Part shown: piece after piece, positions 1 through 64,000 of the stretch | Layout of the letters: each line of letters opens with the position of its first letter | Position numbering within the stretch: position 1 is the first letter of the stretch | Assembly (NCBI GenBank): GCA_965197475.1 | Contig: CBDANF010000002.1 | Location: 1,120,001 to 1,184,000, forward strand | From: Candidatus Poribacteria bacterium | Lineage (GTDB): Bacteria > Poribacteria > WGA-4E > WGA-3G | Direction of reading: 5' to 3' | DNA: 64,000 nucleotides | The notes under the pieces: model-generated | The model's input: the letters and a program-made list of their open reading frames with translations, nothing else | The model's database searches: none | What the model was told of the DNA's origin: nothing | Program-made: the position numbers and the translations under genes

Positions 1-653
1 AATCCATCAAGCACAAAATAACGGAGTGGGATCCAGTCGCCAACCATTTGTAGCAGTGCCTTGACCATTGTTTGAAGTTGTTTCAACACATCGGTAAGCA
101 CGACATCGTTTTTGTTCCGGTTTCGGCTCCCTTTTGGGCGTCCGCGTTTGTGTTTTGGTGTGGTTGCCTCGGTGTTTTTACGATGTTCGGATGCACAAAC
201 TCCCGGATTTGACGATGAAGTGCCACGCACGATTTGCTCCATAACCATCGGATAGGAACGCCTTTGATTGACACTCACTAAGGATACGGCTAAAAACGCT
301 AAACCGGGGATCGCTTTTCCGGACAATGAGGAAAAGAAACGGGATAAACCATAAGTAGAGTTTCCCGATTTTGATACGACTACTTCGTCTCCTGCGAGGA
401 TATAGTCACTTTCACGATCAAGCAGATGCGTGCGAAAAAACATCCAGCAAATAGTCGTCCAAGGCAGAACATTGTTGAAAAAGCGTTGTCCGGTGCGGTA
501 GCTGCCTCCTTGTGATGTCCAACGCGATATATTTCGCATGGTGACCCGCCCAGTCATCGCAAGCAGTGCAAGGACAACTTGGCAAAACTGTCGGATCGGC
601 GTTGCAGATAAATGTGGAATAAAAACATTAAACAGTGCTATAATTTCAGGCAT
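1..653 (-). pseudogene. Frameshifted DDE transposase (IS4/IS701-like)
   Basis: Manual translation across frameshifts: MPEIIALFNVFIPHLSAT...RVTMRNISRWTSQGGSYRTGQRFF...LAGDEVVVSKSG...KRGRPKGSRNRNK...YFVLDG; no intact ORF in the track. Confidence 0.75.
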
Positions 654-705
654 GGGTGATTGTCCTTTCTAAGTTATGTTTAACTGTTATAACTTGTAAA
701 CTGTT

Positions 706-857
706 CAGGACGGACGCATTTCCTCTTAAAGTCCCCCTGATAAGGGGGACTTAGGGGGCGGGCCCCATAGCGATAGCGTCCGGGGAGATAAAATACCAAA
801 ATTCTGCTTATTTAACCCCCCTAACCCCCCTTATCAAGGGGGAATGCGTCCGTCCTG
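706..857. mobile_element. MITE family A (TIR CAGGAC(GG/TT)ACGCA), copy 1
   Basis: CAGGACGGACGCATT...AATGCGTCCGTCCTG, internal G/C-tract palindromes, 5-bp TSD CTGTT. Confidence 0.9.
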
Positions 858-952
858 CTGTTATAACTTTAGGACAAACGCCCAATTTATTCAACTATTT
901 TTGGCGAAGGTATTGAATCATAATTAAAGAAATATACAAGGAGGTTGCAAAA

Positions 953-2437
953 ATGAAGGTTTTTGCATTGTTTTTGAGTGTACTAATGATAGTGGCATTT
1001 ATAGGTGGATGTGATGAAGGAATGGATATGATGAAACCAGCAATGGAAGATCATACCGCACCAAAATCACCAATGGAACCTGAAGCAAAACCGCCAGTAG
1101 ACCCAGGGATGATGGGTGGTATGAAAAAACCAGAAGAACCCACAACACCCGATCAGGATCTTGAACCACCAGCAGTAACAGAAGTCACCTATTACACCGA
1201 TCAACAGCTGACTACTGAACTGACAGGCACCGTCGAAGAAGGGACGACAATATATACCAAAATAATATTTTCTGAGCCGATGCAGTTTGTTGTCTCAGAC
1301 AACAAAAACGCACGGCCAGTAATAAGTTTTGTAATAGAAAGCAAGGCAGCCCGATTTCAAGTGAAACCACACGACACATCTGAGAAAAATTTCAAAAGCG
1401 GTGACTGCAAACCGCTTGGAAATAGCACTAACGAATTCATTTGTAAATACACAACACAAGCAGACGATGACGGTGTATTTGCTATACAAGTCGACAGTGT
1501 CAATGCGGACAAGAGTGGCAACACACTTACCACTGATTACATAAGCGATGCTACTCTGATACTTCAGCCAGCAGAGATACAGGAAATGGGAGAGCCAGAT
1601 CCTGATGATCAACCGGTACGCCCGGGTGAATCCGCTCTGTCCGAAGAGGAAGCACGGGAAAAGGCCCATGGGATTGCACGGGAACTGTATCCGCTGTACG
1701 TGGAGGCAAGAAGAACAGGAAGGCGCGAACTGTACGAAAAACGCAATACGGCATTCAAGGAAAAAACAGGGCTTGAATTCGCACCCCTCGTACGAGCACT
1801 CGGAAAAATACAGCGTCAAGAAGATCCGACAGCCAAAGAGTTCTACGCAATGGGAAAGAATTCTCCCATGCAAATGATCGCCGAGTACCTGTATCTTTTC
1901 TATCGGTACCCGGAAAAAACAGAAGCCGAACTCCTTGAACTCTTCCGCCAGGCAGCACGAAACGGAGCAACAACCGTAGACAGAGAACAAGTCAAACTTC
2001 TTTTCGAAGAACCTCCGGATCCGCTCTATGAAGAAGCAAAGCGCATATCGGAGCGTCTGTTCCATATCTACGGTGATCTATGGAAAAAAGAGCTTGAAAA
2101 CCCATCACCTGACTTCCTCACAACCGTGAGCGAAGCGTTTGTGGAGGAAACAGGCATTGCGTGGTTTACTAGCACCCTGGTATTCGACCATCTTCCGAAT
2201 TGGTACCTACTTGAACACCCAGAGGACAAAGAATACCTGAAAATTGTCAGAACTTACGGAGAACAAGCAAAAATACTTGTTACAGAATTCCTCTATGTCA
2301 TTTTCAGCCACCCGGAAGAGAATGTTCTGTGGGTACTGCTTGACCCACATTTCAGAGAACATGTGCGGAACAAGGACCTCTTTGATGAGACGAGAATACA
2401 AAATGGAGAGTACGTTGTTGAAGAAGAATATTATTGA
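953..2437 (+). CDS. Putative lipoprotein with Pro-rich linker, Ig-like beta domain and duplicated helical C-terminal domain
   Basis: 494-aa ORF, RBS AGGAGG, lipobox-like FIGGC, repeated 'EYLYLF..YPE / EFLYVIF.HPE' motif. Confidence 0.75.
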   Translation: MKVFALFLSVLMIVAFIGGCDEGMDMMKPAMEDHTAPKSPMEPEAKPPVDPGMMGGMKKPEEPTTPDQDLEPPAVTEVTYYTDQQLTTELTGTVEEGTTIYTKIIFSEPMQFVVSDNKNARPVISFVIESKAARFQVKPHDTSEKNFKSGDCKPLGNSTNEFICKYTTQADDDGVFAIQVDSVNADKSGNTLTTDYISDATLILQPAEIQEMGEPDPDDQPVRPGESALSEEEAREKAHGIARELYPLYVEARRTGRRELYEKRNTAFKEKTGLEFAPLVRALGKIQRQEDPTAKEFYAMGKNSPMQMIAEYLYLFYRYPEKTEAELLELFRQAARNGATTVDREQVKLLFEEPPDPLYEEAKRISERLFHIYGDLWKKELENPSPDFLTTVSEAFVEETGIAWFTSTLVFDHLPNWYLLEHPEDKEYLKIVRTYGEQAKILVTEFLYVIFSHPEENVLWVLLDPHFREHVRNKDLFDETRIQNGEYVVEEEYY

Positions 2438-2458
2438 CATCTCACGTACTGATCAACC

Positions 2459-2493
2459 AAAACGACCTGTGTAGTACAACACAGGTCGTTTTT
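2459..2493 (+). terminator. Rho-independent terminator
   Basis: AAAACGACCTGTGT-agtaca-ACACAGGTCGTTTTT just after the stop at 2437. Confidence 0.8.
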
Positions 2494-2743
2494 CTATACC
2501 CAACACAGCATCACTGCATTGTTACCCACAAACATGCTTTACGTACAGACATCATCTGCAGAAAATGCGAATAATACCAAATTGACGAGATTTGTCTTAT
2601 TTTTCTGGGCAGACAGCGCGTTTACATGGAGATTAAGTATTTAAATCGGTAATCCAAGGCCCGGTAGGTGCAGTTTCATGAAGTTTGCGCTACAAATGCA
2701 GATAAGGAATTTGACGGTAAACCGCACCAGTTTTCAAAATTGT

Positions 2744-2864
2744 CAGGACGGACGCATTCCCCCTTGATAAGGGGGGTTAGGGGGGTTAAATAAGCAGAAT
2801 TTTGGTATTTTAACCCCCTAACCCCCTTATCAGGGGGACTTTAAGAGAAAATGCGTAAGTCCTG
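2744..2864. mobile_element. MITE family A, copy 2
   Basis: TIRs CAGGACGGACGCA / TGCGTAAGTCCTG, TSD ATTGT. Confidence 0.9.
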
Positions 2865-3006
2865 ATTGTTATACCAAGCTCACGTTAAAACTAAATAATC
2901 CTGGGAAACTAAATTTCCGTATTGTGTGTATTCAACAATTATGCTATAATCCCACTATATCTGATAAATAATACCATTTCTAATTGACAAATTGTCATAA
3001 CATATT

Positions 3007-3361
3007 GTAGGTCGGGTTGAGCTTGCGAAACCCGACATGGCACTATAAAAAGTCGGGTTTCGCTATCGCTTCTACCTGGCCTACGAAATAATAGACATTA
3101 TAATGATTTAATCGTCCGTCCCTGATATCACTAAGACCGAAATATAGTCTAAACGCTAATGGCTTGTCCGTCGGGTAGAGTTTGCGAAACCCGACATGTT
3201 TGTTCTGAATGTCAAGTGTTCAGATGGTGGAAGTTACCGTTTTATAGATTGCGAAATCTCCTATATTATCTCTGGAACCCTGATATTGTCGGGTTGAGCT
3301 TGCGAAACCCGACATGGCACTATAAAAAGTCGGGTTTCGCTATCGCTTCTACCTGGCCTAC
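3007..3361. repeat. Two near-identical GTAG-type REP doublets (3007-3084 and 3288-3361)
   Basis: GTCGGGTTGAGCTTGCGAAACCCGAC...GTCGGGTTTCGCTATCGCTTCTACCTGGCCTAC occurs twice. Confidence 0.8.
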
Positions 3362-3394
3362 GAAATAATGTAGAGCGTATCTCATAAATCTTAT

Positions 3395-3471
3395 GTAGGA
3401 CGAGGTCTCTGGGTTTCCTCGTCATGTCTTGAGAACGGAAACAACGGGCGGGCACAGAGACCCGCCCCTAC
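3395..3471. repeat. GTAG-type REP doublet inside ATCTCATAAATC/GATTTATGAGAT inverted repeats
   Basis: GTAGGACGAGG...GGGCGGGCACAGAGACCCGCCCCTAC. Confidence 0.6.
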
Positions 3472-3624
3472 GATGAAGTTGGATTCTCTGAAGGGAAACG
3501 TGTTTAACGATTTATGAGATAGACTGTAGTATTATCATATAGAAATGGTATAACATCTATAACAGATTATTCTAATTCCCTCTGCTAACGTGGCACTGGG
3601 GAAATATCCATAAGGAGCAAAATT

Positions 3625-4839
3625 GTGGAAAAACAGTTCAAAGTTCGTGCTGCACATTGCGATTATCGTGCAACCGAAGAAGAGATCTACCAGACTCTCC
3701 GCCGCATCACCGACCCGCTTACCCAAGCTTGGAAGCCGATAGAAGATGCCAAAAAGGTCGTTATCAAATTCAACATGATGAAACCACATGAACGCATTAT
3801 CTATTTTGAGGGACGTCGCCGCGAATTAGTTGACGATGCTGTGTGCAGTGCCTTACTGCGATTGATAAAAGAGCGGACGACAGCGCAACTCATCGCTACA
3901 GATACAAACCCATATACTCACGGACATCGGATGCCGCCCGGTTTCAACTACGAACACCATCTCAAGGAATTCGATGTGCAATTTGTCGATTCAAACCTAC
4001 CGCCGTTTAAAGTCTACGATGTTCCGGGAGGTGGTTCTATGTTTGACCGATATACGTTGAGTGCATGTTTTGACGATGCAGATGCGGTCATTTCCGTAGC
4101 AAAGATGAAAAATCACGCCTTTATGGGCATCACTTTATGCACTAAGAATCTCTTCGGTTTGCCACCGATGCTGCTCCCTGAAGGTAGAACGCGAAGTTAC
4201 TATCACCACCTTATCCGTCTATCCTACGTCCTACCAGACCTTGCCCTGATTACAAAGCCGTGTCTCAATATTATCGATGCGCTGACAGGACAGTGGGGAC
4301 GCGAGTGGGGTGGTGAAGGCAGAATCTGCAACGCACTTATTGCAGGTGATCATCCAATTTCTACAGACACCGTCGGCATGCACTTGATGGGACATGACCC
4401 TGCATCCGATTGGCCCACGCCCCCCTTCAAACGCGATCGAAACCATATTCTCATCGCTGCACAACGCGGATACGGCACTGTTGACTTAAACGAGATCGAT
4501 TGGGAAAGCGAGGTTAAAGCACCTCTGGCGGAATTCGATTCGGTGGAAACGGATACCCTAGAAACGGTCGCCAATTGGCGGCGCACGACATGTGAACAAG
4601 GGTTAGTTTATCTCGAAAACCAGAAAGACATGATTGACCGATATCGCGGAAATTTCGTCTACCTGCAGGGTGGTGAAGTTGTATGGAGCGGTCCAGATCC
4701 TTCAAATCTGGGAAGTCGCCGTCAACTCAGTGGAGATAAGAAGGACAGCGCGCTCTGGCTCAAACTTGTTGACGCAGAGGAACACGAAGCGGAACGGTTT
4801 AATGTCTATGAGGAGTGCCTAAAAGCCTTTGCAGCGTAA
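3625..4839 (+). CDS. DUF362 domain protein
   Basis: Motifs 'VVIKFN', 'ISVAKMKNH..MGITLCTKNLFG', 'LNIIDAL', 'GDHPISTD'. Confidence 0.8.
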   Translation: MEKQFKVRAAHCDYRATEEEIYQTLRRITDPLTQAWKPIEDAKKVVIKFNMMKPHERIIYFEGRRRELVDDAVCSALLRLIKERTTAQLIATDTNPYTHGHRMPPGFNYEHHLKEFDVQFVDSNLPPFKVYDVPGGGSMFDRYTLSACFDDADAVISVAKMKNHAFMGITLCTKNLFGLPPMLLPEGRTRSYYHHLIRLSYVLPDLALITKPCLNIIDALTGQWGREWGGEGRICNALIAGDHPISTDTVGMHLMGHDPASDWPTPPFKRDRNHILIAAQRGYGTVDLNEIDWESEVKAPLAEFDSVETDTLETVANWRRTTCEQGLVYLENQKDMIDRYRGNFVYLQGGEVVWSGPDPSNLGSRRQLSGDKKDSALWLKLVDAEEHEAERFNVYEECLKAFAA

Positions 4840-4907
4840 AATATAGAATTGCCACAGCAAATATGTTATACTGACATTGTAAACTGAGAGAAGTCTTATA
4901 GGAACTT

Positions 4908-5028
4908 CAGGACTTACGCAATGTGTTTAAAAGTCCCCTTGATAAGGGGGATTTAGGGGGTTAAAAGCACAAATTCTGCCTATTTAACCCCCCTAACCCC
5001 CTTATCAAGGGGGAATGCGTAAGTCCTG
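4908..5028. mobile_element. MITE family A, copy 3
   Basis: CAGGACTTACGCA...TGCGTAAGTCCTG, flanking duplication GAACTT. Confidence 0.9.
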
Positions 5029-5039
5029 GAACTTATTAA

Positions 5040-5513
5040 ATGGTGAAAGATAAAGAGGAGAAAACTGACATAGACCAAGAACAGGAGATTGTGCAGATTC
5101 TTGGTATTAGGCGAAAATGGTTAGACGTAGCATTAAAAATCTATTCCGTTATCTTTTGTGCTTATTCTTTTTTTGTTATTCGCGAAGGGTTTAGCATCGG
5201 AAAACCGATAATGGAGGCATCAGAGGCTATCGTTGTCCATCTCGCCGCTTTTAGTGTCGTTGAAACAATGGGCCTCATTGTACTATTTCAAGGAGCAGAT
5301 TTTCTCATGTATTTAACAGAAATATTTAGAGCGAAACTTCAAAGAAAGGTTGAAAAAGCCAGGATTGAAGGCAAAGCTGAAGGTAAAGATGAAGGCAAAG
5401 CTGAAGTCTACAAGGCAGTAGATGCCTGGAATAAGCGGCGGTTGGAAGCCGAAGCAAAGGGACTCCCTTTTGATGAACCACCTCCGACAAATTCACAAGA
5501 AGAATCTGAATAA
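5040..5513 (+). CDS. Hypothetical membrane protein with EGKAEG-repeat tail
   Basis: 157-aa ORF, two hydrophobic segments. Confidence 0.65.
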   Translation: MVKDKEEKTDIDQEQEIVQILGIRRKWLDVALKIYSVIFCAYSFFVIREGFSIGKPIMEASEAIVVHLAAFSVVETMGLIVLFQGADFLMYLTEIFRAKLQRKVEKARIEGKAEGKDEGKAEVYKAVDAWNKRRLEAEAKGLPFDEPPPTNSQEESE

Positions 5514-5633
5514 CAGCATCGGAATTTAGTTGTGCCTTTTCGCATTTTATATTGACATAGGAAAATTCAGATGGGTATCACCGAGGTACAAAAGAAGCAA
5601 TTAGATGAGTAAGGATGCATCGTCATTCCGGAT

Positions 5634-6311
5634 GTGCTTTCCGACGAAGAAATCAAGATGTATAAAACCGATATTCTTCGGTTAGCCGAGCAGGAAAAAC
5701 AGGACGGTTCGGCACTTCGCCACACAAACGGATACGGTCAACATGTGCGTTGGTTGATGAATAAGGGCAAGATTTATGAGCGGCTCGTCGCACATCCCAA
5801 GGTGATGCCTTTCTTTGAACATCTACTTGGTGCAGATTACACACTAAGCACCCTCACCTCTAACATCATTGATCCGGGTGCTCCCGATGGTGGGTATCAC
5901 GTTGACAGCGTTTTAGGTGGAATGCTGGAACCGCTGCCCAGCTTTCCGTTAGTCGCCAACAGTCTCTGGCTACTTGACGATTTTACACCAGAAAACGGCG
6001 GCACGCGCCATGTACCGGGTATTCACCTTCAACAGATAAAACCGCCCCCAGGCACCACACATCACCCTGATGAAGTGCGTCTCTCTGCACCAAAAGGCTC
6101 CGTATTTCTGTTCAACGGCGCAGTCTGGCATTCAGCAGGTGCTAACCAAACCGATCAACAGCGTATCGCCCTCATCTGTTTCTGTTGTCGCTCTTTTGTA
6201 AAACCGATGTTTGACTTTGTGCATTACCTTGAACCAGATGTAGTTGAACGCGCTACACCAACAATGCGTAGAATTTATGGATTTGATTCTCAACCGAGAC
6301 CGCCAGATTAA
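5634..6311 (+). CDS. Phytanoyl-CoA dioxygenase (PhyH) family 2OG-Fe(II) oxygenase
   Basis: HxD motif (YHVD), 'LDDFTPENGGT', distal His in 'WHSAGAN', Arg in 'RIAL'. Confidence 0.9.
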   Translation: MLSDEEIKMYKTDILRLAEQEKQDGSALRHTNGYGQHVRWLMNKGKIYERLVAHPKVMPFFEHLLGADYTLSTLTSNIIDPGAPDGGYHVDSVLGGMLEPLPSFPLVANSLWLLDDFTPENGGTRHVPGIHLQQIKPPPGTTHHPDEVRLSAPKGSVFLFNGAVWHSAGANQTDQQRIALICFCCRSFVKPMFDFVHYLEPDVVERATPTMRRIYGFDSQPRPPD

Positions 6312-6714
6312 CCTTAGCACTAATTGTAGTTGTATATCAACTATTTAAAAGTTCCTTGACTTATTCTGCTTTCCATGTAATAATTAACTGTTAAAAATAT
6401 ATTTATAATTGAAAGTTCCGTTAGAATCAATTAGGGTCATTTAGTTTAGGTTTTCAGAATGCCACATTAGGACTTAGCGCGCTATAATTCGCGTATATCG
6501 GGGTTACAAACCCCTCCCACAAGAATAATTCACGCTGAATTTCAAGAAACCGCGGAAAACTAAATAGCCCTGAGAATCAATCTAGAGACTTAAAATATTT
6601 TACAACCTTTGGTATTCTTTTATATTTGTTACGTAATAAAAAGACGGTAATTGCCCAGTAATTCTTTATCATACGCCTTTGAATCAGATTGACCTGACAC
6701 GGAGGACACTCAGC

Positions 6715-6993
6715 ATGGCAAATACAATTCCCAGTGACCAAGTGCTCCTGACTATACCCATGCGCCGAGTTGTGGAACTTGCAGCCGCTCAATTAGCTTC
6801 TGTCATCGCTGAATCAATGAGTTTTAGTGACAAGCAGATTGAAGATATACAATCGGCGATGCTTGAATTCTGCATTAACGCCTTTGAGCATAGCAAAAGC
6901 CCGAATCAGAAGGCATTCATTGAGTTCATCATAAGGATAAACGAATTGAAATTCAAAATTACAGACCAGGGAATTGACATCATACGCATATAA
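6715..6993 (+). pseudogene. Truncated tandem duplicate of the RsbW-like anti-sigma kinase
   Basis: Highly similar to the first ~86 aa of 7028-7462; ends at 'DQGIDIIRI*' without the ATP-lid G boxes. Confidence 0.7.
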
Positions 6994-7027
6994 ATCGGAT
7001 TGTTCTAAACAAGGAGGATAACGCAAC

Positions 7028-7462
7028 GTGGCAAATCAAATTTCCAATGACCAAGTGCTCCTGACTATACCGATGCGCCCAGATATGGAACTTGTAGCCG
7101 CTAAATCCGCTTCTGTTATCGCTGAATCAATGAGTTTTAGCGAACAGCAGATTGAAGAAATTCAAATGGCTACAATTGAATCCTGTATTAACGCATTTGA
7201 GCATAGCAACAGTGCAGATCAAAAGGTATTTATTGAGTTTATTATGAGAGCACATGAATTGGAATTCAAAATTACAGACCAGGGAGTCGGCTTTGCCCCT
7301 GAAAACCGACCAAAACGTAGAAATAGTCAACCAGATTTGCATTCAGACATGCGGAAGCGCGGATGGGGGTTAGAAATTATACATGCTCTCATGGATAGTG
7401 TACACATTATGAGCGGAGAAGACGGAACAACAATCACCATGGTTAAGTGTAAGACTGCGTAA
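7028..7462 (+). CDS. rsbW: Anti-sigma factor / Ser-Thr kinase (HATPase_c, RsbW/SpoIIAB-like)
   Basis: N box 'ESCINAFEH', 'DQGVGF', 'RGWGLEII..LMD', 'GTTITMVK'. Confidence 0.85.
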   Translation: MANQISNDQVLLTIPMRPDMELVAAKSASVIAESMSFSEQQIEEIQMATIESCINAFEHSNSADQKVFIEFIMRAHELEFKITDQGVGFAPENRPKRRNSQPDLHSDMRKRGWGLEIIHALMDSVHIMSGEDGTTITMVKCKTA

Positions 7463-7502
7463 ACATCTGCATAGACTGCTTTGATTTTCAAGGAGGAAAA
7501 GT

Positions 7503-7847
7503 TTGGCAAATAAATTTGATATTCAGATTCGTGCTGAGCAGCAGTACGCCGTACTAGAAACAGCAGGATACCTAAATGACGCGCTCGGAGAAGACCTGTC
7601 AAAGAGAGCGCAAGAACTCATTGAGAAAGGATATACCCAACTGGTAATCAATTTGGATAAAACAGCATTGATTAACAGCATCGGCATCTCCATTCTGATA
7701 GAAATTATTGAGGCACTTGAGGAACGGAACGGAACGTTGAATTTCTGCGGGTTGTCCGCAACACAGGAACGTACTTTTCGTATGATGGCAATCGCAAAAT
7801 ACGCAGGAATCTTTCCTGATGAAAAGACAGCTATCGCGAATTTTTAG
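7503..7847 (+). CDS. rsbV: STAS-domain anti-sigma factor antagonist (RsbV/SpoIIAA-like)
   Basis: 'LVINL...LINSIGISIL' with the phosphoacceptor Ser. Confidence 0.85.
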   Translation: MANKFDIQIRAEQQYAVLETAGYLNDALGEDLSKRAQELIEKGYTQLVINLDKTALINSIGISILIEIIEALEERNGTLNFCGLSATQERTFRMMAIAKYAGIFPDEKTAIANF

Positions 7848-7953
7848 CGAACACTCAACTAAACATACTAACTGATATACCTGGACCGTCAAAACCACCG
7901 TTCTTTACCAAAACGGGTTGACAGGATTGAATGCCTACCGAAAGTATAAAGAC

Positions 7954-8075
7954 CAGGACTTACGCATTCCCCTTGATAAGGGGGATTAGGGGGGTTAAAT
8001 AGGCAGAATTTAGTGCTTTTAACCCCCCTAATCCCCCTTATCAAGGGGACTTTTAAACACATTGCGTAAGTCCTG
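7954..8075. mobile_element. MITE family A, copy 4 (between rsbV and rsbU)
   Basis: TIRs present, TSD AAGAC. Confidence 0.9.
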
Positions 8076-8096
8076 AAGACAAAGGAACAATCCGAC

Positions 8097-9977
8097 ATGC
8101 ACCTAAGTTCAGCAGAAGAAACTATACAAAGGTTAATATTCAGCTTATCCGAACTGGAGCAATTAGGTCGGACGCTTATCTCTGGACACAGCAACTTTAA
8201 TGTTTCAAGTAAAACCTATCTTCGAATTGCGCTCGGCACCCTTCAGGTAACTCGAGGTGCTATTCTCTGTTACCATCCTACAGATAATTACCTGACCGTT
8301 GCTGCCTCAACTCCTGAGGTAGAAGCCCCACCAATTGATATTGAACCAGACGAAGTTGATAGTTTACTACAGTGTGCGTTTGTTGAGTTAAACGCTCCGC
8401 CAACAAACCTAAAAGATTTCATTGATCGAAACGTTGAATTACTGAATGGCAATGTGGAGCATCGTCTGTGGGTCCCCTTAAAAATCCATGACGAATTTCT
8501 TGGAATCCTGAGTTTAGGAAAATTTTTAGGACGTGCTAAGTTAGAAGCATGGGAACAGGAGCTTCTCACCATTCTTGCACACCAAATTTCAATCGCAATC
8601 GCATATTCCAGGAATGTTGAAGAGATACAAAATGAAAAATTTCGGTTGTTTATGTTGGCTGAAAGTGCACCGCAAATATGCCAATTATTGAAACCAGAAG
8701 ATGCCGCGGAGCAGGTAGTCAATCAAGCTGTGGCACTCCTTGATGCAAATGTCGGCGGACTCATGTTAATGCACCCACAGCAAAAACTGCAATTAGAATA
8801 TGCTTACCCTCCCGAAGTTCTGATTTCAGAAAACGAAGACCAAGACGGAAAAAGTTCTTTCTCTATTTCGTTAGAAGATGTAGAAGCGAGTGCACCGGAA
8901 GCAAATGAGGCAACAGCATTAGACATGTTAGTTGGTGTTGTCAGACAAGGCAGGACAGACCGCCGCTCCGCTAAAACACATACCTTTCTCGGTGCAAGAA
9001 ACTTGATGGCGGGTCCGATACAGGGACGCGACGGTGATATTTTAGGCGTGCTCATTGTGGGGGACAAAGAAGAACGCGGTGGAAGAATCGCTAAGTTTAC
9101 TGATGAAGATGAAATCCTCCTTGATTCTTTTGCTAAACAAGCAGGTGTGGCAATTGAAAACGCGCGTCTACATCAAGAGGCACTTGAAGCACGCCAATTA
9201 CAAGCGGAAATGGAGGAAGCTCGGAAAATCCAAGAAAACCTGATACCTGATACACTTCCTGACATACCGGGATATGAAGTTGCTGGACATTACGAACCGC
9301 GCGGTCCCGTCGGTGGCGATTACTTCGACTGTATTGAACTACCTACTGGTGGATGGGGGCTTGCTATTGCTGATGTCTCAGGCAAAGGGATGCAAGCAGC
9401 CCTTTTGATGGCAACACTTCGGGCAGGACTCCTCTCAGAACTATCAAGATCAAGAGTTCATGAAGACGAATCCATAGATATGAAGAATGAACTCATTGAC
9501 ATGGCAATGACACTGAATTCGCTACTTTACGTCAGTGGAACGGAGGAAAAATATGCTACGTTCTTCTATAGCCATCTTAATCCAGAAACAGACGTAATGA
9601 CATCACTGAATGGCGGACACAATCCACCATTGATCGTAAAAAACGATGGAAACATCGTGTGGCTTGGGGAAGAGGTCGGTGGACTGCCGCTCGGAATGTT
9701 TCCGAATGATATGGTGCCACTGATCGCAAAATATGAGGCTGAACAGGTAAAACTCGAAAGTGGCGATCTTATCATCTTCTATACCGACGGTGTTACCGAA
9801 ACCGTCAACGTTGCGGATGAGTATTATGATGAAGAACGTCTTGAACAGGTCGCGAAAACATGCCACGATGGTGATGCCTCGCATATATGTAACATTATCT
9901 ATCGGGCGGTAATGGACTTTCAGGGAGACGCGGATCAATTTGACGATTTAACCCTGCTTGTCCTGCGCAAGAAATAG
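8097..9977 (+). CDS. rsbU: GAF-GAF-SpoIIE PP2C phosphatase (RsbU-like)
   Basis: Two GAF domains; 'VGGDYFD', 'IADVSGKG', 'YTDGVTE', 'DDLTL'. Confidence 0.9.
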   Translation: MHLSSAEETIQRLIFSLSELEQLGRTLISGHSNFNVSSKTYLRIALGTLQVTRGAILCYHPTDNYLTVAASTPEVEAPPIDIEPDEVDSLLQCAFVELNAPPTNLKDFIDRNVELLNGNVEHRLWVPLKIHDEFLGILSLGKFLGRAKLEAWEQELLTILAHQISIAIAYSRNVEEIQNEKFRLFMLAESAPQICQLLKPEDAAEQVVNQAVALLDANVGGLMLMHPQQKLQLEYAYPPEVLISENEDQDGKSSFSISLEDVEASAPEANEATALDMLVGVVRQGRTDRRSAKTHTFLGARNLMAGPIQGRDGDILGVLIVGDKEERGGRIAKFTDEDEILLDSFAKQAGVAIENARLHQEALEARQLQAEMEEARKIQENLIPDTLPDIPGYEVAGHYEPRGPVGGDYFDCIELPTGGWGLAIADVSGKGMQAALLMATLRAGLLSELSRSRVHEDESIDMKNELIDMAMTLNSLLYVSGTEEKYATFFYSHLNPETDVMTSLNGGHNPPLIVKNDGNIVWLGEEVGGLPLGMFPNDMVPLIAKYEAEQVKLESGDLIIFYTDGVTETVNVADEYYDEERLEQVAKTCHDGDASHICNIIYRAVMDFQGDADQFDDLTLLVLRKK

Positions 9978-9989
9978 GAAGCCAAAACT

Positions 9990-10952
9990 ATGCAACAGAG
10001 AACAGAAGGACGTCGATTCTTAAATCCCACAATCCTCGCTCAAATTGGCAATCTTGAACTTATTGCTAAATTTGTTGTAGAAGGATTCATATCAGGATTA
10101 CACAAAAGCCCATACCACGGGTTTAGTGTTGAGTTTTCGCAATACAGGCAATATATGCCAGGGGACGACACGAAACACATCGACTGGAAAGTTTACGGCA
10201 GAACTGACCGGTACTACATCAAACAGTTTGAGGAAGAGACCAATCTAAACTGCTATATCCTATTAGATACCAGCCAATCTATGGCACATCCATCCCCTGA
10301 GGATTTACAAGAAATAGACGCGTCTCAACAAACTGAGACATCTGGAGATGTAGGCCCCTTATCAAAACTCCGCTATGCCAGTTTCCTTATCGCCTCACTC
10401 TCATATTTTATGGCAAAACAACGAGATGCCGTCGGATTCGCTTATTTTGATGAAAAAGTACATCAGTATCTACCTGCGCGGAGTAGTGCCTCACACATGC
10501 ATTCCATCTTATTGACATTGGAAAACCTTCAAACGGCAAAAGAAACCCGAATTGGCGAACCGCTACACCAAATCGCAGAACGGTTGACGAAACGCGGATT
10601 AGTAATTCTCATTTCCGACCTTTATGATGAAAACCCCGATGAGGTAATTGAAGGACTTGAACACCTCCGTTATGATGGGCACGAAGTTATTGTTTTTCAC
10701 CTACTATCCGAACAAGAAGTAGAATTTGAGTTTGAAAAACTTATCCGTTTCGTTGATGCTGAAAATGACCAAGAAATTATTACGACACCGCAGGTTATTC
10801 GCGAGAGTTATCTCAGCAATTTCAACGATTTTATTAACCATTATAGGACAGCGTTGAACCAATCGGATATTGATTACAACCTGATAAATACGTCAACCCC
10901 GATTGACCGCTCGCTTTCATCATATCTCGCAAAACGGCAAGGCTTTATATAA
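9990..10952 (+). CDS. DUF58 domain protein (MoxR-associated vWA)
   Basis: 'GLHKSPYHGFSVEFSQYRQYMPGDD..IDWKVYGR', 'LDTSQSM'. Confidence 0.9.
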   Translation: MQQRTEGRRFLNPTILAQIGNLELIAKFVVEGFISGLHKSPYHGFSVEFSQYRQYMPGDDTKHIDWKVYGRTDRYYIKQFEEETNLNCYILLDTSQSMAHPSPEDLQEIDASQQTETSGDVGPLSKLRYASFLIASLSYFMAKQRDAVGFAYFDEKVHQYLPARSSASHMHSILLTLENLQTAKETRIGEPLHQIAERLTKRGLVILISDLYDENPDEVIEGLEHLRYDGHEVIVFHLLSEQEVEFEFEKLIRFVDAENDQEIITTPQVIRESYLSNFNDFINHYRTALNQSDIDYNLINTSTPIDRSLSSYLAKRQGFI

Positions 10953-10998
10953 AAGTAGAATGCACACACCGTGTGCCGAAGCCGAAGGAGAAAACACA

Positions 10999-13095
10999 AT
11001 GGGTTTTTTAGCAGGAGCGTTTGCTATTGCAGGTGCTGTAGGTGCATCTATTCCGCTCATAATCCACTTACTGAACAGGGAACGTGCGCGCCGACTTATC
11101 TTTAGTACTGTTCGTTTCATCCAGATGTCACATCAAACCAACGTGCAACGTCATAGGCTGAAACGGCTGCTTCTTCTACTTATGCGAATCTTGATGTTGA
11201 TACTCCTTGGCCTCGCCTTTGCACGACCTTTTATAGCGGCTGATCCTACAAATGCCCCCGTATTAGGCGGTGTGCGGAATGCGGTTATCATTTTGGATAC
11301 ATCCTATAGCATGCAATATGAAGACGTTTTTGCTCGTGCTAAAAAAGAGGCTATCAACCGTCTTGACGGTTTAGAGAGTGCCGATGCAGTTGCGCTTATC
11401 CTGTCTGCGGACAAAGCAAGGAAAGTTTTGCCCATTGAAACTGAGCATAATCATATCAGAACAACCATTGAAAGTTCAGAACCTACCTACTTTACGACAG
11501 ATTACCTTGACGCTATCCAAACTGCTGATGAAATACTTAAGGGTGTTTCGGTCGGTCAAAAACAGATATACCTTATCGCAGATTTGCAGAAAAACGGATG
11601 GGAAAACTTCCTTGAAACTGATCGGCTTAGCCCTGATGTAGACATTGAATTTGTTGATGTAGCCGTAGAACAACCCGACAACCGCGCAATTACGGGCATA
11701 AACGTCCCACCTATCGTTCTCGTTGAACAAAAGGATACCGAATTGGTGGCACGTGTACACAATTTCGGAACTGAACGGATCGAGAATCTACCTGTAAGCC
11801 TATTTATTGATGATAATAAAGTCGAAACGACTCAATTGGATATTGAACCTAATGACAGCACGGATGCCGCCTTTAAAATGAAAATAGATCTACAATCGGA
11901 GTCAGTACATGCGGGTTGGGTTGAAATTGATACTGATGCTTTGAAAGTTGATAACCGATACTATTTCACTGTGCAAAGCATGAGGTCCATTAAAGTGCAC
12001 TGCGTCAACGGCGAACAGAAAAGATCTGACATCGAAGATGAAACCTTCTTTTTGGCAAGAGCTCTCATAAACGTTGGCGATGAAGGAACACCTATCGATT
12101 ACACAGAATCTACCACATTTCCGTCCGCGGCTTCCCTGAAGAAATACGATGTGCTTATCCTTGCGAATGTTAAACAATTCACAGCAGCTGAGGCAGAAAG
12201 ATTGAAAACTTATGTGGATACGGGCGGCGGACTAATTATCGCTCTTGGGGATAAAGTTGATTCAAGTGTTTACCAGCAACACCTTGGCGGTACGGATAAC
12301 TCTCTAATGCCTTGTACCCTAATGCAAGCTGTCGGTGATCCTATTGGTAAGGATGAGTTCCAAGTAATCGCAAGTGTTGATTATCGCCATCCTATTTTCA
12401 TGCCGTTTAGCAATCCGAACCATGGCGATTTTGGCAAAGGGAGGTTTTATAAATATTTTCAGGCTGCCCTTACATCAGAAGCAACAGTTATCGCTGCTTT
12501 TGATGGTGGAAACCCCGCGCTACTTGAAAAAATTTACGGCAACGGACGCGTTCTCTGTTTTACTTCAACGATCGATCGTGAGTGGAACGATCTGCCGATA
12601 CATGCTGTCTATCTGCCATTTCTACACGAGACAATCAAATATCTTGCCTTAAAACAAGCTGGCAAAGTCCCTAACTATCGCGTTGGTGATGGTGTAGAAT
12701 ACAACGGGTCTCAAGATGCTGCTGGTAAAGAGATAGCCGTTTTCGACCCAGACCGCAAAGAAACACGGATGACATTGAATGAACAAGGGAGTCTCTTTTA
12801 TGAAAATACGGAACATCCCGGCATCTATTCCGTGCATCGTTCGGGTGAGCCACGACACTATTTTGTTGTCAATGTTGATACCCGCGAGTCAGACCTAACA
12901 CCACGTGATCCAGAAGAGTTGACCAGCATGCTTGTCGGTTCTACTGAAGTTGACCGTGCGCCGGCTAAACCTACACCTGAAGTTAAAAGAAAATATGAAG
13001 AAGATGTTGAGAAAAATCAAGGTATTGCAACTTATCTTCTTTTAGCAGTTTTCGCCTTAGCAATAACAGAAATGTTCCTCGCGAATCGGGTATAG
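10999..13095 (+). CDS. BatA N-terminal / vWA / CARDB-like / GATase-like membrane protein
   Basis: 'PLIIHLLNR', 'LAFARP', MIDAS 'LDTSYSM', C-terminal TM; RBS GGAG precedes ATG at 10999. Confidence 0.85.
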   Translation: MGFLAGAFAIAGAVGASIPLIIHLLNRERARRLIFSTVRFIQMSHQTNVQRHRLKRLLLLLMRILMLILLGLAFARPFIAADPTNAPVLGGVRNAVIILDTSYSMQYEDVFARAKKEAINRLDGLESADAVALILSADKARKVLPIETEHNHIRTTIESSEPTYFTTDYLDAIQTADEILKGVSVGQKQIYLIADLQKNGWENFLETDRLSPDVDIEFVDVAVEQPDNRAITGINVPPIVLVEQKDTELVARVHNFGTERIENLPVSLFIDDNKVETTQLDIEPNDSTDAAFKMKIDLQSESVHAGWVEIDTDALKVDNRYYFTVQSMRSIKVHCVNGEQKRSDIEDETFFLARALINVGDEGTPIDYTESTTFPSAASLKKYDVLILANVKQFTAAEAERLKTYVDTGGGLIIALGDKVDSSVYQQHLGGTDNSLMPCTLMQAVGDPIGKDEFQVIASVDYRHPIFMPFSNPNHGDFGKGRFYKYFQAALTSEATVIAAFDGGNPALLEKIYGNGRVLCFTSTIDREWNDLPIHAVYLPFLHETIKYLALKQAGKVPNYRVGDGVEYNGSQDAAGKEIAVFDPDRKETRMTLNEQGSLFYENTEHPGIYSVHRSGEPRHYFVVNVDTRESDLTPRDPEELTSMLVGSTEVDRAPAKPTPEVKRKYEEDVEKNQGIATYLLLAVFALAITEMFLANRV

Positions 13096-13219
13096 TTGCC
13101 GATATGGTGTCTTATTTAGTATCTTTAGATTCTGTTTCAAAGGCGTAAATTAGAAACAGTTTCAACGAAAAACATTTTTAGGTGAGTTTACAATGAAATG
13201 TAGGAGGTAATGTAAACAA

Positions 13220-14143
13220 ATGGGTCCTGAAACAACAGAACGAATTGATGTTCCAAATATTGTATCCAATAAGGAATGTCAATTTTTTATTGAAAACGGC
13301 TACCTTGTCGTGCCTAACTTGCTATCCGAAAGTGAGGTTGAAGAAATCAGGCAAGACACAACCACGCTTGCTCGCGGCGGCTATGAATGTGATAGCCTTA
13401 AACCGCTTCCAGATAACGTTACCGACGAAGATGCAATCGGCAGAATTCTTTGCATCCATCAACCCCATTTTGTTAGCGATACTATTGAAGAGTACGTCAA
13501 ACACCCAAAAATCTGCGGAATTTTGAGCCAAATTACTGCTGCACACCTGCCATTTTGGGATGGTAGTGTAAAGTGTATGCAATCAATGCTCTTCGTCAAA
13601 CCGCCTAATTTTCAGGGACAGGCGTGGCATCAAGATGAAATCTACATCCCTACGCGCGACCGTTCCTTAATCGGTGCGTGGATTGCTATGGATGATGCCA
13701 CGGTTGAGAACGGATGTTTGTGGGTGCTTCCGGGTTCACATCGGCAAGGTTACCTATATCCGCAACGCAACCACGAAAATCCTGACGAATTTGACTTCGC
13801 TCAAGAAAGTTATGGATTTGACGGTTCTGAGGAAGTACCCGTCGAAGTGACAACGGGTACGCTTGTCTTTTTTAACGGTTATCTGCTGCACCGTTCCCGT
13901 AAAAATCGTGGAGATACATTCCGACGTGTGCTTGTTAGCCACTACTGTAATTCATGGTCTCTACTGCCGTGGTCAATTCGGGAAGGGGAACGTCCTGCAA
14001 GTGCTGATCGGCGATGCATTACTCCGGTATCGGGTGTTGATCCTTATGCTTGGAAAGGTTACGATGATCCGCCTAAAAACGTAGGGTTGCGAACGTGCAA
14101 AGCGATTAGTGAATTACCACCTATCACACAGGAAAGTGAGTGA
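13220..14143 (+). CDS. Phytanoyl-CoA dioxygenase (PhyH) family protein
   Basis: 'WHQD', 'DDATVENGCLWVLPGSH', 'LHRS'. Confidence 0.9.
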   Translation: MGPETTERIDVPNIVSNKECQFFIENGYLVVPNLLSESEVEEIRQDTTTLARGGYECDSLKPLPDNVTDEDAIGRILCIHQPHFVSDTIEEYVKHPKICGILSQITAAHLPFWDGSVKCMQSMLFVKPPNFQGQAWHQDEIYIPTRDRSLIGAWIAMDDATVENGCLWVLPGSHRQGYLYPQRNHENPDEFDFAQESYGFDGSEEVPVEVTTGTLVFFNGYLLHRSRKNRGDTFRRVLVSHYCNSWSLLPWSIREGERPASADRRCITPVSGVDPYAWKGYDDPPKNVGLRTCKAISELPPITQESE

Positions 14144-14352
14144 AACCGATGACGACACAACAAGCTTCTGAGCTACAGAATACATTGGAAACCATGTTAA
14201 ACCGTATCGCTGCGGGAGACGATATTACTGAACAACTTCTTAGGATTGAGCAGTTGTCTACTGACATTGAATCAACTGTGCCCACAATGCTTAAGCACTA
14301 TCTGCAACGGAAAAGTTATACAAAAGCGTTAGATTTTCTTAAAGATATGTAA
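14140..14352 (+). CDS. Small hypothetical protein
   Basis: 70-aa ORF overlapping the upstream stop (GTGA); 'HYLQRKSYTKAL'. Confidence 0.7.
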   Translation: MKPMTTQQASELQNTLETMLNRIAAGDDITEQLLRIEQLSTDIESTVPTMLKHYLQRKSYTKALDFLKDM

Positions 14353-14488
14353 GGATATTGCCCAAATAGGAATTTTCCACTTTCTTGCTTAACTTTATAC
14401 TTTTTGGTATTTTGCTATAATATCCCATACACATTCACAAACTTTGAGGTTATCACCTCATCCATCTAACAAATAAGAAGAAATTCAC

Positions 14489-15637
14489 ATGAAAACTGTC
14501 TTGAAAGAAATCATAACAAGCCGAACTGTTATCGTAACCTTCATTGGCTGCCTGATATTTTTAGGCACACTACAACTATTAGTCGTCAAAGGGTGTAATA
14601 ATGAAGCTGGCAAAAGTATAATAAATGAGCTGCATCCATATATATCGGAAGCAGACCTACATTCAACCGAACCGATAGCAGTTCCGCCTTTTCCTGAACC
14701 CTCACTGGAGGGACTTGTGGCACAACTGAAAGCGGAACTTGGGCTTACCGATGCTGAGATAGCAGAGACTGCGGAACTTATAGCGAAAGAACGCGTACTT
14801 GACATCGTAAACTACATGGACAGTCGCCGTGGTCCCGAAGCGAGGCAGGTTGCGTGGGAACAACGTAAGCGACTCGCTGTTGCGAAACCTGAACTGCTAT
14901 GGACACCCGGCTTCGTCTTACCTCCCACACTTGATGTAATGGAGCTAAGAGATACATCTTTATATAACTACAACACGAAAGAAGGGGACGATTTTACAGT
15001 CACCGAAGAACAAAACCAAAGAATTTATGATCTGCGAGGCCAAGCACAGAGAGGTGAAATTTCTTCGGAAGAATATCGTAGAGAAGGCGGGAAAATTCAG
15101 GTGGAGAACCTTGATCCCCTAACCGCTGCGAAGCATTTTCTAACATATTCAAGCGTAGGTTCCATAAAGGCAGAACTTGGCATTGAATACGCCGAGCGCG
15201 CCATTAATGAAAACCCCAATTCTTTTGAGGCACATCATGTCTGGACATTCTGCAACCGCATGTTCTATTTGGGAACAGACAACGAGAAAGTGATAGCAGG
15301 GTACCGCAATCTGGTTGACAGATTCCCGAATTCCTCCATTGCACTTCAAGATCTGAGTTGGGCACTGTATCATTTGTATTCGGGCCCGGATTTGTATGCC
15401 TACCCAGAGGAGGCACTCGATGCTGTCCAACGCGCAATTCAACTTGATGACCGCATTGAACGAAATAATCAATTATTAGCTCGTAGTTATCATAAACTCG
15501 GGGAATATGAAAAAGCACTTGCTGTTTACCAAGGAATGTCCGAAGTATTCTATGGTCACGCAGGTGGGCTTCTCACACCTATTTATGAGCTTCAACGCAA
15601 AGTTTACAATCAACGGCAGCAACAACAAGGCGAATAA
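14489..15637 (+). CDS. Membrane-anchored TPR protein, paralog 1
   Basis: N-terminal TM helix; TPR-like helices 'YAERAINENP', 'EEALDAVQRAIQLD', 'LGEYEKALAVY'. Confidence 0.85.
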   Translation: MKTVLKEIITSRTVIVTFIGCLIFLGTLQLLVVKGCNNEAGKSIINELHPYISEADLHSTEPIAVPPFPEPSLEGLVAQLKAELGLTDAEIAETAELIAKERVLDIVNYMDSRRGPEARQVAWEQRKRLAVAKPELLWTPGFVLPPTLDVMELRDTSLYNYNTKEGDDFTVTEEQNQRIYDLRGQAQRGEISSEEYRREGGKIQVENLDPLTAAKHFLTYSSVGSIKAELGIEYAERAINENPNSFEAHHVWTFCNRMFYLGTDNEKVIAGYRNLVDRFPNSSIALQDLSWALYHLYSGPDLYAYPEEALDAVQRAIQLDDRIERNNQLLARSYHKLGEYEKALAVYQGMSEVFYGHAGGLLTPIYELQRKVYNQRQQQQGE

Positions 15638-16121
15638 TGTCAAAGAGAAACAGAAACCGTAACAATCAGGAAAGTGTAGTGCTTTGTCAAGTTTATATTT
15701 ATGGGTACAAGCCGCGATTAGAAGATCGCTTCTACAGAACCTGAAAAGTAGGAAGGAACTCCGATTCCCGACTATGTCACGACTCACCATTTGAAAGTGG
15801 ACATAACAGTAGAGGTTTTTAATACTAACCGCCACTGCCACTACAATATCTTTTATATTATTACAAAAAGGAATTTAAACATGCCAAAAACTATAACTTT
15901 ACGCAATAAGTAGTTTTGGACTTGCAAAAAACATGTGAAAAAGTGTGATAAACCCTTGTGTAGACAAGGTTTATATGGTATAATATAGATAAGAAAAAAG
16001 GGAGGTTGTAGCCTCCCAATTAACCCAAAAAGCAGAGTTGCTTTCTGAAGGTTCTAATCTTATCTGATATTATATCAGAAATCCGTCAGAAAAAGCAACT
16101 CCTATTTCAAGGAGTTATCTG

Positions 16122-17003
16122 ATGGATTTAATCAAGGTCATGGAACGTTTCCCCGATCAAGAGAGTTGTATTGCACATTTAGAGAAGATTCGTTGGCGAG
16201 GTAAACCTGTGTGTCCGCATTGTGAAAGCGATCATATAGGAGAACGGACAGAAACAGAAATCGGTCGTATCGGTCGTTGGAACTGCCACGAGTGCCAAGT
16301 GAGTTTCAAGGTGACGTGCAGGTCGGTGTTTCACGGGACAAAGATAGCGTTACAGAAGTGGTTTTTGGCTATTTCGTTGATAACGAATGCGAAGAAAAGT
16401 TTGTCAAGGCATCAACTGGCGCGCGATTTAGACTTGAATCAAAAGACAGCATGGTTTATGATGGCACGTATTCGTGCTGAAATGGCAAAGAAAGGCGGGG
16501 CTTTACTACAAGGTATCATTGAAGCAGATGAGACCTATATTGGCGGTAAACCTCGTAAAAAGAACAAACGTGAAGATGATGAACCACATAAACGTGGCAG
16601 AGGAACGGAGAAAACTGCTATAATAGGAGCAGTGCAACGTGGGGGTAGGGTTGTCGCACAGGTGGCACATAACCTCACAGGACGCACTATCCTTGAGTTT
16701 ATTCGGAGTGCTGTAAACCTAAAGGACTCGGAACTAATAACCGATGAGTATCAGGCTTACAACGCTATTGGAAAGGAAATGAAGCACGCTGTTATCAACC
16801 ACAAGGTGCAGTTTGCTGATGGTGATACACATACAAACACGATTGAAGGGTTCTGGTCACTACTCAAACGGGCTTGGTATGGACAGCATCACCATTATCA
16901 GACAGGATACACACCGCTGTATGTGGCGGAAGCGTGCTATAAGTATAACTATAGGAGCGTTGACAGCTTGTTTGTCAAGTTTGTCAACGAAAGTATGTTG
17001 TGA
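16122..17003 (+). CDS. IS1595-family transposase
   Basis: Zn ribbon CPHC...CHEC, 'EADETYIGG', 'ITDEYQAY', 'HTNTIEGFWSLLKR'. Confidence 0.95.
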   Translation: MDLIKVMERFPDQESCIAHLEKIRWRGKPVCPHCESDHIGERTETEIGRIGRWNCHECQVSFKVTCRSVFHGTKIALQKWFLAISLITNAKKSLSRHQLARDLDLNQKTAWFMMARIRAEMAKKGGALLQGIIEADETYIGGKPRKKNKREDDEPHKRGRGTEKTAIIGAVQRGGRVVAQVAHNLTGRTILEFIRSAVNLKDSELITDEYQAYNAIGKEMKHAVINHKVQFADGDTHTNTIEGFWSLLKRAWYGQHHHYQTGYTPLYVAEACYKYNYRSVDSLFVKFVNESML

Positions 17004-17233
17004 GAGAAGTTAGAGATTCTATGGCAGATGTATTGAGTCAGCACGGACTAGATAAGAAAAGTGATAGTCCTTCAAGATCTGCTCTTTCTGAAACAGAATT
17101 CTTTGAAGAATTTTGTATCGTTGCTGAATATTTCATCGATGCATTTCACAGGTATGTTGAAGAATTCAGGACTGCCGATAATGTTCCTCAGACAAAACAT
17201 TCTGGGAAAACAAGTGAGCTTGACACCGGTTGA
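17000..17233 (+). CDS. Small hypothetical passenger protein
   Basis: 77-aa ORF overlapping the transposase stop (GTGA). Confidence 0.4.
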   Translation: MREVRDSMADVLSQHGLDKKSDSPSRSALSETEFFEEFCIVAEYFIDAFHRYVEEFRTADNVPQTKHSGKTSELDTG

Positions 17234-17438
17234 GTGCGTCCATAAAATTATCAAAAGTGGTTAACATTTCCTCTTTTGATTTGAATTCTAACACCATTTT
17301 TGCGCGTTCTTTGTGATGTATGTAGATGTAGAAACTACTTTTTGCGCTTATGTGGCGTTCTTCAGTTTCAATTCTCTGACACATAGCCAAGTTTAATGCT
17401 TTTCTTTCATTATTTTCGGTATATTCAACGAAAAACAT
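17166..17438 (-). CDS. Hypothetical passenger protein
   Basis: 90-aa ORF preceded by RBS AGGAG. Confidence 0.6.
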   Translation of the reverse strand: MFFVEYTENNERKALNLAMCQRIETEERHISAKSSFYIYIHHKERAKMVLEFKSKEEMLTTFDNFMDALNRCQAHLFSQNVLSEEHYRQS

Positions 17439-17493
17439 GATTTTAATCTCCTTTGGAGTTAGAGGGGACAGGGTCCCCTCGTTGTCAGAGTTG

Positions 17494-17868
17494 TTATAAG
17501 TATTCGGGGATTACTTCTGACACGCTGGTTATTGCTACAGCAATAGATAGTTCACTCTTTAAGCTCCATGTCGAGCATATAAGTGAGACAACAATCATAC
17601 GTAAACCAAAAGGTTCAGATGGTTCACCAAGAGTTGCTGTATGCAAAATGCATTCGGTAAATTCATCGCGCTTTTCATTGGGCACACCAAAGGTGAGAGC
17701 AAACCCTCTAATAATCGTTTCATACAATTGCTTTTTGGGAGTATCAGAAGGGTTTAGATCACGCAAGGTTTCATAATGTGTCAATGCAAGACGAGGGAAT
17801 TCCCTTATAAGCCACTTATCTCTATCTTTGTGTTTCCTGCGTTCTTTCCAATCTGAAAACAAAGACAT
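17494..17868 (-). CDS. Hypothetical passenger protein
   Basis: 124-aa ORF preceded by RBS AAGGAG. Confidence 0.65.
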   Translation of the reverse strand: MSLFSDWKERRKHKDRDKWLIREFPRLALTHYETLRDLNPSDTPKKQLYETIIRGFALTFGVPNEKRDEFTECILHTATLGEPSEPFGLRMIVVSLICSTWSLKSELSIAVAITSVSEVIPEYL

Positions 17869-17989
17869 AATAGTCTCCTTGTGTAAAAGGGAGTGGTTTC
17901 AGCGATGTAATAAGCTAAATGCAAAGCGATTATTATGTCGCTGATTCTATAAATATGATGTTAACTGTTTGGTTCACGAGAACTATACA

Positions 17990-18072
17990 CACGAAACTTT
18001 CCAATGTTACTTGGTTATGGTAGAGACCGCGCCTTGCGACGCGGGTAACATTCTCTACCAAAGTTTTCGTGA
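17990..18072 (-). ncRNA. Candidate pseudoknotted structured RNA
   Basis: Manual fold: three stems, GCAA tetraloop, 6-bp bulge-loop pseudoknot; begins just below a sigma70-like promoter. Confidence 0.55.
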
Positions 18073-18079
18073 TGTTAAT

Positions 18080-18108
18080 AGGATACTATACTGGCAGGAT
18101 TTTGTCAA
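18080..18108 (-). promoter_or_regulatory. Sigma70-like promoter driving the passenger operon
   Basis: TTGACA-17 nt-TATCCT on the minus strand. Confidence 0.6.
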
Positions 18109-18203
18109 GTAAAAAATTTGAGAAAAATTTTCAAGTCCAAAACTACTCATTGCGTAACTTTATGTCTAACACTTGTCACTGAGTAGAAAATGGATATATC
18201 TTA

Positions 18204-18326
18204 CAGGACGGACGCATTCCCCCTTGATAAGGGGGGTTAGGGGGGTTAAATAAGCAGAATTTTGGTATTTTAACCCCCTAAATCCCCCTTATCAGCGGGA
18301 CTTTAAGAGGAAATGCGTCCGTCCTG
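18204..18326. mobile_element. MITE family A, copy 5
   Basis: TIRs present, TSD TCTTA. Confidence 0.9.
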
Positions 18327-18445
18327 TCTTAGTTTTCATAGAAACACGATAAATGCTGGGACAACCGCAGGGTGCTAATTTTTCACGTGATAAAAAAGAG
18401 AAACGTGGTATAATTTACTAAAATCAAAAATGCGGAGGAATTCCC

Positions 18446-19594
18446 ATGAAAACCTTCTTGAAAGAAATCATAATGAGTCGTCCTGTGATTATTACCTTCA
18501 TTGGCTGCCTACTCTTTTTCGGATCGCTTCTACTTTTTGTAATCAAAGGGTGTAATAATGAAGCTGGCAAGAGTATAATAAACGAGATCCATCCATATAT
18601 ATCGGAAGCAGACCTACGTTCGACCGAACCGATAGCAGTTGCGCCTTTTCCTGAACCCTCACTGGAGGGACTTGTGGCACAACTGAAAGCGGAACTTGGG
18701 CTTACCGATGCTGAGATAGCAGAGACTGCGGAACTTATAGCGAAAGAACGCGAACTTGACATCGTAAACTACATGGACAGTCGCCGTGGCGTAGCAGCGA
18801 GGCAGACTGCGTGGGAACAACGTAAGCGACTCGCTGTTGCGAAACCTGAACTTCTATGGACCCCCGGTTTCGTCTTACCGCCCGCACTTGATGTGATGGA
18901 GTTAAGAGATATATCTTTATATAACTACGATACGAAAGCGGGGGACGATTTCACAATTACCTCAGAACAACGGCAAAGAATGTCTAACCTGCGAAGCCAA
19001 GCACAGAGAGGTGAAATTTCTGATGAAGAATATAGTAGAGAAGCTGGGAAAATTGCGGTTGAGAACCTTGATCCCTTAACTGCTGCAAAGCATTTTCTAA
19101 CGCATGCAGGCGTAGGTTCCATAGATGCTGAACTCGGTATTGAATACGCCGAGCGCGCCATTAATGAAAACCCCGATTCCTTTGAGGCACATCATGTCTG
19201 GACATTCTGCAACCGCATGTTCTATTTGGGAACAGACAACGAGAAAGTGATAGCAGGGTACCGCAATCTGGTTGACAGATTCCCGAATTCCTCCATTGCA
19301 CTTCAAGATCTGAGTTGGGCACTGTATCATTTGTATTCGGGCCCGGATTTGTATGCCTACCCAGAGGAGGCACTCGATGCTGTCCAACGCGCAATTCAAC
19401 TTGATGACCGCATTGAACGAAATAATCAATTATTAGCTCGTAGTTATCATAAACTCGGGGAATATGAAAAAGCACTTGCTGTTTACCAAGGAATGTCCGA
19501 AGTATTCTATGGTCGCGCAGGTGGGCTTCTCACACCTATTTATGAGCTTCAACGCAAAGTTTACAATCAACGGCAGCAACAACAAGGCGAATAA
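18446..19594 (+). CDS. Membrane-anchored TPR protein, paralog 2
   Basis: 382 aa, closely similar to paralog 1; RBS GGAGG. Confidence 0.85.
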   Translation: MKTFLKEIIMSRPVIITFIGCLLFFGSLLLFVIKGCNNEAGKSIINEIHPYISEADLRSTEPIAVAPFPEPSLEGLVAQLKAELGLTDAEIAETAELIAKERELDIVNYMDSRRGVAARQTAWEQRKRLAVAKPELLWTPGFVLPPALDVMELRDISLYNYDTKAGDDFTITSEQRQRMSNLRSQAQRGEISDEEYSREAGKIAVENLDPLTAAKHFLTHAGVGSIDAELGIEYAERAINENPDSFEAHHVWTFCNRMFYLGTDNEKVIAGYRNLVDRFPNSSIALQDLSWALYHLYSGPDLYAYPEEALDAVQRAIQLDDRIERNNQLLARSYHKLGEYEKALAVYQGMSEVFYGRAGGLLTPIYELQRKVYNQRQQQQGE

Positions 19595-19899
19595 TGTCAA
19601 AGAGAAACAGAAACCGTAACAATCAGGAAAGTGTAGTGCTTTGTCAAGTTTATATTTATGGGTATAAGCCGCGATTAGAAGATCGCTTCTACAGAACCTG
19701 AAAAGTAGGAGGGAACTCCGATTCCCGACTATGTCACGACTCACCATTTGAAAGTGGACATAACAGTAGAGGTTTTTAATACTAACCGCCACTGCCACTA
19801 CAATATCTTTTATATTATTACAAAAAGGAATTTAAACATGCCAAAAACTATAACTTTATGTCTAACACTTGTCACTGAGTAGAAAATGGATATATCTTA

Positions 19900-20023
19900 C
19901 AGGACGGACGCATTCCCCCTTGATAAGGGGGGTTAGGGGGGTTAAAAGTCCTTATTTTTGGTGTTTTTAACCCCCTAAATCCCCCTTATCAGGGGGACTT
20001 TAAGAGGAAATGCGTCCGTCCTG
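19900..20023. mobile_element. MITE family A, copy 6
   Basis: TIRs present, TSD TCTTA, same flanks as copy 5. Confidence 0.9.
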
Positions 20024-20142
20024 TCTTAGTTTTCATAGAAACACGATAAATGCTGGGACAACCGCAGGGTGCTAATTTTTCACGTGATAAAAAAGAGAAA
20101 CGTGGTATAATTTACTAAAATCAAAAATGCGGAGGAATTCCC

Positions 20143-21291
20143 ATGAAAACTGTCTTGAAAGAAATCATAATGAGCCGTCCTGTTATTATTACCTTCATTG
20201 GCTGCCTACTCTTTTTCGGTTCACTGCTGCTTTTTGTAATCAAAGGGTGTAATAATGAAGCTGGCAAAAGTATAATAAACGAGATCCATCCCTATATATC
20301 GGAAGCAGACCTTAACTCAACTGAACCGATAGCAGTTGCGCCTTTTCCTGAACCCTCACTGGAGGGACTTGTGGCACAACTGAAAGCGGAACTTGGGCTT
20401 ACCGATGCGGAGATAGCAGCGGATGCGGAACTTATAGCGAAAGAACGCGAACTTGACATCGTAAACTACATGGACAGTCGCCGTGGTTCCGAAGCGAGGC
20501 AGGCTGCGTGGGAACAACGTAAGCGACTCGCTGTTGCGAAACCTGAACTGCTATGGACACCCGGCTTCGTCTTACCGCCCGCACTTGATGTAATGGAGTT
20601 AAAAGATATATCTTTATATAACTACGATACGAAACAAGGTGAAGATTTTACAATCACCTCAGAACAACAGCAAAGAATCTATGAACAGCGAGACAAAGCA
20701 AGGAGAGATGAAATTTCTTCGGAAGAATCTCGTAGAGAAGCTGGGAAAATTCGGGTGGAGAACCTTGATCCCTTAACTGCTGCGAAGCATTTTCTAACAT
20801 ATTCAGGCGTAGGTTCCGTAAACGCAGAACTCGGTATTGAATACGCCGAGCGCGCCATTAATGAAAACCCCGATTCCTTTGAGGCACATCATGTCTGGAC
20901 ATTCTGCAACCGCATGTTCTATTTGGGAACAGACAACGAGAAAGTGATAGCAGGGTACCGCAATCTGGTTGACAGATTCCCGAATTCCTCCATTGCACTT
21001 CAAGATCTGAGTTGGGCACTGTATCATTTGTATTCGGGCCCGGATTTGTATGCCTACCCAGAGGAGGCACTCGATGCTGTCCAACGCGCAATTCAACTTG
21101 ATGACCGCATTGAACGAAATAATCAATTATTAGCTCGTTGTTATCATAATCTTGGCGAGTATGAAAAAGCACTTGCTGTTTACCAAGGGATGTCCGAAGT
21201 ATACTATGGTCATGGTGGGGGTCTTCTCACACCTATTTATCAGCTGCAACGCAAAGTTTACAATCAACGGCAGCAACAACAAGGCGAATAA
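20143..21291 (+). CDS. Membrane-anchored TPR protein, paralog 3
   Basis: 382-aa paralog. Confidence 0.85.
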   Translation: MKTVLKEIIMSRPVIITFIGCLLFFGSLLLFVIKGCNNEAGKSIINEIHPYISEADLNSTEPIAVAPFPEPSLEGLVAQLKAELGLTDAEIAADAELIAKERELDIVNYMDSRRGSEARQAAWEQRKRLAVAKPELLWTPGFVLPPALDVMELKDISLYNYDTKQGEDFTITSEQQQRIYEQRDKARRDEISSEESRREAGKIRVENLDPLTAAKHFLTYSGVGSVNAELGIEYAERAINENPDSFEAHHVWTFCNRMFYLGTDNEKVIAGYRNLVDRFPNSSIALQDLSWALYHLYSGPDLYAYPEEALDAVQRAIQLDDRIERNNQLLARCYHNLGEYEKALAVYQGMSEVYYGHGGGLLTPIYQLQRKVYNQRQQQQGE

Positions 21292-21340
21292 TGTCAAAGA
21301 GAAACAGAAACCGTAACAATCAGGGACTGACGCTGCAAAA

Positions 21341-21813
21341 TAGACATTATAACGTTTTCAGGACGGACGCATTTTTTCTTAAAGTCCCACTGATAAGGGG
21401 GATTTAGGGGGTTAAAAACACCAAAATAAGGACTTTTAACCCCCCTAACCCCCCTTATCAAGGGGGAATGCGTAAGTCCTGGTTTTAATTGTGAGTTATT
21501 ATTGGTCTATGGTCCAATCTTATGTTCGTCCGTTGGGTAGATTAGGTGTCGCGCGCAACTTTCTGAATCGCGGATTATCGCGGATTACACCAAATCAACG
21601 GTATGAATGCCTTTTTGGCATTCCCCGGATTTCACGGATTATTGGACACTGGTGACAACAAGTCGTTTTCATAATGTGATGTCAATAACAGAAGCCGTCC
21701 ATCCATCCGTTGAATGTGCGGATACAAGACTCATAAAATCCGCGCAATCCGATAAATCCGCGTAAATCCGCGATTCTGACAACACAACGCCGATTAAATC
21801 ATTATAATGTCTA
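21341..21813. mobile_element. Composite MITE (TAGACATTATAA...TTATAATGTCTA) containing MITE A copy 7 and a GGATT-periodic element
   Basis: Terminal inverted repeat; the same end sequence occurs at ~3092; the whole block is duplicated at ~23145-23617. Confidence 0.6.
21359..21481. mobile_element. MITE family A, copy 7
   Basis: TIRs present, TSD GTTTT. Confidence 0.9.
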
Positions 21814-21970
21814 ATCTTTATGTTACCACAAAAAGGAGTTTAATCATGTCAAAAACTATAATTTTTTGTTTAACTTTCTTACTTATCGGTATTTTGCTAT
21901 AATATCCCATACGCATTCACAAACATTGAAGTTATCACCTCATCTGTACCACAAAAAAGGAGAAATTCAC

Positions 21971-23095
21971 ATGAAAACTGTCTTGAAAGAAATCATAATG
22001 AGTCGTCCTGTTATTATTACCTTCATTGGCTGCCTACTCTTTTTCGGTTCACTGCTGCTTTTTGTAATCAAAGGGTGTAATAATGAAGCTGGCAAGAGTA
22101 TAATAAACGAGATCCATCCCTATATATCGGAAGCAGACCTTAACTCAACCGAACCGATAGCAGTTCCGCCTTTTCCTGAACCCTCACTGGAGGGACTTGT
22201 GGCACAACTGAAAGCGGAACTTGGGCTTACCGATGCGGAGATAGCAGCGGATGCGGAACTTATAGCGAAAGAACGCGAACTTGACATCGTAAACTACATG
22301 GACAGTCGCCGTGGTTCCGAAGCGAGGCAGGCTGCGTGGGAACAACGTAAGCGACTCGCTGTTGCGAAACCTGAACTGCTATGGACACCCGGCTTCGTCT
22401 TACCGCCCGCACTTGATGTAATGGAGTTAAGAGATATATCTTTATATAACTACGATACGAAACAAGGTGAAGATTTTACAATTACCTCAGAACAACGGCA
22501 AAGAATGTCTAACCTGCGAAACCAAGCACAGAGAGGTGAAATTTCTGATGAAGAATATAGTAGAGAAGCTGGGAAAATTCGGGTTGAGAACCTTGATCCC
22601 TTAACTGCTGCGAAGTATTTTCTAACATATTCAAGCGTAGGTTCCATAAAAGCAGAACTCGGTATTGAATACGCCGAGCGCGCCATTAATGAAAACCCCA
22701 ATTCCTTTGAGGCACATCATGTCTGGGCACTCTGCAACCGCGAGTATTATTTTCAAACAGACAATGAGAAAACAATAGAGGGGTTCCGCAATCTGGTTAA
22801 CAGATTTCCGAACTCCTCCATCGCACTTCAAGAACTTTGTTTGATAACCCGTTTCACCCACCCGGAGGAGGCACTTGATGCCGTCCAACGCGCAATTCAA
22901 CTTGATGACCGCATTGAACGAAATAATGAATTATTAGCTCATTGTTATCATAAACTCGGGGAATATGAGAAGGCACTTGCTGTTTACCAAGGAATGTCTG
23001 AAGTATACTATGGACACGGTGGTGGTCTTCTCACCTTTATTTATCAACTTCAACGCAAAGTTTACAATCAGCGGCAGCAACAACAAGGCGAATAA
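21971..23095 (+). CDS. Membrane-anchored TPR protein, paralog 4 (divergent TPR core)
   Basis: Start assigned by homology (MKTVLKEII) with RBS AGGAG; 8-aa deletion relative to the other paralogs. Confidence 0.85.
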   Translation: MKTVLKEIIMSRPVIITFIGCLLFFGSLLLFVIKGCNNEAGKSIINEIHPYISEADLNSTEPIAVPPFPEPSLEGLVAQLKAELGLTDAEIAADAELIAKERELDIVNYMDSRRGSEARQAAWEQRKRLAVAKPELLWTPGFVLPPALDVMELRDISLYNYDTKQGEDFTITSEQRQRMSNLRNQAQRGEISDEEYSREAGKIRVENLDPLTAAKYFLTYSSVGSIKAELGIEYAERAINENPNSFEAHHVWALCNREYYFQTDNEKTIEGFRNLVNRFPNSSIALQELCLITRFTHPEEALDAVQRAIQLDDRIERNNELLAHCYHKLGEYEKALAVYQGMSEVYYGHGGGLLTFIYQLQRKVYNQRQQQQGE

Positions 23096-23162
23096 TGTCA
23101 AAGAGAAACAGAAACCGTAACAATCAGGGACTGACGCTGCAAAATAGACATTATAACGTTTT

Positions 23163-23285
23163 CAGGACGGACGCATTTTTTCTTAAAGTCCCACTGATAA
23201 GGGGGATTTAGGGGGTTAAAAACACCAAAATAAGGACTTTTAACCCCCCTAACCCCCCTTATCAAGGGGGAATGCGTAAGTCCTG
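23163..23285. mobile_element. MITE family A, copy 8
   Basis: Identical to copy 7, TSD GTTTT. Confidence 0.9.
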
Positions 23286-23649
23286 GTTTTAATTGTGAGT
23301 TATTATTGGTCTATGGTCCAATCTTATGTTCGTCCGTTGGGTAGATTAGGTGTCGCGCGCAACTTTCTGAATCGCGGATTATCGCGGATTACACCAAATC
23401 AACGGTATGAATGCCTTTTTGGCATTCCCCGGATTTCACGGATTATTGGACACTGGTGACAACAAGTCGTTTTCATAATGTGATGTCAATAACAGAAGCC
23501 GTCCATCCATCCGTTGAATGTGCGGATACAAGACTCATAAAATCCGCGCAATCCGATAAATCCGCGTAAATCCGCGATTCTGACAACACAACGCCGATTA
23601 AATCATTATAATGTCTAATCTTTATGTTACCACAAAAAGGAGTTTAATC

Positions 23650-26619
23650 ATGTCAAAAACTATAATTTTTTGTTTAACTTTCTTACTTATCGGTGTCTTT
23701 GCCGCAACGGACATCGCACAAGCACAGACGTTGACGATAAGCCCTAAAAATCAAGATACATACAACGACTGGGAACCAACGAATGGGGGCACCCTCACTT
23801 TTACTGTCAACGTTAGCAACTTATCTGCTGCGAATATCACTGGCGGTAAAATCAGTTTTGACTTTGAGACGGTGTCGAGGTGGCATGGGATCTGTATGAA
23901 TGACGGAGAATGTAAAGCCCCAGAAGACCCAGACCTCTACTTTGACAGCACTCAGACGACCTATACTGCGCCACGCTGGCAACAATCGAGCGAATCTTCA
24001 GACAGCAGCACTTCACCAAGAGTAGATGCTGTGTGGAATTCGAGTGATAATCTCAATAACTTTTCAATTGATGTCAAAGTACTATGCAGGGATTACGGTG
24101 CATTCGGTATCCTTCGGGTAAAACTCTATAAAAGCACCTCATCTTCATCCTATGTATTTGTAAAGGAAGTTGGAATCGTCATCCCGAAAGATGACAATGG
24201 CAATTATATGGCAGACAAAAGCGACACAAAATATGGGTATACAAACCCAGCCATTGATGCTGAATCCGGTCCTGATGATGGATCAGGTGTTGAGGAAAAT
24301 AACAACTATGGAGATGGACTCGTCGAATTTGAGGAATACCGTGGGGCTATGATAGACGGGGTGCATAAACGTCTCAAGCCAACGGAGAAAGACATTTTCG
24401 TCTATAGCCAGTTCACCACTTTAGGCATTGGTGATGCATCCAACTTGCCCAGCACGACCTTTAAAGTGCATGAGATACGGATACGTGAAACGAAAGATGA
24501 AGACGATGATCGAACGGTAAACTACAATTCTTTAGGCACCCCAACCCAGTTCGGTGCAGTGGATGCGTGGCGTGTGCAAAATACAAAGGCTCTCTGGATA
24601 ACTCCCACGTCTTCAGGTACCTACTTAGGAATAGTAAGTGCGGTTGCTGCGCCTCCTGATGTAGAATCAGTTAAAATCAATGAAACAAACATTAGAAATT
24701 ACCTTACCAGTATCCAGAACGGTACGCCCCGGACAAACCTAACAGCAAATCAGTTCATTCGTTTTGTTATCGGGCATGAAATGGGACATGGGGTAGCAGT
24801 TAACCATCCTTGGCACACACCCGTCCCTTCCGGTTCTTCTAATCCGCCTGTTGATGGTGGTTGGTATGGTTTTAGTGGTAATCTTTCGCATATACGCACT
24901 CCGAGTATAGTTGCGGCTTTGCTATCACATTTTGATAGTTATTGGAATGTCAATACGGCTCCAGCAAAATGGACGATACCTGTCAACAGCTATACGGATG
25001 ATTTGCCACTGGATAGTTCCGCATCAAGTTTTAAGTATCAGTACGGTTCTACTATTATGGATTATCCAATACCTTTTAGCGACATAACTGACGCGAATAA
25101 TAACACAATAGATAGAGAAGGTATTTTCCCCGCGTCAACTTTTCATAGTCTCCACAATTGGGAATATCAATTGCTGGGTGATGGTGTGGCATCTCAGGAA
25201 ACTGCTGAGTGGACACGTCGCACCGTTTCTGCGGATCCATCCAGCGAGGCAAACTTTGGAGATTCAGCCAATTCGGGTAATGGTGATAGCACTGATGGGA
25301 GTAATGGCGGTAGCACAGAAACTAATGGCGATAGCACAGAAACTAATGGTGATAGCACAGAAACTAATGGCGGTAGCACAGAAACTAATGGTGATAGCAC
25401 AGAAACTAATGGTGATAGCACAGAAACTACTAGTGATGGCACAGAAACTAATGGCGGTGGCACAAGCACTACACCGCCAGGTGCACCGAGAGATTTGCTC
25501 GTCTCATCAGAAGGTGATGGTCAGGTCAGTTTATCATGGACAGCCCCAACCGATACAGGGAGTTCTTCAATTGACAATTATGAATATCAGTATAGCGAAA
25601 GCAGCCCCGAGAGTTGGAGCGGTTGGATATCAACGGGTAACGATGGAAACTCTATAACTGGTACGAGTGTAGATGTTACGGGGTTGACCAACGATACGGA
25701 ATACAAGTTCCAGGTGCGCGCCGTGAGTAGCGCGGGAGAGAGCCCAGAATCAGACACAGTGACCGGAAGCCCCCAAGCACCGGTCATAATAACAGTGCCC
25801 GCAGCCCCTGCTTGGAGTGATATACCGGATCCGTATAACCTTACCGTTGGTGATTATTTTTGTTTAGACTTGAGTAGTTATGTGTCTGGGAGCCCGACTA
25901 TAGCCAGGACTTTGGGTAGGATACCTGCTGGATTATCCCTTAGTAATGGTGTCTTGAGTGGAACGGTGACAACGGTTGAAACTCGGTATCTTAAGTTTAC
26001 GGCGACCAATCTCGGAGGTTCCGTACAAAGTGAGTGGGTTGATATCGTTGTAACTGCCGCCTCTACGCCAACGGTGACAGTGCCTGTTTGGAGCGATATA
26101 CCGGATCCGTACAATCTTATCGTTGGTGATTATTTTAGTTTAGACTTGAATAGTTATGTGTCTGGGAGCCTGACTATAACCAAGAACGCTGGTGCTATAC
26201 CTGCGGGGTTGTCACTGAGTAATGGTGTCCTGAGTGGCACGGTCACAACCGTTGAAAGTCGGGGTCTCCAATTTACTGCGACAAATACCGAAGGGTCCGC
26301 ACAGAGCGAATGGGTCCAAATTGTCGTTACTGCCGCCTCTACGCCAACGGTGACAGCCCCTGTTTGGAGTGATATACCGGATCCGTACACCCTTACTGTT
26401 GGTGATTATTTTAGTTTAGACTTGAATAGTTATGTGACGGGAAGTCTGACTATAACCAAGAACGCTGGTGCTATACCTGCGGGGTTGTCACTGAGTAATG
26501 GCATCCTGAATGGCACGGTGACAACCGTTGAAGATCGCAGTATCCAATTTACTGCGACCAATTCTGCAGGTTCCGCACAAAGTGAATGGGTTAATATCAC
26601 CGTTCAAGCTGCTCAATGA
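23650..26619 (+). CDS. Secreted metzincin-like metalloprotease with S/T/G linker, FN3 domain and three Ig-like repeats
   Basis: Signal peptide MSKTIIFCLTFLL...AQA; HEMGHGVAVNH Zn motif; Met-turn-like STIMDY; FN3 'LSWTAP...GLTNDTEYKFQVRA'; 3x 'WSDIPDPY...PAGLSLSNG.L.GT'. Confidence 0.8.
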   Translation: MSKTIIFCLTFLLIGVFAATDIAQAQTLTISPKNQDTYNDWEPTNGGTLTFTVNVSNLSAANITGGKISFDFETVSRWHGICMNDGECKAPEDPDLYFDSTQTTYTAPRWQQSSESSDSSTSPRVDAVWNSSDNLNNFSIDVKVLCRDYGAFGILRVKLYKSTSSSSYVFVKEVGIVIPKDDNGNYMADKSDTKYGYTNPAIDAESGPDDGSGVEENNNYGDGLVEFEEYRGAMIDGVHKRLKPTEKDIFVYSQFTTLGIGDASNLPSTTFKVHEIRIRETKDEDDDRTVNYNSLGTPTQFGAVDAWRVQNTKALWITPTSSGTYLGIVSAVAAPPDVESVKINETNIRNYLTSIQNGTPRTNLTANQFIRFVIGHEMGHGVAVNHPWHTPVPSGSSNPPVDGGWYGFSGNLSHIRTPSIVAALLSHFDSYWNVNTAPAKWTIPVNSYTDDLPLDSSASSFKYQYGSTIMDYPIPFSDITDANNNTIDREGIFPASTFHSLHNWEYQLLGDGVASQETAEWTRRTVSADPSSEANFGDSANSGNGDSTDGSNGGSTETNGDSTETNGDSTETNGGSTETNGDSTETNGDSTETTSDGTETNGGGTSTTPPGAPRDLLVSSEGDGQVSLSWTAPTDTGSSSIDNYEYQYSESSPESWSGWISTGNDGNSITGTSVDVTGLTNDTEYKFQVRAVSSAGESPESDTVTGSPQAPVIITVPAAPAWSDIPDPYNLTVGDYFCLDLSSYVSGSPTIARTLGRIPAGLSLSNGVLSGTVTTVETRYLKFTATNLGGSVQSEWVDIVVTAASTPTVTVPVWSDIPDPYNLIVGDYFSLDLNSYVSGSLTITKNAGAIPAGLSLSNGVLSGTVTTVESRGLQFTATNTEGSAQSEWVQIVVTAASTPTVTAPVWSDIPDPYTLTVGDYFSLDLNSYVTGSLTITKNAGAIPAGLSLSNGILNGTVTTVEDRSIQFTATNSAGSAQSEWVNITVQAAQ
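25279..25464 (+). repeat. 21-bp coding VNTR (NGDSTET), about 8 units
   Basis: AATGG(T/C)G(A/G)TAGCACAGAAACT in tandem. Confidence 0.9.
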
Positions 26620-27025
26620 CTTGACATTCCTACTGCGGATTTAACGATGACGCGCAATCAATCTTTTAGTTTGGATCTGGATAATTATCTGGTAAACGAT
26701 ATAACGCCAACAATAACTTACGTTGGTCCTTTGCTATCAGGTATAAGTTGAGCAATGGTATCTTATGCAGAACCCCGGGGCACAGACACAAGCTTATTAG
26801 TCGTTTTTGAGGTAACCAACACACGGTTCTGTATTATAGTAAAATCTGTAATTATCTGGACACTGCTGTAGCGTCCACTTTCAGTTTGCGCAAGGACGAC
26901 ACAAACTAAAAGTTTGTGCTACAAAATATGCGGTAGGAACTGTTTCCCAACTGGACCGATAACAATGTCCAAGTAATTCTAAAATCTACTATAAAATTGG
27001 AAGAGATTACCGTTAACGATTAGCC

Positions 27026-27055
27026 TTGACAAATCCTTAAGTTCTGTGATATAGT
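27026..27055 (+). promoter_or_regulatory. Sigma70-like promoter upstream of rph
   Basis: TTGACA-18 nt-TATAGT with extended TG. Confidence 0.55.
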
Positions 27056-27161
27056 CTGTGCTACAGTTCTACTAATAAAGTAGTACCAACTTTTTATAGA
27101 CATTGCTTTTGAGCATAAACTTCTGTTGAGTCACAGATTAAAACTTGAAAATGAGGATTAC

Positions 27162-27920
27162 ATGATCAGAGAAGATGGACGAAAAACAGATGAGATGCGT
27201 CCTGTTACCATTAGCCGGAATTATATAAAGCATGCTGAGGGAGCTATTCTTATAGCAACTGGGGATACGAAGGTGATTTGCACCGCATCTGTTGAAGAAC
27301 GCCAGCCGAGATTTATGCGGGACCAGAACATCCGACATAAAGGTTGGGTCACTGCCGAGTATTCAATGCTACCGCGTTCCACTTCTCAACGCATGCAACG
27401 CGAAGCATCGCAAGGCAGGCTTGGCGGGCGAACACAGGAAATTCAACGCCTAATCGGCAGATCACTCCGCGCTGCTGTTGACCTTGATTCATTAGGTGAA
27501 AGAACAATCTGGTTGGACTGCGATGTGATTCAAGCCGATGGTGGCACCCGTACCGCAGCAATTACAGGTGCATTTATGGCACTCTGGGATGCCTGCAAAA
27601 GTCTGCAAAACCAAGGCAAGATTGATGAACTGCCTATCTCTGACAATATCGCTGCAACCAGTGTTGGGATTATCAATGGAATCCCTATGCTTGATCTCTG
27701 CTATACTGAGGACTCGGCTGCCGATGTTGATATGAACATTGTGATGACAGGAAATGGAAAGTTCATTGAGATTCAAGGCACCGCTGAACAAGACCCATTT
27801 TCACGTGAAGATTGTGACCAATTGTTTGACCTATCTGTCAGCGGTATTCAACAACTCATCCGCTTACAGAACCGAATGATGCTTGAGAACCTTGATGAAG
27901 CTAGTTTTGGCAACCCGTAA
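27162..27920 (+). CDS. rph: Ribonuclease PH
   Basis: '[14 protein letters not shown]', '[16 protein letters not shown]', '[16 protein letters not shown]'. Confidence 0.97.
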
Positions 27921-28539
27921 CCTCGGAAAAGTAAATGAGCTTACGGCAATGCTTAACACCGACCAACAACATCAGAATATTCAGATTCTCTCGCTTCAGG
28001 ATTTTCCTGATGCGCCAGAGGTCATTGAGGACGGTGGGACATATCAAGAAAACGCCGCAAAGAAAGCTACAGTCATTGCTGATTACACCGGGTACCGCAC
28101 GCTTGCTGATGACGCGGGCTTAGAGGTTGATGCTCTCGGTGGTGCACCAGGTGTTCACTCTAAACGATGGGCAGGTGATGATGTCACTGATGCAATTCGC
28201 GTTCAAAAATTGCTTGAAGCTTTGGAAGGCCTCTCTAATCGGAACGCACGATTTGTTGCAGCAATTGCTATCGCAGAACCTACTTCAACGAATAGCAGTT
28301 ATTCTGGGAGCAATGCCTTACAGCAGTCAAGTACTTCTTCGTCAAAAAGGGTACAGGTTGTTGTTGGTAAATGCGAAGGGCACATAATCCATGCTCCTGC
28401 TGGGGACAGCGGTTTTGGATACGATCCGATCTTTGTTCCTATCGGTTATGAGAAAACTTTTGCTGAATTGGGCGATGCAATCAAAAACCGAATCAGCCAT
28501 AGAAGTGAAGCATTGCGATTGGCACTCAAATTATTATAA
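27895..28539 (+). CDS. rdgB: Non-canonical purine NTP pyrophosphatase (RdgB/HAM1)
   Basis: 'LATRNLGK', '[19 protein letters not shown]', 'GFGYDPIF', 'KNRISHR'. Confidence 0.95.
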
Positions 28540-28540
28540 T

Positions 28541-28662
28541 TAGGACTTACGCGTTTCCTCTTAAAGTCCCCTTGATAAGGGGGATTTAGGGGGTTAAATA
28601 ACTGAAATAGCGACTTTTTTGGTGAAATATATTGCTTTTGGACACAATTTGCGTGAGTCCTG
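28541..28662. mobile_element. MITE family A, copy 9 (divergent)
   Basis: TAGGACTTACGC...TGCGTGAGTCCTG, TSD ATAAT. Confidence 0.8.
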
Positions 28663-28783
28663 ATAATATAAAGCATCTGTAAGAACTGTACTAATTACAT
28701 TCATCTTTGTAGGAGGGCTTTGTAAGCCTGATTTATATACGCTACAATAGAATTATATTTTGCTGATAGGAGAAAGGAATTTA

Positions 28784-29341
28784 ATGGCAGCACTAAACGA
28801 TTTACGAAACGGATTAGTCATCCGACTTAACAATATTGTCTACACGATTGTAGACTGTGAACATGTGAAACCCGGAAAAGGAGGAGCATTCGCTCGAACC
28901 AAGATTAAACGAGTTCGGGATGGGGCAGTCCTTGACCGCACCTTTCGCACAAACGAAACTATTGAAACAGTCCGACTCACCGACCATGAGATGCAGTTTC
29001 TCTATAGTGAAGGTGAGATGCTGTGGTTTATGGATAACGAAACTTTTGACCAACACGAGTTTCCCGTAGCACTGCTTGGGGATAGTGTGAAATTTTTAAA
29101 AGAGAGTGAAACTGTAACGGTTAAAATGGATGGTACTACGCCGCTTGCTGTTGAACTGCCGACTTTTGTTGAACTCCAAATTGTTGAAACTGATCCCGGT
29201 TTACGAGGCGACACTGTCAGCGGTGGTACAAAACCAGCAAAATTAGAAACAGGTGCTGTGGTAAATGTCCCGCTCTTCGTTAAAAATGAAACCACAATCA
29301 AAGTTGACACTCGGACGGGGAAATATGTTGAAAGGGTTTAA
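28784..29341 (+). CDS. efp: Elongation factor P
   Basis: 'HVKPGKGGAF', 'PGLRGDT..GGTKPAKLETG', 'KVDTRTGKYVER'. Confidence 0.97.
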   Translation: MAALNDLRNGLVIRLNNIVYTIVDCEHVKPGKGGAFARTKIKRVRDGAVLDRTFRTNETIETVRLTDHEMQFLYSEGEMLWFMDNETFDQHEFPVALLGDSVKFLKESETVTVKMDGTTPLAVELPTFVELQIVETDPGLRGDTVSGGTKPAKLETGAVVNVPLFVKNETTIKVDTRTGKYVERV

Positions 29342-29344
29342 AAC

Positions 29345-29860
29345 ATGAAGCAAAACAAGCAAAGTGAGAACCTTGACTCCGCTGCTGATACAGATGTTAG
29401 CTCCGACGAAATTACAAACCTCGGTGTTGGTTCTGATCCGATCCTACAACGTCTTGAACAACTCATCGCAATCGCAGAGCAGTCGGATTTGGCAACGGTT
29501 CGGATTCGAGAAGGTGAAGTTGAAATAGAAATTTCACGCGTAACTACTCAACCTGTACCAACCGCACAAGCCAATACGAATACCACCGCACCCGCCCTTG
29601 TCACTGGCGACCAATCGGGAGACGACATAATTCGATCGCCAATGCCCGCGCGTTTCTATCGCGCACCAGCACCTGATGAACCCCCATTTATTGAAGTCGG
29701 TGATACTGTTACAGCCGGTGCTTCCTTATCTACGCTTGAAGTTATGAAAACTTACAACGATGTTGAGGCTCCTTTCAATTGTGAAATCCTCGAAATTCTT
29801 GTTGAAGATGGTGAAGCAGTTGAATACAATCAGGCTCTCTTTCGAGTGAGGCAAACCTAA
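29345..29860 (+). CDS. accB: Acetyl-CoA carboxylase biotin carboxyl carrier protein
   Basis: 'SPMPARFY', biotinylation motif EVMK. Confidence 0.93.
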   Translation: MKQNKQSENLDSAADTDVSSDEITNLGVGSDPILQRLEQLIAIAEQSDLATVRIREGEVEIEISRVTTQPVPTAQANTNTTAPALVTGDQSGDDIIRSPMPARFYRAPAPDEPPFIEVGDTVTAGASLSTLEVMKTYNDVEAPFNCEILEILVEDGEAVEYNQALFRVRQT

Positions 29861-29864
29861 AACT

Positions 29865-31223
29865 ATGTTTCAAAAAATACTGATCGCAAACCGCGGTGAG
29901 ATAGCTATCCGTATTATCCGTGCCTGTAAGGATATGGGTATTAGGACTGTTGCTATATTTTCTACAGCAGATAGAGACGCGCTCCACGTCCAGTACGCCG
30001 ATGAATCCTACTGTATCGGACCGCCACCTTCAACCGAAAGTTATCTTAAATATGCGAACATCACTGCTGTTGCTGACTTTGCCAATGTTGATGCGATACA
30101 CCCAGGGGCCGGGTTTCTCGCTGAAGATGCACAGTTCGCTGAAATTTGTGAAGCACACCAAATAAAATTTATTGGTCCTTCCATTAGCGATCTCAAAACT
30201 ATGGGCGACAAAGTTCGAGCGTTAGAGGCAGTCGCAAAAGCAGGTTTGAAACTCGTTCCCGGTAGCCAAAGTAGGAAACAGAAGAAAGATAAAAATGCGA
30301 CCGTTGAAACAGCTGAGGAAGCAGCCGAATTGGCTGAAAAGATCGGATACCCGGTCGGAATCAAAGCATCCGCAGGCGGCGGCGGTCGTGGTATTCGCAT
30401 CGCACTCAATCGTCCCAGCCTGTTCAACCTATTTCACACGGCAAAATCCGAGAGCGAAGCCGCTTTTGGCAACGGTGATGTCTATATCGAAAAATGGATT
30501 GAAGAGGCACGGCATATTGAAGTCCAAATATTGGGGGATACTCACGGCAATGTCGTCCACCTTGGGGAACGCGAATGCTCTATCCAACGCAGACAGCAGA
30601 AATTGCTTGAAGAAGCCCCCGCCGCATCTATACCCTCTAAACTCTGTAATGAAATCTGTAAAGCAGCTGTTAAAGCCGCTAAATCAATCGGATACTCAAA
30701 TGCTGGTACAATTGAGTTTGTTGTTGATAAAGATGGAAATTTCTATTTCCTTGAGATGAATACACGGATTCAGGTCGAACACACCATCACTGAGAGTATC
30801 ACCGGTATTGATTTGATTAAGGAACAGATCCGATTGGCAATGGGAGAAGAACTCGGATACAACCAATCTGATATCCGCATCAGCGGACACGCTATTGAAT
30901 GCAGAATCAATGCTGAAGACCCCGCAAATCAGTTTATGCCTTCACCAGGGTTAGTTACAGATTATCAACCTCCCGGTGGTATCGGTATTCGGGTTGACGG
31001 GTATATCTACACCGGTTATACGGTTCCCCCGCACTATGATTCGCTTGTTGGGAAATTAATCGCTACTGGTAGAGACCGAAACGAAGCCATTGCACGTTTG
31101 AAACGGGCACTTTCCGAATTTAAAATTGAAGGCATAAAAACCACAATTCCACTCCATCAAAGAATCCTAAATGACGAGCGGTTTCTAAACAGAACCATTT
31201 TCACCAATTTCCTACAAACATGA
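29865..31223 (+). CDS. accC: Acetyl-CoA carboxylase biotin carboxylase subunit
   Basis: 'KILIANRGEIA', 'GGGGRG', 'ERECSIQRR', 'EMNTRIQVEH'. Confidence 0.97.
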   Translation: MFQKILIANRGEIAIRIIRACKDMGIRTVAIFSTADRDALHVQYADESYCIGPPPSTESYLKYANITAVADFANVDAIHPGAGFLAEDAQFAEICEAHQIKFIGPSISDLKTMGDKVRALEAVAKAGLKLVPGSQSRKQKKDKNATVETAEEAAELAEKIGYPVGIKASAGGGGRGIRIALNRPSLFNLFHTAKSESEAAFGNGDVYIEKWIEEARHIEVQILGDTHGNVVHLGERECSIQRRQQKLLEEAPAASIPSKLCNEICKAAVKAAKSIGYSNAGTIEFVVDKDGNFYFLEMNTRIQVEHTITESITGIDLIKEQIRLAMGEELGYNQSDIRISGHAIECRINAEDPANQFMPSPGLVTDYQPPGGIGIRVDGYIYTGYTVPPHYDSLVGKLIATGRDRNEAIARLKRALSEFKIEGIKTTIPLHQRILNDERFLNRTIFTNFLQT

Positions 31224-33061
31224 TGACATCAATTGGTCAAACCACTGAGGAAGTAAACCCTGAATTTACTACACTGGTAGAAAGATTCAGGCATCTTGTC
31301 TTACACCTTCTTATCTTTGTCAGAAAAATCCTAAAAAAGGTAAAACAATATAAAATAGTGGATAGATGGCGCATTAAAAACTATATGTGTTCCATCGCCG
31401 CTCTCATAGTCCTCCTGATTCCAGTAACTACAAATGCTGCTACCTTCGTTGATGTGACAAATGCAGCAGACATTGATTTTCAACATTCAAACGGTACCCG
31501 CTCCAGTTTACTTCCAGAAGATATGGGATCAGGAGCTGGCTTTGCCGATATAGATAACGATGGTGATCTTGATCTCTACATTGTAAATATCCCCGGTGCA
31601 TTCAAGGGAATGTCATCCAAAAAATCCGCTACTCAATCTGCGAATATGCTGTATCGTAACAACGGCAACGGCACCTTTACTGACATCACAGATTCCGCGA
31701 ACGTTGGAGACACTGGATACGGCATGGGATGTGTCTTTGCAGATTACAATGGGGATGGCAACGTTGACCTCTATGTGACAAACTACGGTGAAAATGTGCT
31801 CTATCATAACAACGGAGACAGCACCTTTACCGATGTGACAAAAACTGCTGGAGTCGGGTGTCCATTGTGGAGTACCGGTGCCGCTTTTGCTGATTACGAT
31901 GGCGATAACGATTTAGACCTCTACGTTTGTAACTACGTTAACTATGATCTTGAGAAATTCCAACAGAAGAAAGCGGAATCAGAACAATTCGGAAAATTAG
32001 TGCCAAATGCGTTGAATCCTGTCGTTTTTGAACCACAGGATAACGTCTTTTACCGAAACAACGGTGACGGAACGTTCACTGATATTACTGCCGAAGCAGG
32101 TGTTGCTGCTCCCAGTGGTAGAAGTATGCAAGCAATTTTCAGCGACTTTGACAATGATAACGATTTGGACCTCTACGTCGCAAACGACACCTCCGAAAAC
32201 CACATTTTCCGAAATGATGGAAACGGCACGTTTACCGATGTCAGTGCAGACTCATGGGCAGCGGACTTTCGAGGCTCAATGGGTTTAGCGGCAGGAGATT
32301 ATGATGCAGATGGGGATATTGACCTTTTTATCAGTCACTGGATTGATCAAGAATATGTACTTTATAGAAATCTGCTGAGAGAGGACAAAACTGCGGAAAC
32401 CCCCGCTACGAAACGTATCCGATTTGTAGATGAATCCTATTCCGCTATGCTTGCAGAAGTTACATTAAAGGAAATCGGGTGGGGCACCTCTCTTTTTGAC
32501 TACGACAACGACGGAGATTTAGATATCTTTGTGGCAAATGGGAGCACTTTCCAAAAACTGGATCAACCTGAATCGCTTATTCCACAACCTGATCAGTTGT
32601 TTCGTAATGAAGACGATGGCACTTTTAGTGATGTTAGTAAAAGCACTGGAATTGCTAATCTTCCTCCGCGAGTCAGCCGTGGTGCTGCTTTCGGTGACTA
32701 TGATAATGACGGAGATGTGGATATTTTCATCGTCAATAACTATGCAAAGCCGATCCTATGGCGGAATAGTGCCACCGATTTGAAGAATAGCAATAATTGG
32801 CTGCATGTTAAGTTGATCGGCACGAACGAAAACCGAAGTGCTGTCGGTGCGAAAATACTATTGAAAACCTCAGAGACTACACAGATACGAGAAATTTATG
32901 CAGGTGAAAGCTACATGTCCGCTAACAGTTTCATTGCTGAATTCGGGTTAGGAAAAGCTACCCAAATTCAGATGCTGCAGGTTATCTGGTCCAACGGTAA
33001 AACACAGACGCTTGAGGATGTATCGGTAAACCAACTGATACGGATTACACAGAGACCTTAG
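31220..33061 (+). CDS. CRTAC1/ASPIC-UnbV family FG-GAP repeat protein
   Basis: Repeated 'ADYDNDGDLDLYV.N' motifs, C-terminal 'EFGLG...VIWSNG'; true start may be later (signal-like MCSIAALIVLL). Confidence 0.9.
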   Translation: MMTSIGQTTEEVNPEFTTLVERFRHLVLHLLIFVRKILKKVKQYKIVDRWRIKNYMCSIAALIVLLIPVTTNAATFVDVTNAADIDFQHSNGTRSSLLPEDMGSGAGFADIDNDGDLDLYIVNIPGAFKGMSSKKSATQSANMLYRNNGNGTFTDITDSANVGDTGYGMGCVFADYNGDGNVDLYVTNYGENVLYHNNGDSTFTDVTKTAGVGCPLWSTGAAFADYDGDNDLDLYVCNYVNYDLEKFQQKKAESEQFGKLVPNALNPVVFEPQDNVFYRNNGDGTFTDITAEAGVAAPSGRSMQAIFSDFDNDNDLDLYVANDTSENHIFRNDGNGTFTDVSADSWAADFRGSMGLAAGDYDADGDIDLFISHWIDQEYVLYRNLLREDKTAETPATKRIRFVDESYSAMLAEVTLKEIGWGTSLFDYDNDGDLDIFVANGSTFQKLDQPESLIPQPDQLFRNEDDGTFSDVSKSTGIANLPPRVSRGAAFGDYDNDGDVDIFIVNNYAKPILWRNSATDLKNSNNWLHVKLIGTNENRSAVGAKILLKTSETTQIREIYAGESYMSANSFIAEFGLGKATQIQMLQVIWSNGKTQTLEDVSVNQLIRITQRP

Positions 33062-33070
33062 ATTGGGTTA

Positions 33071-33238
33071 GTGTCTGAACCAGGATTCACAAGATTATAG
33101 GATTTTCGAGATTGTTGGCAGTTTGACTTTTCTTGACACGGTCAAACCTATCTGATTATCTTGCGAATACGACTCACTACTGCAGAAACCTCTTTAATCC
33201 TGAAAATATGGAAATCATGCGAATCATGGTTCAGACAA
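33071..33238. repeat. Palindromic mini-element (GTCTGAACC...GGTTCAGAC) with periodic GATT/AATC motifs
   Basis: Terminal inverted repeat; related to elements at ~21563-21781 and ~23367-23585. Confidence 0.6.
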
Positions 33239-33260
33239 TAAACATTATATTTTACCTGCC

Positions 33261-34646
33261 ATGAACATCAACTCCAAAACCTCACCAAAGTCTGCCCTGT
33301 TGACAGAATCCGAGATGTCACTGTTTGTTGACTACTATCAGCTCACGATGGGACAAGCAGATTTCAATGTCCAAAACGATGCTGTTATTACTGCCAATTA
33401 CTATGTCCGAAAAATTCCACAAGGTGAATATCTCATTGCGGCAGGTCTCGAACAGGTTATCCATTATGTCCTAAATTTGCGTTTTACCGATGATATTCTC
33501 AATTGGCTATCGCAGCGCGGCGAATTGAGCGATGACTACCTTGAATCGTTGAAAGAGTTCCGATTTGAGGGATCCATTTATGCTGTCCCTGAAGGCACTC
33601 TCGTTTTCCCGAATGAACCTATTATCAACGTGACCGGCAGATCACGAGACGTGCAACTTTTTGAAACCTATCTGCTCTGCGTGATGAACTTTCAGACGTT
33701 GATTGCGACAAAAGCTTCACGTATTGTCCGCGCGGCAAGAGGAAAGCCTGTTTTTGATTTCGGTGCAAGACGCGCGCACGGCAGAGATGCAGGTATCCTT
33801 GCTGCGCGCGCATCGTTCATCGGTGGGGCAAGCGGTACATCTCTTGTGCTTGCAGGACGTTATTTTGATATTCCTTACGTCGGCACGATGGCACATAAAT
33901 TTGTTATGGAACGCCCTACAGAAGTTGATGCATTCCGAGATTATGCTAATGTTTTCCCACACAACACCACATTCCTAATTGATACCTACGATACGTTACA
34001 GGGAGCAAGAAATGCGTGTATCGTTGCACATGAGATGGAAGCGCGCGGTGCCCGACTAAAAGCGGTGAGATTGGATAGTGGCGATCTCTTGTTACTCAGT
34101 AAAGAGGTTCGCCGTATTTTTGATGCAGAAGGACTTGACTATGTGCAGATTATTGCCAGCCATGATCTTGATGAATTTGAGATAAACAAATTGCTTAAGA
34201 AAGGTGCACCGATTGATGGTTTCGGAGTCGGCACCCGTCTTGCCACGGGTGCCAACTTTAATTCTTATACCGGTAAAGGCGGACCTTCCGCACTCGGCGG
34301 TGTCTATAAATCAGTTGAACGTGATGGTATTCCTGTTGGTAAACAGACGCTTGATGAACCTGCTAAAGCTACACTACCCGGAAGAAAGCAGATATATCGG
34401 CAAACTGACACCGATGGATACTATTGTAAAGACTGCGTCACGCTTTGGAATGAACCGGTATCCGATGGAGAACCACTCTTAATTTCCATTGTCAAGGACG
34501 GAGAATTGGTGTATAATTTTTCAAATCTGACAGACATTCAAGAACGGACGAGAGTGCAACTTAGGAAATTACATGAATCTCATAAAACTTTGATAGATGC
34601 TAAACCGTATCCAGTTGAAATACATCCGGGGTTGAAAACAGAATAG
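33261..34646 (+). CDS. pncB: Nicotinate phosphoribosyltransferase
   Basis: 'DYYQLTM', 'DFGARRAH', 'GTMAH', 'LIDTYDT', 'VRLDSGD'. Confidence 0.95.
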   Translation: MNINSKTSPKSALLTESEMSLFVDYYQLTMGQADFNVQNDAVITANYYVRKIPQGEYLIAAGLEQVIHYVLNLRFTDDILNWLSQRGELSDDYLESLKEFRFEGSIYAVPEGTLVFPNEPIINVTGRSRDVQLFETYLLCVMNFQTLIATKASRIVRAARGKPVFDFGARRAHGRDAGILAARASFIGGASGTSLVLAGRYFDIPYVGTMAHKFVMERPTEVDAFRDYANVFPHNTTFLIDTYDTLQGARNACIVAHEMEARGARLKAVRLDSGDLLLLSKEVRRIFDAEGLDYVQIIASHDLDEFEINKLLKKGAPIDGFGVGTRLATGANFNSYTGKGGPSALGGVYKSVERDGIPVGKQTLDEPAKATLPGRKQIYRQTDTDGYYCKDCVTLWNEPVSDGEPLLISIVKDGELVYNFSNLTDIQERTRVQLRKLHESHKTLIDAKPYPVEIHPGLKTE

Positions 34647-34726
34647 TAACGAAAACACGTATATTCTCCTTAACCACTTTACCCTTGATGAGGGACATGC
34701 TTGCGCTGATAAGCAAGGGAGGAAAT

Positions 34727-35554
34727 GTGAATACCCTAAAGAACTTTGAATACAAGCAAAGAAAGTATATGCCTGTCTTTCCAAAAGCGAGTGGAAAACC
34801 AACTATTTATATTGAAGGATATCCCTGTGAGGACGATGAACCTATGGCTGCCACAGGATTTCACGCGGAACAGATTTCTACCTTTTTTGACCAACTCTCG
34901 CGACATTTTGAAATTAATGAACACATCCACGTTGGCATTGACAATTTCATCTACTACCGTGAAGGCGACATGACAAAATTCGTTGCGCCAGATGTTTACG
35001 TTGTTTTAGGTGTTGATAAAGTTCCGCAGCGGCGTAGTTTTTATACGTGGTCCGAAGGTGCAGTTCCCGCTGCCGTTTTTGAATTTCTTTCTGATGCAAC
35101 GGCGAATCAAGATCGGCACGAAAAAGTTCAACTGTATCTGATGGATATGGGTGTTCCAGAATACTTTATCCATCAACCTGAGATGGAGAAGCCGGCAGAA
35201 TTTCGTGGGTGGCGGCGGAGTCCATCGGGTGAGATACTTGAAATTGCCCCAAACGCGCAGGATGGTTTGTTCAGTGAAACGTTAAATCTCTTATTTCGAT
35301 GGGAGGATCAACTTCATAGCCACGTTAGGCTTTTACGCCCGTATCTACCGGATGGCACCCCGATTACAACCTCTACAGAAGAGCAGCACCTGCGAATGGA
35401 AGAGCAGCACCTGCGAATGGAAGAGCAACATATGAGAGTGGAGGCGGAAGCGCGTGCCGCAGAAGCAGAAAGGATCGCCAGAGAAGAAACGGAACGAAGA
35501 CAGACGTTAGAGACAGAGTTAGAACGTCTCCGTGCACAACTCGCCAACCGCTAA
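34727..35554 (+). CDS. Uma2-family (DUF820) PD-(D/E)XK protein with EEQHLRM x3 coiled tail
   Basis: 'APDVYVV', 'FEFLSDATANQDRHEK..Y...GVPEYF'; GTG start after GGAGG. Confidence 0.85.
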   Translation: MNTLKNFEYKQRKYMPVFPKASGKPTIYIEGYPCEDDEPMAATGFHAEQISTFFDQLSRHFEINEHIHVGIDNFIYYREGDMTKFVAPDVYVVLGVDKVPQRRSFYTWSEGAVPAAVFEFLSDATANQDRHEKVQLYLMDMGVPEYFIHQPEMEKPAEFRGWRRSPSGEILEIAPNAQDGLFSETLNLLFRWEDQLHSHVRLLRPYLPDGTPITTSTEEQHLRMEEQHLRMEEQHMRVEAEARAAEAERIAREETERRQTLETELERLRAQLANR

Positions 35555-35642
35555 CGCTAAGACGAAAGCGCGTGACACTTCCTAAGGTGGTGACGCACAG
35601 AAAGGAAAACGTATCAGGATTTACGCAAATTCGGAACCGTCC

Positions 35643-35861
35643 TGTAAAGACTGCGTAACACTTTGGGTTAAACCGATATTCGATGGAGAACCGCTCTTAA
35701 TTTCCATTGTCAAAGACGGGAACTTGGTGTATAATTTTCCAAATCTGACAGACATTCAGGAGCGGACGAAGATGGGACTCACAAAATTGCAGGAATCCCA
35801 TAAAACATTCACAGATGCTAAACCTTATGCGGTTGAAATACATCCGTCATTGAGAAAGTAA
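35643..35861 (+). pseudogene. Degenerate duplicate of the 3' end of pncB
   Basis: Aligns by eye to 34425-34646 (CKDCVTLW...VEIHP). Confidence 0.85.
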
Positions 35862-36031
35862 ATCAAGATACATTGATTTTTCTCGTGAGATATGGTATTC
35901 TTAATCTAACACTTTATAAACAAAAGCGTCACGCGTCCTAAGAACTTGCGATGCAGCACGCAAACAATTTTAATTAAGGCATAACATCGCTGTTATGCTT
36001 GAAAGCTAAATGCTGAAGGAACACAAAATTA

Positions 36032-37216
36032 GTGTCTAAAGAACCAAACAATTCTAATCCCGTCGATGCGACGGACATTATCCATCCTCAACCTGTCCCT
36101 TTTATACTGGTTCACCTTGCATGTTTTACCGTTTTTTTTGTAGATGTTCAACCCACTGATTGGATTATATGCGGTGTACTTTACGTTATACGTATGTTTG
36201 GCATCACAGGAGGATTTCATCGTTATTTTTCACACCGAGCATTCAAAACAAGCCGAGGATTCCAATTCTTTTTGGCATTTCTCGGACAGAGCTCGGCACA
36301 ACGGGCTACCTTATGGTGGGCAGCGAAACATCGAGAACATCATAAGTATTCTGACACAGAGCATGATGTTCACTCCCCAGTAAAACATGGATTTTGGTAT
36401 TCCCACGTAGGCTGGATTTTGTGTACACGCGGTCTGAGCGCAGATTACAGTTTGATAAAGGACTTTCGGAAATATCCTGAACTCGTTTGGCTTGGGAAAT
36501 ACCATACACTACCAGCAGTGTTATTAGCCGTTTTCGTTTGGGCAATTGCAGGCTGGTCCGGACTTGTCGTCGGTTTTATAATCAGTACGGTGCTTCTATA
36601 CCACGGCACATTTACGATCAATTCTCTTTCCCACATTTATGGGAAACAACGTTATGACACCGGAGATAATTCTCGTAACAATCTGTTACTCGCCATCATT
36701 ACACTCGGGGAAGGATGGCATAATAACCACCACCATTTTCCAAGTGCAGCCCCGCAAGGTTTTCATTGGTGGCAAATTGACATCACGTATTATATTTTGA
36801 AAATTTTGTCCGTTTTTAGAATCGTTTGGGACCTTCGCTTACCACCCGCGCATGTCGTTGAGGGCAAACGTAGGGTGTCTCTCGCTGCCATAGAAAACGC
36901 AGCTCAGCAGCTCGCTGCGAGTTTTTCGGTTGAACAGATCAGCAAAACGGTTTTGCAAGTATGGGCACACACGCCAAAATTAGAAGAACTCCGTAGACGC
37001 GCTCGCATTGGTCAGGCAGAAGTTGAAGCATTTCTCAAAGAAATGAAGATCCTTGAGTTACCGAAAATAGGAAATCTTACAGATAAAGCACAAAACATGT
37101 TTACTCACATCCCATCCTTAAATCCGATTGTTGAGCGGGCAAATCATATCATCGTTCAGTCCGTTTCGGTTTGGCTGCTTCAGAATGACATGTGCGAATC
37201 AGCAGTTGGGGTTTAG
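36032..37216 (+). CDS. Acyl-CoA (delta-9-like) fatty acid desaturase
   Basis: His boxes HRYFSH, HREHH, HNNHH. Confidence 0.93.
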   Translation: MSKEPNNSNPVDATDIIHPQPVPFILVHLACFTVFFVDVQPTDWIICGVLYVIRMFGITGGFHRYFSHRAFKTSRGFQFFLAFLGQSSAQRATLWWAAKHREHHKYSDTEHDVHSPVKHGFWYSHVGWILCTRGLSADYSLIKDFRKYPELVWLGKYHTLPAVLLAVFVWAIAGWSGLVVGFIISTVLLYHGTFTINSLSHIYGKQRYDTGDNSRNNLLLAIITLGEGWHNNHHHFPSAAPQGFHWWQIDITYYILKILSVFRIVWDLRLPPAHVVEGKRRVSLAAIENAAQQLAASFSVEQISKTVLQVWAHTPKLEELRRRARIGQAEVEAFLKEMKILELPKIGNLTDKAQNMFTHIPSLNPIVERANHIIVQSVSVWLLQNDMCESAVGV

Positions 37217-37253
37217 TGAATACTGATACGGGTTGGGTTAGACTGAAAGTAAA

Positions 37254-37490
37254 GCCCATAACTGTCAACTTAAGAAACACGTTGTGGTAAGCTATCGCTC
37301 TTTAGTCCCGTAGGGACGATATGTTTATAGCATGTCGCATTCACACATCTCTTTAGCTCCATAGGAGCGACATAGATTTTACAAACATACTGCCTCTACG
37401 AGGCTCAAGAACGCGGGGTAGCACCTTTTCTATAAACATATCGTCTCTACGAGGCTATAAATTCATGTCCTTAAATTGACGACTATGGGT
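37254..37490. mobile_element. MITE family B (TIR RCCCATA..GTCAA(C/T)TTAAG)
   Basis: GCCCATAACTGTCAACTTAAG...CTTAAATTGACGACTATGGGT; long imperfect flanking duplication. Confidence 0.75.
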
Positions 37491-37563
37491 TAAACTGAAG
37501 TAAAACCCAACCATGCGGTTGAAATACATCCAGAGTTGCGAAATTCTATTGATCGGGTAAATT

Positions 37564-40548
37564 ATGAAAACCATCTTATTTACATTATTTTCAGTAATCT
37601 TATTGTGTGCTATCGTTTTTCATAGCAACGCTTATGACTACCACTGGGAAATAGACGAAACACCAGAAGGAGAGGAAAGTGTTACCGTAGTCGAACCTGT
37701 GCAAGTGACGCTATTAGATGAACAGGTAGAAATATCATCTCATAGTGCATCACTACGTCTGCTCCAAGTATATTCTGTTCACCTCAGATCAGAATGGGAA
37801 TCAGGATACGCACATAGACTATTCCTAACGTTTGAATCAATTCCGCAACAAAAGAATCCTCTTTATGAAAATCCAGCTCTACAACCGTCTATATGGAAAC
37901 TAAGTAACAGGCACATTCAAAATGACATAGAGATTGAATACTCGGGTGATACTAAAATTGTCACCATTGCCGCCGATGCTTTTACTTATGCGACCCCTTT
38001 GTTAGCCGAAATCGAAGGCGTGCGTGGTAGGTACTTCTCCAAACGACTCCACCGGGCAGTGGTTCGGTACGTAACAGACAATGGGGCGGATAGAAACACT
38101 ATTAAACGTATACTTCGAAAAAGGTACGCCGTTAGTATAGATGTCCCTGATTATATTGAACTTACAAAGTATACAACAGGTGAACATGCGGGTCGTTTCT
38201 CAACATTCAAAGATGAAGAACTAATGGCTCTCGTATCAATGTTTGAGGAGTTTCCGCAAGGCATGCTTAAAACACCCGGATTAAAATATTTGGTTAGACG
38301 TTTAGATGGAACACCACATCCGCTTTATCCGACCGCGCCTGCAGTCGCGTGGCCGAGTGCAGGCTACATTGAATTTATGGAAGCTGCTTTTATAGGAGGC
38401 AGTCCTGATTACATGCATCGCTTGATTCTGCATGAAAAGGCACATTTCCTATGGGCACACCTTTTTGACGAACAACTTAAACAGGATTGGATTGAACTCG
38501 GCGGCTGGTTTCGAAATCCGGACGACGCTGATGGGTGGTCTACGACTAAGCAAACAGAGTTTGTTTCGGCGTACGCACACGCCAAAAATCCTAATGAAGA
38601 TATGGCGGAGAGTATCAGTTTTTATATCATAAGACCTGACAAGCTACGTTCTCGTTCACCTGCTAAATACGAATTTATTCAAAATCGGATAATGCACGGC
38701 ACGCGCTACATCTCACAAATACGCGAGGACTTGACTTTTGTGGTCTACAATCTTTATCCTGATTATGTGTATCCTGGACGGATTGTAAGAGTTGACATAC
38801 AAGTGGATGGTGAACCCGAAGAAGATAAGATGATTACAGTCGAAATAGAAATTCATAGAGAGAGCCAATTGGATTCAGCGCGAGGTGTATTTATTAGACT
38901 TTTTAGTGAAAAAGGCACGTTCTTTGATGTTTGGCTTTCACCTATCAATGCACAAGGACAACGAATTTCTGCGGGGCATGTTTTCAGAGGTTCAATAACA
39001 TTAACACGCTATGCCGCAAATGGTTACTGGGGGCCAGACTCGGTTACTTTAAGTGACGTTTCTGGAAATCAGCGTCATGAATCTGCTCAAACAGATTTTG
39101 GGTGGAAACTCTATATCAACAATCCTCTTGCGGATTGTCAACTTCCAGCGTATGTTAAGGAATCAATGCGTCTTAGCTTATCTCAAGGGATTGAGGAGGA
39201 TAGAACTTTTCACATCATCACCGCACGCTGGCAGATTGTTGAGGATATAGGAATAAGAAATGTATCTGTTCATGTTAACGATGAAAGTAGGGGAACTTAT
39301 TCACACAACGCAAAGAGTTGGAGGAACCCTCAAGTTGCTGCAGGTGGAGGGAGAGGTTACAACCACGAAACAGGTGAAGCTACAGCAGAATTGATTATTC
39401 CTGATTACTACCAAAACGGTAATTATCTGGTCCACTATATTTCTATGGTAGATTTTGCTGGAAACAGAAGCGGTGTGTATTTCTCTAATTTCGACGGGGG
39501 ACTATGGGAAACAGACATAAAACTTGACGAACTACCTGCTTCAATTTATGTTCCGACAATTAATCCTGATAACGCGCCAGTTGTGCTTGATCTGAATAAT
39601 ATTACGATTAAAGCAGAACCGACAAAGCCTGAAGACCCCAATGGTGAAACGATAGTCAATATTACCTTTAGAGTAAAAGACAATATCAGCGGTTATTGGA
39701 AAGCTGATTTACGCCTGCGTGATCCTTTAGGTAATATTCACCAATTCACACACTTTCATTCTGAGCATTACAAAATCTATTTCCATGGAGACCCGAAGGT
39801 ATATGAAACTTACCACAAACAGATTATTTTGCCGGTTGGCAGTATTCCCGGCACATGGGGCCTTGCCGAGATGGTAGTTTTTGATAAGGCACATAATATC
39901 TTACGGGCAGACTTTACTGAAATCGTCCGTTTTGTGGTGGATGATACTATTTATACCCAATCTGATGTCAACGAAGACGGTGAAATTGACATTCGGGATC
40001 TGATTATTGTTGCCCAATCGTTTGAAGACTTCAACGAAAAAGCAGATGTCAACGGTGATGGCACTGTCAATATTTTAGATTTAGTGGAAGTTGCCAGCCA
40101 TCTTGGAGAAGAAGCGGCGGCACCAGCTGCATACAACCCAACTGCTGATCAAATCCAAAGTTGGATCACGCAAGCAATGCAAGAAGATAATGGCAGTCAT
40201 ATCTTCCGTAGAGGTATCCAGGTCCTACAATCTCTCTTACTTAGCCTGCGTCCTGAAACAACTGCTTTGCTGCCTAACTACCCAAATCCGTTTAACCCGG
40301 AAACGTGGATACCTTATCATTTGGCAAACGCCAGCGATGTGCAGATTGCCATTTACGATACGAGAGGGCGCATAGTTCGCACGTTAGCACTCGGGCATCA
40401 GCCCGCAGGCTATTACACAGACAGAGGTCGTGCAGCATATTGGGATGGTCGGAATAGCGTGGGGGAACGTATTGCAAGCGGTGTCTATTTTTATCAACTG
40501 CAGGCGGATTCTATTTCACAACTGCGTAAAATGGTTATTTTGAAATAG
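37564..40548 (+). CDS. Secreted Zn-metallopeptidase-like protein with dockerin/EF-hand repeat and FlgD-like C-terminal domain
   Basis: Signal peptide; HEKAH plus 'FVSAYA...NPNEDMAES'; 'DVNEDGEIDIRDL/DVNGDGTVNILDL'; 'LLPNYPNPFNPETWIPY...GVYFYQL...RKMVILK'. Confidence 0.8.
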   Translation: MKTILFTLFSVILLCAIVFHSNAYDYHWEIDETPEGEESVTVVEPVQVTLLDEQVEISSHSASLRLLQVYSVHLRSEWESGYAHRLFLTFESIPQQKNPLYENPALQPSIWKLSNRHIQNDIEIEYSGDTKIVTIAADAFTYATPLLAEIEGVRGRYFSKRLHRAVVRYVTDNGADRNTIKRILRKRYAVSIDVPDYIELTKYTTGEHAGRFSTFKDEELMALVSMFEEFPQGMLKTPGLKYLVRRLDGTPHPLYPTAPAVAWPSAGYIEFMEAAFIGGSPDYMHRLILHEKAHFLWAHLFDEQLKQDWIELGGWFRNPDDADGWSTTKQTEFVSAYAHAKNPNEDMAESISFYIIRPDKLRSRSPAKYEFIQNRIMHGTRYISQIREDLTFVVYNLYPDYVYPGRIVRVDIQVDGEPEEDKMITVEIEIHRESQLDSARGVFIRLFSEKGTFFDVWLSPINAQGQRISAGHVFRGSITLTRYAANGYWGPDSVTLSDVSGNQRHESAQTDFGWKLYINNPLADCQLPAYVKESMRLSLSQGIEEDRTFHIITARWQIVEDIGIRNVSVHVNDESRGTYSHNAKSWRNPQVAAGGGRGYNHETGEATAELIIPDYYQNGNYLVHYISMVDFAGNRSGVYFSNFDGGLWETDIKLDELPASIYVPTINPDNAPVVLDLNNITIKAEPTKPEDPNGETIVNITFRVKDNISGYWKADLRLRDPLGNIHQFTHFHSEHYKIYFHGDPKVYETYHKQIILPVGSIPGTWGLAEMVVFDKAHNILRADFTEIVRFVVDDTIYTQSDVNEDGEIDIRDLIIVAQSFEDFNEKADVNGDGTVNILDLVEVASHLGEEAAAPAAYNPTADQIQSWITQAMQEDNGSHIFRRGIQVLQSLLLSLRPETTALLPNYPNPFNPETWIPYHLANASDVQIAIYDTRGRIVRTLALGHQPAGYYTDRGRAAYWDGRNSVGERIASGVYFYQLQADSISQLRKMVILK

Positions 40549-40568
40549 TATCAAATGACCATAGGATA

Positions 40569-40740
40569 GCTGGAAGGCTGATGTTCATTGGCTTCCCAGC
40601 GATCGTTGATGAGTGGGTTGCGTTGGGATCGCGAGCATCCTCTTTGAGAAATGATGCGTTTAGCGATAAACGTGTCTAAAGTATAGCAAAACCGGTAGCG
40701 GTTGTCAACCATATTTTCAAGGCACCTGCCCCGGTTTTGC
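40569..40740 (+). ncRNA. Candidate structured RNA in the non-coding end of the DUF1670 element
   Basis: Five consecutive hairpins; G-U pairs and a GCGA (GNRA) tetraloop favour the + strand. Confidence 0.45.
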
Positions 40741-40775
40741 GAAGTAAAGTTCGTCGGGAACATAGGATTAGGGTC

Positions 40776-41660
40776 TCATTGGGCTTCTCCTTGGTGAGTG
40801 GCTTCATCGTTTGAGTCTGAATTGGCAAGGTTTGCATCTATGGCTTGGAGTTGGGGCTGCGGAATCAGGTCCAGATATTGAGTGATAACGCGTTTAGAAA
40901 GTCGGGTGATCTGTGAGATTTTATCAATATCTGTGGTAGCGGTGCGAACGACTTTGACGCTCTCATAATCGCGAATGTATCTATCAACTGCCTCCTTAGA
41001 GTGTTTGGTCTTTGCGGCAATCCTGGGGGTGAGATGTCCTTGAAGATAGAGGGTTATGATCTCTTTCTTATGGGTAATAGCCCCCGATAAGTCATGGATA
41101 TTGCCACGGGTGGGCAAGAGTTCTCCAGTGGTTTTTTGCCATTCATTAACATAATCACAGACAACGGCATCGCAGACATTGAGCAAAACTGCCAAGTCGA
41201 GTTGTGTCAATAATGCCCCTTGGTCATAAGCTTGATGACACCAGCGGACCAAGCGATTGATCCGCAATTGCCGGGAGGTGAAACCGTTTCTAAAAGATTC
41301 AATATCCTCTGCGGCGAGGTAGGTCAGGATGATGGGTTTCATCCGAGTTTTGACGATGGACTTTCCTCTTTCTGGATGTTCATCAATAGGGACGGCCATC
41401 CAAACGAGTTGTCCATAACTTAGGAAACGCTCATCTGGGAGTTGATCACCGGTGGCGAGTTTTTCCAAGGGGAGGGTAATTACGAAATAGTCTTCAACGG
41501 TCTTGAGAATATCATCAACAATGGCGGTGGCAGTGACTTCGCCTTTGTCATACCCGTAGTCATTGAGAAAGCGATGGATAAGCAACTGTCGTAGGGATTT
41601 ATCGTTGATGCGTCTGAATTTCTTCTCGTTGATTTGCGTGCGTGTTAGAGGTTTGCTCAT
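40776..41660 (-). CDS. DUF1670-like HTH protein B
   Basis: 'RLVRWCHQAYDQGALLTQLDLAVLL...PTRGNIHDLSGAITHK...KTKHSKEAVDRY'. Confidence 0.75.
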   Translation of the reverse strand: MSKPLTRTQINEKKFRRINDKSLRQLLIHRFLNDYGYDKGEVTATAIVDDILKTVEDYFVITLPLEKLATGDQLPDERFLSYGQLVWMAVPIDEHPERGKSIVKTRMKPIILTYLAAEDIESFRNGFTSRQLRINRLVRWCHQAYDQGALLTQLDLAVLLNVCDAVVCDYVNEWQKTTGELLPTRGNIHDLSGAITHKKEIITLYLQGHLTPRIAAKTKHSKEAVDRYIRDYESVKVVRTATTDIDKISQITRLSKRVITQYLDLIPQPQLQAIDANLANSDSNDEATHQGEAQ

Positions 41661-42457
41661 GAGAGATCCTCCTTTTTTGTGTCCTCTGGTTCTGGGTGAA
41701 GGAGTTGGGTCATGCGATCGGTGTGTTGATATTCCTTGAACAGCGAGAGATACTCGCGTATCAACCGGTCAGAGAGATGAGAAATCAGGCGTATCTGAGC
41801 GTTAGGGAACCCTTGATGATGGAGCGTGGCAACTTGTGTGAAGTCCCTCAAGTAGCGGTAGACAGCCCGTTCGGAGTGGTTCGTCTTTTGCTCAATCTCG
41901 GTGAAGGTGTATGCTTTGAAGTACAGCTCGAGAATCTGCGTCTTATGAGACAGTCCCGGGCCCATGTCGTGTTTCGCCCCGCGCGTCATCACGAAATAGC
42001 CGGACTGCTTCAACGCTCGGATGTCGCGTTTGACGGTGGCAGGACTGGTGGTTAATAACACCGCCAAATCCTCATAACTCAGCAAGGCTTCTTGGTCATA
42101 AGCTTCTTGGGTCAATCGGAGGATCCGATGCCGTCTGAGTCCTGCGAGCCCATAAGTCGCTAAAACTTCAAGGTCGGCTTCAACATCGTTGAGTTTGAGT
42201 CGACAGGAGACTTTTTTCGCTAAAGCGATGTGTTTGCCTGCGGGTTCCTCAGCGGCGACTGCCTCGTAGCAGATTTGCCCTGATGTGAGTTGCACATCGG
42301 CATGTTGTTCAAAGTAGGTAGAAATCTGTTTATAGTAGGCTTCAGCAACGAGAGGCATGAGATTAAAGTCTGCTGAAATCTTCTGAATAATCGCGGCTCT
42401 GGCATTCTTGGATTCGAGCCGAGTGATACCGTAAGCGGTATCCTTCTTGCGGTTCAT
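41657..42457 (-). CDS. DUF1670-like HTH protein A
   Basis: 'RILRLTQEAYDQEALLSYEDLAVLL...TRGAKHDMGPGLSHK...KTNHSERAVYRY'; GGAGG RBS before ATG 42457; ATGA overlap with gene B. Confidence 0.75.
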   Translation of the reverse strand: MNRKKDTAYGITRLESKNARAAIIQKISADFNLMPLVAEAYYKQISTYFEQHADVQLTSGQICYEAVAAEEPAGKHIALAKKVSCRLKLNDVEADLEVLATYGLAGLRRHRILRLTQEAYDQEALLSYEDLAVLLTTSPATVKRDIRALKQSGYFVMTRGAKHDMGPGLSHKTQILELYFKAYTFTEIEQKTNHSERAVYRYLRDFTQVATLHHQGFPNAQIRLISHLSDRLIREYLSLFKEYQHTDRMTQLLHPEPEDTKKEDLS

Positions 42458-42705
42458 ATTGACCTCCATGAATAGATTATCGGGGATCCGAGGACATCTA
42501 CTCGTTAGTTTAACGAATACTAATAGTATAACTCATGGGGTCATTTGATACAAACTATAAGTAAAGAAATAAGTTGAGTTGGGTTTCGCTGTGCTCTACC
42601 CCGCCAAATGCCATAGGCGTATTTGGCGTTGATTCCCTACACTTGATTTCTTATTTCGAACTCACGTTTACTATAGTTTGGACAATTTCATCCTATCAGG
42701 ACTTC

Positions 42706-43690
42706 GGACCAGGTGTTAAATATGGTTTGTAAGCACACTTGAGACAGCTGCTGGTGTCTATCAAAAAATCATGGCAACACTTTATGATGTCTATTTCCCA
42801 TGCGTAGAAGCACTGCGTCCGGGGCCAAAAAGTCGTTGTCCTGATAGTGAAATTCTCACATTTGTTTGGGCTTCTTGAACTGACAGGAAGATAACGAACT
42901 CACAGGATACAACCTTATCAAGCACAACTCGGACATCTTTTCCCATATTTACCGGAACGCTCTCGCTTCAATCGAAGTATGCGAAACCTGTGCCACGCAA
43001 GCGAAAACTCCGGAGGATTTTGACACAGTTCTTACCAGATGATAGGGTTTTCATTGTAGATAGTTTTCCTATCCCGGTTTGCGATTTCAAGCGTGCTGCG
43101 ACTTCTACATCGTCTCTAAAATGTGCTGATGGCACCGGCACCTCGGCAACTTATGGAAAGTGTGCCACAAAAAGGCTTGACACTTTCTTAAGGTTTCGTG
43201 GTAGTCTGATAACCACCGTTTACGAACTATCTGTTGATTTGTGGTCGCCACTGCGGATACAGATGATCAAGAAATGCTCAGCTTACTATGTGAACGCGGC
43301 ACTTGTCCTATTATCCTTGGAGATAAAGGATATTTCCGAGTAACTTGAGACTGATTTACTTGAAACAGACAATGTGCGTCTTTTACCGACGCGGTGTCCA
43401 AATCAGAAAACACAATACCCAAAGCCGTTTCGGAAGTTGCACGGTAAAACGGTGGCGGATTGAGACGACTATCAGTCAACTCACAAATCAGTTTAATGTT
43501 TCACAAATACGCGCCCGCGCTCATTGAAGTTTTCAAACACGGTTGAGCAATAAGTTGATGGTTGGACATTAGGTGTTTTTTGAATCAATATTTAGGATGC
43601 CCGTTAATGGCACTCAAAGATGTCGTTTATACATAAACAATTTCAAAAAAGATAGAAACATATTACAAAAAGTTAACTAACACAAGGCGT
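42706..43690 (+). pseudogene. IS982-family transposase relic with multiple frameshifts
   Basis: Fragments 'PDSEILT', 'ERSRFNR', 'IVDSFPIPVC', 'GDKGYIS', 'RWRIETTISQL'; degenerate TIRs, boundaries approximate. Confidence 0.75.
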
Positions 43691-43709
43691 TATTTCTCAG
43701 GAGGTATTC

Positions 43710-45452
43710 ATGAATAATCCAAAATCTGGCTCAAAAAACCCTAAAAGCAAAACAAACACAAAAGAAAACGGCAATAACATATCTGATACAAACTTTATCC
43801 GACAAGCAATTGAAGAAGATATAGCATCAAATAGATTTGATGGGAGGGTGCATACCCGATTTCCTCCCGAACCGAGTGGATACCTCCATATCGGTCACGC
43901 CAAAGCCATCTGTATTAGTTTCGGCATCGCCGAAGACTATGGCGGACTTTACAACCTCCGATTCGACGACAGTAATCCGATCACAGAAGAGAGTGAATAC
44001 GTAGAAGCGATTAAACGGGATGTCCGTTGGCTCGGATTTAATTGGGAGGAACGCGAATTCCATGCCTCTGACTATTTCGAAACACTTTATGAATATGCTG
44101 TCAAACTGATAGAGAAAGGGAAAGCTTACGTCTGTGATCTGACACCAGAGGAAACGCGCACTTATCGTGGCACTTTAGTGACAGCCGGCAAAGATAGTCC
44201 CTACCGAAACCGTTCTATTGAAGAAAATCTAACGTTGTTCCGTGGGATGTGCGATGGTAAATTTTCCGACGGTTCTCGTACTCTCCGCGCCAAAATTGAT
44301 ATGACAAGTCCGAATTTAAATATGCGCGACCCTGTGATGTATCGTGTTCTCCACACCCCACACTATCGACATGGGACCAATTGGTGCATCTATCCTACCT
44401 ACGATTTCACACATGGACAATCCGATTCGATCGAAGGCGTTACACATTCCTTATGTGACGTTCAGTTTGAAGATCATCGTCCGTTATATGACTGGTTTTT
44501 GGAATCGTTGGAAATTTACTCACCTCGACAGATTGAATTTGCTCGACTGAACCTTACCTACACTATACTTGGTAAGCGGAAACTCAAAATCCTCGTTGAA
44601 CAAGGACACGTCAAAGGGTGGGACGATCCGAGACTACCCACACTTGCGGGTATGCGTCGTCGCGGTTATACCCCTGAATCTATTCGAGATTTTTGCAACC
44701 GCATTGGTGTGTCGAAAGCCAATAATCTCATTGAGATCGGACAACTTGAATACTCTATCCGCGATGATCTGAATCGTCGTGCGCCTCGTGTGATGGCTGT
44801 GCTGAATCCGGTCAAAGTTACTATTGATAACTATCCAGAAGGACAAGTTGAGATGCTTGATGCTGACAATAACCCGGAAGATGAAAACGCAGGGGCAAGG
44901 ACAATCCCTTTCTCACGAGAAATCTACATTGAACGTGAAGATTTTATGGAAGATCCGCCACGAAAATTTTATAGACTTGCCCCCGGACGAGAGGTTCGGC
45001 TTAAACATGCATACTATATCACCTGCGACCACGTTGTTAAAGATGAAAACACTGGTGAAATCGTTGATATCCACTGCACTTATGATCCAAAAACTCGTGG
45101 TGGTTGGTCTGATGACGGACGGAGGGTACAAGGCACACTGCACTGGGTTTCTGCTGAACATGCTGTTGATGCTGAGGTGCGCCTATACGGTTCGCTCTTT
45201 ACAGAGCGCGAACCGGAAAACGTAGCGGATGGCACCGATTGGATACAATTCCTCAATCCGAATTCTTTAGAGATTCTAAATAATTGCAAGGTTGAACCGA
45301 GTCTTGTTGAGGCAATGCCTGAAAGTCGATATCAGTTCCTACGGATGGGATATTTTTGCGTTGATCCAGACACAACACCAGAAAAATCGGTATTCAATCG
45401 TACAGTACCGCTGCGGGATAGCTGGGCAAAAATTCAGAAAGGACAGAAATGA
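43710..45452 (+). CDS. glnS: Glutamine--tRNA ligase
   Basis: '[18 protein letters not shown]', '[10 protein letters not shown]', 'YQFLRMGYF'. Confidence 0.97.
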
Positions 45453-46936
45453 ACAAAATACCTATTCCAAATGATCAAGTCAGGGTTCGTATGGCACCCT
45501 CTCCAACCGGTTTCTTACATATCGGTGGTGCGAGGACAGCACTATTCAATTGGGTGTTCGCCAAACACCACAACGGCAAATTCATCTTACGGATTGATGA
45601 TACAGATAAGGCGCGTTCCACAGACGAATCTATGCATGAAATCTATACGGCAATGAAGTGGTTAGGTCTTGAGTGGGACGAAGGCGGTGATAAAGGTGGA
45701 ACCTACGGACCTTACGTGCAATCCGAACGGAAAGCCATCTACGAAAAATACGTTACGCAGCTGCTTGAAAACAGCAATGCATACCACTGCTATTGTACCC
45801 CCGAAGAATTAGAAGACATCCGCACAGAAGCGCGCACCGCGAAATCTACACGATCCTACGACGGACGGTGCAAACACCTTACATCAGAAAACATTGAACG
45901 TTATATGGCAGAAGGCAGAAAACCGACCGTCCGTATAAAAATGCCTGACGCACCAATCCGTGTTGACGACCTTATTCTCGGTTCACGCGACATTGATCCC
46001 GCCACCTTAGAGGATGAAGTGATTGTCCGTTCAAACGGCATGCCGAATTACAATCTCACCTCTATTATAGACGATGTAGAAATGCAAATTACGCATGTAA
46101 TCAGAGGAACAGAACACCTCAACAACACACCGAAACAGATTGCAATTGCGAATGCACTCGGTTTGAATCTGCCACAATTCGCACATATTCCGCTGGTGCT
46201 TGATGATACCGGTAGAAAACTGAGTAAACGTCATCACGGTGACCTTGTCGCTGTCAACCGATACCGTGAGCAAGGGTATCTACCCGAAGCGATGCTGAAC
46301 TTCGTTGCAAGACTCGGTTGGTCTTACGACGATAAACAGGAAATCTTCTCTGTTGATGAACTTATAGATAAATTTGACCTCGCACGGGTTGGCAAAAGCG
46401 GTAGTGTGTTTGATATTAAGAAGTTGGAGTGGCTCAACTCCCACTATATTAACCAACTTGATGTGGCAGCACGGACAGACGCGGTGATACCTTTCTGGGA
46501 ACAAGAAGGTTTAGTGGATTCCACGTCAAAGCGAGACTGGCTTGAGAAGATTGTGGAAGCCGTGGGTGAACGTCTTACAACGTTTCAAGACATCGTTCCA
46601 CAAACTCGTTATTTCTTTACCGATGATTTTGAGTATGAGTCGAAAGCGGTCAAGAAATGGTGGGAAGGTTCAGACGAAAAGAAGCAAAAAACTTGTGAGA
46701 TTCTGACAAATCTCGGACAGATTTTGGAAGAAGTTTCTGCGTTTGATCTCGAAACGGTAGAAACTGCTATTTGGAAATACACAGATGAAAACGACATCAA
46801 ACGCGTCGCTGCAATGCAGGCAATGCGGATTGCGCTGACGGAAACATCGTTCGGTCCAAGCCTTTTTGATATTGTTATCCTGCTCGGCAAAGACGAGGTT
46901 TTGAAGCGAATTCAAAAGGCGATAACGTATTTATAG
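45449..46936 (+). CDS. gltX: Glutamate--tRNA ligase
   Basis: '[14 protein letters not shown]', 'KLSKRH'. Confidence 0.97.
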
Positions 46937-47841
46937 TAGATCCTGAAAATAAGTTTACATTTTCTGTGATTTATGTTAGCCTTTATGATTATGGCATATT
47001 CAACAGATGGACGCAAACGCGTGCTTGATTTCATCAATAATGGTGGCAGTAAAGCCGCCGCAGAACGCACTTTTCGTGTCTCAAGAAGAACGATCTATAA
47101 CTGGTTGGAAGCAGAAGACCCCTTCGCCTGTGAAAAACCGGGACCCAAAGGTCCCCGAGATATTGATTATGACGCACTTCAGCAACATGTTGCCGATTTC
47201 CCAGATTCCACACTCGCCGAACGTGCCAAACACTTCGGTGTTTCAACAAACGGCATCTTTTATGCCTTCTCAAAACTCAATATTACGCGAAAAAAAAGAC
47301 AACGACCTACAAAGAACAGTGTCCGATAAAACGCCAAGAGTATCTTTCGGCACTTCAACAAGAGACACAGGAGCATGGCAAAAAACCGGTTTATCTTGAC
47401 GAAAGTGGTTTCACTGAAACCACTTTCCGTCGGTATGCTTATGCCCCGAAAGGTGTCCGTGTTGAAGATAAAGTGCCAAGCCATCGGTATACCACCACGA
47501 CGCTGATTGCGGCACGGCTTGATGGATGTTTCACAGCACCTGTGCTTTTCAAGGGCAGTTGCGATGTGATCGCCTTCAACAGTTGGCTTTCGGAAATGTT
47601 GTGTCCATTGCTTGACGATAGCCATGTTGTGATTATGGATAATGCGTCTTTCCACAAAGGTTCACAGACGGCAGCATTGATCCGGGATTGCGGTGCAAGT
47701 TTGTTGTTTTTACCGCCGTATTCACCGGAGTTGAATCCGATTGAGAAGGATTTCGCCAACATCAAGCGGATACGTCAATACAATGCTCAGACTTCTATTG
47801 ATGATATTATAAAAGTGTATAAGTAATTACGGGATTTACTA
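46934..47841 (+). mobile_element. IS630-family insertion sequence
   Basis: Imperfect TIR TAGTAGATCC / GGATTTACTA flanked by TA duplications. Confidence 0.9.
46991..47826 (+). CDS. IS630 transposase, orfA/orfB joined by a -1 frameshift
   Basis: HTH orfA 'MAYSTDGR'; A8G slippery run at 47290-47298; -1 frame reads 'YLDESGF...MDNASFH...LPPYSPELNPIE'. Confidence 0.9.
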
Positions 47842-48145
47842 TAACACAAGGCTCATCTTTTTTAGGTAAATACATGAAAAACAATCCTCCTATGCCATTT
47901 TTTGTTCCTTTAGAGAAAAAGTAAGTGAGCGGATTTTAGCAGCGTGCATGGTGCCCGCGGATTATTATAATAGAAAAAAAGCGAAGTTTTGTCAACATTT
48001 TTAGACGAAAGTAGGTGAGGCCTTTATACACCTCACGCCTACAATGAATTTCAGAAACAATTTGACAAAAATCGACTTTTTTTCTACACTCTTAACAACA
48101 TAACTTGTTTGTTGCTACCAAAACATACATAAAAAAGGAATTCCG

Positions 48146-48342
48146 ATGGAAAACCACCTGATTGTTATAGCACTCTTGCTCATTTCACGCGCGCACCCCA
48201 CTTGCATCGCCCAAGACAACAGAAAATTAAACTTATCCGGAGGTGCGACCACCACCTTGGTAAAGGCGGCATAACAGGTGACATTGCATACTCGCCAGAC
48301 GGCACGTGTCTTGCGGTCACTAATGCCAGTGGAATGTCCTAA
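48146..48342 (+). pseudogene. 5' remnant of a secreted WD40-repeat protein gene
   Basis: Frameshifted 'LGKGGITGDIAYSPDGTCLAV' after a signal-like start with RBS AAGGA. Confidence 0.55.
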
Positions 48343-48549
48343 CCCTTATCAAGATGAAGAGGAATACTCCAGCCGCAGGTGGTGGATTGAAAATCTATCG
48401 CCCGTTTTTTTACAAAAAAAGCCAATTATATGATATGCTATTTATTTACTTTTGATCGATACATTTTTCTAACTCGGTTACCAAAACGGAGGGTTCACCC
48501 TTAAATCGCTCCTGAACCTTCCTTAGTCGCTTACATCACAGGAATTAAC

Positions 48550-49341
48550 ATGCATCCACTTATTGACTTAAAAGTGCCAGAAGGTTCTATTGCTGTTCAC
48601 TGGTTTGAACAGAGTAGTTTTGCCTTGAAAGATTCAAATGGCACGATTATCCAAATTGACCCTTATTTTCCGCGGAACCGTCCCTCGGATCGCTTTATTC
48701 ACACCGAACCTCCCTTAGATGAGTCGGAACTTCCGCCCGATTTTGTGCTATTGACACACGCACACGGCGATCATACATGCCCCGAATCTATAAACCGAAT
48801 TTGGGAGACCAGTACTGCAACGCGATTTATCGGACCGGAAGAGAGCGTTCGCCAAATTTCGCCAGATACAGATGTTGCGTCAAATAAGGTTTCAGAGATT
48901 TGCGCGGGAGAATCAGCGGAACTAAACAATCTCACTGTGCATGCTGTCTATGCAAAACCGCCCACGGGTGATCCTTCTGCCAACATTGGACCGCCTGATG
49001 TTACGCACCTGGGCTATGTTATCGTAGGTGACGGTGTAACGCTATACTTCAGTGGCGATCCGATCAATAACTTTGCTGAACATGACGATCTGATTTTAGC
49101 GGTGGCAGCGTATAAACCGGATATCGGTTTTCTGACAAATCATCCGACCGAGGGTGAGTTTCCGTTTTACGATGGATGCGTTAAAATGGCAACGCGTATT
49201 GGTCTAAAGCATGCAGTGCCGGTGCATCGTGCATGTTTCGTCACCCGTGATTATGATCCGCAGGAATGGGCATCGAATTTTCCAGCGGGTGGTCCGGAAC
49301 CGCTTGTCATTGAGAGAAACACGCATATAATTTATTCATAA
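48550..49341 (+). CDS. MBL-fold metallo-hydrolase (UlaG-like)
   Basis: 'IDPYF', 'THAHGDH', 'YFSGD', 'VPVH'. Confidence 0.88.
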   Translation: MHPLIDLKVPEGSIAVHWFEQSSFALKDSNGTIIQIDPYFPRNRPSDRFIHTEPPLDESELPPDFVLLTHAHGDHTCPESINRIWETSTATRFIGPEESVRQISPDTDVASNKVSEICAGESAELNNLTVHAVYAKPPTGDPSANIGPPDVTHLGYVIVGDGVTLYFSGDPINNFAEHDDLILAVAAYKPDIGFLTNHPTEGEFPFYDGCVKMATRIGLKHAVPVHRACFVTRDYDPQEWASNFPAGGPEPLVIERNTHIIYS

Positions 49342-49449
49342 TGAAAATAGCTTTGGGTATTAAGTTGGGTTTCGCTTTCAGCTCAACCCCGTCGAATGCC
49401 ATAAGCGCATTCGACGTTGATTCACTACATTTTGAGGTACAGATAAGAT

Positions 49450-49977
49450 ATGTCTCTTCAAGAACAAAAAACACCCCTTGTCGGTATTGTGATGGGGAGT
49501 GATTCCGATTTAGAAAAGATGGCTGAAGCCGCGAAGGTTTTAGAGGATTTTGAAGTGCCGTTTGAGATAACGATCTCTTCGGCGCACCGTTCACCTGAAC
49601 GGACGCTTGCGTGGACGGAAAAGATTAAAGCAGAAGGCGGTAAGGTCATTATCGCGGGCGCGGGACGCGCAGCGCATCTTGCAGGTGTTATTGCTGCACA
49701 TACGACGCTTCCCGTTATCGGGGTGCCGATAGATGGTGGACCCCTCAACGGCGTTGATGCGCTGTATGCGACAGTGCAGATGCCTCCCGGTATTCCTGTT
49801 GGAACGATGGCGATTGGGTCGGGTGGCGCAAGAAATGCGGGAATATTCGCAGTGCAGATTTTGGCACTTCAATATCCCGAATTGGAAGCGAAGCTGCAAG
49901 CCTATAAAACAAAAATGAGTGATGGGGTTGCGGAGAAAGCGGCGCGTCTTCAAGAAGTTGGTTATCAGAATTATTAG
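49450..49977 (+). CDS. purE: N5-carboxyaminoimidazole ribonucleotide mutase
   Basis: 'MGSDSD', 'SAHRSPE', 'AGAGRAAHL', 'VQMPPGIPV'. Confidence 0.97.
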   Translation: MSLQEQKTPLVGIVMGSDSDLEKMAEAAKVLEDFEVPFEITISSAHRSPERTLAWTEKIKAEGGKVIIAGAGRAAHLAGVIAAHTTLPVIGVPIDGGPLNGVDALYATVQMPPGIPVGTMAIGSGGARNAGIFAVQILALQYPELEAKLQAYKTKMSDGVAEKAARLQEVGYQNY

Positions 49978-49996
49978 GTTTGGTAAGCATAAGAAA

Positions 49997-50247
49997 AACC
50001 ATTGGCGTAATTTAGCGGTCCTCCGACCCCGGTAGGTTCGGTTTCCTAACCGAACCGGTCTTATCCGAGTTGGCAGCCAGCAATCGCCAAGACTTCTTTA
50101 TAGGAGTGCTTTGTAAGCGCGATATTTCGGTGCTGAAAACATCTCCTACAAGATCATAAGTTCGTTATTGGACAATACGGAGCGGTTAGAAACCGCTCCT
50201 ACCGGCCCTAAGTTTGCAGTAATTTTCTTAAATTAACACCTATGGGC
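49997..50247. mobile_element. MITE family B, divergent copy filled with REP hairpins
   Basis: AACCATTGGCGTAATTTAG...CTTAAATTAACACCTATGGGC; 12-bp flanking duplication AAGCATA(A/G)GAAA. Confidence 0.65.
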
Positions 50248-50264
50248 AAGCATAGGAAACCTTT

Positions 50265-50948
50265 ATGGAAACTGAAGAAAGTAGACAGTGGGAAAACGAT
50301 ACAGAACTCTTTGATATGATGGAAGAGCAGTTATATGCGGCTGTGATTTCGGATGCGTTGGACGCAGCCGGGTTCCGTGGGCAGGCACTTCAACACACTA
50401 TCCGTCCGTTACTTCCTGAAACGGTTGTTGTCGGCCGCGCGATGCCTGTGCTGTGTATGGACGTTTATGAGATTCCTGATGAACCGTATCAACAGGAAAT
50501 TGCAGCGGTGGATAGTCTAAAACAGGACGATGTGCTTGTCTGCTCAACTAATGGGAGTACTCGTATCTGCTTTTGGGGGGAACTTCTCTCAACGGCGGCA
50601 CGAGTGCGGGGTGCGCGTGGTGCTGTTATTGATGGGTTCATCCGGGACGTTCGTAAGATCATGGAGATGCGGTTTCCTATATTTACAACTGGAATATCGC
50701 CTATAGACTCTAACGGACGTGGAGAGGTGGTTGCGTATAACGTCACGATTGAATGTGGCGGTGTCACGGTGAATCCTGGGGATATCGTGTTCGGTGATGC
50801 GGATGGCGTGGTTATTATTCCACAGGCGATAGAAATGAAAATAATTACGGCTGCGTTGCAAAAGGTGAAAAGTGAAAACAGCACCCGTGATGCGCTCCGA
50901 GAAGGTGCAACGCTCCGGGAAGTTTACGACAAATATGGGATTCTGTAA
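50265..50948 (+). CDS. RraA family / HMG-CHA aldolase-like protein
   Basis: 'ISDALD', 'WGELLS', 'VIDGFIRD', 'PGDIVFGDADGVVIIP'. Confidence 0.9.
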   Translation: METEESRQWENDTELFDMMEEQLYAAVISDALDAAGFRGQALQHTIRPLLPETVVVGRAMPVLCMDVYEIPDEPYQQEIAAVDSLKQDDVLVCSTNGSTRICFWGELLSTAARVRGARGAVIDGFIRDVRKIMEMRFPIFTTGISPIDSNGRGEVVAYNVTIECGGVTVNPGDIVFGDADGVVIIPQAIEMKIITAALQKVKSENSTRDALREGATLREVYDKYGIL

Positions 50949-51299
50949 CGACACATCAAATGTGCCAAATTAACGCTAAATGCCAGACGCGCATTTGGCG
51001 TTAATTTGTTTAGAGAATCAACATTGCAATTTCCCCAAATAAAACGTGATTTTGAATAGTCGTACTTATTTACACACTTCCCCAATTTTAAACAGAATCG
51101 CAGGAGTTTGGTATCCTTATTGCTAATTTTAACGTTATAAGTGCAAAGGGTTTATTGGCTATTTGTGCTAAAATCAGACGAAAGATTCAAATTTTTTACC
51201 CGAAAAAATTTGAGGGAAGTTGTTATTTACATAATCTATACCTCCGAATTCTTGCCTATAAATTAGGTATCATTTTGATTTAAATTTCGCTAATTTAAC

Positions 51300-51329
51300 T
51301 TGCTATTTAAACCAGAAAAATGATATAAT
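51300..51329 (+). promoter_or_regulatory. Sigma70-like dnaA promoter
   Basis: TTGCTA-18 nt-TATAAT with extended TG. Confidence 0.55.
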
Positions 51330-51429
51330 TTACGTTCGCGTCATTCATATTTTTTTGTAGGAATTTCATAAATATTTTAATAACATGGTTCGGATACTTA
51401 GCAACCTTTAATAGGTTAGGAACATTCTC

Positions 51430-52764
51430 ATGCGACACACCCCTGATTCACTCTGGATAGAAATACTTGAGGAGCTTGGCGAAACAGTTCTCAACGATAT
51501 CTATCTGCGCCAAGTTACGCCACGTTCGCTCAACGAGGAGTCTTTGAATATTGCAGTTCCTTCCGATTATACAAGAGACGAAATTGAAAATAGATTTCTG
51601 AGTGACATTAAGAAGGTATTAGCTGATCGAATAAGCCCTGACTGTGAATTGAAAATTTCGGTGGATACATCTCTTGCCAAAATCCCCAAGCCTGAAAAAA
51701 GCAAACCTGGTTCTGAAAAAAATAACTTTGAAGCAGCGCGTTTGAATCCGAACTATGTCTTTGAGAATTTCGTTGTTGGGCAGAGCAATCGAATCTGTCA
51801 TGCGACTGCCCTTACGGCATCCGATGACCCAGGCGGAGAATATAACCCACTTTTTATATACGGCGGCGTAGGACTCGGAAAAACGCACCTGCTTCATGCT
51901 ATCGGCAATCGAGTGCAAGATAAAACCCCGAAACGAAACGTTGTTTACGTCACCTCTGAAACGTTTATGAACGAATATATTGAGTCTATCGTCAACCCCA
52001 CTTCAGCCCAAGGATTCCGAACAAAATACCGGACAACCGACCTATTGCTAATTGACGACATTCAATTTATACAACGTAAAGGAGGCACACAAGAGGAATT
52101 TTTTAATACCTTCAACGATTTATATCATAACTCAAATCAAATCGTGATGACGAGTGATCGGTCACCCCGTATGCTTGAGAACCTTGAAGAAAGGCTAAGT
52201 TCGCGTTTTGAATGGGGAATGGTTGCAGAAATTGACAAGCCAAATTATGAGCTCCGCCTTGCAATTTTGCAGCGAAAATGTCAAAACCAAGACTTTGAGG
52301 ATATTTCCGATGAAGTGCTAAGCTACATCGCAGAAATGGTAATCACAAATATCCGTGAATTGGAGGGCATGCTGGTCCGTCTTAAGGCGCAAGCTTCAAT
52401 TTACGGTGAACGACTTGATATTGACTTTGCTCGGCGGGTATTAAACGACACATCAACACCTGCCAGAGGATCACACCAAAAGATTGTTACCCCAGCAGCA
52501 ATACAAAAAATTGTGACTGATCATTTTCAACTGAACAGCGATGACCTAACTTCGGTAAAACGCACAAAAGCTATTGCCTTCCCCCGTCAAATTGCGATGT
52601 ATCTTTGCCGGGAACTGACACAGATTTCTTTGTTAGATATCGCCGAAGCTTTTAACAGGCAAAACCATACAACCATTATACATGCATGCACACAAGTTGA
52701 AAAACTACTTGAAGATGAGGAAACAAAAAAGCTTGTAGAACTTTTAATTAATGAATTGACATGA
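51430..52764 (+). CDS. dnaA: Chromosomal replication initiator DnaA
   Basis: 'YNPLFIYGGVGLGKTHLL', 'LLIDDIQF', 'RLSSRFEWG', 'PRQIAMYL'. Confidence 0.98.
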   Translation: MRHTPDSLWIEILEELGETVLNDIYLRQVTPRSLNEESLNIAVPSDYTRDEIENRFLSDIKKVLADRISPDCELKISVDTSLAKIPKPEKSKPGSEKNNFEAARLNPNYVFENFVVGQSNRICHATALTASDDPGGEYNPLFIYGGVGLGKTHLLHAIGNRVQDKTPKRNVVYVTSETFMNEYIESIVNPTSAQGFRTKYRTTDLLLIDDIQFIQRKGGTQEEFFNTFNDLYHNSNQIVMTSDRSPRMLENLEERLSSRFEWGMVAEIDKPNYELRLAILQRKCQNQDFEDISDEVLSYIAEMVITNIRELEGMLVRLKAQASIYGERLDIDFARRVLNDTSTPARGSHQKIVTPAAIQKIVTDHFQLNSDDLTSVKRTKAIAFPRQIAMYLCRELTQISLLDIAEAFNRQNHTTIIHACTQVEKLLEDEETKKLVELLINELT

Positions 52765-52871
52765 GTCCAACACTAAATACTTCACCTGCGAATCTTGGAA
52801 AAATTGGTAGCGTAAGATCGTAAGATATAGAAACTCAGATTTCATCAAGGTTTAGAGACTTAAAACACACG

Positions 52872-53131
52872 TTATGCACAATTCCTGTTGAAAACTCCCA
52901 AATTATTGTTGATAACTTGTTGATAACTTGTTGATAACTTTCACATCCGTTAAACGCGTTAACAAATTGTGAATAACTCCAAAATTTATACACACGTTAT
53001 CAACATCCATAACACCAGTCCCCATAAGAGTTTAGAAAGGTTATACACTTATGCACACCCCCTACTACTACTACTAAGGTACAATTTAAATTTAATCGAG
53101 TACTTAAAATATAATTAGAGCATGTGGATAA
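52872..53131. promoter_or_regulatory. oriC: DnaA boxes, DnaA-trios and AT-rich unwinding element
   Basis: Boxes at 52872, 3x TTGTTGATAAC (52906-52938), 52968, 52986, 52997, 53041, 53049 and a perfect TGTGGATAA at 53123; C-run then (CTA)5 at 53062-53076, then an AT-rich tract. Confidence 0.92.
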
Positions 53132-53251
53132 AAATTGAAAACAAGATTCGATTTTTAACAAATATAAGTATCAAGATTTTCTAACGACAGATTTTATATT
53201 TTTCTTTTAGAATGCCTCTTATAAATTGAAATTGTTCAAATCCACTAAAAT

Positions 53252-53412
53252 AACCCAAGTTGCCACCTATAACATGAAAAGGTCATCTTACACAGACATT
53301 TTCAGATAAGTGCTACTCACAGTTTCTGGACATACCGCTCCGCTGGAGCGAAAGATTAAACACCCTAACCATAAGGGAATTGATTGATTTTCAAAAGGTA
53401 GCAACTTGGGTT
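53252..53412. mobile_element. MITE family C (TIR AACCCAAGTTGC(C/T)ACCT)
   Basis: 17-bp TIR, 5-bp TSD AAAAT; another end of this family at ~63569-63585. Confidence 0.75.
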
Positions 53413-53461
53413 AAAATACTATGAATGTAAGATGCGCGCGAATTGCGCGACTACAAACGTT

Positions 53462-54447
53462 CGCTCATGTCAAGAGTAAGTGCTTTTGACGAGTTTTGCT
53501 ATAAAATCAACACTGACAGCTTTTAGATTCATGACGAACTCACAGATTGCGACGTAACCGGCGAGGAACTTTTTATGAACGCCACGAAAGGGACGAAGGA
53601 AGTTTCGCAGCGTCGTCCAGGCACCTTCAATCGTCCTTGTATGGATCTCGTAAAGACCATCACCGTCTGCGTCTCTTGCCCACTCGCCATCCTTATGGAG
53701 AACAATCTCACGGGCGCGCTGAATACGGTTATAGCCACGCCAACCATCCGTATACACCGTTGAAGTCGGCAACGTCCACTGATGAACGTGTGTTGAAAGC
53801 GTCGCAGAATCGGTGTGCCGCACAACACGTAATCTCAGGAGACCGCTTTCGCGACCTTTCGTCCCAACAATAGGCGGACGATCATTGTCATAAGTCCCAT
53901 GTCCCCTGCGTTTATTGCCACGCCGACGCGGCGGATCCGAAGCATCAACGTGCTTATCGCCTTTTTCACCGGCGTTTTGAAACATCTCATCTGTTTCGAC
54001 TTCAGCATCAGGTAAAGCAGCTTCGGGTTGTATCTGCTCTGCCGAAGTTTGGAGTTTACGTCTTATAGAAAGAACGGTTTGACGACTTAGACCCAGTTCA
54101 CACCCGAGTTGTGCACTTGAAACACCTTGACAGACACCGCGCAAAAGCAGAACGACCTGTGAGGGACGAAACTGCGTGCCAGCAAAGACCGTCCCGGTAT
54201 AGAGGTTGTAGATGCTCTCACAGTGTTTGCAGCGATACACTTGTAGACCACTTGTTTCAGTCGGACGGAACTTGCGTGCCTCCGCCACGCTCGCTTGGCA
54301 TTTTGGGCAACACAGCCCTTGAAGGTGGAAATGATCCAACACCCACGCTTGAGTTTTTTCTTCATCCAGGAGAGATTGTATTGGAAAGTCCATAGGTAAC
54401 ACGCTAACATAACTTTGAAAAAATAGCACTTACTTTTTACATGAGCC
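53462..54447 (-). mobile_element. IS1595-family insertion sequence
   Basis: 23-bp imperfect TIR (C/G)GCTCATGT.AA.AGTAAGTGCT, 8-bp TSD CAAACGTT. Confidence 0.93.
53470..54393 (-). CDS. IS1595-family transposase
   Basis: CPKC...CKHC Zn ribbon, 'ETDEMFQNAGEKG', 'YTDGWRGY', 'HTRTIEGAW'. Confidence 0.92.
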   Translation of the reverse strand: MDFPIQSLLDEEKTQAWVLDHFHLQGLCCPKCQASVAEARKFRPTETSGLQVYRCKHCESIYNLYTGTVFAGTQFRPSQVVLLLRGVCQGVSSAQLGCELGLSRQTVLSIRRKLQTSAEQIQPEAALPDAEVETDEMFQNAGEKGDKHVDASDPPRRRGNKRRGHGTYDNDRPPIVGTKGRESGLLRLRVVRHTDSATLSTHVHQWTLPTSTVYTDGWRGYNRIQRAREIVLHKDGEWARDADGDGLYEIHTRTIEGAWTTLRNFLRPFRGVHKKFLAGYVAICEFVMNLKAVSVDFIAKLVKSTYS

Positions 54448-54507
54448 CAAACGTTTTCTTCTTAGAGTGCATCTCATAAATCGGGATTGTTGGGTTCACT
54501 CTGTTCT

Positions 54508-54835
54508 ACCCATAACTGTCAACTTAAGGATTTTGTGATAATGAAATGTCGTCTTCAGCCTCGTGAATCAACGCCAGATGCGCGTGGGGCATTTGGCGGG
54601 GACGGTATGTTTATAAATATGAGGTAATTCATCCCTTGAGCCCCGTAGGGCGGTATGTTGTAGCCTCAGTTTACCAATCAGGATATGTCGTTCCTACGGA
54701 ACTCAAGAGGGGTGGTAACATTTTTCTATAAACATATCGTCCCTACGGGACTAAATATGGGACAGTCTCAATTATATCCTGTGTTGATCAGTGTTCTAAA
54801 AATATAGAAATTTTCTTAAGTTGACAGTTATGGGT
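54508..54835. mobile_element. MITE family B copy
   Basis: Perfect 21-bp TIR ACCCATAACTGTCAACTTAAG; flanks TCACTCTGTTCT / TCACTCCTTTCT. Confidence 0.85.
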
Positions 54836-54936
54836 TCACTCCTTTCTACCCAATCTACAAAATAACTGAAAACCACCCTAAAACTGTCTTAGCGATTCTA
54901 TAAATGATTAAGATTCAAATAAATAGTGAGGTTCAG

Positions 54937-56094
54937 ATGTATTTGGAGCGTTTGTGCCTGCGGAATTTTCGGAATTATGAAGAGTGCGATATTACATTTC
55001 ATTCAGCAGTGACGTTAGTTGTTGGAAGGAATGCGATGGGGAAGACAAGCCTGCTGGAATCGCTCTATTTTCTTTGTACTGGTGAATCGCACCGTGCTAA
55101 TTCTGTTGTTGATTTAATTCGTCATACATCAGAAGGATTTGCGGTTACCGGTTATTTCCGAAGTAATAAGAGTTCTGATTTGCTAATACGGCTTGAGGCG
55201 GTGAAACCTCGTCAAGGTGCGTTTCGCCTGAAAACTGATGGCGTGTTGCAACGAAGGCGCTCTGATTGGATAGGTAGGTTCAATGTTGTTGTTTTTTCAC
55301 CCGAATCTTTGGACATTGTTAAAGGATCACCCACATACCGCAGACGATGGCTTGATCTACTTTTATCGCAGCTGAACCGGGAGTATTTGGAAGAACTTCA
55401 ACGTTATCGTGGAATTTTGGAACATCGCAATGCGTTATTGAAGCAGGTAAGTATAGGGAAAGGGACGGTCGGTGAAATATCTGTTTGGGATGGGCTTCTG
55501 CTCGAATCTGGGGTTGCGTTGATTGGCGCAAGATATGCTGCGTTAGCGCAACTAAGCGGCGTTGTAGAGACTACACATCTATCGTTGACTGGGGGACGAG
55601 AACGACTTTTATTACAGTATTCTCCAGGGATTGATTATCCTGGCATGGAGTTATCCGATATTACAAATCTTTCAGATCATTTTCGCAACACCTTAGCACG
55701 GGCGCGCCGAGATGAACTGCGGCGGGGGGTAACCCTTGTCGGTCCACATCTTGACGATTTTACGTTGGCTTTGGAAACGCTGGATGCAGGCGAAGCACTT
55801 TTGCGTGAAACGGCACGAACCTACGCTTCCCAAGGACAGTGCAGAACAATAGCACTCGCTCTCAAACTTGCGGAGTTAGAGTTTATTCGGGAGGATACAG
55901 GGGTTTCACCGCTTTTTCTGCTTGATGATGTGCTGTCTGAGTTAGATACGAAAAGACGCGCATACCTATTAGCGTATCTTCAAGGTGTTGCTGCGCAGAC
56001 AGTGATTACTGCAACTGACAAAGATGTGATGGGCGATGAGCTAACAGATGTCCATCTGTTCACAGTTGAAAATGGTGTAATCGTTAATAATTAA
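54937..56094 (+). CDS. recF: DNA replication/repair protein RecF
   Basis: 'NFRNY', 'GRNAMGKTSLLE', 'GPHLDD', 'SQGQ', 'LLDDVLSELD'. Confidence 0.96.
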   Translation: MYLERLCLRNFRNYEECDITFHSAVTLVVGRNAMGKTSLLESLYFLCTGESHRANSVVDLIRHTSEGFAVTGYFRSNKSSDLLIRLEAVKPRQGAFRLKTDGVLQRRRSDWIGRFNVVVFSPESLDIVKGSPTYRRRWLDLLLSQLNREYLEELQRYRGILEHRNALLKQVSIGKGTVGEISVWDGLLLESGVALIGARYAALAQLSGVVETTHLSLTGGRERLLLQYSPGIDYPGMELSDITNLSDHFRNTLARARRDELRRGVTLVGPHLDDFTLALETLDAGEALLRETARTYASQGQCRTIALALKLAELEFIREDTGVSPLFLLDDVLSELDTKRRAYLLAYLQGVAAQTVITATDKDVMGDELTDVHLFTVENGVIVNN

Positions 56095-56292
56095 ACGTTA
56101 AATATAGTATAAGTTTGTAGGACTTACGCAGTCTATTTGTTGTGTCGGGGTTGAAACCCCCTCCTACAAGACTGCTAAAGAACGTATCTGCGTTTGTGTT
56201 AAGGTTGAAACTCCTCCACATTAGAGATAATACCAAGTATTAGGCGCGCTTACAAAGCGCGCCTACCGAGTGAGATCACGGTAATTGGGTAT

Positions 56293-56508
56293 AATACCAA
56301 ATTAATAGGATTTATCTTATTTTTCTGGGCAGACTGCGCGCTTATATGAAGATTAAGAATTTAATCGGGTAATTTTCAGTTTCTTTATAGAGTCCGGTGC
56401 GGTTAGGAAACCGCACCTACCGGGTCTGGGGTTTGAGCCCGAATTACCTGATTTATTTTTTATCTTCATTAAAGCGCGCCTACAAGTTGAATCAAGTTAA
56501 TTTGGTAT
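56293..56508. repeat. MITE/REP composite (TACCAAATTA...TAATTTGGTA), homologous to ~2571-2730
   Basis: Shared 'TCTTATTTTTCTGGGCAGAC.GCGCG' core and GGTGCGGTT..AACCGCACC REP. Confidence 0.6.
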
Positions 56509-56523
56509 AAAAAGGTTAGAAAA

Positions 56524-57090
56524 ATGCGGTTTCGAAAATATGGCGCAGGAAAGCGAAGTTCACAGACACAACGCCCTACAGTAAAGGTGCGGGGTGTTGT
56601 AGAAACTTTCATACGTGAACGAGGATGGTCTGATAAACTTCATGAAAGACGTATTTTTGACGTATGGGAGGCGGTTGTCGGAGCATCTATTGCTGCACAA
56701 AGTGTCCCGGTTTCCTTAGTAAGTGGAGTTTTACGGATTGAAGTAGCGCATCAAGTCTATGCTAATGAATTGTCTGCGATGAAAACTGAAATTCTTACAA
56801 AACTTGAAAGTAAACTTGAAAGTTTAAATTCAGGAGTACGGAAGCCTCTTACGGAAAACAAGTTGGTTGACATTCAGTTTCGCTTGAATCCGAACGTTTC
56901 TAAAGTTAGACCTATTGAAAATAGGTCTGAATCGGCTTCAGAGGTTTCTGAACGCGTTTTCAAATCTGTTTCGCCTGAGATGAAGGAGCAGATTGAAGCT
57001 GCGGTTTCGGCAGTGGATGATTTTGAGTTGCGAGATGCGTTGAAAACACTTTTTTTAACACAAGGTAGCGATACAGAAACCACAGAATGA
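56524..57090 (+). CDS. DUF721 / DciA family protein
   Basis: 'W..VVG..IA..S.P.....GVLRI.V....YANEL'; canonical position between recF and gyrB. Confidence 0.85.
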   Translation: MRFRKYGAGKRSSQTQRPTVKVRGVVETFIRERGWSDKLHERRIFDVWEAVVGASIAAQSVPVSLVSGVLRIEVAHQVYANELSAMKTEILTKLESKLESLNSGVRKPLTENKLVDIQFRLNPNVSKVRPIENRSESASEVSERVFKSVSPEMKEQIEAAVSAVDDFELRDALKTLFLTQGSDTETTE

Positions 57091-57498
57091 CGAACAAACA
57101 TCTTGTCATGTAAATTGTGAAAAATTTTCACAAAATAGATAAAAAATAGGTTGCCAAAAAACGGGAATTGTGTTAAAATAAGTATAGAATACATAAATTT
57201 TCGGTCGGAAATTCAGCAGAATTTTACTTACTTCAGATTTGATGGGTAAAATGTAATTAAATTTAAAAAAAATTAACATATTGTTAAAAACTACGATCAA
57301 AGAAATTGTTACGATTCATCACAATCTGTAGGTTAGGTTGAGCATCTCCAAACTCAACTAACAATAGAACCTATCAGAAAGATTTGTTAATGAAAAAAAT
57401 ATATTCTTCCACGCTATTCACTCTAACCTTTATCTTATTTTTTATAATTGCGATAAGTATAACTGATAAAACGTACTGGATGGTTATGGTACCGATAA

Positions 57499-60051
<2,553 letters not shown>

Positions 60052-60056
60052 CTATA

Positions 60057-60332
60057 CTATACTTTGGATAATTTTTAGAGTTCTTGAGTGATAGTCAAGG
60101 TCAATAGAAACACCTTAGACATCAATATAAGATTTATTGATACACATTTCGCCCCGCTGGGGCTAAGAGGGTCGTTTACCCGCGTTTCTATACACATTTC
60201 GCCCCGCTGGGGCTGCCTTTGCTGAACCTATAATAGTTTTTCTGTGGGTTACAACTTCGCACAAAACTCGTAGAAAAATAGAAAGGACTTGAGAACACAA
60301 CATGAAACAGACAGAAATTGTCCAAACTTTAG
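60057..60332. mobile_element. MITE family D (CTATA(C/G)TTTGGA(C/T)AATTT ends) with CCCCGCTGGGG hairpins
   Basis: Imperfect TIR; related ends at ~42671 and ~63235. Confidence 0.6.
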
Positions 60333-60338
60333 TAAACT

Positions 60339-60459
60339 AACGTGAGCTCGGTGTAAAAGATGTGAAGTTTTTAATGCTTGAATTCTACTTTCACAGCCAC
60401 GGTAGGTGCGGTTTCTAACCGCACCGATTCCTAAAAATTGCTTATGCCGAGCTCACGTT
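60339..60459. mobile_element. MITE family E (TIR AACGTGAGCTCGG)
   Basis: TIR with 5-bp TSD AAACT; related half-ends at ~2878, ~42658 and ~60688. Confidence 0.7.
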
Positions 60460-60740
60460 AAACTATAAAAATATGTGAATACTTTCTGGTAGGTGCGGTT
60501 TCCTAACCGCACTATTTACCTAATCCCGGCAGTGCGGTTAGACTACTGTCCGTTGGGTAGAACGGAATCCATAATAAAATCGGACACAAAAGCGTGATTC
60601 ATTTTCCATTTAAGCTGAAAGGACAGAAAAATGAGTGAAACCTAACTCTTTTTTATCTTATGGATGGACACTTGGAATCAAATATTGAACTCACGTTATA
60701 ATAAAAAGAAAAATAATCATAACGAATATAAGAGAAATAT

Positions 60741-63197
60741 ATGCAAGAAGAAAATATCATCAGGCGATCTATAGAAACAGAACTACAAACATCGTACCTC
60801 ACATACGCGATGAGTGTCAATACCAATAGAGCAATCCCCGATGTGCGGGATGGTTTGAAGCCGAGTGCACGCCGAATTATCTATGCTATGGGGGAGATTA
60901 ATCTCACGAGTAGTCGTCCCTACGATAAATGTGCTGCGGTTGTTGGTGAGGTCATGAAAAACTTTCATCCACACGGTGATGGTCCGATTTACGGCACGCT
61001 CGTAGGTCTCGCTCAGGAATTCAGTACACGTTACCCCTTAATTGATGGACAAGGGAACTTTGGGTCTATTGACGATGACCCCGCGGGGGCAATGCGTTAC
61101 ACAGAGTGTCGCCTTACAAAGATTGCTGAAACACTCCTGCTGGATATTGATAAGGATACTGTTAACTTTCAACCGAATTATAAAGAATCATTAGAAGAAC
61201 CTACCGTCCTGCCAGGTCTTCTTCCGAACCTGCTTGTGAACGGCACTGACGGTATCGGTGTAGGCTATTCAACAAAGATACCGCCGCATAACCTCAACGA
61301 AGTCGTGGATGCGCTTCTGCATGTAATTGATTTTCCCGAAGCATCTGTTGATGAATTGATTGAGTTTCTCCCAGGGCCAGATTTTCCCACTGCTGGAATT
61401 ATCGTTGGAAAAAAGGGAATCAAAAATATGTATTCTACGGGTAAAGGGAGTATGACGATGCGGGCAAAAGTCGAAATTGAACCGATAACTCACGATAAAT
61501 CTCGCGGAGACCGCGAACAAATTATAGTTACTGAAATTCCGTATCAGGTTAAGAAAAATCTACTGCTTCAACAGATGGTTGAACAAGTAGTCAATAAAAC
61601 GATTACTGGCATTTCGGATATCCGCGACGAATCTGATGAGGAAATTCGTATCGTCATTGAACTCAAGCGTGGTGAAATTCCACAAGTTATCTTAAATCAG
61701 CTCTACAAACACACAAAGATGCAGCATTTTTTTCCTGCTAATATTCTCTGTCTTGTGGATGGGCTTCCTAAAATATTAACGCTGCCTGAGATTTTGGACC
61801 ACTACCTGGCACATCGGCGGGATGTTATCCGTCGGCGTACTCAATTTGATTTGGCACGATGCATACGCCGCTCACATATTTTAGAGGGATACCGTATTGC
61901 TTTGGAACATATAGAGGAAGTCATTGAGATCGTGCAAAATGCTGAGACCCCGCAAGTGGCAGCCGATCAACTACAGGCACAGTTTGAACTTTCTGACGAT
62001 CAAGCACGCGAAGTGTTATCAATGACCTTGCGTCAGTTAACTGGATTGGAACGGGACAAAATTAACGACGAATACGTTGGACTGCTTGAACGGATTGCTG
62101 AACTGCGAGCTATCCTTGATAGTGAGGATCTCGTTACTAACATCATCAGGGAAGAATTGGAGGGATTGAAGGAGGACCATGGAGATGACCGCCGCACCGA
62201 AATCGTTTCGGAGATGAAAAGTTTTGAAATGGAGGACCTCATCGCTGATGAGGAGATGGTTGTTACGTTGACACATTCTGGATATTTAAAGCGGATTCCG
62301 ATGGATACCTATCAAACGCAAAATCGAGGTGGGGTTGGCATCAAAGGTGGTAATCCGAAAGATGGAGACTTTTTGGAGCAACTGATTATTGCCACAGCGC
62401 ATCAATCACTTCTGTTCTTCACGAGTCTCGGCAAGTGCTTTGTCCTAAAAGTTTTTGAGGTACCGGAGGGTTCCCGTCAAGCAGCCGGACGAGCAGCGGT
62501 AAATATACTAAAACTGAGTGATTCGGAGACTATTACAGCATTTTTACCTATCCGAGAGTTTAATGAGGACCTCTATATCTTTATGGCAACAAAACGGGGT
62601 ATTGTGAAGAAATGTTCACTTGGTGAATTTCGCAATCCGATTTCCAGTGGGATCATTGCGGTTAATTTAGACCCTGATGACCTTCTGATTGGCGCGCAGC
62701 TGACCAATGGGAACTACGATGTTATTCTTGTTAGCCACAACGGACATTCTATCCGATTTAGTGAATCGGATGTGCGAAGCATGGGACGCCGTACGCGCGG
62801 TGTTCGTGGCATTCGGCTTGCTGAAGAAGACTTTGTAGTAGACATGGTTTGTTCCGCAGATGAAAAGGATACTCTACTCATTGTAACAGAAAACGGTTAT
62901 GGTAAACGCACAGGATTATCAGCTTATCGTTCGCAGAAGCGCGGTGGCGTAGGATTGACAGCCATCAAACGTTCGACGCGCAACGGCGCGGTTGTTTCTG
63001 CTAAACTGGTTTCAAAGTCAGATGAACTTGTTTTGATTAGTTCTACAGGGTATATTACGCGCATGGCAGTTAGTGACATTCGGTCAATTGGTCGTACAAC
63101 GCAGGGTGTTAGGCTCATGACTTTACAAGAAGACGAAACGCTCGTTGACGTAGGTAAAATCTCGGAAACAGATTCTGATAGCAGTGTGGCAGGATAG
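60741..63197 (+). CDS. gyrA: DNA gyrase subunit A
   Basis: 'PDVRDGLKP', 'HPHGD', catalytic 'AMRYTE', GyrA box QNRGGVG, beta-pinwheel repeats. Confidence 0.97.
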   Translation: MQEENIIRRSIETELQTSYLTYAMSVNTNRAIPDVRDGLKPSARRIIYAMGEINLTSSRPYDKCAAVVGEVMKNFHPHGDGPIYGTLVGLAQEFSTRYPLIDGQGNFGSIDDDPAGAMRYTECRLTKIAETLLLDIDKDTVNFQPNYKESLEEPTVLPGLLPNLLVNGTDGIGVGYSTKIPPHNLNEVVDALLHVIDFPEASVDELIEFLPGPDFPTAGIIVGKKGIKNMYSTGKGSMTMRAKVEIEPITHDKSRGDREQIIVTEIPYQVKKNLLLQQMVEQVVNKTITGISDIRDESDEEIRIVIELKRGEIPQVILNQLYKHTKMQHFFPANILCLVDGLPKILTLPEILDHYLAHRRDVIRRRTQFDLARCIRRSHILEGYRIALEHIEEVIEIVQNAETPQVAADQLQAQFELSDDQAREVLSMTLRQLTGLERDKINDEYVGLLERIAELRAILDSEDLVTNIIREELEGLKEDHGDDRRTEIVSEMKSFEMEDLIADEEMVVTLTHSGYLKRIPMDTYQTQNRGGVGIKGGNPKDGDFLEQLIIATAHQSLLFFTSLGKCFVLKVFEVPEGSRQAAGRAAVNILKLSDSETITAFLPIREFNEDLYIFMATKRGIVKKCSLGEFRNPISSGIIAVNLDPDDLLIGAQLTNGNYDVILVSHNGHSIRFSESDVRSMGRRTRGVRGIRLAEEDFVVDMVCSADEKDTLLIVTENGYGKRTGLSAYRSQKRGGVGLTAIKRSTRNGAVVSAKLVSKSDELVLISSTGYITRMAVSDIRSIGRTTQGVRLMTLQEDETLVDVGKISETDSDSSVAG

Positions 63198-63721
63198 TTG
63201 TTAGGAGCAAGACGTGCTTTTTAACTAATAATTCTATAGTTTGGACAATTTACACGCTGTTCAAGTGGACTTGCTGAGAGGCTGTTAGGTGTATAAAGCC
63301 AAAAATGCTGGACACTGTCTCCCCGCTGGGGCTCAGTATCCTGGAACACCGTTTTTCTATAAACATTCCGCCCCGCTGGGGCTGCTACAAGTAATGAAGG
63401 TTATTGTTTTCGTCACGTGGTTAGTTTTGAATCGTATTTAGCGTTTGCCGATTTCCCACAGATGAAATAGCGAAATTAAGCCTAAAAGCCCCAGCGGGGT
63501 GATAGGTGTATTGATGCAGCTTCGTAGATCTTCAATCAGAAATAATGACCGAATGCATACAACTTTTTAGGTGGCAACTTGGGTTATTATAGTAGAGTCT
63601 GTAATTATTGGAGCACTATTAAGAGAGTGCTTATTTATAAAGTGCCAATAACTCAACGTCAAATGTGATTACGGCACGGCGGACGTGTCTACTACTATTA
63701 AAGTAGATAAGGAGAACGATT

Positions 63722-64000
63722 ATGAAAAGAAACTTTTTGGGATTTTTTATCCTGCTGAGTGCAATCTGCCTTTTTTCAGTAGGGGAGGTAACACATGCAC
63801 AAGAGGGGTCATCCGTTGAGACATTTGAACAGGTGCCGCTCACCGAAGCCTCCGAAAGCGCGAAACAGGTTTACGCACAACTTATACACGCAGTCTATCA
63901 GGAAAGTTTTGATAGAGATTTAAGTGCTGCAAAACGTTTATATGATGCCTTGGTCCAGCAAGCCTCAGATTCTGCGTATATCTGGTACAAACGGGGGCAG
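63722..64000 (+). CDS. Secreted TPR-like protein, truncated by the window end
   Basis: RBS AGGAG; MKRNFLGFFILLSAICLFSVGEVTHAQ...AYIWYKRGQ open to the end. Confidence 0.7.
   Translation, partial: MKRNFLGFFILLSAICLFSVGEVTHAQEGSSVETFEQVPLTEASESAKQVYAQLIHAVYQESFDRDLSAAKRLYDALVQQASDSAYIWYKRGQ

Follow-up and report, generated by a model that had tools for sequence, protein, structure and literature searches.

Tandem amplification of a TPR-like gene beside a secreted metzincin-like protease gene in a Candidatus Poribacteria bacterium

Organization of the TPR array and its protease gene

The window analysed here is a 64,000-nt stretch of contig CBDANF010000002.1 from a Candidatus Poribacteria bacterium, a sponge symbiont, and all coordinates are positions within that stretch. 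It contains four intact, same-strand TPR-like paralogs (T1 to T4; 382, 382, 382 and 374 aa) 5' of one gene for a 989-aa secreted metzincin-like protein. The array reported in the initial annotation is therefore real, with its copies on the forward strand at 14489-15637 (T1), 18446-19594 (T2), 20143-21291 (T3) and 21971-23095 (T4), and a repeat search of the stretch returns them as the four-copy families D1-D6. T1 has an N-terminal hydrophobic anchor, a family-specific region and a C-terminal TPR-like superhelix. The other copies are 88-91% identical in protein to T3, which was used for structure modelling. T4, which adjoins the intact protease gene, has an 8-aa deletion and the most divergent C-terminal half among the copies. 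Its mechanical ORF start is a TTG at 21866, but on the grounds of homology and a ribosome-binding site (RBS) we set the start at the ATG at 21971.

The sequences between the genes fall into a few types. T1 is preceded by upstream region A (14381-14488, forward strand), with a promoter-like site bearing an extended -10 at 14394-14421, and T2 by region B (18328-18445, forward strand; promoter-like site at 18387-18414), which is identical at 118/118 positions to 20025-20142. TG-extended -10 promoter-like sites, identified as consensus matches only, lie upstream of T1, T2 and T3. The forward-strand intergenic region Y following T3 (21292-21845) is identical at 554/554 positions to 23096-23649. The resulting flank pairs differ for all four TPR units (A/X, B/X, B/Y and A'/Y).

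The protease gene (23650-26619, forward strand; repeat families D7 and D8) was assigned from domain matches and motifs. Its product has a Sec-type signal peptide ending in AQA, an Ig-like beta-sandwich (about residues 25-181), an acidic Asp/Asn-rich linker and a zinc site, HEMGHGVAVNH (376-386), followed by a GDSTETN-type repeat linker, an fn3 domain and three 92-aa He_PIG-type repeats; fn3 and He_PIG are adhesion-type Pfam domains. Because the model of the catalytic domain is poor (pLDDT 50), we infer protease activity only from motifs and weak profile matches.

Protease stubs and mobile elements

Behind each of the first three TPR paralogs stands a copy, 14-18 codons long, of the protease RBS and signal-peptide start. 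The 58-nt RBS and start occurs four times, at 15852, 19809, 21817 and 23621 (repeat family D10; 90, 100, 84 and 84% identity to the reference copy, respectively). Stub 1 begins at the ATG at 15881 with its RBS and reads MPKTITL (15881-15901) before resuming as CLTLVTE and a stop at 18163-18186; stub 2 reads MPKTITLCLTLVTE and a stop (19838-19882, family D10); and stub 3 reads MSKTIIFCLTFLLIGILL and a stop (21846-21902). All three are on the forward strand and were read off the sequence itself. The first 45 nt of stub 3 are identical to the intact gene at 23650-23694. Stubs 1 and 2, by contrast, match the present gene start at just 84% of 58 nt, and so derive from a different, now lost, protease copy or allele. 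The three stubs thus share the intact gene's RBS and start, as first described, but judged from their sequences they are of two types, stubs 1 and 2 on the one hand and stub 3 on the other.

The junctions are likewise of two types: stub X followed by a MITE-like repeat and upstream region B, which occurs twice, and a single fusion of stub Y to upstream region A. At the latter junction, stub 3 passes into region A sequence from 21891. The patch at 14381-14408 is similar to protease codons 6-15 and matches 23666-23694 in 23 of 29 columns, with the switch at a shared GGT, where the initial annotation had placed a fusion by microhomology. An equal alignment score was reached by 28/2000 shuffles and 16/3000 random genomic windows; the patch is a short homeologous stretch above chance, but not strongly so.

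Stub 1 is split, as originally proposed, by a 2253-bp IS1595-family element (15902-18154, forward strand). The element encodes a forward-strand transposase (16122-17003; DDE_Tnp_IS1595, 2.5e-37; Zn_ribbon_IS1595, 9.5e-10) and two unnamed reverse-strand passenger ORFs (17166-17438 and 17494-17868). Its terminal inverted repeats match at 22/23 positions, and it is bounded by an 8-bp target duplication, TAACTTTA, at 15894-15901 and 18155-18162. At least three other full-length copies in the genome, found among the best 25 of 77 matches, are 99.96-100% identical. A palindromic MITE-like repeat of about 125-130 bp lies at 18197-18327 (forward strand), with further copies at 19893-20024 (forward), 21359-21481 (reverse) and 23163-23285 (reverse); it gives 134 blastn matches in the genome, a figure that counts both strands of palindromic copies as well as partial matches.

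The TPR-protease cassette recurs across Poribacteria

Elsewhere in this genome, the pairing is the rule. A TPR-family gene lies directly upstream, on the same strand, of 11 of the 15 protease-family genes by a strict criterion (gaps of -130 to +516 nt) and of 14 by a looser one; the same holds for short ORFs with the N-domain only (4/5 strict, 5/5 loose). Chance adjacency would be expected about 0.1 times, an estimate that assumes around 5000 genes. Over 13 cassettes, TPR and protease distances are closely correlated (Mantel r 0.92, reached in 0/5000 permutations), and nearest neighbours agree in 11 of the 13. In other Poribacteria, a TPR-family ORF is directly upstream at 19 of 28 protease loci. 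On these three grounds, adjacency in the genome, mirrored distances and adjacency in other Poribacteria, the ancestral unit is TPR plus protease, as had been suggested from the array alone. That a pairing recurs about fifteen times in one genome suggests a dedicated partnership.

Two further loci in the genome carry TPR arrays with truncated 5' pieces of protease genes, and arrays like this one are also found in other genomes. Such recurrence argues against an assembly artefact in which strain variants of one TPR gene were strung together. Although the genome is metagenome-derived and the read-level material consists of short Logan contigs, it was assembled in 3 contigs, the four flank combinations differ, the IS is in one unit only and the TPR copies are 9-12% divergent in protein. 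We regard an artefact as very improbable.

The association is not universal. Downstream of the closest TPR paralog in the genome (C3:1045171, 46% identical) come genes for DAHP synthase and LeuA rather than a protease. With all candidates scored, the N-domain and catalytic part of the protease profile found no match in five same-genus genomes (G020, G021, G022, G002 and G004), but G020 and G021 encode full-length TPR orthologs at 49-55% identity. Their persistence in these two genomes counts against a strictly protease-dedicated partner. From a reading of translations, G020 has two such copies, with transposase-like ORFs between them and on either side. At Acidobacteriota loci of the protease family a TPR neighbour is present in 2 of 10 cases, both weak and downstream; on this gene-order survey, the family there is without a conserved TPR neighbour.

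The TPR orthologs without proteases could mean that the two proteins do not interact physically and are simply co-transcribed or co-inherited neighbours, the TPR protein being, for example, a general envelope scaffold or an adaptor for other clients and the array a neutral by-product of DNA rich in repeats, IS elements and MITEs. The locus is dense in repeats and IS elements, and mirror trees do not require an interaction because co-duplication alone produces them. Nevertheless, adjacency is phylum-wide even with reversed order (a further 4 of the 28 loci have the TPR-family ORF directly downstream), it persists over 13 cassettes that are 60-80% divergent, and the TPR copies are under purifying selection. 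We consider mere neighbourhood unlikely.

Divergence, topology and fold of the TPR-like proteins

Whole-gene dN/dS among the four TPR copies is 0.29-0.43. Segment by segment, dS for one and the same pair of copies varies between 0 and 0.79, and the most variable segment, aa 151-230, has a dN/dS of up to 1.73 (T3 versus T4, at few sites). The copies owe their diversity to recombination mosaicism, with selection purifying overall and not clearly positive. The TPR gene has indeed been kept in several intact copies beside truncated protease copies, but the diversification ascribed to them is largely mosaicism.

An N-terminal hydrophobic anchor was recognized by eye in most of 13 TPR paralogs, none of which has a lipobox pattern at the anchor end; the single lipobox match lies within the anchor helix of the window's TPR copy. 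The T3 model (pLDDT 86.7) has a helical repeat domain at 164-380, and the fold matches listed for it are TPR proteins only (Foldseek E 3.5e-4; VIA Z about 10). They include YfgM (8zht_B; Z 8.6, rmsd 3.5, 145 aligned), an inner-membrane-anchored periplasmic chaperone partner; a Lif structure is absent from them.

One reading of the array is that the TPR proteins form an immunity-like repertoire of inhibitors that block the metzincin-like proteases of the cell itself and of neighbouring Poribacteria strains, with orphans widening protection. This is the idea of the initial annotation without its T6SS or polymorphic-toxin machinery. It would fit the contrast between intact TPR genes and truncated protease copies at three array loci, the orphan orthologs in genomes lacking the protease family and the variable segment. 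It sits poorly with the low whole-gene dN/dS and with variation that stems largely from recombination, and an inner-membrane anchor would protect only the periplasm from outside proteases, leaving the cell surface exposed. A TPR domain is not known as a protease-inhibitor fold. A precedent comes from Tannerella forsythia, in which, according to the cited passages, a specific inhibitor (potempin) gene lies immediately upstream of each paralogous secreted KLIKK protease, the potempins being outer-membrane lipoproteins of 98-132 residues with demonstrated inhibitory activity (PMC9890683). As described in those passages, that system resembles ours in its paralogous secreted multidomain peptidases and in a membrane-anchored, extracytoplasmic partner encoded immediately upstream; it differs in that the partner here, a putative inhibitor in a sponge symbiont, is TPR-like, 374-382 aa long and carries its membrane helix at the N-terminus. 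We think an immunity repertoire improbable.

That this is the classical effector/immunity locus of a polymorphic toxin system, contact-dependent or T6SS-type, is far less probable still. Orphan modules of CDI, Rhs and T6SS loci consist of toxin C-terminal tips followed by immunity genes, and the present locus shares with them a putative protective gene in tandem paralogous copies next to truncated remnants of the enzyme gene; its array also adjoins the gene of one secreted enzyme. Here, in contrast, it is signal-peptide starts from the 5' end of the gene, not toxin C-termini, that are left downstream of a TPR gene, and the partner gene is upstream of the enzyme gene. In addition, TssC/VipB was not found in the genome (92.7% complete; a control genome was positive), there were zero PADLOC hits, and the protease combines a Sec signal peptide with adhesion-type domains and no trafficking domain that could be found with Pfam. 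The analogy to T6SS Tle/Tli or polymorphic toxins drawn in the initial annotation is accordingly not supported.

Predicted TPR-protease complex

Complex prediction for T4 (37-374) with the protease (27-560), in three runs with 3 controls, gave a score of 0.58 (runs 0.58, 0.65 and 0.51), compared with 0.00 for the best control. At least 55% of contacts are shared between the runs, and partner pLDDT is 81 or higher; the prediction returned no interface. In the benchmark, the mark was reached by 116/157 solved complexes and 2/215 mismatched pairs, and scores of 0.60 or below were given by only 18 of the 157 solved complexes and by both passing mismatches. The prediction lends weak support to a physical pairing; so modest a score is also compatible with no partnership.

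Lif is a lipase-specific foldase that is inner-membrane-anchored, all-helical and encoded beside its lipase, and in AprA/AprI and Inh systems a serralysin-type protease has a periplasmic inhibitor, AprI guarding the periplasm against a metzincin. The predicted arrangement here likewise has a private periplasmic partner encoded beside an exported hydrolase, but neither Lif nor AprI came up by sequence or among the listed fold matches, and the 15 cassettes and TPR-only arrays have no counterpart there. The TPR protein could, like Lif, be a private foldase or secretion adaptor, acting as a steric chaperone or targeting factor that its cognate enzyme would require for folding and for transfer to type II secretion. 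In addition to the shared architecture and the score above that of the controls, an ORF of 150-190 aa adjoins five other cassettes (four directly downstream of the protease, one upstream of the TPR gene), two of three scanned ORFs of this kind match T2SSC (GspC) below the threshold (24-26 bits, where 27 is required; E 1.1e-5 and 3.1e-5), and the genome has one secretin gene. Yet orphan TPR copies without their own protease gene are intact under purifying selection, orthologs persist where no family protease was found, and the window's own cassette is without a GspC-like gene, which makes this role doubtful.

NlpI-Prc of E. coli is a complex of a TPR adaptor and a protease. LbcA-CtpA of Pseudomonas aeruginosa is another (PMC8764530, PMC6050968). 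In both, an extracytoplasmic protease has a TPR protein anchored in the envelope as its dedicated binding partner, as predicted here; those proteases are periplasmic S41 C-terminal processing enzymes activated by the TPR partner, whereas ours is an exported, metzincin-like multidomain enzyme whose gene is adjacent to that of its partner and has been co-duplicated with it many times.

Origin and proposed role of the array

The locus is a young tandem amplification within one member of a Poribacteria-wide two-gene cassette, in which the gene for a membrane-anchored TPR-like protein precedes that for a Sec-exported, metzincin-like multidomain protein. The TPR gene was copied in three or more duplication or unequal-crossover events that took along only the first 12-15 protease codons, recombination between TPR copies afterwards made mosaics that blur the history of the array, and an active IS later inserted into stub 1. 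We hold this sequence of events with high confidence.

A physical partnership of some kind between the TPR protein and the protease is somewhat favoured. Most probably, the TPR protein is a holdase/inhibitor that is tethered to the membrane and binds the protease in the periplasm. Its N-terminus would be cytoplasmic, with one membrane helix and a periplasmic TPR-like domain that would bind the cognate protease after Sec translocation and retain it at the inner membrane, most likely keeping it folding-competent or inactive until it is exported. The present data do not distinguish between an inhibitor, a foldase and an anchor, and the explanation as a whole, with its holdase/inhibitor role, is tentative. 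On this holdase/inhibitor reading, the extra intact TPR copies, with their own promoter-like sites, may provide a higher dose or a broader specificity of the protective partner.

A tandem array of TPR-like genes and clipped protease starts

Bounded by a gene for a PhyH-family dioxygenase (13220-14143) and by rph (27126-27920), a stretch of the window carries four TPR-like paralogs on the same strand, T1 (14489-15637), T2 (18446-19594), T3 (20143-21291) and T4 (21971-23095), with a gene for a 989-aa metzincin-like protein, here termed the protease, 3' of them (23650-26619). A repeat search of the window recovers T1-T4 as four-copy repeat families. Their products are 374-382 aa long, and those of T1, T2 and T4 share 88-91% protein identity with that of T3. 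The ribosome-binding site and start of the protease gene (58 nt, family D10) occur four times, at 15852, 19809, 21817 and 23621, with 84-100% identity. Read directly from the sequence, the copies after T1, T2 and T3 are stubs holding the first 14-18 codons of the protease gene: stub 1 (15881-15901 and 18163-18186) reads MPKTITL, a break and then CLTLVTE*, stub 2 (19838-19882) reads MPKTITLCLTLVTE* and stub 3 (21846-21902) reads MSKTIIFCLTFLLIGILL*. The TPR copies and stubs are thus borne out, by repeat families and by direct reading, as the initial annotation had described them.

Growth of the array

When the units are aligned, homology common to all four runs from the TPR ribosome-binding site to 36 nt past the stop codon. 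Outside this core there are two upstream types, A (T1 and T4) and B (T2 and T3, 118/118 positions identical), and two downstream types, X (T1 and T2, 241/243 identical) and Y (T3 and T4, 554/554 identical). A 70-aa ORF (14140-14352), with family matches at chance level only, overlaps the PhyH stop codon by 4 nt, and its own stop abuts upstream region A of T1.

The units are joined in two ways. Junction 1, seen twice with a period of 1697 nt, consists of the type X stub, a palindromic MITE of about 125 bp and upstream region B. Junction 2, seen once, joins the initial 45 nt of the protease gene, as it now stands, to upstream region A at a shared GGT. This GGT closes a 29-column patch (14381-14408 against 23666-23694) in which 23 positions agree, a score that 28 of 2000 shuffles and 16 of 3000 randomly drawn genomic windows also reach; the proposed fusion of stub 3 to a TPR upstream region by microhomology is therefore real. 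The array thus calls for a minimum of three events of duplication or unequal crossover. With the protease start as it now stands, stubs 1 and 2 share only 84% identity; they come from another copy or allele of the protease gene, since lost.

The TPR coding regions are mosaics, the hallmark of exchange by recombination or gene conversion within the array. T3 and T4 hardly differ over residues 1-150 (dS 0.025-0.04), T4 is the closest copy to T2 over residues 151-230, and T1, T2 and T3 are nearly identical over residues 231-290 (zero differences between T2 and T3), where T4 is divergent; over residues 291-382 a single non-synonymous change separates T1 from T2. Whole-gene dN/dS among the copies is 0.29-0.43, so the TPR copies are under purifying selection, and only the segment 151-230 nears or exceeds 1 (1.73 for T3 against T4, at few sites). 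Among the Logan short-contig pieces listed, none spans the array, and joints that fall inside the MITE have sides of 19-32 nt and are uninformative. The tandem array itself is ordinary and well-documented gene amplification, and it provides a clear, dated example of family growth by unequal recombination, with clipped gene starts and MITE and IS traffic.

Mobile elements and transcript coverage

Stub 1 is split by an IS1595-family element of 2253 bp (15902-18154), with terminal inverted repeats matching at 22 of 23 positions and an 8-bp target duplication (TAACTTTA), the length that this family generates. Its transposase has the family's Pfam domains, DDE_Tnp_IS1595 (E 2.5e-37) and the N-terminal zinc ribbon Zn_ribbon_IS1595 (9.5e-10). 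Among the best 25 of 77 matches in the genome, at least three are other full-length copies at 99.96-100% identity, which indicates that the element was recently active. Within the element lies a passenger module of 1.1 kb, whose two small minus-strand ORFs (17166-17438, 90 aa; 17494-17868, 124 aa) have no match in Pfam, NCBIfam or PADLOC. Many other copies in the genome have the transposase half alone in common (about 1100 nt, 68-96% identity), and their right halves differ.

The MITE-like palindrome, about 125 bp long, occurs at 18197-18327, 19893-20024, 21359-21481 and 23163-23285, with further copies at 1122744, 1124908 and 1127954 in coordinates of contig C2. It has the termini CAGGACGGACGCAT...ATGCGTCCGTCCTG and G/C-rich 'CCCCCTTATCAAGGGGG' arms, and its family gives 134 blastn matches in the genome. 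In RNA-library contigs it has a very high summed word depth of about 490-530 (bin 19642-20075).

Two sponge metatranscriptome runs contain short contigs on T2 (18469-18752), the end of T3 (21173-21360), T4 (22379-22754, with 10 differences) and the protease gene (24728-24915 and 25766-25954). The RNA-library cover falls mostly on the IS and the MITE, with DNA carry-over as a possible source.

A TPR-protease cassette across Poribacteria

The genome to which the window belongs (5.7 Mb in three contigs) was searched with HMMs built from its own ORFs. It holds 15 protease-family genes with an N-domain and catalytic region (13 intact, 2 split), together with five short N-domain-only ORFs. By a strict definition of the TPR family, 11 of the 15 genes are immediately preceded by a TPR-family ORF of the same orientation, the gap being -130 to +516 nt; a looser definition raises this to 14 of 15, and for the short ORFs the two counts are 4/5 and 5/5. 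Chance adjacency would give about 0.1, with 41 strict TPR-family ORFs and an estimated 5000 or so genes. In 13 of these cassettes, p-distances of the TPR and protease proteins correlate with r 0.92, a value reached by none of 5000 permutations, and nearest neighbours agree in 11 of 13. Such matched distances mean that the pair has been duplicated as a unit many times. Two further TPR arrays, at C2:333-349 kb and C3:204-212 kb, likewise contain truncated 5' fragments of protease genes (148-210 aa), and arrays with such fragments are also seen in other genomes.

The protease family is present in 24 of 80 other Poribacteria genomes (E <= 1e-10). At the best 28 loci the TPR gene is directly upstream in 19 and directly downstream in 4, in agreement with the ancestral TPR + protease unit that the initial annotation had proposed; the remaining five have no TPR neighbour within 1.5 kb. 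The protease family is rare among Acidobacteriota, where 8 of 251 genomes have it and a TPR neighbour is not conserved (2 of 10 loci, both weak). The pairing is thus a Poribacteria trait.

No third gene is common to every cassette, WD40 and GspC-like neighbours being limited to subsets. In one cassette clade, the protease gene has 1-3 genes for WD40 beta-propellers (400-717 aa) behind it (C2:592007-597778, C2:642538-647473, C3:993380-997797, C3:2803286-2805905 and C3:3706021-3711722); the three ORFs at the first locus match WD40 with E 2e-46 to 6e-119, and the rest were grouped with them by blastp. In another clade, an ORF of 150-190 aa adjoins the cassette (C2:361559-362026, C3:2373422-2373874, C3:3665792-3666301, C3:3089658-3090233 and C2:1210609-1211061). 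Two of three such ORFs scanned give sub-threshold T2SSC/GspC matches (E 1e-5 and 3e-5; 24-26 bits, where the cut-off is 27), which hints at a link to type II secretion. The presence of these small GspC-like genes beside some other cassettes, and of one secretin gene in the genome, would fit a TPR protein that acts as a Lif-like foldase or type-II-secretion adaptor for the protease, a role that we regard as rather unlikely.

The TPR-like protein

Six to ten Pfam TPR-clan models match one repeat of the TPR-like protein (around residues 306-350), every one below its cut-off, the best being TPR_2 on T4 at 25.9 bits against 27; NCBIfam likewise yields generic TPR matches only, all sub-threshold. 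The AlphaFold model of T3 is confident (pLDDT 86.7). It has its N-terminal helix at 2-33, followed by a region specific to the family (44-160) and, from about 164 to 380, by a helical-repeat domain, which is predicted to form a right-handed superhelix of paired antiparallel helices, as in TPR folds. TPR proteins were the sole kind returned by fold searches, with consensus TPR proteins best in Foldseek (E 3.5e-4). Comparison with Pins, CTPR, MamA and PilF over about 164/208-378 gives VIA Z 9.4-10.3, values that are common for helical repeats; overall, VIA Z is 8-10, and PilF/PilW, BamD and YfgM, a periplasmic chaperone partner with a membrane anchor, are among the matches.

Inspected by eye, the 13 TPR paralogs linked to cassettes mostly begin with one hydrophobic helix after Lys/Arg. 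None of the 13 has a lipobox at the end of this helix, the sole pattern match (1/13) lying inside it. From these features, the TPR protein would be an N-in, C-out signal anchor.

Several TPR-family paralogs carry a His/Trp-rich motif after the membrane anchor (PPPGE..GYWHGDHWH or GHWHG[DN]EWH), which could be a metal-binding site; examples in the same genome are C3:2368060, C3:2369790, C3:3670518, C2:609579, C3:989650 and C3:2799849. A separate array of proteins of about 250-310 aa (C3:1754732-1768203) has this motif too, and the subfamily in the window is without it.

The metzincin-like protein

The protease begins with a Sec-type signal peptide, read from the sequence as MSKTIIFCLTFLLIGVFAATDIAQA. 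Residues 25-181 or so are predicted to form an Ig-like beta-sandwich (VIA Z 8-10, with generic Ig-like, pilin and adhesin matches; 9-10 for pilin/adhesin domains), which is followed by an Asp/Asn-rich stretch. The zinc motif HEMGHGVAVNH (376-386) is of the metzincin form HExxHxxGxxH/D, except that Ala replaces Gly. Among 20 orthologs and paralogs, H376, E377 and H386 never vary and H380 is nearly invariant; among 14 paralogs, the residues that never vary are H376, E377 and H380, and H386 is nearly invariant. HExxH occurs in 13 of 13 paralogs listed. A candidate Met-turn, S-T-I-M-D-Y (467-472, with IMDY at 469-472), presumably resembles the Tyr-containing Met-turn of astacins and serralysins; in the ortholog alignment D471 and Y472 never vary and M470 is nearly invariant, and the alignment of divergent paralogs has no conserved column there.

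A profile of the 14 paralogs gives weak matches around the zinc site to a snake-venom metalloproteinase (E 0.002), serralysins (0.0033-0.0047) and an archaemetzincin (0.0099). Searched against PDB sequences, the single protease sequence returns no relevant match, and the ortholog profile returns predominantly fn3 matches. Pfam matches to Reprolysin_4/5 and M54 are sub-threshold, the Atlas has Reprolysin_3 clusters at 0.83 only, and the NCBIfam match, weak and below threshold, is to a family of myxobacterial surface proteins. The model of residues 1-560 has an overall pLDDT of 50, with the catalytic part below 50 and the N-domain alone usable for fold search. Given the weak matches to solved metzincins, the sub-threshold Pfam hits and the unreliable catalytic model, the label 'metzincin-like' is reasonable but not proven.

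The C-terminal part contains one fn3 domain and then three 92-aa He_PIG-type repeats. The linker between the catalytic part and fn3 is GDSTETN/GGSTETN, encoded by a 21-nt tandem repeat of about 10 units (25260-25490), and could vary in length between strains. In 6 of the 14 paralogs, dockerin type I (best E 5.7e-18) and EF-hand-like matches replace fn3/He_PIG at the C-terminus. Judged by these alignments, the protease family appears to swap C-terminal anchoring modules.

Do the TPR protein and the protease bind each other?

The initial annotation had likened the array to an effector/immunity locus of the T6SS or polymorphic-toxin kind, a comparison that we disfavour. TssC/VipB (PF05943) has no match in the genome, which is 92.7% complete, and was detected in an E. 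coli control genome. Furthermore, the protease has a Sec signal and no trafficking domain in Pfam (fn3 and He_PIG only), its partner gene lies upstream rather than just downstream, the stubs are 5' pieces and not toxin C-termini, and PADLOC has no match for either protein.

We predicted the complex of T4 (37-374) and the protease (27-560) with a separate alignment for each. The score was 0.58 (runs 0.58, 0.65 and 0.51), against 0.00 for the best of three controls. Of 157 solved complexes, 116 reach the mark used, as do 2 of 215 mismatches; scores of 0.60 or under include only 18 of the 157 solved complexes, and both of the passing mismatches. At least 55% of contacts agree between runs and partner pLDDT is at least 81, with no interface returned. 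The prediction lends weak support to TPR-protease binding.

Five genomes of the same genus, with all candidates scored, have no match to the protease N-domain or catalytic part, the dockerin-like tail being all that the paralog profile matched in them. Two (G020 and G021) keep full-length TPR orthologs (49-55% identity) despite having no family protease match, and the two copies in G020 are separated and flanked by ORFs whose translations read as transposases. In the window's own genome, the nearest TPR paralog outside the array adjoins DAHP synthase and LeuA genes. The orthologs in protease-free genomes and this paralog count against an obligate partnership. That the two proteins have no partnership at all is unlikely in our estimation, and we consider a physical partnership of some kind probable on balance.

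Array anatomy, co-duplication, conserved adjacency and the predicted fold are established here; topology, binding and effect are inferred. Our preferred account of such a partnership is as follows. The TPR protein would be periplasmic, tethered to the inner membrane, and would bind the Sec-exported protease, most likely keeping it inactive or folding-competent ahead of export. This role as a holdase or inhibitor is possible, though short of an even chance. Orphan TPR genes that have stayed intact, in this genome and in genomes free of the protease, would suit an immunity-like repertoire of inhibitors, which we judge improbable. Distinctly improbable is a phylum-specific Poribacteria system, expanded to many cassettes, in which inner-membrane-tethered TPR proteins specifically guard, by inhibition, secreted metzincin-like proteases that act on matrix or surface. 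The orphan TPR arrays (the four genes here and TPR-only loci in protease-free relatives) would then form an immunity-like repertoire against proteases from co-resident sponge strains. If so, there would be secreted-protease competition and protection without an injection apparatus, and the long-noted 'eukaryote-like' TPR proteins of sponge symbionts would gain a concrete function.

Relation to known systems and implications

In possible mode of action, lipase foldases and serralysin inhibitors are near systems, as is NlpI-Prc, a TPR adaptor/protease complex. LbcA-CtpA is, as reported, another such complex (PMC8764530, PMC6050968); CtpA and Prc, as described, differ from the cassette protease in enzyme class. 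The potempin/KLIKK pairs of Tannerella reportedly have an inhibitor ORF immediately upstream of each secreted peptidase (PMC9890683), much as the TPR ORF directly precedes paralogous peptidase genes here. However, potempins are described there as outer-membrane lipoprotein inhibitors of 98-132 aa, unlike the longer TPR proteins with their hydrophobic N-terminal helix and different fold. The TPR-protease cassette belongs to none of these systems, and in the literature searched, at the level of abstracts, we came across no account of metzincin-like proteins in Poribacteria that have a TPR partner.

The interest lies less in the array than in the phylum-specific cassette that it exposes. TPR and other repeat proteins abound in sponge symbionts, and most of their roles are a matter of guesswork. 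Here, 15 cassettes in one genome and phylum-wide adjacency tie a large TPR family to a secreted metzincin-like family, and the pairing offers a directly testable hypothesis, namely that the TPR proteins bind, inhibit or fold a defined partner. Should they prove to be specific protease guards or foldases, they would be a new structural type of protease partner, and would open a way to see how enzymes directed at the host matrix or at bacterial neighbours are kept in check by Poribacteria.

Follow-up and report, generated by a model that had tools for sequence, protein, structure and literature searches.

A new pseudoknotted RNA family with a repeated closing strand, the probable 5′ leader of mobile and defence genes in Candidatus Poribacteria

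Introduction

Riboswitches of the purine class, such as the add adenine riboswitch, are three-way-junction aptamers that possess a distal tertiary contact and P1-coupled translational control. In the insertion sequence IS200, the tnpA leader forms a stem-loop in which the Shine-Dalgarno sequence is sequestered, and in PMC4513863 control through this leader is attributed to a plain stem-loop together with an antisense sRNA and Hfq. The homing-endonuclease genes of T-even phages are reported in PMC2988022 to carry hairpins that sequester the ribosome-binding site (RBS) and contain embedded late promoters; for T4, that paper describes relief via the promoter inside the hairpin.

The RNA described here was read on the minus strand of a 64,000-nt stretch of Candidatus Poribacteria DNA (the window), to which all positions refer. 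The literature searched contained no description of an RNA motif in Poribacteria and nothing relevant on riboswitches or IS1595 passenger genes. The findings are best explained if this RNA is the 5′ leader of a cargo mRNA and belongs to a new promoter-proximal leader family, present in two families of Candidatus Poribacteria.

The IS1595 element and its RNA

The RNA lies within an IS1595-family element of 2253 bp (15902..18154), whose limits are given by four identical genomic copies that lose identity exactly at its ends. Both ends carry the 23-bp terminal inverted repeat CGCAAT(A/G)AGTAGTTTTGGACTTG and are flanked by 8-bp target duplications (15894-15901 and 18155-18162). The transposase (293 aa; 16122..17003, plus strand) matches DDE_Tnp_IS1595 at 2.5e-37, and its gene is convergent with the leader and cargo transcript. 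Strong minus-strand terminator-like hairpins are found only at 16000-16017 and 16096-16117, past the transposase start, and the cargo transcript could therefore run antisense across the whole transposase gene. An 11/12 promoter-like site on the plus strand (17220-17248) faces the leader from within the second cargo gene. The element sits between the first and second of four tandem paralogues of 382-409 aa (14489-15637, 18446-19594, 20143-21291, and 21866-23095), which show a weak C-terminal TPR signal below the Pfam cut-off.

The core RNA motif (17990..18071, minus strand) is defined by its fold, by covariation and by the two covariance models introduced below. It is closed by P1, in which the 5′ strand CACGAAAACUUU (18071-18060) pairs with the 3′ strand AAAGUUUCGUG (P1b; 18000-17990); these are 12 and 11 nt long, respectively, leaving a single A unpaired. 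P2 is formed by GGUAGAGA (18059-18052) and UCUCUACC (18026-18019) and is followed by the 7-nt bulge AUGUUAC (18051-18045) and by P2b (18044-18038 with 18033-18027), which bears a GCAA cap. AUAA constitutes the junction, and P3 (CCAA/UUGG) presents the loop GUAACA (18010-18005), which is exactly complementary to UGUUAC of the bulge (18050-18045) and forms with it a pseudoknot of 6 bp. RNAfold returned the same nested helices, with a free energy of -37.8 kcal/mol for 18071-17990 against -18.2 +/- 3.1 in 200 shuffles (z = -6.42), none of which was equally stable; the z-score of the whole 216-nt leader is -6.3. The closing stem, bulged stem, GNRA-capped stem and hairpin of the preliminary description are all present, as is the pseudoknotted RNA that it placed at about 85 nt, the length of which is corrected here to 82 nt. 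Positions 18071-17990 are a genuine structured RNA with a real pseudoknot.

A second hairpin occupies 17900..17943 of the same strand (about 17943-17900; -15.9 kcal/mol, z = -5.6) and has a conserved apical CUUUGCAUUU; the Shine-Dalgarno sequence of the 124-aa cargo open reading frame (ORF) lies after it. The long hairpin previously noted ahead of this RBS thus folds as claimed, but its support in relatives is weaker: three of four related leaders fold better than shuffles at this place, and RNAalifold found no consensus for the four. Its inner part (17942-17925) with a U-rich tail scores as a weak terminator-like site.

An RNA family of two poribacterial families

With Rfam 15 (4227 models), the whole window gave no match at the gathering score. 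At E <= 10, the region 15500-19000 gave seven matches, none of which overlaps 17990-18071, and at E <= 1 none was found at the motif in 17 diverse loci. The statement that no Rfam family was recognisable is thereby borne out.

The genome contains four identical copies of the window element (variant A), four of a variant B, and six of a third variant. Between variants A and B the inverted repeat, promoter and RNA are 86% identical and the transposase 92%; the homology stops at about 17969. In P1, P3 and the pseudoknot, the three variants of this one genome have diverged through matched changes, the bulge/loop pair being UGUUAC/GUAACA in A, UGUUAG/CUAACA in B, and UCUCAU/AUGAGA in the third. The four B copies (L005-L008) agree across a 2269-bp block in the copy comparison that also placed the element ends; in one of them (L005) both the transposase, which reads as ORFs of 204 and 74 aa, and the DUF805-like cargo, with ORFs of 92 and 77 aa, appear interrupted.

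Variants A and B were used to build covariance model R1, which found the motif in 80 of 151 related genomes. Applied to a phylum-wide sample of 151 genomes, model R2, derived from 32 hits, was positive in 96, with about 358 matches in all. By family, R2 was found in 79/99 genomes of f1 and 16/26 of f3, and in 0/25 genomes of seven others; in this sample of 151 genomes the motif is confined to two families of its phylum. An exact-pattern scan of the genome collection yielded 13 stretches, 12 from Candidatus Poribacteria and one from an "uncultured bacterium." A looser pattern yielded four viral and 17 metagenome stretches, of which R2 confirmed three and five, respectively. Three IMG/VR contigs filed as viral (L093, L095, and L096) carry a GIY-YIG-type copy of the motif; the neighbouring ORFs on two viral contigs had no informative Pfam domains, and a BLAST search of the leader against GenBank phages and PLSDB plasmids gave no match.

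For covariation, 78 hits were aligned, 70 of them distinct. For the structure including the pseudoknot, paired cells make up 95.8% of the 2342, and both sides have changed in 31 of the 35 pairs, figures to be read in the light of an alignment that was fitted to the model and so favours the nested helices, and of related sequences that are not independent; the pseudoknot lay outside the model. None of 500 shuffles reached any of these measures, and slid controls were 35-45% paired. Pairing by helix was 90.3% for P1, 99.4% for P2, 99.0% for the pseudoknot, 99.6% for P2b, and 91.0% for P3, and the first 32 hits had given the same picture. With 99.0% of its cells paired and compensatory changes in five of its six pairs among the 70 homologues, the pairing of bulge and loop that the preliminary description had proposed is not due to chance.

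Invariance is seen at six positions in the GAGA/UCUC core of P2 and at the first pair of P2b, near-invariance at two pseudoknot pairs (U-A and A-U) and at the first two bases of the P2b loop (G and C). Few unpaired nucleotides are otherwise conserved across the family. G-U pairs occupy 118 of the 2342 cells, which indicates an RNA of the transcribed strand rather than a double-stranded DNA site. The motif is a new, strongly supported RNA family absent from Rfam 15, its covariation support being on par with that of accepted Rfam families, and it would give an uncultured phylum of sponge symbionts a regulatory RNA class of its own.

Promoter and transcript start

The sigma-70-type promoter that had been noted directly before the RNA, TTGACA-17-TATCCT, is present on the minus strand at 18080..18108, as judged by sequence reading and a promoter scan: its -35 box TTGACA (18108-18103), 17-nt spacer, and -10 box TATCCT (18085-18080) scored 10/12. 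Transcription is predicted to start near 18073 (A), 2 nt ahead of P1. An equivalent promoter (<=3 mismatches of 12) occurs at a fixed distance in 64 of the 70 distinct copies, as against 11% of 1400 control positions, and the median of 16 nt from promoter end to P2 in these 64 copies places it 4-6 nt before P1. From this constant spacing we infer that the motif is the extreme 5′ end of the transcript. The P3 loop and linker of the window are themselves promoter-like (9/12 in the scan). Such an embedded site (<=3 mismatches) was found inside the motif in one of 70 copies and is not conserved; a T4-style embedded promoter is rejected, given the 64/70 copies with a promoter ahead of P1.

Contigs identical to 17773-18110 were found in four sponge metatranscriptome runs from one study at a depth of 3-6; as contigs, they attest presence in RNA libraries only, and strand, ends and level cannot be read from them. 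On its upstream side they reach 22-37 nt beyond the predicted start, and the runs containing the window sequence are labelled sponge metagenome. Just beyond the IS end, at 18220-18340, lies a long G5/C5-rich palindromic repeat with only weak miRNA-like Rfam matches. In the same four runs the bin 18252-18335 has a summed contig depth of 2400-3600, compared with 3-15 over the IS.

A repeated copy of the P1 3′ strand

The preliminary description does not mention that the P1 3′ strand is present twice. In the window, the core is followed on the minus strand by the linker UGUAU (17989-17985) and by AGUUCUCGUG (17984-17975), here called P1b′, which is able to pair with the P1 5′ strand in place of P1b; the homology between variants A and B ends just past it. 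P1b was seen to recur a few bases downstream in the 32 hits first inspected, and there are few exceptions among the 70 distinct copies. P1b′ tracks P1 through all of its sequence changes, that is, it co-varies with the P1 5′ strand.

The window duplex of P1 5′ strand and P1b′ is worth -9.4 kcal/mol. Across the family, the mean pairing energy of the P1 5′ strand with the 35 nt that follow P1b is -9.55 kcal/mol, compared with -9.99 for P1b itself and with -3.68 +/- 2.29 kcal/mol for 690 cross-locus controls, which were downstream stretches of loci with unrelated P1. Pairing lies beyond the 5th percentile of the controls in 55 of 69 copies and does not exceed this threshold in 14. When P1b was blocked in folding, P1 re-formed with P1b′ and the core stayed intact. 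The median cost of this exchange is 3.0 kcal/mol (IQR 1.8-5.4, n = 69), and in three of ten displayed loci the two states lie within 0.4 kcal/mol. Nearest-neighbour energies, calculated with the pseudoknot ignored, favour P1 with P1b by default, which is the open state in the mechanism proposed below.

The position of P1b′ relative to the gene was determined in 36 loci where an ORF of at least 150 aa starts within 70 nt. It overlaps -13 to +2 of the start codon, and hence the Shine-Dalgarno sequence or the start codon, in 28 of these. In one TnpB lineage P1b′ covers the AUG (-5 to +4) and the purine-rich linker acts as the Shine-Dalgarno sequence, and in the other it lies over the Shine-Dalgarno position (-16 to -8). 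The eight exceptions have P1b′ 16-50 nt upstream of the start codon and are mostly of the GIY-YIG type and IS1595 cargo, five being GIY-YIG loci with P1b′ at -31 to -16. In the window, P1b′ ends in GUG and lies 106 nt ahead of the 124-aa ORF. At one locus (L064, 1420-1590, minus strand), one promoter and an IS1595-type end precede a tandem of two complete motif copies; the P1 helices of the two differ by one compensated change, and neither copy is followed by a repeated strand.

Downstream genes

The first cargo ORF of the window encodes an orphan of 124 aa (17494..17868, minus strand; Shine-Dalgarno AAGGAG, 17880-17875) with 21 relatives, none of which has a Pfam domain. Its predicted model consists of six helices (pLDDT 85) and gave no significant match among PDB folds (best E = 2.3). 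The second, an orphan of 90 aa (17166..17438, minus strand), has seven relatives, one of them named "hypothetical protein [Candidatus Poribacteria bacterium]," and is predicted to possess five strands and a C-terminal helix (pLDDT 76); here too, no PDB fold matched significantly (best E = 0.077). Pfam domains were found in neither protein, BLASTP against 2259 ORFs of the other loci revealed no relatives, and neither shows the marks of a toxin. In place of these two genes, variant B has a DUF805-like gene that is split and an unrelated ORF of 83 aa. Although the cargo ORFs on either side are unrelated in A and B, a 39-nt island (17447-17485) is 92% identical in the two; it comprises a hairpin, GAGGGGAC/GUCCCCUC, together with CUCC-AAA-GGAG immediately ahead of the second cargo ORF.

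Pfam analysis of 46 downstream ORFs identified TnpB (OrfB_IS605 plus Cas12f1-like TNB) in 16, GIY-YIG proteins in four, and DUF805 in two. A DNA methylase, an MvaI/BcnI endonuclease, a CAP12/Pycsar-type TIR protein, and a protein with an AbiJ N-terminal domain occur once each, the remainder being a few housekeeping enzymes and otherwise orphans. No common pathway or metabolic theme was found among the 46, unlike the situation with classical riboswitches. Four loci (L011, L013, L014, and L015) have a different second leader module 30-90 nt past the motif, before very basic small ORFs, with a conserved GUGCAUAACGCA...ACGCUAUGCAC inside a variable outer stem.

The RNA had been thought to be paired with the two small proteins of the window and to be spread by an IS. 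Neither tie is upheld: TnpB, GIY-YIG, methylase, TIR, AbiJ and DUF805 genes are served as well, sister IS1595 copies keep the RNA with different cargo, and the 200 nt upstream contain an IS1595-type inverted repeat in no more than 16 of the 70 copies, which is no constant association with IS1595 ends or transposase. The motif is a portable promoter-plus-leader module of mobilome and defence genes rather than a partner of these two ORFs. This one module could be common to RNA-guided nucleases, homing endonucleases, defence genes and transposon cargo.

Proposed mechanism and alternatives

Since P1b′ coincides with the ribosome-binding site or start codon in most loci, the leader is most likely a two-state translational switch acting in cis, in which the state of the core decides the partner strand; we put the probability of this reading at roughly 0.5. 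The compact core, held by the six-pair bulge-loop pseudoknot and closed by P1, would set where the P1 5′ strand sits. That strand would serve as an anti-start sequence with two nearly equivalent partners, P1b acting as a built-in decoy. When P1 forms with P1b, P1b′ would be single-stranded and the start region free; when it forms with P1b′, the start region would be masked. A ligand, protein, ion or temperature would presumably act on the core. The two states would interconvert in vivo and in this manner gate translation. In the window, P1b′ lies so far ahead of the 124-aa ORF that any effect there would need a relay, possibly the second hairpin or a short leader ORF with the GUG of P1b′ as its start.

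Of the properties associated with riboswitches, the family has a conserved, covariation-supported, aptamer-like fold in a 5′ leader, and a mutually exclusive pairing, P1b versus P1b′, that is linked to an expression signal in 28/36 loci. The 46 downstream ORFs share no pathway pointing to a ligand. Conserved unpaired nucleotides as few as these are unusual for a small-molecule pocket. Of the novel riboswitch, ribozyme or antitoxin suggested originally, a riboswitch-like switch is the best reading. We would more tentatively suggest, as a possibility rather than an expectation, a new riboswitch-like class in which unrelated genes of selfish or defence type (IS1595 cargo, TnpB, GIY-YIG endonucleases, restriction-modification, TIR and AbiJ) share a sensor of one host signal, read out by decoy-strand exchange: the sensor core would park the anti-start P1 5′ strand on its built-in decoy, and the freely varying P1 could also give each element an address of its own for inhibition between copies. 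The duplicated P1 strand offers a simple, testable design for gating translation. Being short, and having a promoter near the sigma-70 consensus (TTGACA-17-TATAAT), the module lends itself to tests in E. coli or in vitro that do not require growth of the host.

The first alternative is that the leader is passive, its stable 5′ fold protecting the mRNA from 5′-end-dependent decay or fixing a constant level of translation, with a spare strand that simply keeps the 5′ end paired or is a by-product. The motif does begin a few nucleotides from the predicted transcript start in 64/70 copies, it is very stable (z = -6.42), few of its unpaired bases are conserved, and a role of this kind would be compatible with any downstream gene. 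For protection, however, a simple hairpin would suffice; the invariant GAGA/UCUC helix, a pseudoknot paired in 99% of cells, and two equally maintained partner strands that overlap start regions exceed what protection would need, and we consider a passive leader unlikely.

A quite improbable alternative, control of copy number in trans, would have the leader or a processed 5′ fragment pair through its P1 5′ strand with the P1b′ of a sister copy, P1 being the address of the element. There is a precedent in that the IS200 5′ UTR is reportedly processed into regulatory RNAs (PMC5435999). The P1 5′ strand is antisense to start regions, and P1 differs among IS variants of one genome, cross-pairing being poor (-3.68 kcal/mol in the controls). 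Against this, the P1 5′ strand is occupied in cis in the predicted fold, no terminator or processing site bounds a short RNA save for the one weak terminator-like site at 17942-17925, and the motif is present in single-copy loci too.

Self-cleaving ribozymes are often found next to mobile genes, and a compact pseudoknotted junction with strongly conserved helix positions, adjoining such genes, might be one that trims the 5′ end or splits the leader from the mRNA, the repeated strand re-pairing the product. This is very improbable: no Rfam ribozyme family matched at the motif even at E <= 10, nearly all of the invariant bases reside in Watson-Crick helices rather than in a junction core, and a transcript beginning at P1 would have no upstream part to be trimmed.

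The location of the motif immediately after a strong promoter, its indifference to the downstream gene, and the placing of the next minus-strand terminator-like sites past the transposase gene (16117-16096 and 16017-16000) would also suit put-like processive antitermination, in which the RNA acts on RNA polymerase so that transcription proceeds through the cargo and antisense over the transposase gene; we allow this only a slight chance, for it leaves the spare strand and its overlap with the start codon unexplained. A type III antitoxin or Abi-like RNA neutralising small cargo proteins is scarcely credible, for although two orphan small ORFs follow in the window and one family member precedes an AbiJ-domain protein and another a TIR protein, TRF found no tandem repeat array in 15800-18500 (four 2-copy micro-repeats lie elsewhere there), the partner genes are unrelated across loci with no constant toxin among them, and neither window ORF resembles a known toxin fold.

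Comparison with known systems

The cis-acting switch proposed above can be set beside several described RNAs. As in the ZTP riboswitch, a pseudoknot joins two sub-domains, so that the resemblance drawn in the preliminary description stands in this respect, as does its view that the motif is not ZTP; the order of the helices differs, no Rfam model match was obtained even at E <= 10, and membership is rejected. ToxI-type type III antitoxins are likewise pseudoknotted small RNAs beside mobile or defence genes, but the present motif lies in a 5′ leader and in cis; with no tandem repeats found by TRF and no fixed toxin partner, it was rejected as a candidate. The motif is a member of none of the compared systems, lacking an Rfam match, an embedded promoter, an antisense partner, and tandem repeats.

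In architecture and logic, the nearest analogues appear to be three-way-junction riboswitches in which a distal tertiary contact is combined with translation coupled to P1. In common with the purine class, P1 closes a three-way junction in which two arms are tied at a distance, and alternative pairings of the P1 strand would free or hide the start region. Unlike these riboswitches, the motif has no Rfam match and a tiny junction, its contact is a 6-bp Watson-Crick bulge-loop pseudoknot, a duplicated P1 3′ strand takes the place of an anti-P1 sequence as its output, and it serves mobile and defence genes without a common metabolite.

In biology, the nearest analogues are the IS200 tnpA leader and the RBS hairpins of T-even homing-endonuclease genes. 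The former is similarly transposon-borne and pairs its own 5′ part with the ribosome-binding region, limiting translation; IS200 and the TnpB loci that carry the motif fall within one element superfamily. It differs in that our motif possesses a conserved pseudoknotted core and a decoy strand competing for the anti-start sequence, serves unrelated genes with the same module, and has no antisense partner. Unlike T4, where the promoter is placed inside the structure, the promoter precedes the whole motif in 64/70 copies, an internal promoter-like site occurring in 1/70. A 5′ arm complementary to the translation start region is, as in the T4 fold-back, present in 28 of 36 loci, and as in the T-even hairpins, selfish nuclease genes, GIY-YIG types included, would be silenced by RNA structure over the RBS.

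Follow-up and report, generated by a model that had tools for sequence, protein, structure and literature searches.

A multicopy mobile element of Poribacteria with paired DUF1670 genes and a last-codon target

To our knowledge, every insertion sequence (IS) family of prokaryotes is defined by its transposase chemistry, of which there are only a few kinds. Several of these families resemble, in part, an element found in a 64,000-nucleotide stretch of DNA (hereafter the window) from a Candidatus Poribacteria MAG that is 92.7% complete with 7% contamination. IS3 and IS1 come close in layout. Like them, the element has terminal inverted repeats (TIRs), a short target duplication and two overlapping ORFs, with an in-phase A_AAA_AAG and the second ORF in the -1 frame; in IS3 and IS1, the fusion protein that arises from -1 slippage is the transposase. 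However, the second ORF of those families contains a DDE RNase-H-like domain, which neither ORF has here, their duplications measure 3-5 or 8-9 bp rather than 2 bp, and they lack a codon-precise target. The IS630/Tc1-mariner group likewise has TIRs, duplicates a fixed 2-bp sequence and binds DNA through helix-turn-helix (HTH) domains in tandem, and Pax paired domains are among the weak Foldseek matches. In contrast to that group, the element has no DDE_3 domain, encodes two paralogous proteins instead of one, and duplicates AA or CG, which are bases of a host codon, instead of TA.

Other likenesses concern the junctions and the choice of target. A 2-bp sequence common to both junctions is what the crossover of a serine recombinase such as that of IS607 would leave, and the single orientation in which the element inserts fits a non-palindromic core, but IS607 has no TIRs and the element has no resolvase-type domain. 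Tn7 (at the end of glmS), IS1397/ISKpn1 and the IS621-like elements (at REP sequences) also choose a conserved gene end or palindrome loop where insertion does little harm. In those systems, a dedicated target selector or a guide RNA works with a DDE or DEDD transposase, whereas no such enzyme is encoded here.

Element boundaries and insertion point

The preliminary description of the locus placed the element at 40548-42551 (2,004 bp), within a perfect 13-bp inverted repeat. This repeat, GTATCAAATGACC, is indeed present at 40548-40560 and 42539-42551, and cannot be due to chance, since the exact 13-mer occurs in the 5.7-Mb genome solely at the ends of the element's 20 copies. In all 20, the right repeat is followed by a conserved AAACTAT. 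The true termini are therefore ATAGT at 40545 and ACTAT at 42558, and the element as redefined has its genes on the minus strand (Table 1). The TIR carries a 4-nt indel.

Two further details of the earlier reading, namely that no target duplication of 2 bp or more is visible and that the stop codon of the upstream gene is split (TA|A), have to be given up. Alignment of the copies and inspection of empty sites revealed an AA/AA duplication and placed the insertion within the last sense codon, which encodes Lys. Orthologous empty sites in two relatives read ...ATTTTGAAGTAA and hold a single AA, which places the element between the second and third base of this codon. The original G+TAA of the host is kept beyond the right duplication, and the TAG at 40546-40548 is borne by the element; the gene's present ending, AAA followed by TAG, is a hybrid of host-derived AA and element-derived A+TAG. 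Because the left tip restores both codon and stop, the host protein is unaltered. Residues 906-992 of that protein match PF18962 (Por_Secre_tail) at 30.4 bits (cut-off 27), reaching the end of the profile (75/75), and the protein also scores 32.1 bits against TIGR04183 (cut-off 23).

Table 1. Features of the element and its insertion site (coordinates are those of the window)
Feature	Coordinates	Strand	Basis
Host gene, 994 aa, with a T9SS C-terminal sorting domain (CTD) at its end	37564..40548	+	ORF call, PF18962, TIGR04183
Left copy of target duplication, AA (bases 1-2 of the last Lys codon of the host)	40543..40544	.	Copies and empty sites
Element, 2,014 bp	40545..42558	-	Conservation limits in 20 copies; empty-site comparison
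Left TIR, ATAGTATCAAATGACC; first four bases A+TAG	40545..40560	.	Repeat search, copy alignment
Predicted outward sigma-70-like promoter, TTGACA-17-TATACT with TG, facing out past the left end	40680..40708	-	Consensus match
ORF B, 294 aa, DUF1670	40776..41660	-	PF07900 1.5e-61; AlphaFold pLDDT 87.7; dN/dS 0.05-0.08
In-phase slippery heptamer A_AAA_AAG of ORF A, 12 nt upstream of the ORF B start	41672..41678	-	
ORF A, 270 aa, DUF1670, paralog of ORF B	41657..42469	-	PF07900 1.1e-60; pLDDT 87.3; dN/dS 0.09-0.15
Right TIR, GGTCATTTGATACAAACTAT, 4 bases more than left	42539..42558	.	Copy alignment
Right copy of target duplication, AA	42559..42560	.	Copies and empty sites
Relic of the original host gene end, Lys wobble base G and stop TAA	42561..42564	+	Same pattern in other copies and phyla

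Copies, targets and distant relatives

Besides the two orthologous empty sites in relatives, a search found 20 copies in this genome that are 93-100% identical and end at identical bases. Eighteen are full-length and two are deletion derivatives (432 bp and 1,772 bp) that retain both ends; a MITE-like joint was found in two DNA runs. Groups of three and four identical copies lie at distinct sites, the four having four different flanks. The copies are mosaics, so recombination between them occurs, and one sits inside a 4,026-bp duplicated segment. Strong purifying selection acts on both ORFs across copies (dN/dS 0.05-0.15). DNA matches to the element are present in 26 of 41 relatives, with copy numbers from 0 to many, and PF07900 is found in 41 of the 151 genomes of the phylum. 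Many DUF1670 homologs are found on contigs of about 2 kb. No plasmid-borne homologs were found by tblastn, and no circle or end-to-end junction was found in the contigs of four sequencing runs. Identical boundaries at 20 loci with different flanks, together with TIRs and a target duplication checked against empty sites, are the marks of an insertion sequence, and the element is a genuine multicopy mobile element that was recently active. Its copies, deletion derivatives and patchy occurrence, along with the elements in other phyla, bear out the initial view of a mobile element without a recognisable transposase.

Target choice is narrow. CTD gene ends hold 18 of the 20 copies, occupying 18 of the 49 such ends in the genome, and 52 of 61 copies in other Poribacteria assemblies. 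The duplication is AA/AA in every copy, both here (20/20) and in those assemblies (61/61), where in 50 of the 52 CTD insertions it is followed by A or G and then TAA, TAG or TGA. The same relic of wobble base and stop recurs in the copies of this genome and in other phyla. Insertion is in a single orientation and separates the second base from the third in the last sense codon (Lys or Arg), and the right junctions are base-precise at mutually unrelated flank sequences. Two of the related elements from other bacterial lineages, L126 and L129, have CG/CG instead of AA/AA, with an original codon CGC and a new codon CGA; the dinucleotide thus derives from the target. In L128, the supposed duplication is mismatched, with a left-hand AG and a right-hand CG. 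The target is often similar to the element end (ATGTTGATAC versus ATTTGATAC). Some Poribacteria genera differ: there, the loop of a REP-like palindrome takes the insertion, and the 2-bp duplication is the same; unoccupied palindromes of this kind, numbering 70, 34 and 42 in three genomes, have two A's fewer than occupied ones. The 2-bp repeat fits a 2-bp crossover and a 2-bp staggered cut alike.

A survey of the flanks of DUF1670 pairs, as had been proposed, showed that at least seven further bacterial lineages have related elements, which share the TIR core, the two-gene layout, the target and, where A meets B, a predicted poly-A recoding site. These elements contain nothing but A and B between their TIRs. 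The core CA[A/T]ATGACC is kept in the other phyla and in an archaeal-type element, and its fuller form, TATCA[A/T]ATGACC, is strongly conserved. Among seven flanks from other phyla, four pass the Por_Secre_tail cut-off. PF07900 also has a match in Methanosarcina acetivorans.

The DUF1670 proteins and their junction

Both minus-strand ORFs, which overlap at ATGA, had been assigned to DUF1670 by eye, and the HMM search agrees, with matches to PF07900 at 1e-61 and 208.1 and 205.1 bits (cut-off 25) over profile positions 31-220 and 3-220 of 220. Their paralogy is equally clear from BLASTP (34% identity, E 1e-26) and from an hhalign comparison of the family alignments (probability 100% over 255 columns). 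The family, annotated as a domain of unknown function, comprises about a thousand clusters at 50% identity; its longer members are A-B fusions only, with no catalytic domain fused. ORF A additionally matches HTH_11 at 30.9 bits, and the Pfam search gave weak, sub-threshold matches to HTH_23, HTH_28 and HTH_29. The AlphaFold models of A and B are confident HTH arrays that look DNA-binding throughout: three N-terminal helices, a beta hairpin, a winged HTH and two more HTHs. Residues invariant across the family (R139, Q147, D155, D190, H197, K198, H220, Y228 and Y262 in ORF B) appear in these models within or beside predicted HTH helices, and their conservation could reflect nothing beyond the reading of a conserved TIR. 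In the literature searched, we found no mention of DUF1670 or PF07900, and a link between this family and a TIR-bounded mobile element is, as far as searched, not in print.

The proteins had been said to lack DDE, serine-recombinase, HUH and IS110 DEDD motifs, and searches of Pfam, NCBIfam, PDB and Foldseek likewise found no DDE, serine, tyrosine, HUH or DEDD domain. Foldseek returned no matches at E<=0.001 and no recombinase fold; the best matches were HTH regulators. For a DDE transposase, there is no Pfam or NCBIfam match, and the models have one beta hairpin and no RNase-H-like sheet. For a serine recombinase of the IS607 kind, neither PF00239 nor a resolvase-type catalytic domain was found by family or fold, the resolvase chains 2r0q_D and 1gdt_A being weak Foldseek matches only (E about 1-2, probability 0.2-0.25). 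Tyrosine recombinases have an integrase fold, an R-K-H-R-H/W set with a tyrosine nucleophile and an overlap region of 6-8 bp; here, there is no PF00589 match, no integrase among the listed Foldseek matches, and a shared core of 2 bp. H220-x7-Y228 bears a superficial likeness to the integrase C-terminal motif and lies within a predicted HTH recognition helix. HUH (IS200/IS605, IS91) and DEDD (IS110) enzymes gave no Pfam or NCBIfam match, and the elements they move lack the classical combination of TIRs and duplication that is present here. Rfam found no bridge-RNA or omega-RNA-like family in the element, and the 3' non-coding end in other phyla is too short for a conserved guide.

The suggestion that the pair acts together gains support from natural A-B fusions and from the conserved site at the A/B junction. 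B, in the -1 frame relative to A, is open from the A_AAA_AAG run onward, so a slip would yield a predicted A-B fusion of about 563 aa. Judged by sequence, a slippery run in an ORF overlap at which slippage would join the two frames is a putative recoding site of the IS1/IS3 type. Across lineages, 18 of the 19 loci examined have an A-run within the overlap, the 19th being an in-frame fusion, and B is in the -1 or +1 frame depending on lineage. Of the 20 genome copies, the 15 that a script matched have an A6 run. Natural fusions arise through indels at the run; to illustrate, one fused copy has a single extra G directly after it. Nothing in the 3' non-coding end is better conserved than the -35/-10 block of the putative promoter, as judged from the Poribacteria subfamily ends aligned (11/11); the promoter agrees with the consensus at 11 of 12 positions and was not seen in the short ends of other-phyla elements.

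Proposed transposition machinery and significance

We lean slightly towards reading the element as an autonomous insertion sequence that uses the DUF1670 pair or its fusion as transposase, and whose family appears undescribed in a comparison made without ISfinder entries. The two paralogs would be the transposition machinery, probably joined by a third product, the A-B fusion made by slippage at the conserved poly-A site as in IS1/IS3-type elements. Their HTH arrays would bind the conserved ends, bring them together and recognise the target, and the 2-bp staggered cut and strand transfer would most likely be carried out by the A/B complex, through an active site outside current family and fold libraries. 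In Poribacteria, one may speculate that A and B could be expressed across an end-to-end junction, in a circle or tandem, from the conserved promoter that faces outward at the left end. A larger claim, which we put forward tentatively and as somewhat short of probable, is that the pair or fusion forms a new kind of HTH-built transposase or recombinase, whose active site would have no relation to those of DDE, DEDD, HUH, serine and tyrosine enzymes and whose integration would be 2-bp staggered, orientation-specific and codon-precise. The IS family so defined would extend over eight or more bacterial lineages, and over archaea, where the target differs.

The absence of a catalytic fold from the modelled HTH arrays, and of a fused catalytic domain from longer homologs, would also suit proteins that recognise ends and target and recruit a host enzyme (a nuclease, recombinase, topoisomerase, or repair or replication enzyme) for the chemistry. 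The element would then be autonomous in information and not in catalysis, like elements that exploit XerCD. As the family occurs in several phyla, only an enzyme conserved widely among hosts could serve as the partner, but no candidate was identified, and we know of no IS family that relies on a recruited host enzyme in this manner. Recruitment of the Xer type in particular is at odds with the 2-bp duplication, since tyrosine recombinases exchange strands 6-8 bp apart, and with targets that are dozens of gene ends and REP-like loops rather than a dif-like site. We regard host-enzyme recruitment as rather unlikely.

It is more improbable still that the element is non-autonomous, moved by a canonical transposase encoded elsewhere, with the DUF1670 pair as cargo or accessory regulator. 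The lack of a known catalytic domain in A and B would agree with this, the weak HTH_23/28/29 matches recall the DNA-binding part of IS630/Tc1-type transposases, and in an assembly 92.7% complete the partner could be unassembled. Against it, the exact TIR is nowhere else in the genome, despite the recent activity that identical copies attest; other phyla have the same minimal TIR-A-B-TIR unit; purifying selection on the ORFs is strong, and they have a putative IS-style recoding site; and tblastn found nothing on plasmids. The specific form raised in the preliminary description, in which the TIR belongs to a known DDE IS elsewhere and the genes are passive cargo, is unsupported because no other element in the genome has this TIR. 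Spread without any transposition, by homologous recombination or duplication among similar CTD ends, with DUF1670 proteins as ordinary transcription regulators, is highly improbable. In its favour, each genome has dozens of stretches of CTD-coding DNA that are about 70% identical, the mosaic copies show that copies recombine with each other, and one copy lies in the duplicated segment, but homology is one-sided, and the right junctions are nevertheless base-precise at unrelated sequences. Non-CTD sites and REP-like loops are used with the same duplication, the deletion derivatives retain both ends, and the same element occurs at the same codon in unrelated phyla. This account is already contradicted by the junction data, the right flanks being mutually non-homologous.

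The element is plainly active, occurs in several phyla and has none of the familiar transposase chemistries. Should DUF1670 proteins catalyse transposition, they would be a new enzyme of DNA rearrangement whose site preference is very tight and looks programmable; should they instead recruit a host enzyme, a new mode of transposon movement would be at hand. Whatever the mechanism, insertion in the last codon, with codon and stop rebuilt, is a strategy that avoids harm. DUF1670 thereby gains a biological context, and the element explains a recurring repeat of about 2 kb that breaks the genome assemblies of sponge symbionts.

Ends and insertion site of the element

The perfect 13-bp inverted repeat noted in the preliminary description is present, and the element extends a few bases beyond it on either side. 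In all 20 copies found in the genome to which the window belongs (G000), the right 13-mer is followed by AAACTAT, AA, a single A or G, and T[A/G][A/G]. The empty orthologous gene ends of two relatives, G006 and G008, read ...ATTTTGAAGTAA, and the orthologous end in a third genome, G003, reads ...TTGAAATAA. Together, the bases shared by the 20 copies and the empty sites in relatives fix the true ends of the element, an AA duplication and insertion into the last codon of the host gene. This comparison places the insertion point between the second and third bases of the last Lys codon; the first four bases of the element, A+TAG, evidently restore that codon and supply the stop. The preliminary description had seen no target duplication of 2 bp or more and had taken the stop codon of the host gene to be split. 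Instead, AA is duplicated on both sides, the insertion falls within the Lys codon, and the original stop is kept beyond the right end. In the relative G004, only ~25 bases of the element, from its left tip, stand at the orthologous CTD gene end (locus L040, G004:C68) before unrelated sequence begins, apparently a remnant or a very short derivative of the element.

Features of the element and of its insertion site in the window
Feature	Position	Strand	Details
Element, ATAGT...ACTAT	40545-42558		based on copy-wide conserved bases and empty orthologous sites
Perfect 13-bp inverted repeat, GTATCAAATGACC	40548-40560 and 42539-42551
Target duplication, AA	40543-44 and 42559-60
Relic (host's original wobble base and stop)	42561-64
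ORF A	41657-42469	minus	270 aa
ORF B	40776-41660	minus	294 aa
Slippery sequence, A_AAA_AAG	41672-41678	minus	in phase in ORF A, 12 bases before the ORF B start codon
Predicted promoter, TTGACA-17-TATACT preceded by TG			within the 228 nt that separate ORF B from the left end; directed outward

The host protein ends in a T9SS C-terminal sorting domain (CTD), scoring 30.4 bits against PF18962 (cut-off 27), with a match that reaches the end of the profile, and 32.1 bits against TIGR04183 (cut-off 23). A CTD end of the form ...[T]RKM[LV]I.K makes up the left flank in 18 of the 20 copies in G000. An HMM built from these occupied ends detects 49 CTD gene ends in that genome, 18 occupied and 31 free, and the free ends resemble the occupied ones in having AAG or AAA followed by TAA, TAG or TGA, with a single CGT exception. 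Named Poribacteria assemblies supplied 69 loci, 61 with both ends, two too short and six in which an end could not be located. The 61 two-ended loci lie at CTD ends (52), in a REP-like palindrome (five) or elsewhere (four), and every one is flanked by AA on both sides. After the right AA, A or G plus a stop codon follows in 50 of the 52 CTD sites, the exceptions being ATCG and TAAG. Orientation is fixed, since the host gene end adjoins the ORF B-side (left) end in every CTD insertion examined.

In two Poribacteria genera, g3 and g5, the element occupies the loop of the palindrome AAACCGAGTTTT-GAAGAA-AAAACTCGGTTT. Uninterrupted copies of AAACCGAGTTTT-N6-AAAACTCGGTTT number 70, 34 and 42 in three Poribacteria genomes of other genera (G035, G026 and G124, respectively) and zero in G000. 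The palindromes (e.g. G035:C1:1894819-1897594; loci L134-L139) are partly arrayed at a spacing of ~190-350 bp, and occupied ones carry two A's more than empty ones. The palindrome is the element's alternative target in G035, G026 and G124. The origin of the duplicated dinucleotide is clearest in L126, from a Candidatus Eisenbacteria MAG, and L129, from an unclassified MAG, both of which have CG on either flank, a host gene now ending in CGA TAG, and a relic of C+TAG or C+TGA. The flanks and relic imply that the original last codon was CGC (Arg), and the dinucleotide is thus target-derived. At locus L128 (Zixibacteria) the two flanks differ, AG on the left against CG on the right, which is either a later mutation or a counter-example. 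A 2-bp repeat would fit a 2-bp staggered cut as well as a 2-bp conservative crossover.

The predicted outward promoter (40680-40708, minus strand) matches 11 of 12 consensus positions and is the best-conserved internal part of an alignment of 11 Poribacteria subfamily ends, with TATACT invariant. No such promoter was detected in elements from other phyla, whose corresponding ends are short (41-153 nt), an absence that says little because promoter types differ in some of those phyla. Conceivably, the promoter could drive A and B across an end-to-end junction, or its transcript could run antisense to the host gene. The idea that the 228-nt 3' non-coding end forms a guide or other structured RNA was rejected on a fold z-score of only -2.7; the guide RNA reading is also opposed by the corresponding region in eight loci from other phyla, which is 41-153 nt long and unrelated in sequence. 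Rfam returned no match in 40300-42800 (E<=1). The two non-coding ends are near-invariant (0-1 differences in 82 positions and 2-6 in 228, versus a dS of 0.18-0.45), which was not accepted as proof of selection because the differences are mosaic, so that recombination between subfamilies contributes too. A 70-aa ORF (40551-40763, minus strand) spans the 3' non-coding end, uninterrupted in 17 of 18 full copies. It lacks both a Pfam match and an equivalent in other phyla, its changes are two non-synonymous and none synonymous, and it is unlikely to be a gene. Just inside the left inverted repeat, an imperfect hairpin, GCTGGGAAG...CTTCCAGC (40561-40600, minus strand), is kept in the 11 aligned subfamily ends and may serve to bind protein or form a structure in RNA.

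Copies and relatives

The preliminary description had proposed that mobility should be visible as further copies, empty sites and repeats beside other DUF1670 pairs, and all of these were found. In the G000 assembly (5.70 Mb in three contigs, 92.7% complete, 7% contaminated), 22 BLAST pieces resolve into 20 copies of 93-100% identity. Eighteen are full-length, with 2,003-2,012 bp between the 13-mers, and two are deletion derivatives, one of 1,772 bp with an internal deletion and one of 432 bp keeping only the two ends. ORF B is intact in every full copy; both ORFs have their standard length in 14 of the 18. Identical copies form one group of three and another of four, the four having four different flanks. 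Between subfamilies of copies, dS is 0.13-0.46 and dN/dS 0.05-0.15; the differences are mosaic along the element, which indicates that copies also recombine. A 4,026-bp segment (window 40548-44573), comprising the window copy and ~2 kb of its right flank, is duplicated on another contig at G000:C3:845190-849215 (up to five mismatches allowed) with a different left flank. The C3:845190 copy is one of the three identical ones and, lying within this duplicate, is not an independent transposition. The duplicate could reflect segmental duplication, inter-copy recombination or an assembly artefact, given the 7% contamination. The right side of the window copy is adjoined by a 117-aa ORF (42990-43343, plus strand), possibly transposase-like but with no Pfam match at E<=0.01.

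Allowing up to two mismatches, the 13-mer has 150 matches in G000. Exact matches all lie at the ends of the 20 copies, as do all single-mismatch matches bar one, and this search revealed no other element with the same repeat in the assembly; the suggestion that the repeat might belong to a known DDE insertion sequence elsewhere in the genome is thereby left unsupported. The 13-mer GGATCAAAAGACC, two mismatches away, occurs directly or as its complement at 11 places in G000 (e.g. C3:945735, C3:1419833 and C2:99378), no two of them facing each other within a few kb, and is probably part of an unrelated repeat.

DNA matches occur in 26 of 41 related genomes (G000 included), at copy numbers from none to many, and short end-to-end derivatives are present in some of the 41. 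Of 151 genomes sampled across the phylum, 41 contain PF07900, with one to at least 18 matches each. Homologs are called Candidatus Poribacteria by their sources. No match to plasmids was obtained by tblastn. Logan contigs of four runs, which carry neither strand nor start information, contain one internal-deletion joint (40696->42524) and no visible end-to-end (circle) joint.

A search for related loci using a seven-row alignment (A3) found loci with ~60-65% protein identity to ORF B in MAGs labelled Gemmatimonadota, Zixibacteria, Ignavibacteria (two), Bacteroidetes and Saprospiraceae, and further such loci in Eisenbacteria and Verrucomicrobia MAGs and in unclassified bacteria. All have an A-then-B pair, with one or two pairs per genome, and the repeat core CA[A/T]ATGACC is present wherever ends are visible. 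The ORF B-side flank is a gene end, ...K or ...R plus an element-borne stop, in 8/8 visible junctions, the stop being TAG in seven loci and TAA in L133. Four of the seven flanks scanned with Pfam pass the Por_Secre_tail cut-off; of the other three, one passes FlgD_ig while Por_Secre_tail stays under its cut-off, another reaches neither cut-off, and L128 has no match. There is also an archaeal-type relative, with homologs named Methanoperedenaceae and Euryarchaeota by NCBI. On metagenome contigs (L152, L153 and L155), its pair encodes 279 and 257 aa, with core CAAATGACC. GAGTTCG direct repeats border the pair, and ACGAACT-type repeats occupy the surrounding region, which suggests a different site-specific target in archaea.

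The DUF1670 proteins and their predicted recoding site

The two minus-strand ORFs, overlapping by ATGA, are present as first described. They are indeed paralogous (BLASTP 34% identity, E 1e-26; profile-profile probability 100% over 255 columns), and their proposed membership in PF07900 (DUF1670) is borne out by scores of 208 and 205 bits (cut-off 25). The remaining Pfam matches are helix-turn-helix (HTH) families and fall below their cut-offs except for HTH_11 and HTH_DeoR on ORF A; neither protein has an NCBIfam match that passes a cut-off, and NCBI names homologs only 'DUF1670 domain-containing protein'. For ORF A, PHROGs returns nothing but generic transcription-regulator families, and PADLOC returns no match. 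The sole match in a PDB profile search is a designed HTH repeat protein, 8vd6, and the best ESM Atlas scores (0.77-0.81), below the tool's lead level, belong to small HTH_23-bearing archaeal clusters.

The structural comparison with recombinase folds envisaged in the preliminary description gave confident AlphaFold models (pLDDT 87.7 for ORF B and 87.3 for ORF A, from alignments of 34 and 41 sequences) and no recombinase fold: with either model, Foldseek found nothing in the PDB at E<=0.001. The top matches, all weak, are HTH regulators (MntR, NtcA, SdiA, Pax paired domain, sigma region 4 and TFIIB), with resolvase chains only at E ~1-2. Each model starts with three N-terminal helices and a two-stranded beta hairpin; a further helix leads to a winged HTH and two more HTHs. 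The sequences aligned for ORF A were retrieved with ORF B and share only 21-30% identity with ORF A, so that they represent generic DUF1670 rather than proven orthologs. Prediction of an A+B complex gave scores of 0.23 and 0.21, where the mark is 0.32, leaning neither way.

Family residues that are invariant or nearly so (ORF B numbering R139, A144, Q147, D155, P183, G186, D190, H197, K198, H220, Y228 and Y262) have matching positions in the ORF A alignment and lie in or beside predicted HTH helices. Since the repeat core, too, is kept across phyla, these residues may serve to read DNA; catalysis by them is possible, if unsupported. A tyrosine-recombinase reading of the H...Y motif was rejected, its likeness to the integrase C-terminal motif being superficial and its position a predicted HTH recognition helix, and Xer/dif-like integration was rejected on a shared core of only 2 bp. 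Within the family (1,004 clusters at 50% identity, E<=0.001), proteins above 515 aa are A-B fusions of 529-559 aa, none with a fused catalytic domain. Separately, three tandem DUF1670 modules occur in single proteins of 930-952 aa (P0134, P0135, P0140 and P0145) on contigs of 3.0-3.5 kb, in what looks like a three-module variant of the element.

ORF B lies in the -1 frame relative to ORF A, and its frame is open from the A-run. Among 19 loci surveyed from all lineages, the A/B overlap includes 5-9 consecutive A's in 18. B follows in the -1 frame, behind A5-A8 then G, in Poribacteria, Eisenbacteria-like and archaeal-type elements, and in the +1 frame, behind A7-A9, in Gemmatimonadota, Zixibacteria, Ignavibacteria, Bacteroidetes, Saprospiraceae and Verrucomicrobia elements (A8-A9 everywhere except L128). 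In the remaining locus, L116, A and B are fused in frame into 564 aa, with A7G6 at the junction, and one G000 copy (C3:685919-687923) likewise encodes a 564-aa fusion through one extra G right after the A-run. That the slippery run is kept whatever the surrounding peptide or frame relation points to ribosomal or transcriptional slippage yielding an A-B fusion. IS1- and IS3-type transposases are expressed via such a slippage-made fusion of two ORFs.

Proposed mode of transposition and relation to known elements

The element is multicopy and bounded by terminal inverted repeats, with a target-derived 2-bp duplication, fixed orientation, a codon-precise target and only two genes, both DUF1670. 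On balance, we favor the reading that the DUF1670 proteins, probably as the A-B fusion plus A and B, would act as its transposase, with catalysis through an active site of an unrecognised kind. Against this stand the junction mismatch in L128, the lack of a circle junction in contigs and the incomplete assembly. The all-HTH models keep alive the rather unlikely alternative that these proteins only bind and target, while a recruited host enzyme cuts and joins. Movement by an unlinked canonical transposase is improbable: G000 has identical copies and no other element bearing the repeat, and the minimal unit recurs in unrelated phyla, although an assembly that is 92.7% complete leaves some room for such an enzyme. 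That the element does not transpose at all is very hard to credit.

Individual features of the element recall several known systems: IS1 and IS3 in the slippery site shared by two ORFs, IS630/Tc1 in the 2-bp duplication and the predicted DNA binding by tandem HTHs, and Tn7 and IS1397 in safe-site or REP targeting; the 2 bp common to both junctions could also correspond to a serine-recombinase core. Each of these groups, however, is defined by its catalytic domain, a definition under which the element falls into none of them. Full-text searches found no paper on DUF1670 or PF07900, and the literature yielded nothing relevant on Poribacteria transposases with inverted repeats and no novel prokaryotic DUF transposase combining inverted repeats with HTHs. 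On insertion sequences at T9SS CTD gene ends or stop codons, the literature searched contained nothing relevant. By its sequence organization, the element works like an insertion sequence and is best placed in a new family of that kind, and there is a substantial chance that the DUF1670 enzyme is categorically new.

Follow-up and report, generated by a model that had tools for sequence, protein, structure and literature searches.

The segment described here lies in the window, the whole 64-kb stretch of DNA that was analysed, which comes from the genome of a sponge bacterium, Candidatus Poribacteria. It belongs to an insertion sequence of 2,014 bp (window 40545-42558), where it makes up the gene-distal arm and is non-coding; the element carries two DUF1670 genes, has 16-nt inverted ends and is flanked by a duplication of AA. 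About 19 copies of this DUF1670 element are found in the same genome, and the element shows the properties by which an insertion sequence is recognized, namely multiple copies, terminal inverted repeats, a target duplication and empty sites in relatives. The features of the locus are collected in Table 1.

Table 1. Features of the DUF1670 element and of the gene that it has entered, in window coordinates
Feature	Position	Strand	Remarks
Host gene	37564..40548	+	ORF; 994-aa secreted protein with type IX secretion C-terminal sorting domain
Left AA target duplication copy	40543..40544	.	Right copy at 42559-42560
Left terminal inverted repeat ATAGTATCAAATGACC	40545..40560	.	Inverted repeat with 42539-42564
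Predicted end transcript	40545..40675	-	Predicted from the promoter; start about 40675 +/- 2
Hairpin 1	40565..40604	.	Outer GAT/ATC pairs included; best conserved hairpin
Hairpin 2	40599..40632	.	Not conserved; 49% of cells paired in 39 arms
Hairpin 3 (GCATC/GATGC)	40635..40657	.	89% paired; enclosed by a UCGCx/xGCGA helix in the family consensus
Hairpin 4	40657..40672	.	71% paired; U-A to G-C in 10 arms
Outward sigma-70-type promoter	40680..40708	-	11/12 consensus matches plus TG
Hairpin 5	40686..40740	.	A-tract, long stem, T-tract; straddles the promoter
Gene B, DUF1670	40776..41660	-	294 aa; Pfam PF07900, E 1.5e-61
Gene A, DUF1670	41657..42469	-	Paralogue of B; Pfam PF07900, E 1.1e-60
Right arm	42470..42558	-	Alignment of 39 distinct right ends and sequence

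The DUF1670 element and its target site

The proteins encoded by genes A and B are 35% identical, and both match just PF07900 plus weak helix-turn-helix families (HTH_29 and HTH_23, below cut-off). The real start of gene A is likely the ATG at 42457, which stands behind a GGAGG. The AlphaFold2 model of protein B is mostly helical (mean pLDDT 87), and comparison of its fold with solved structures gave weak helix-turn-helix matches alone, with the Tc3 DNA-binding domain at rank 50 (probability 0.63). A protein atlas search for B gave HTH_23-type leads alone, all below 0.9, while NCBIfam gave no match for B, a PDB sequence search gave none and a fold search gave none below E 0.1. No DEDD, TnpB, RuvC-type nuclease, DDE or other known catalytic fold was found in the DUF1670 proteins, and our literature search found no paper mentioning DUF1670 or PF07900. 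Two further loci considered as a second DUF1670 element for comparison (L104 and L107) were discarded; L104 is a solitary gene and not a repeat.

The boundaries of the element and its target site can be read directly from occupied and empty loci. The element lands within the last Lys codon of genes for type IX secretion cargo and rebuilds the Lys codon and the stop with an ATAG of its own. In the window it completes in this way the last Lys codon and the stop codon of the host gene, whose product matches Por_Secre_tail, FlgD_ig and Dockerin_1 in Pfam; the first four bases of the left inverted repeat, following AA, give AAA-TAG. Eight of nine orthologous loci are empty and read ...AA(G/A)TAA with a single AA, the ninth being occupied by the element too, and AA is present on both sides at 74/74 loci where both element ends were found. 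At 59 of 73 genome loci the ending of a secretion gene points into the left end, and the insertion pushes the host gene's own downstream region 2 kb away. One sub-lineage targets a repeated palindrome, its elements lying in the palindrome loop instead of at gene ends. The target profile, 27 nt in length, is codon-periodic with all four bases at the wobble positions, a pattern that suits read-out by a protein and not contiguous pairing.

The left inverted repeat is invariant across 39 distinct arms except at position 10. Its 13-nt motif occurs 41 times in the genome and 40 of these occurrences are at element copies, the remaining one (C3:1142535, 1 mismatch) lying outside the listed copies; for this reason we rejected the idea of another element class with the same inverted repeat that mobilises the DUF1670 element in trans. 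The right arm contains the inverted repeat (42539-42558), a conserved GATG..CATC hairpin and the GGAGG ribosome-binding site, together with a candidate weak promoter, TTGTAT (42553-42548) and TATACT (42530-42525) separated by 17 nt, which falls below the scan threshold.

Pairing and promoter in the left arm

The original prediction placed five back-to-back hairpins in a densely structured non-coding segment with the left inverted repeat (40545-40560) on one side and the gene B stop (40776) on the other, and all five are found there. The segment is indeed non-coding: the 39 arms do not agree on the strand or frame of their longest open reading frame, which also disposes of a small protein encoded in the arm. 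The density of structure has to be put more carefully, since the fold is conserved across the family but its excess in the single sequence is modest. The plus strand of 40549-40780 folds at -73.8 kcal/mol compared with -62.8 +/- 4.4 for shuffles (z -2.47, 2/200 as good) and the minus strand at -59.4 kcal/mol compared with -48.3 +/- 4.1 (z -2.73, 2/200 as good); because the z values are similar, the structure is modestly above chance and is not specific to a strand. At the family level, RNAalifold with column-shuffle controls gave z -4.95 (plus) and -3.66 (minus) for 34 arms, and z -5.15 (plus) and -4.55 (minus) for 47 arms with 0/40 shuffles as low on either strand; the plus-strand energies were -38.0 and -43.7 and the SCI of the family fold was 1.05-1.21. 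Consensus folding of all 39 arms, short ones included, gave almost nothing (3 pairs). Rfam searches returned 0 matches at E up to 1 within 38000-45000, and in 40530-40790 only two microRNA chance matches (E 2.7 and 6.5).

When the five hairpins were laid on the alignment of 39 arms, 79.7% of cells were paired overall and the covariation score was 0.136 compared with 0.094 for shuffles; in two tests the score was 0.136-0.141, with 0/500 shuffles as high. Conserved pairing was therefore borne out by the alignment of homologous ends, and it is unevenly spread, from 81-88% in hairpin 1 and 87% in hairpin 5 down to hairpin 2 (Table 1). The inner stem of hairpin 1 is found as C-G, U-G, U-A and C.A. 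The helix around hairpin 3 (88% paired, C-G to A-U in 6 arms) fits better than hairpins 2 and 4 and competes with hairpin 4. Folding of 7 lineages gave a stable hairpin at the place of hairpin 5 in 3 or 4 of them: hairpin 5 itself forms in the window, L047 and L053, L075 has a different hairpin, L089 folds differently, and L087 and L045 have none. Its stem is followed by TTTTGC on the plus strand or TTTTGCTATACTTT on the minus strand. The argument of the original prediction that G-U pairs favour a plus-strand RNA fails at the family level, where the consensus of each strand is about 90% paired on its own strand and the conserved fold is supported equally well on either.

The segment is conserved about as well as the genes: over element positions 1-128 the identity to relatives is 82-99%, compared with 86-95% for the genes of those relatives, and the fastest change is in positions 165-231. 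A plus-strand RNA convergent with the ORFs had been proposed, yet the only conserved promoter in the arm is on the minus strand and points outward. This promoter, the most prominent feature of the arm, is close to consensus and consists of a -35 TTGACA (40708-40703), a 17-nt spacer, TG (40688-40687) and a -10 TATACT (40685-40680), scored against the sigma-70 consensus on the assumption that this consensus holds for Poribacteria. It is the best promoter match in 40300-42800 and one of 2 sites in the window with 11/12 matches plus TG. Among the distinct arms, TATACT is present in 39/39, TG in 38/39 and a -35 with 5 or 6 of 6 matches in 36/38; the spacer sequence diverges, yet its length stays at 17 nt (23 arms), 18 nt (15 arms) or 16 nt (1 arm). 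The distance from the -10 to the terminus is 134-136 nt in 35/39 arms (usually 135) and 102-103 nt in 3, and among the invariant runs of the arm only the inverted repeat is longer than the -10 block. The module is present in 65/159 genomes of the order, whereas 13 metagenome relatives from outside the lineage, whose arms measure 32-190 nt, all lack this promoter at the corresponding place; the promoter is thus an accessory.

What the arm may do

The reading that we prefer, to which we assign a probability of roughly one half, is that the arm is regulatory and supplies a conserved outward minus-strand promoter and a structured end transcript, and not a guide to the target. The element boundaries, the target, the conservation of the promoter and of the pairing and the lack of guide features are shown by the sequences, whereas the firing of the promoter, a start near 40675 and the 3' end and role of the RNA are inferred. 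In the Poribacteria lineage the arm carries an added module of about 190 nt, at whose core lies a strong minus-strand promoter of the extended -10 kind that would fire toward the left end of the element. The predicted transcript would cover hairpins 4 to 1 as well as the inverted repeat; hairpins 4, 3, (2) and 1 most likely form the body of this RNA, because they lie in the approximately 130 nt between the start site and the terminus, and hairpin 4 would be its very 5' end. Hairpin 5, a possible terminator of gene B and/or the host gene in the window's lineage, would probably end gene B transcription there and could also stop read-through from the host. In our view the two most likely roles of the end RNA are that it opposes or insulates the convergent transcription always entering the left end from the host secretion gene, and that it provides genes A and B with a strong leader each time a circle or tandem copy brings the two ends together.

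Several results count against parts of this reading. The predicted 129-nt RNA (40545-40673) folds weakly in this sequence when taken alone, with z -1.89 on the minus strand (6/200 shuffles as good) and z -1.07 on the plus strand (27/200), and plus-strand pairing is equal or better, so that structure gives the minus strand no preference. Hairpin 5 is absent from two lineages, as given above, and the terminator scan calls neither it nor any canonical terminator after hairpin 1. A head-to-tail junction, as the joined-ends role would need, was found in only 1/159 genomes, beside a degenerate copy, and in 0 metagenome contigs; a promoter assembled at such a junction was rejected, as no hexamer pair at proper spacing appeared when the ends were read by eye. 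The original prediction had named an antisense or terminator module as a fallback. This comes close to our preferred reading. Pairing with the start region of gene A was not significant: in 20 elements the z of pairing between the end RNA and the gene A start was between -3.5 and +2.5, mostly near 0, in a crude test in which duplexfold gave implausibly long duplexes. An RNA acting in trans on the gene A start region was rejected on the same values.

The strongest alternative, which we still regard as unlikely, works at the level of DNA: the arm would hold an array of sub-terminal binding sites and imperfect palindromes for DUF1670 proteins in a left-end transposition complex, the hairpins being operators or single-stranded DNA structures and the RNA incidental. 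The proteins are DNA binders with several helix-turn-helix units, the pairing is strand-neutral as expected of double-stranded palindromes, and mini-copies with internal deletions retain the arm. Motifs of AATGA type, akin to the inner inverted repeat, stand at element positions of about 9-15, 64-69 and 104-110 and recur in the right arm (CCATGAG, ATGAGTTA), where they keep their orientation with respect to the terminus, and some of the best conserved short stretches do not pair or lie in loops. A motif of 5 nt carries little weight, however, and in the short arms the distance between two of these motifs shrinks from about 40 nt to about 9 nt. The compensatory changes are real (C-G to U-A, U-A to G-C), whereas half-sites are normally conserved and not swapped, and an invariant promoter with conserved spacing is left unexplained. 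The 13 shorter-arm relatives do without that promoter and 7 of the 12 with readable flanks are at a secretion-gene-type site; a stem like hairpin 1 beside the inverted repeat was not seen in most short-arm folds, which were unscored.

Transcription from the other side offers an explanation that we consider quite unlikely, in which the hairpins serve on the plus strand as the new 3' UTR of the host gene, stabilising its mRNA, while hairpin 5 stops read-through antisense to B and A. The secretion-gene endings aimed into the left end and the displacement of the host gene's own downstream region fit this, as do the more stable plus-strand fold (z about -5 at the family level), the three G-U pairs of hairpin 1 and the GCGA tetraloop on that strand, and a plus-strand-only helix of the inverted repeat with GGGTTG.GTTGG (93% paired; U-G to U-A is the sole kind of change). 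At the family level, however, pairing on the minus strand is just as good, and this account leaves the invariant opposing promoter unexplained while no conserved plus-strand promoter exists in the arm. There is no U-tract after hairpin 1 and a TTTT alone after hairpin 5, with neither called by the terminator scan, and the palindrome-loop elements, which are not at gene ends, still retain the module.

An explanation that we find improbable is that the promoter is real and the hairpins are chance or hitch-hiking parts of a lineage-specific insertion, possibly a small element that entered an ancestral short arm with CATAGGAT as its duplication. The direct repeat CATAGGAT (40560 and 40761), noted in the original prediction, is real and brackets the module exactly, but it is exact in only 3/39 arms, and by our own arithmetic the chance expectation of an 8-mer repeat in 231 nt is about 0.4; the second copy retains 5-8 of 8 matches in other lineages. 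The lineage-specific occurrence of the module, the modest single-sequence fold signal and the loss of about 34 nt from the short arms of L071-L073, where the hairpin 2 region is deleted, also favour neutral filler. Against it stand the conservation of positions 1-128 at the level of coding DNA and the column shuffles, 0/40 of which fold as well. No stand-alone copy of the module was seen in 159 genomes of the order, the module directly adjoins the inverted repeat at all 30 further loci inspected in sister genomes, and no inverted ends were seen on the insert.

Target choice and relation to known systems

The original prediction considered the arm RNA as a possible guide-type cofactor (bridge, seek or omega-like). 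Such an RNA would pair with the target and the element ends to direct insertion. The long non-coding arm adjoining the end of a site-specific element fits this, as do two weak target-like words, of which GATGTTTATT forms the hairpin 1 tip and GAAGTAAAG lies at 40742-40750; guide features are absent from the arm, and we consider this explanation very improbable. On both strands of the element, the best score of the target profile is 1.2, whereas real targets average 31.2 and shuffles score -0.3 +/- 3.9, and the longest exact target words average 7.05 nt compared with 6.58 nt for shuffled targets. With a 14-nt sub-profile of the target the arm scores no better than coding DNA, and the word in hairpin 1, at 9-10 of 21, does as well as hits in coding DNA and is not among the top hits in 9/17 elements. 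Loop sequences were expected to covary with targets, yet an element at a secretion-gene end (L074) and one in a palindrome loop (L087) are 96% identical in the first 100 nt and 91% in the next 100 nt. These comparisons led us to reject a guide encoded in the arm. A guide copied from the flank was rejected as well: recent copies would be expected in look-alike flanks, and the flanks of 73 pairs of copies that are at least 99.5% identical are 62.0% alike over 20 nt, the same as in distant pairs (65.3% for copies <90% identical). The shorter-arm metagenome relatives speak against a guide too, since they lack the promoter and yet 7 of the 12 with readable flanks occupy a secretion-gene-type site, and one element of Gemmatimonadota (arm 51 nt) and one of Zixibacteria are also at such sites.

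IS110/IS1111 elements often target repeated palindromes, as one DUF1670 sub-lineage does; unlike them, the DUF1670 element ends in clear inverted repeats and is flanked by a 2-bp duplication. The omega RNA of IS200/IS605 is encoded at the element's 3' end, crosses that end into the flank and has TnpB/IscB as a partner. The RNA predicted here would share this layout, from the 3' end across the terminus into the flank, in an element that differs in having inverted repeats and a target duplication and no TnpB/IscB (RuvC-type) nuclease gene. According to PMC11187229, IS110/IS1111 elements have a DEDD transposase and the IS1111 non-coding region lies downstream of the gene; the DUF1670 element is similar in having a long non-coding region beside and downstream of its transposase genes in a site-specific element, and differs in encoding two helix-turn-helix proteins instead. 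The same source describes seekRNA as holding short sequences that match both target strands, with target choice following the non-coding region (PMC11187229). Unlike such systems, the DUF1670 element shows neither target matches beyond those of the controls nor an arm change linked to the target.

Classical insertion sequences offer further parallels. IS10 has an outward promoter and an end transcript, pOUT and RNA-OUT, and the DUF1670 arm similarly has a conserved sigma-70-type promoter just inside the end, directed outward, with a predicted structured RNA that begins with a 5' stem-loop. The antisense overlap of RNA-OUT with the 5' end of the transposase mRNA is not found here, since a promoter at the 3' end of the gene pair and on the same strand gives an RNA that is not antisense to the transposase mRNA. 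Members of IS630 / Tc1-mariner have terminal inverted repeats, a 2-bp TA duplication, paired helix-turn-helix domains and a DDE domain. The DUF1670 element resembles them in its inverted repeats, its 2-bp duplication of a fixed dinucleotide and its helix-turn-helix domains (weak in Pfam, below cut-off), and differs from them in duplicating AA and not TA, in having no detectable DDE domain and in a specific target of about 25 bp. Circle-forming elements use strong promoters; the pathway of the IS3 family is described in PMC3219604. The arm promoter could likewise serve the transposase genes as soon as left and right end meet. It differs from theirs in being complete and not assembled at the junction, and joined ends are as rare as given above.

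An arm that serves as the regulatory end of an insertion sequence is a known kind of thing. What is unusual here is a very clean and conserved outward promoter together with a conserved, hairpin-rich predicted transcript. The two DUF1670 genes, to which no function has been assigned, behave as the sole genes of a mobile element, one that enters the last Lys codon of secretion-cargo genes and mends the frame with its own first four bases. A speculative extension, to which we give little credence, is that the DUF1670 pair is an undescribed kind of transposase, without a known catalytic fold, that in several phyla seeks out the region around the stop codon of type IX secretion cargo genes. In Poribacteria it would have recruited the promoter-driven, guide-free end RNA, which would bind to protein as a scaffold or switch and time the use of the left end. 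If the end RNA does bind the DUF1670 proteins, this would be an RNA-assisted transposition system working without a guide; if it does not, the arm would be a compact natural example of how traffic at a junction is handled by an element that always lies tail-to-tail with its host gene.

The element, its target and its two genes

The segment at 40561-40775, claimed to be non-coding in the original prediction and found to be so, is flanked by the stop of gene B and a 16-nt inverted repeat, and forms the gene-distal left arm of an insertion sequence (see the table). We placed the boundaries of this element, and its 2-bp AA target duplication, where they are because the junctions, the empty sites and the AA flanks read so. 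The window's own genome holds the 2.0-kb unit at 19 places (at least 1,700 nt matched, 93-100% identity) and one further mini-copy with an internal deletion; at the left junction all 20 copies have AAATAG and then the inverted repeat, and at the right end 19/20 have CTAT and then AAR-TRR. Eight of nine orthologous loci in sister genomes are empty sites of the form ...AA(G/A)TAA and the ninth carries the element. Ends were sought at 87 loci and both were located in 74, all of which have AA on each side.

The host gene is interrupted in its final Lys codon (window junctions 40543-40548 and 42555-42564), where the first four bases of the element, ATAG, restore AAA-TAG. A target profile built from 65 secretion-gene sites is codon-periodic (Thr-Arg-Lys-Met-x-Ile/Leu-x-Lys-stop), its wobble positions taking all four bases, and ATG is found at -14 to -12 before AA in 59/73 genome loci and in 26/79 metagenome loci carrying the left-end motif. 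A further 29/29 loci with a readable flank end in AA, nearly all with the secretion-gene pattern as judged by eye, and the same target recurs in many metagenome contigs and in single contigs from Gemmatimonadota and Zixibacteria. One sub-lineage (L084-L087, L089 and L097) instead uses the AA in a palindrome loop; this palindrome has a 13-bp stem and, counted 40 and 26 times in genomes G035 and G026, resembles a repetitive extragenic palindrome. Looking in the literature for insertion sequences located at the ends of type IX secretion genes, we found nothing relevant among the matches listed.

Several copies and neighbors have features of their own. The right flanks of the window copy and locus L001 are identical over at least 240 nt (42565-42800 = G000:C3:847207-847442) and their left flanks differ, a pattern that points to recombination between copies or to duplication of a block; a portion of the right flank, ~42574-42742, is a short repeat present at many genomic places. 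The open frame at 42990-43343, which we take to resemble the N-terminus of a DDE transposase, is possibly the remnant of another insertion sequence adjoining the element. Mini-copies L020 (G000:C3:94115-94563), L271 and L293, of ~450, 367 and 765 bp, have internal deletions, retain both ends and are located at secretion-gene ends, and are candidate non-autonomous derivatives. The only head-to-tail junction among 159 genomes is L076/L118 (G079:C1:247727-247753), where one copy runs through AA straight into the left end of another, degenerate copy. Many of the contigs with gene B homologs are element-sized (1.9-2.1 kb), as is expected when a multi-copy repeat assembles by itself.

Features of the element and its surroundings
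Feature	Position	Strand	Description
Host gene	37564-40548		type IX secretion C-terminal sorting domain
Element	40545-42558		2,014 bp
Hairpin 1	40565-40604		
Hairpin 2	40599-40632		
Hairpin 3	40635-40657		
Hairpin 4	40657-40672		
Candidate promoter	40708 to 40680	minus	TTGACA, 17 nt, TATACT; TG before -10
Hairpin 5	40686-40740		A-tract, long stem, T-tract
Gene B	40776-41660	minus	294 aa; Pfam DUF1670, E 1.5e-61
Conserved polar set	40875-41246	minus	protein B residues 139-262
Gene A	41657-42469	minus	upstream of gene B; Pfam DUF1670, E 1.1e-60
Open frame	42990-43343	plus	117 aa, no Pfam match

A and B are the likely transposition proteins, acting by a chemistry to which we can put no name, given that 40 of the 41 places with the inverted-repeat motif in the window's genome are at element copies (the other, C3:1142535, has one mismatch and lies outside the listed copies). 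Beyond DUF1670, Pfam gave only weak helix-turn-helix family matches for both genes. The ORF list starts gene A at ATG 42469; the GGAGG site falls within that run of codons and stands five bases ahead of another ATG, at 42457, which we consider the likelier start. Protein B had no match among PDB sequences or in NCBIfam. Its AlphaFold2 model (mean pLDDT 87.3, pTM 0.67) consists mainly of helices, plus one small beta hairpin, and had no match below E 0.1 among solved structures; the weak matches are helix-turn-helix proteins, with the Tc3 transposase DNA-binding domain at rank 50. About 1,004 cluster representatives match at E <= 0.001, source annotations read 'DUF1670 domain-containing protein' or 'hypothetical protein', and a literature search found no paper on DUF1670 or PF07900. 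Across 51 DUF1670 proteins of 24-81% identity, A144, H197, K198, H220 and Y228 of protein B are invariant and R139, Q147, D155, R185, D190 and Y262 nearly so, a polar set that one would not look for in a protein that only binds DNA; no known catalytic fold matches protein B. Four proteins of 930-952 aa (P0014, P0015, P0020 and P0025), with three DUF1670 stretches apiece, are fused forms of the family.

Promoter and pairing in the left arm

The candidate promoter matches the sigma-70 consensus, whose applicability in the Poribacteria phylum we assumed, at 11/12 positions; it is the best site within 40300-42800 and one of only two in the whole window to reach 11/12 plus TG. All 39 arms compared contain TATACT and 38 contain TG; 36/38 match the -35 at 5 or 6 positions, and the spacer stays at 16-18 nt despite sequence differences between sub-lineages. 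In 35 arms the -10 is 134-136 nt from the terminus, in three short ones 102-103 nt, and the -10 block is the longest invariant block after the inverted repeat. Because this promoter points out of the element, a minus-strand transcript starting at ~40675 would contain hairpins 4, 3, 2 and 1.

All five hairpins originally described were found. The segment folded better than shuffled controls modestly in the window's own copy (whole-segment single-sequence fold, plus z -2.47 and minus z -2.73, with 2/200 shuffles as good on each strand), weakly for the 129 nt adjoining the terminus (minus z -1.89, 6/200 shuffles; plus z -1.07, 27/200), and more so with RNAalifold on family alignments. The left-end motif lies downstream of gene B in 53/67 loci, giving with the window 54 arms, 40 of them distinct; our family set is 39 distinct arms, one 51-nt arm being excluded. 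Automatic consensus folding of these 39 returned 3 pairs only. RNAalifold with RIBOSUM scoring, run on the 34 long arms against column shuffles, gave an SCI of 1.09 (z -4.95) on the plus strand and 1.05 (z -3.66) on the minus strand, and with 47 distinct long arms, drawn from three collections, an SCI of 1.21 on both (z -5.15 and -4.55; 0/40 shuffles as low). When the originally described structure is scored on the 39 arms, 79.7% of cells are paired and covariation is 0.136 vs 0.094 shuffled (0/500 as high), a comparison in which related sequences may beat every shuffle without any structure; hairpin 2, at 49% paired, is the part that did not carry over. Pairing reaches 90.6% in a consensus that combines hairpins 1 and 3 with an enclosing UCGCx/xGCGA helix.

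Hairpin 5 straddles the promoter and is followed on the minus strand by TTTTGCTATACTTT, which would suit a predicted terminator of gene B; the terminator scan did not call it. A stable hairpin is found at its site in the window, L047 and L053, a different one in L075 and none in L087 or L045, while L089 folds differently. The right arm contains a candidate promoter, TTGTAT-17-TATACT, that overlaps the inverted repeat and falls below the scan threshold, a hairpin with compensatory changes, and the GGAGG site of gene A.

Possible roles of the arm

Our preferred reading, to which we give a probability of roughly 0.5, is that the outward promoter makes a minus-strand end RNA, 5' stem-loop first, whose hairpins would provide stability or protein contacts, and that this RNA or its transcription may regulate the element. 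It is based on the position of the element, always tail-to-tail with a host gene that is expressed, on the invariant outward promoter at the tail, on the conserved, paired ~130 nt from promoter to terminus and on the lack of guide features. Against it stand the weak single-sequence fold (minus z -1.89), the search for pairing with the start region of gene A, which found none, the rarity of joined ends (1/159 genomes and no metagenome contig) and the strand-neutral pairing: structure had been said to favor the plus strand, but the strands were not distinguished, each strand's own consensus being 89-91% paired on that strand. An unlikely alternative is that the arm works as DNA, through sub-terminal sites bound by protein; the strand-neutral pairing favors this, and the invariant promoter is left unexplained by it. 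Somewhat less likely again is that the arm serves the host gene as an insulator and plus-strand 3' untranslated region. We consider a largely neutral structure improbable; the first 128 nt of the arm are conserved to about the level of the element's genes, and positions 165-231 are the fastest evolving.

The guide-type RNA cofactor of the original prediction is very improbable, as target, flank and relative comparisons disclosed no guide features in the arm. A 27-nt target profile scored at best 1.2 anywhere in the element, both strands included (real targets mean 31.2; best scores of shuffled elements average -0.3 +/- 3.9). Exact words common to a site and the arm of its element have a mean maximum length of 7.05 nt vs 6.58 nt for shuffled targets, and the recurring words are short and lineage-bound. 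A 14-nt sub-profile matches the tip of hairpin 1 at 9-10 of 21.2 bits; coding DNA scores equal or higher, and this match is missing from the top four hits in 9/17 elements. The arm does not change with the target: between L074, inserted at the end of a secretion gene, and L087, inserted in a palindrome loop, identity is 96% in the first 100 nt of the arm and 91% in the next 100 nt. A guide copied from the flank, by the logic of omega RNAs, predicts look-alike flanks around recent copies. We rejected this version, since flanks are 62.0% alike over 20 nt in 73 pairs of elements at least 99.5% identical and 65.3% alike in 1,304 element pairs below 90% (pairs with identical flanks were removed before counting); the arm does not fit the omega RNA pattern. 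In layout the arm is reminiscent of the non-coding region downstream of the gene in IS1111 elements, but it is without the defining features given for them in PMC11187229.

The left-end motif was present at 80 metagenome loci; at 13 of them a gene B homolog (53-77% identity) lies within 1.5 kb, and the arms of these 13 are 32-190 nt long. The TATACT/-35 arrangement was found in 0/13, and in most of their folds (viewed, unscored) no hairpin-1-like stem was seen beside the inverted repeat. The secretion-gene pattern is present in 7/12 of these relatives with readable flanks. The Gemmatimonadota element, the only full copy in its genome, has a 51-nt arm, and the Zixibacteria element is at the same kind of site. 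The module of promoter plus hairpins occurs in 65/159 genomes of the order and adjoins the inverted repeat in 30/30 loci inspected; relatives having shorter arms without the promoter, it is thus an addition of the Poribacteria lineage.

If the promoter does make an end RNA, possible regulatory routes are that it would oppose read-through from the host gene or would drive A and B once the ends are joined. Classical insertion sequences have outward promoters and end transcripts, and by analogy the arm may work most like these, here positioned downstream of both genes.
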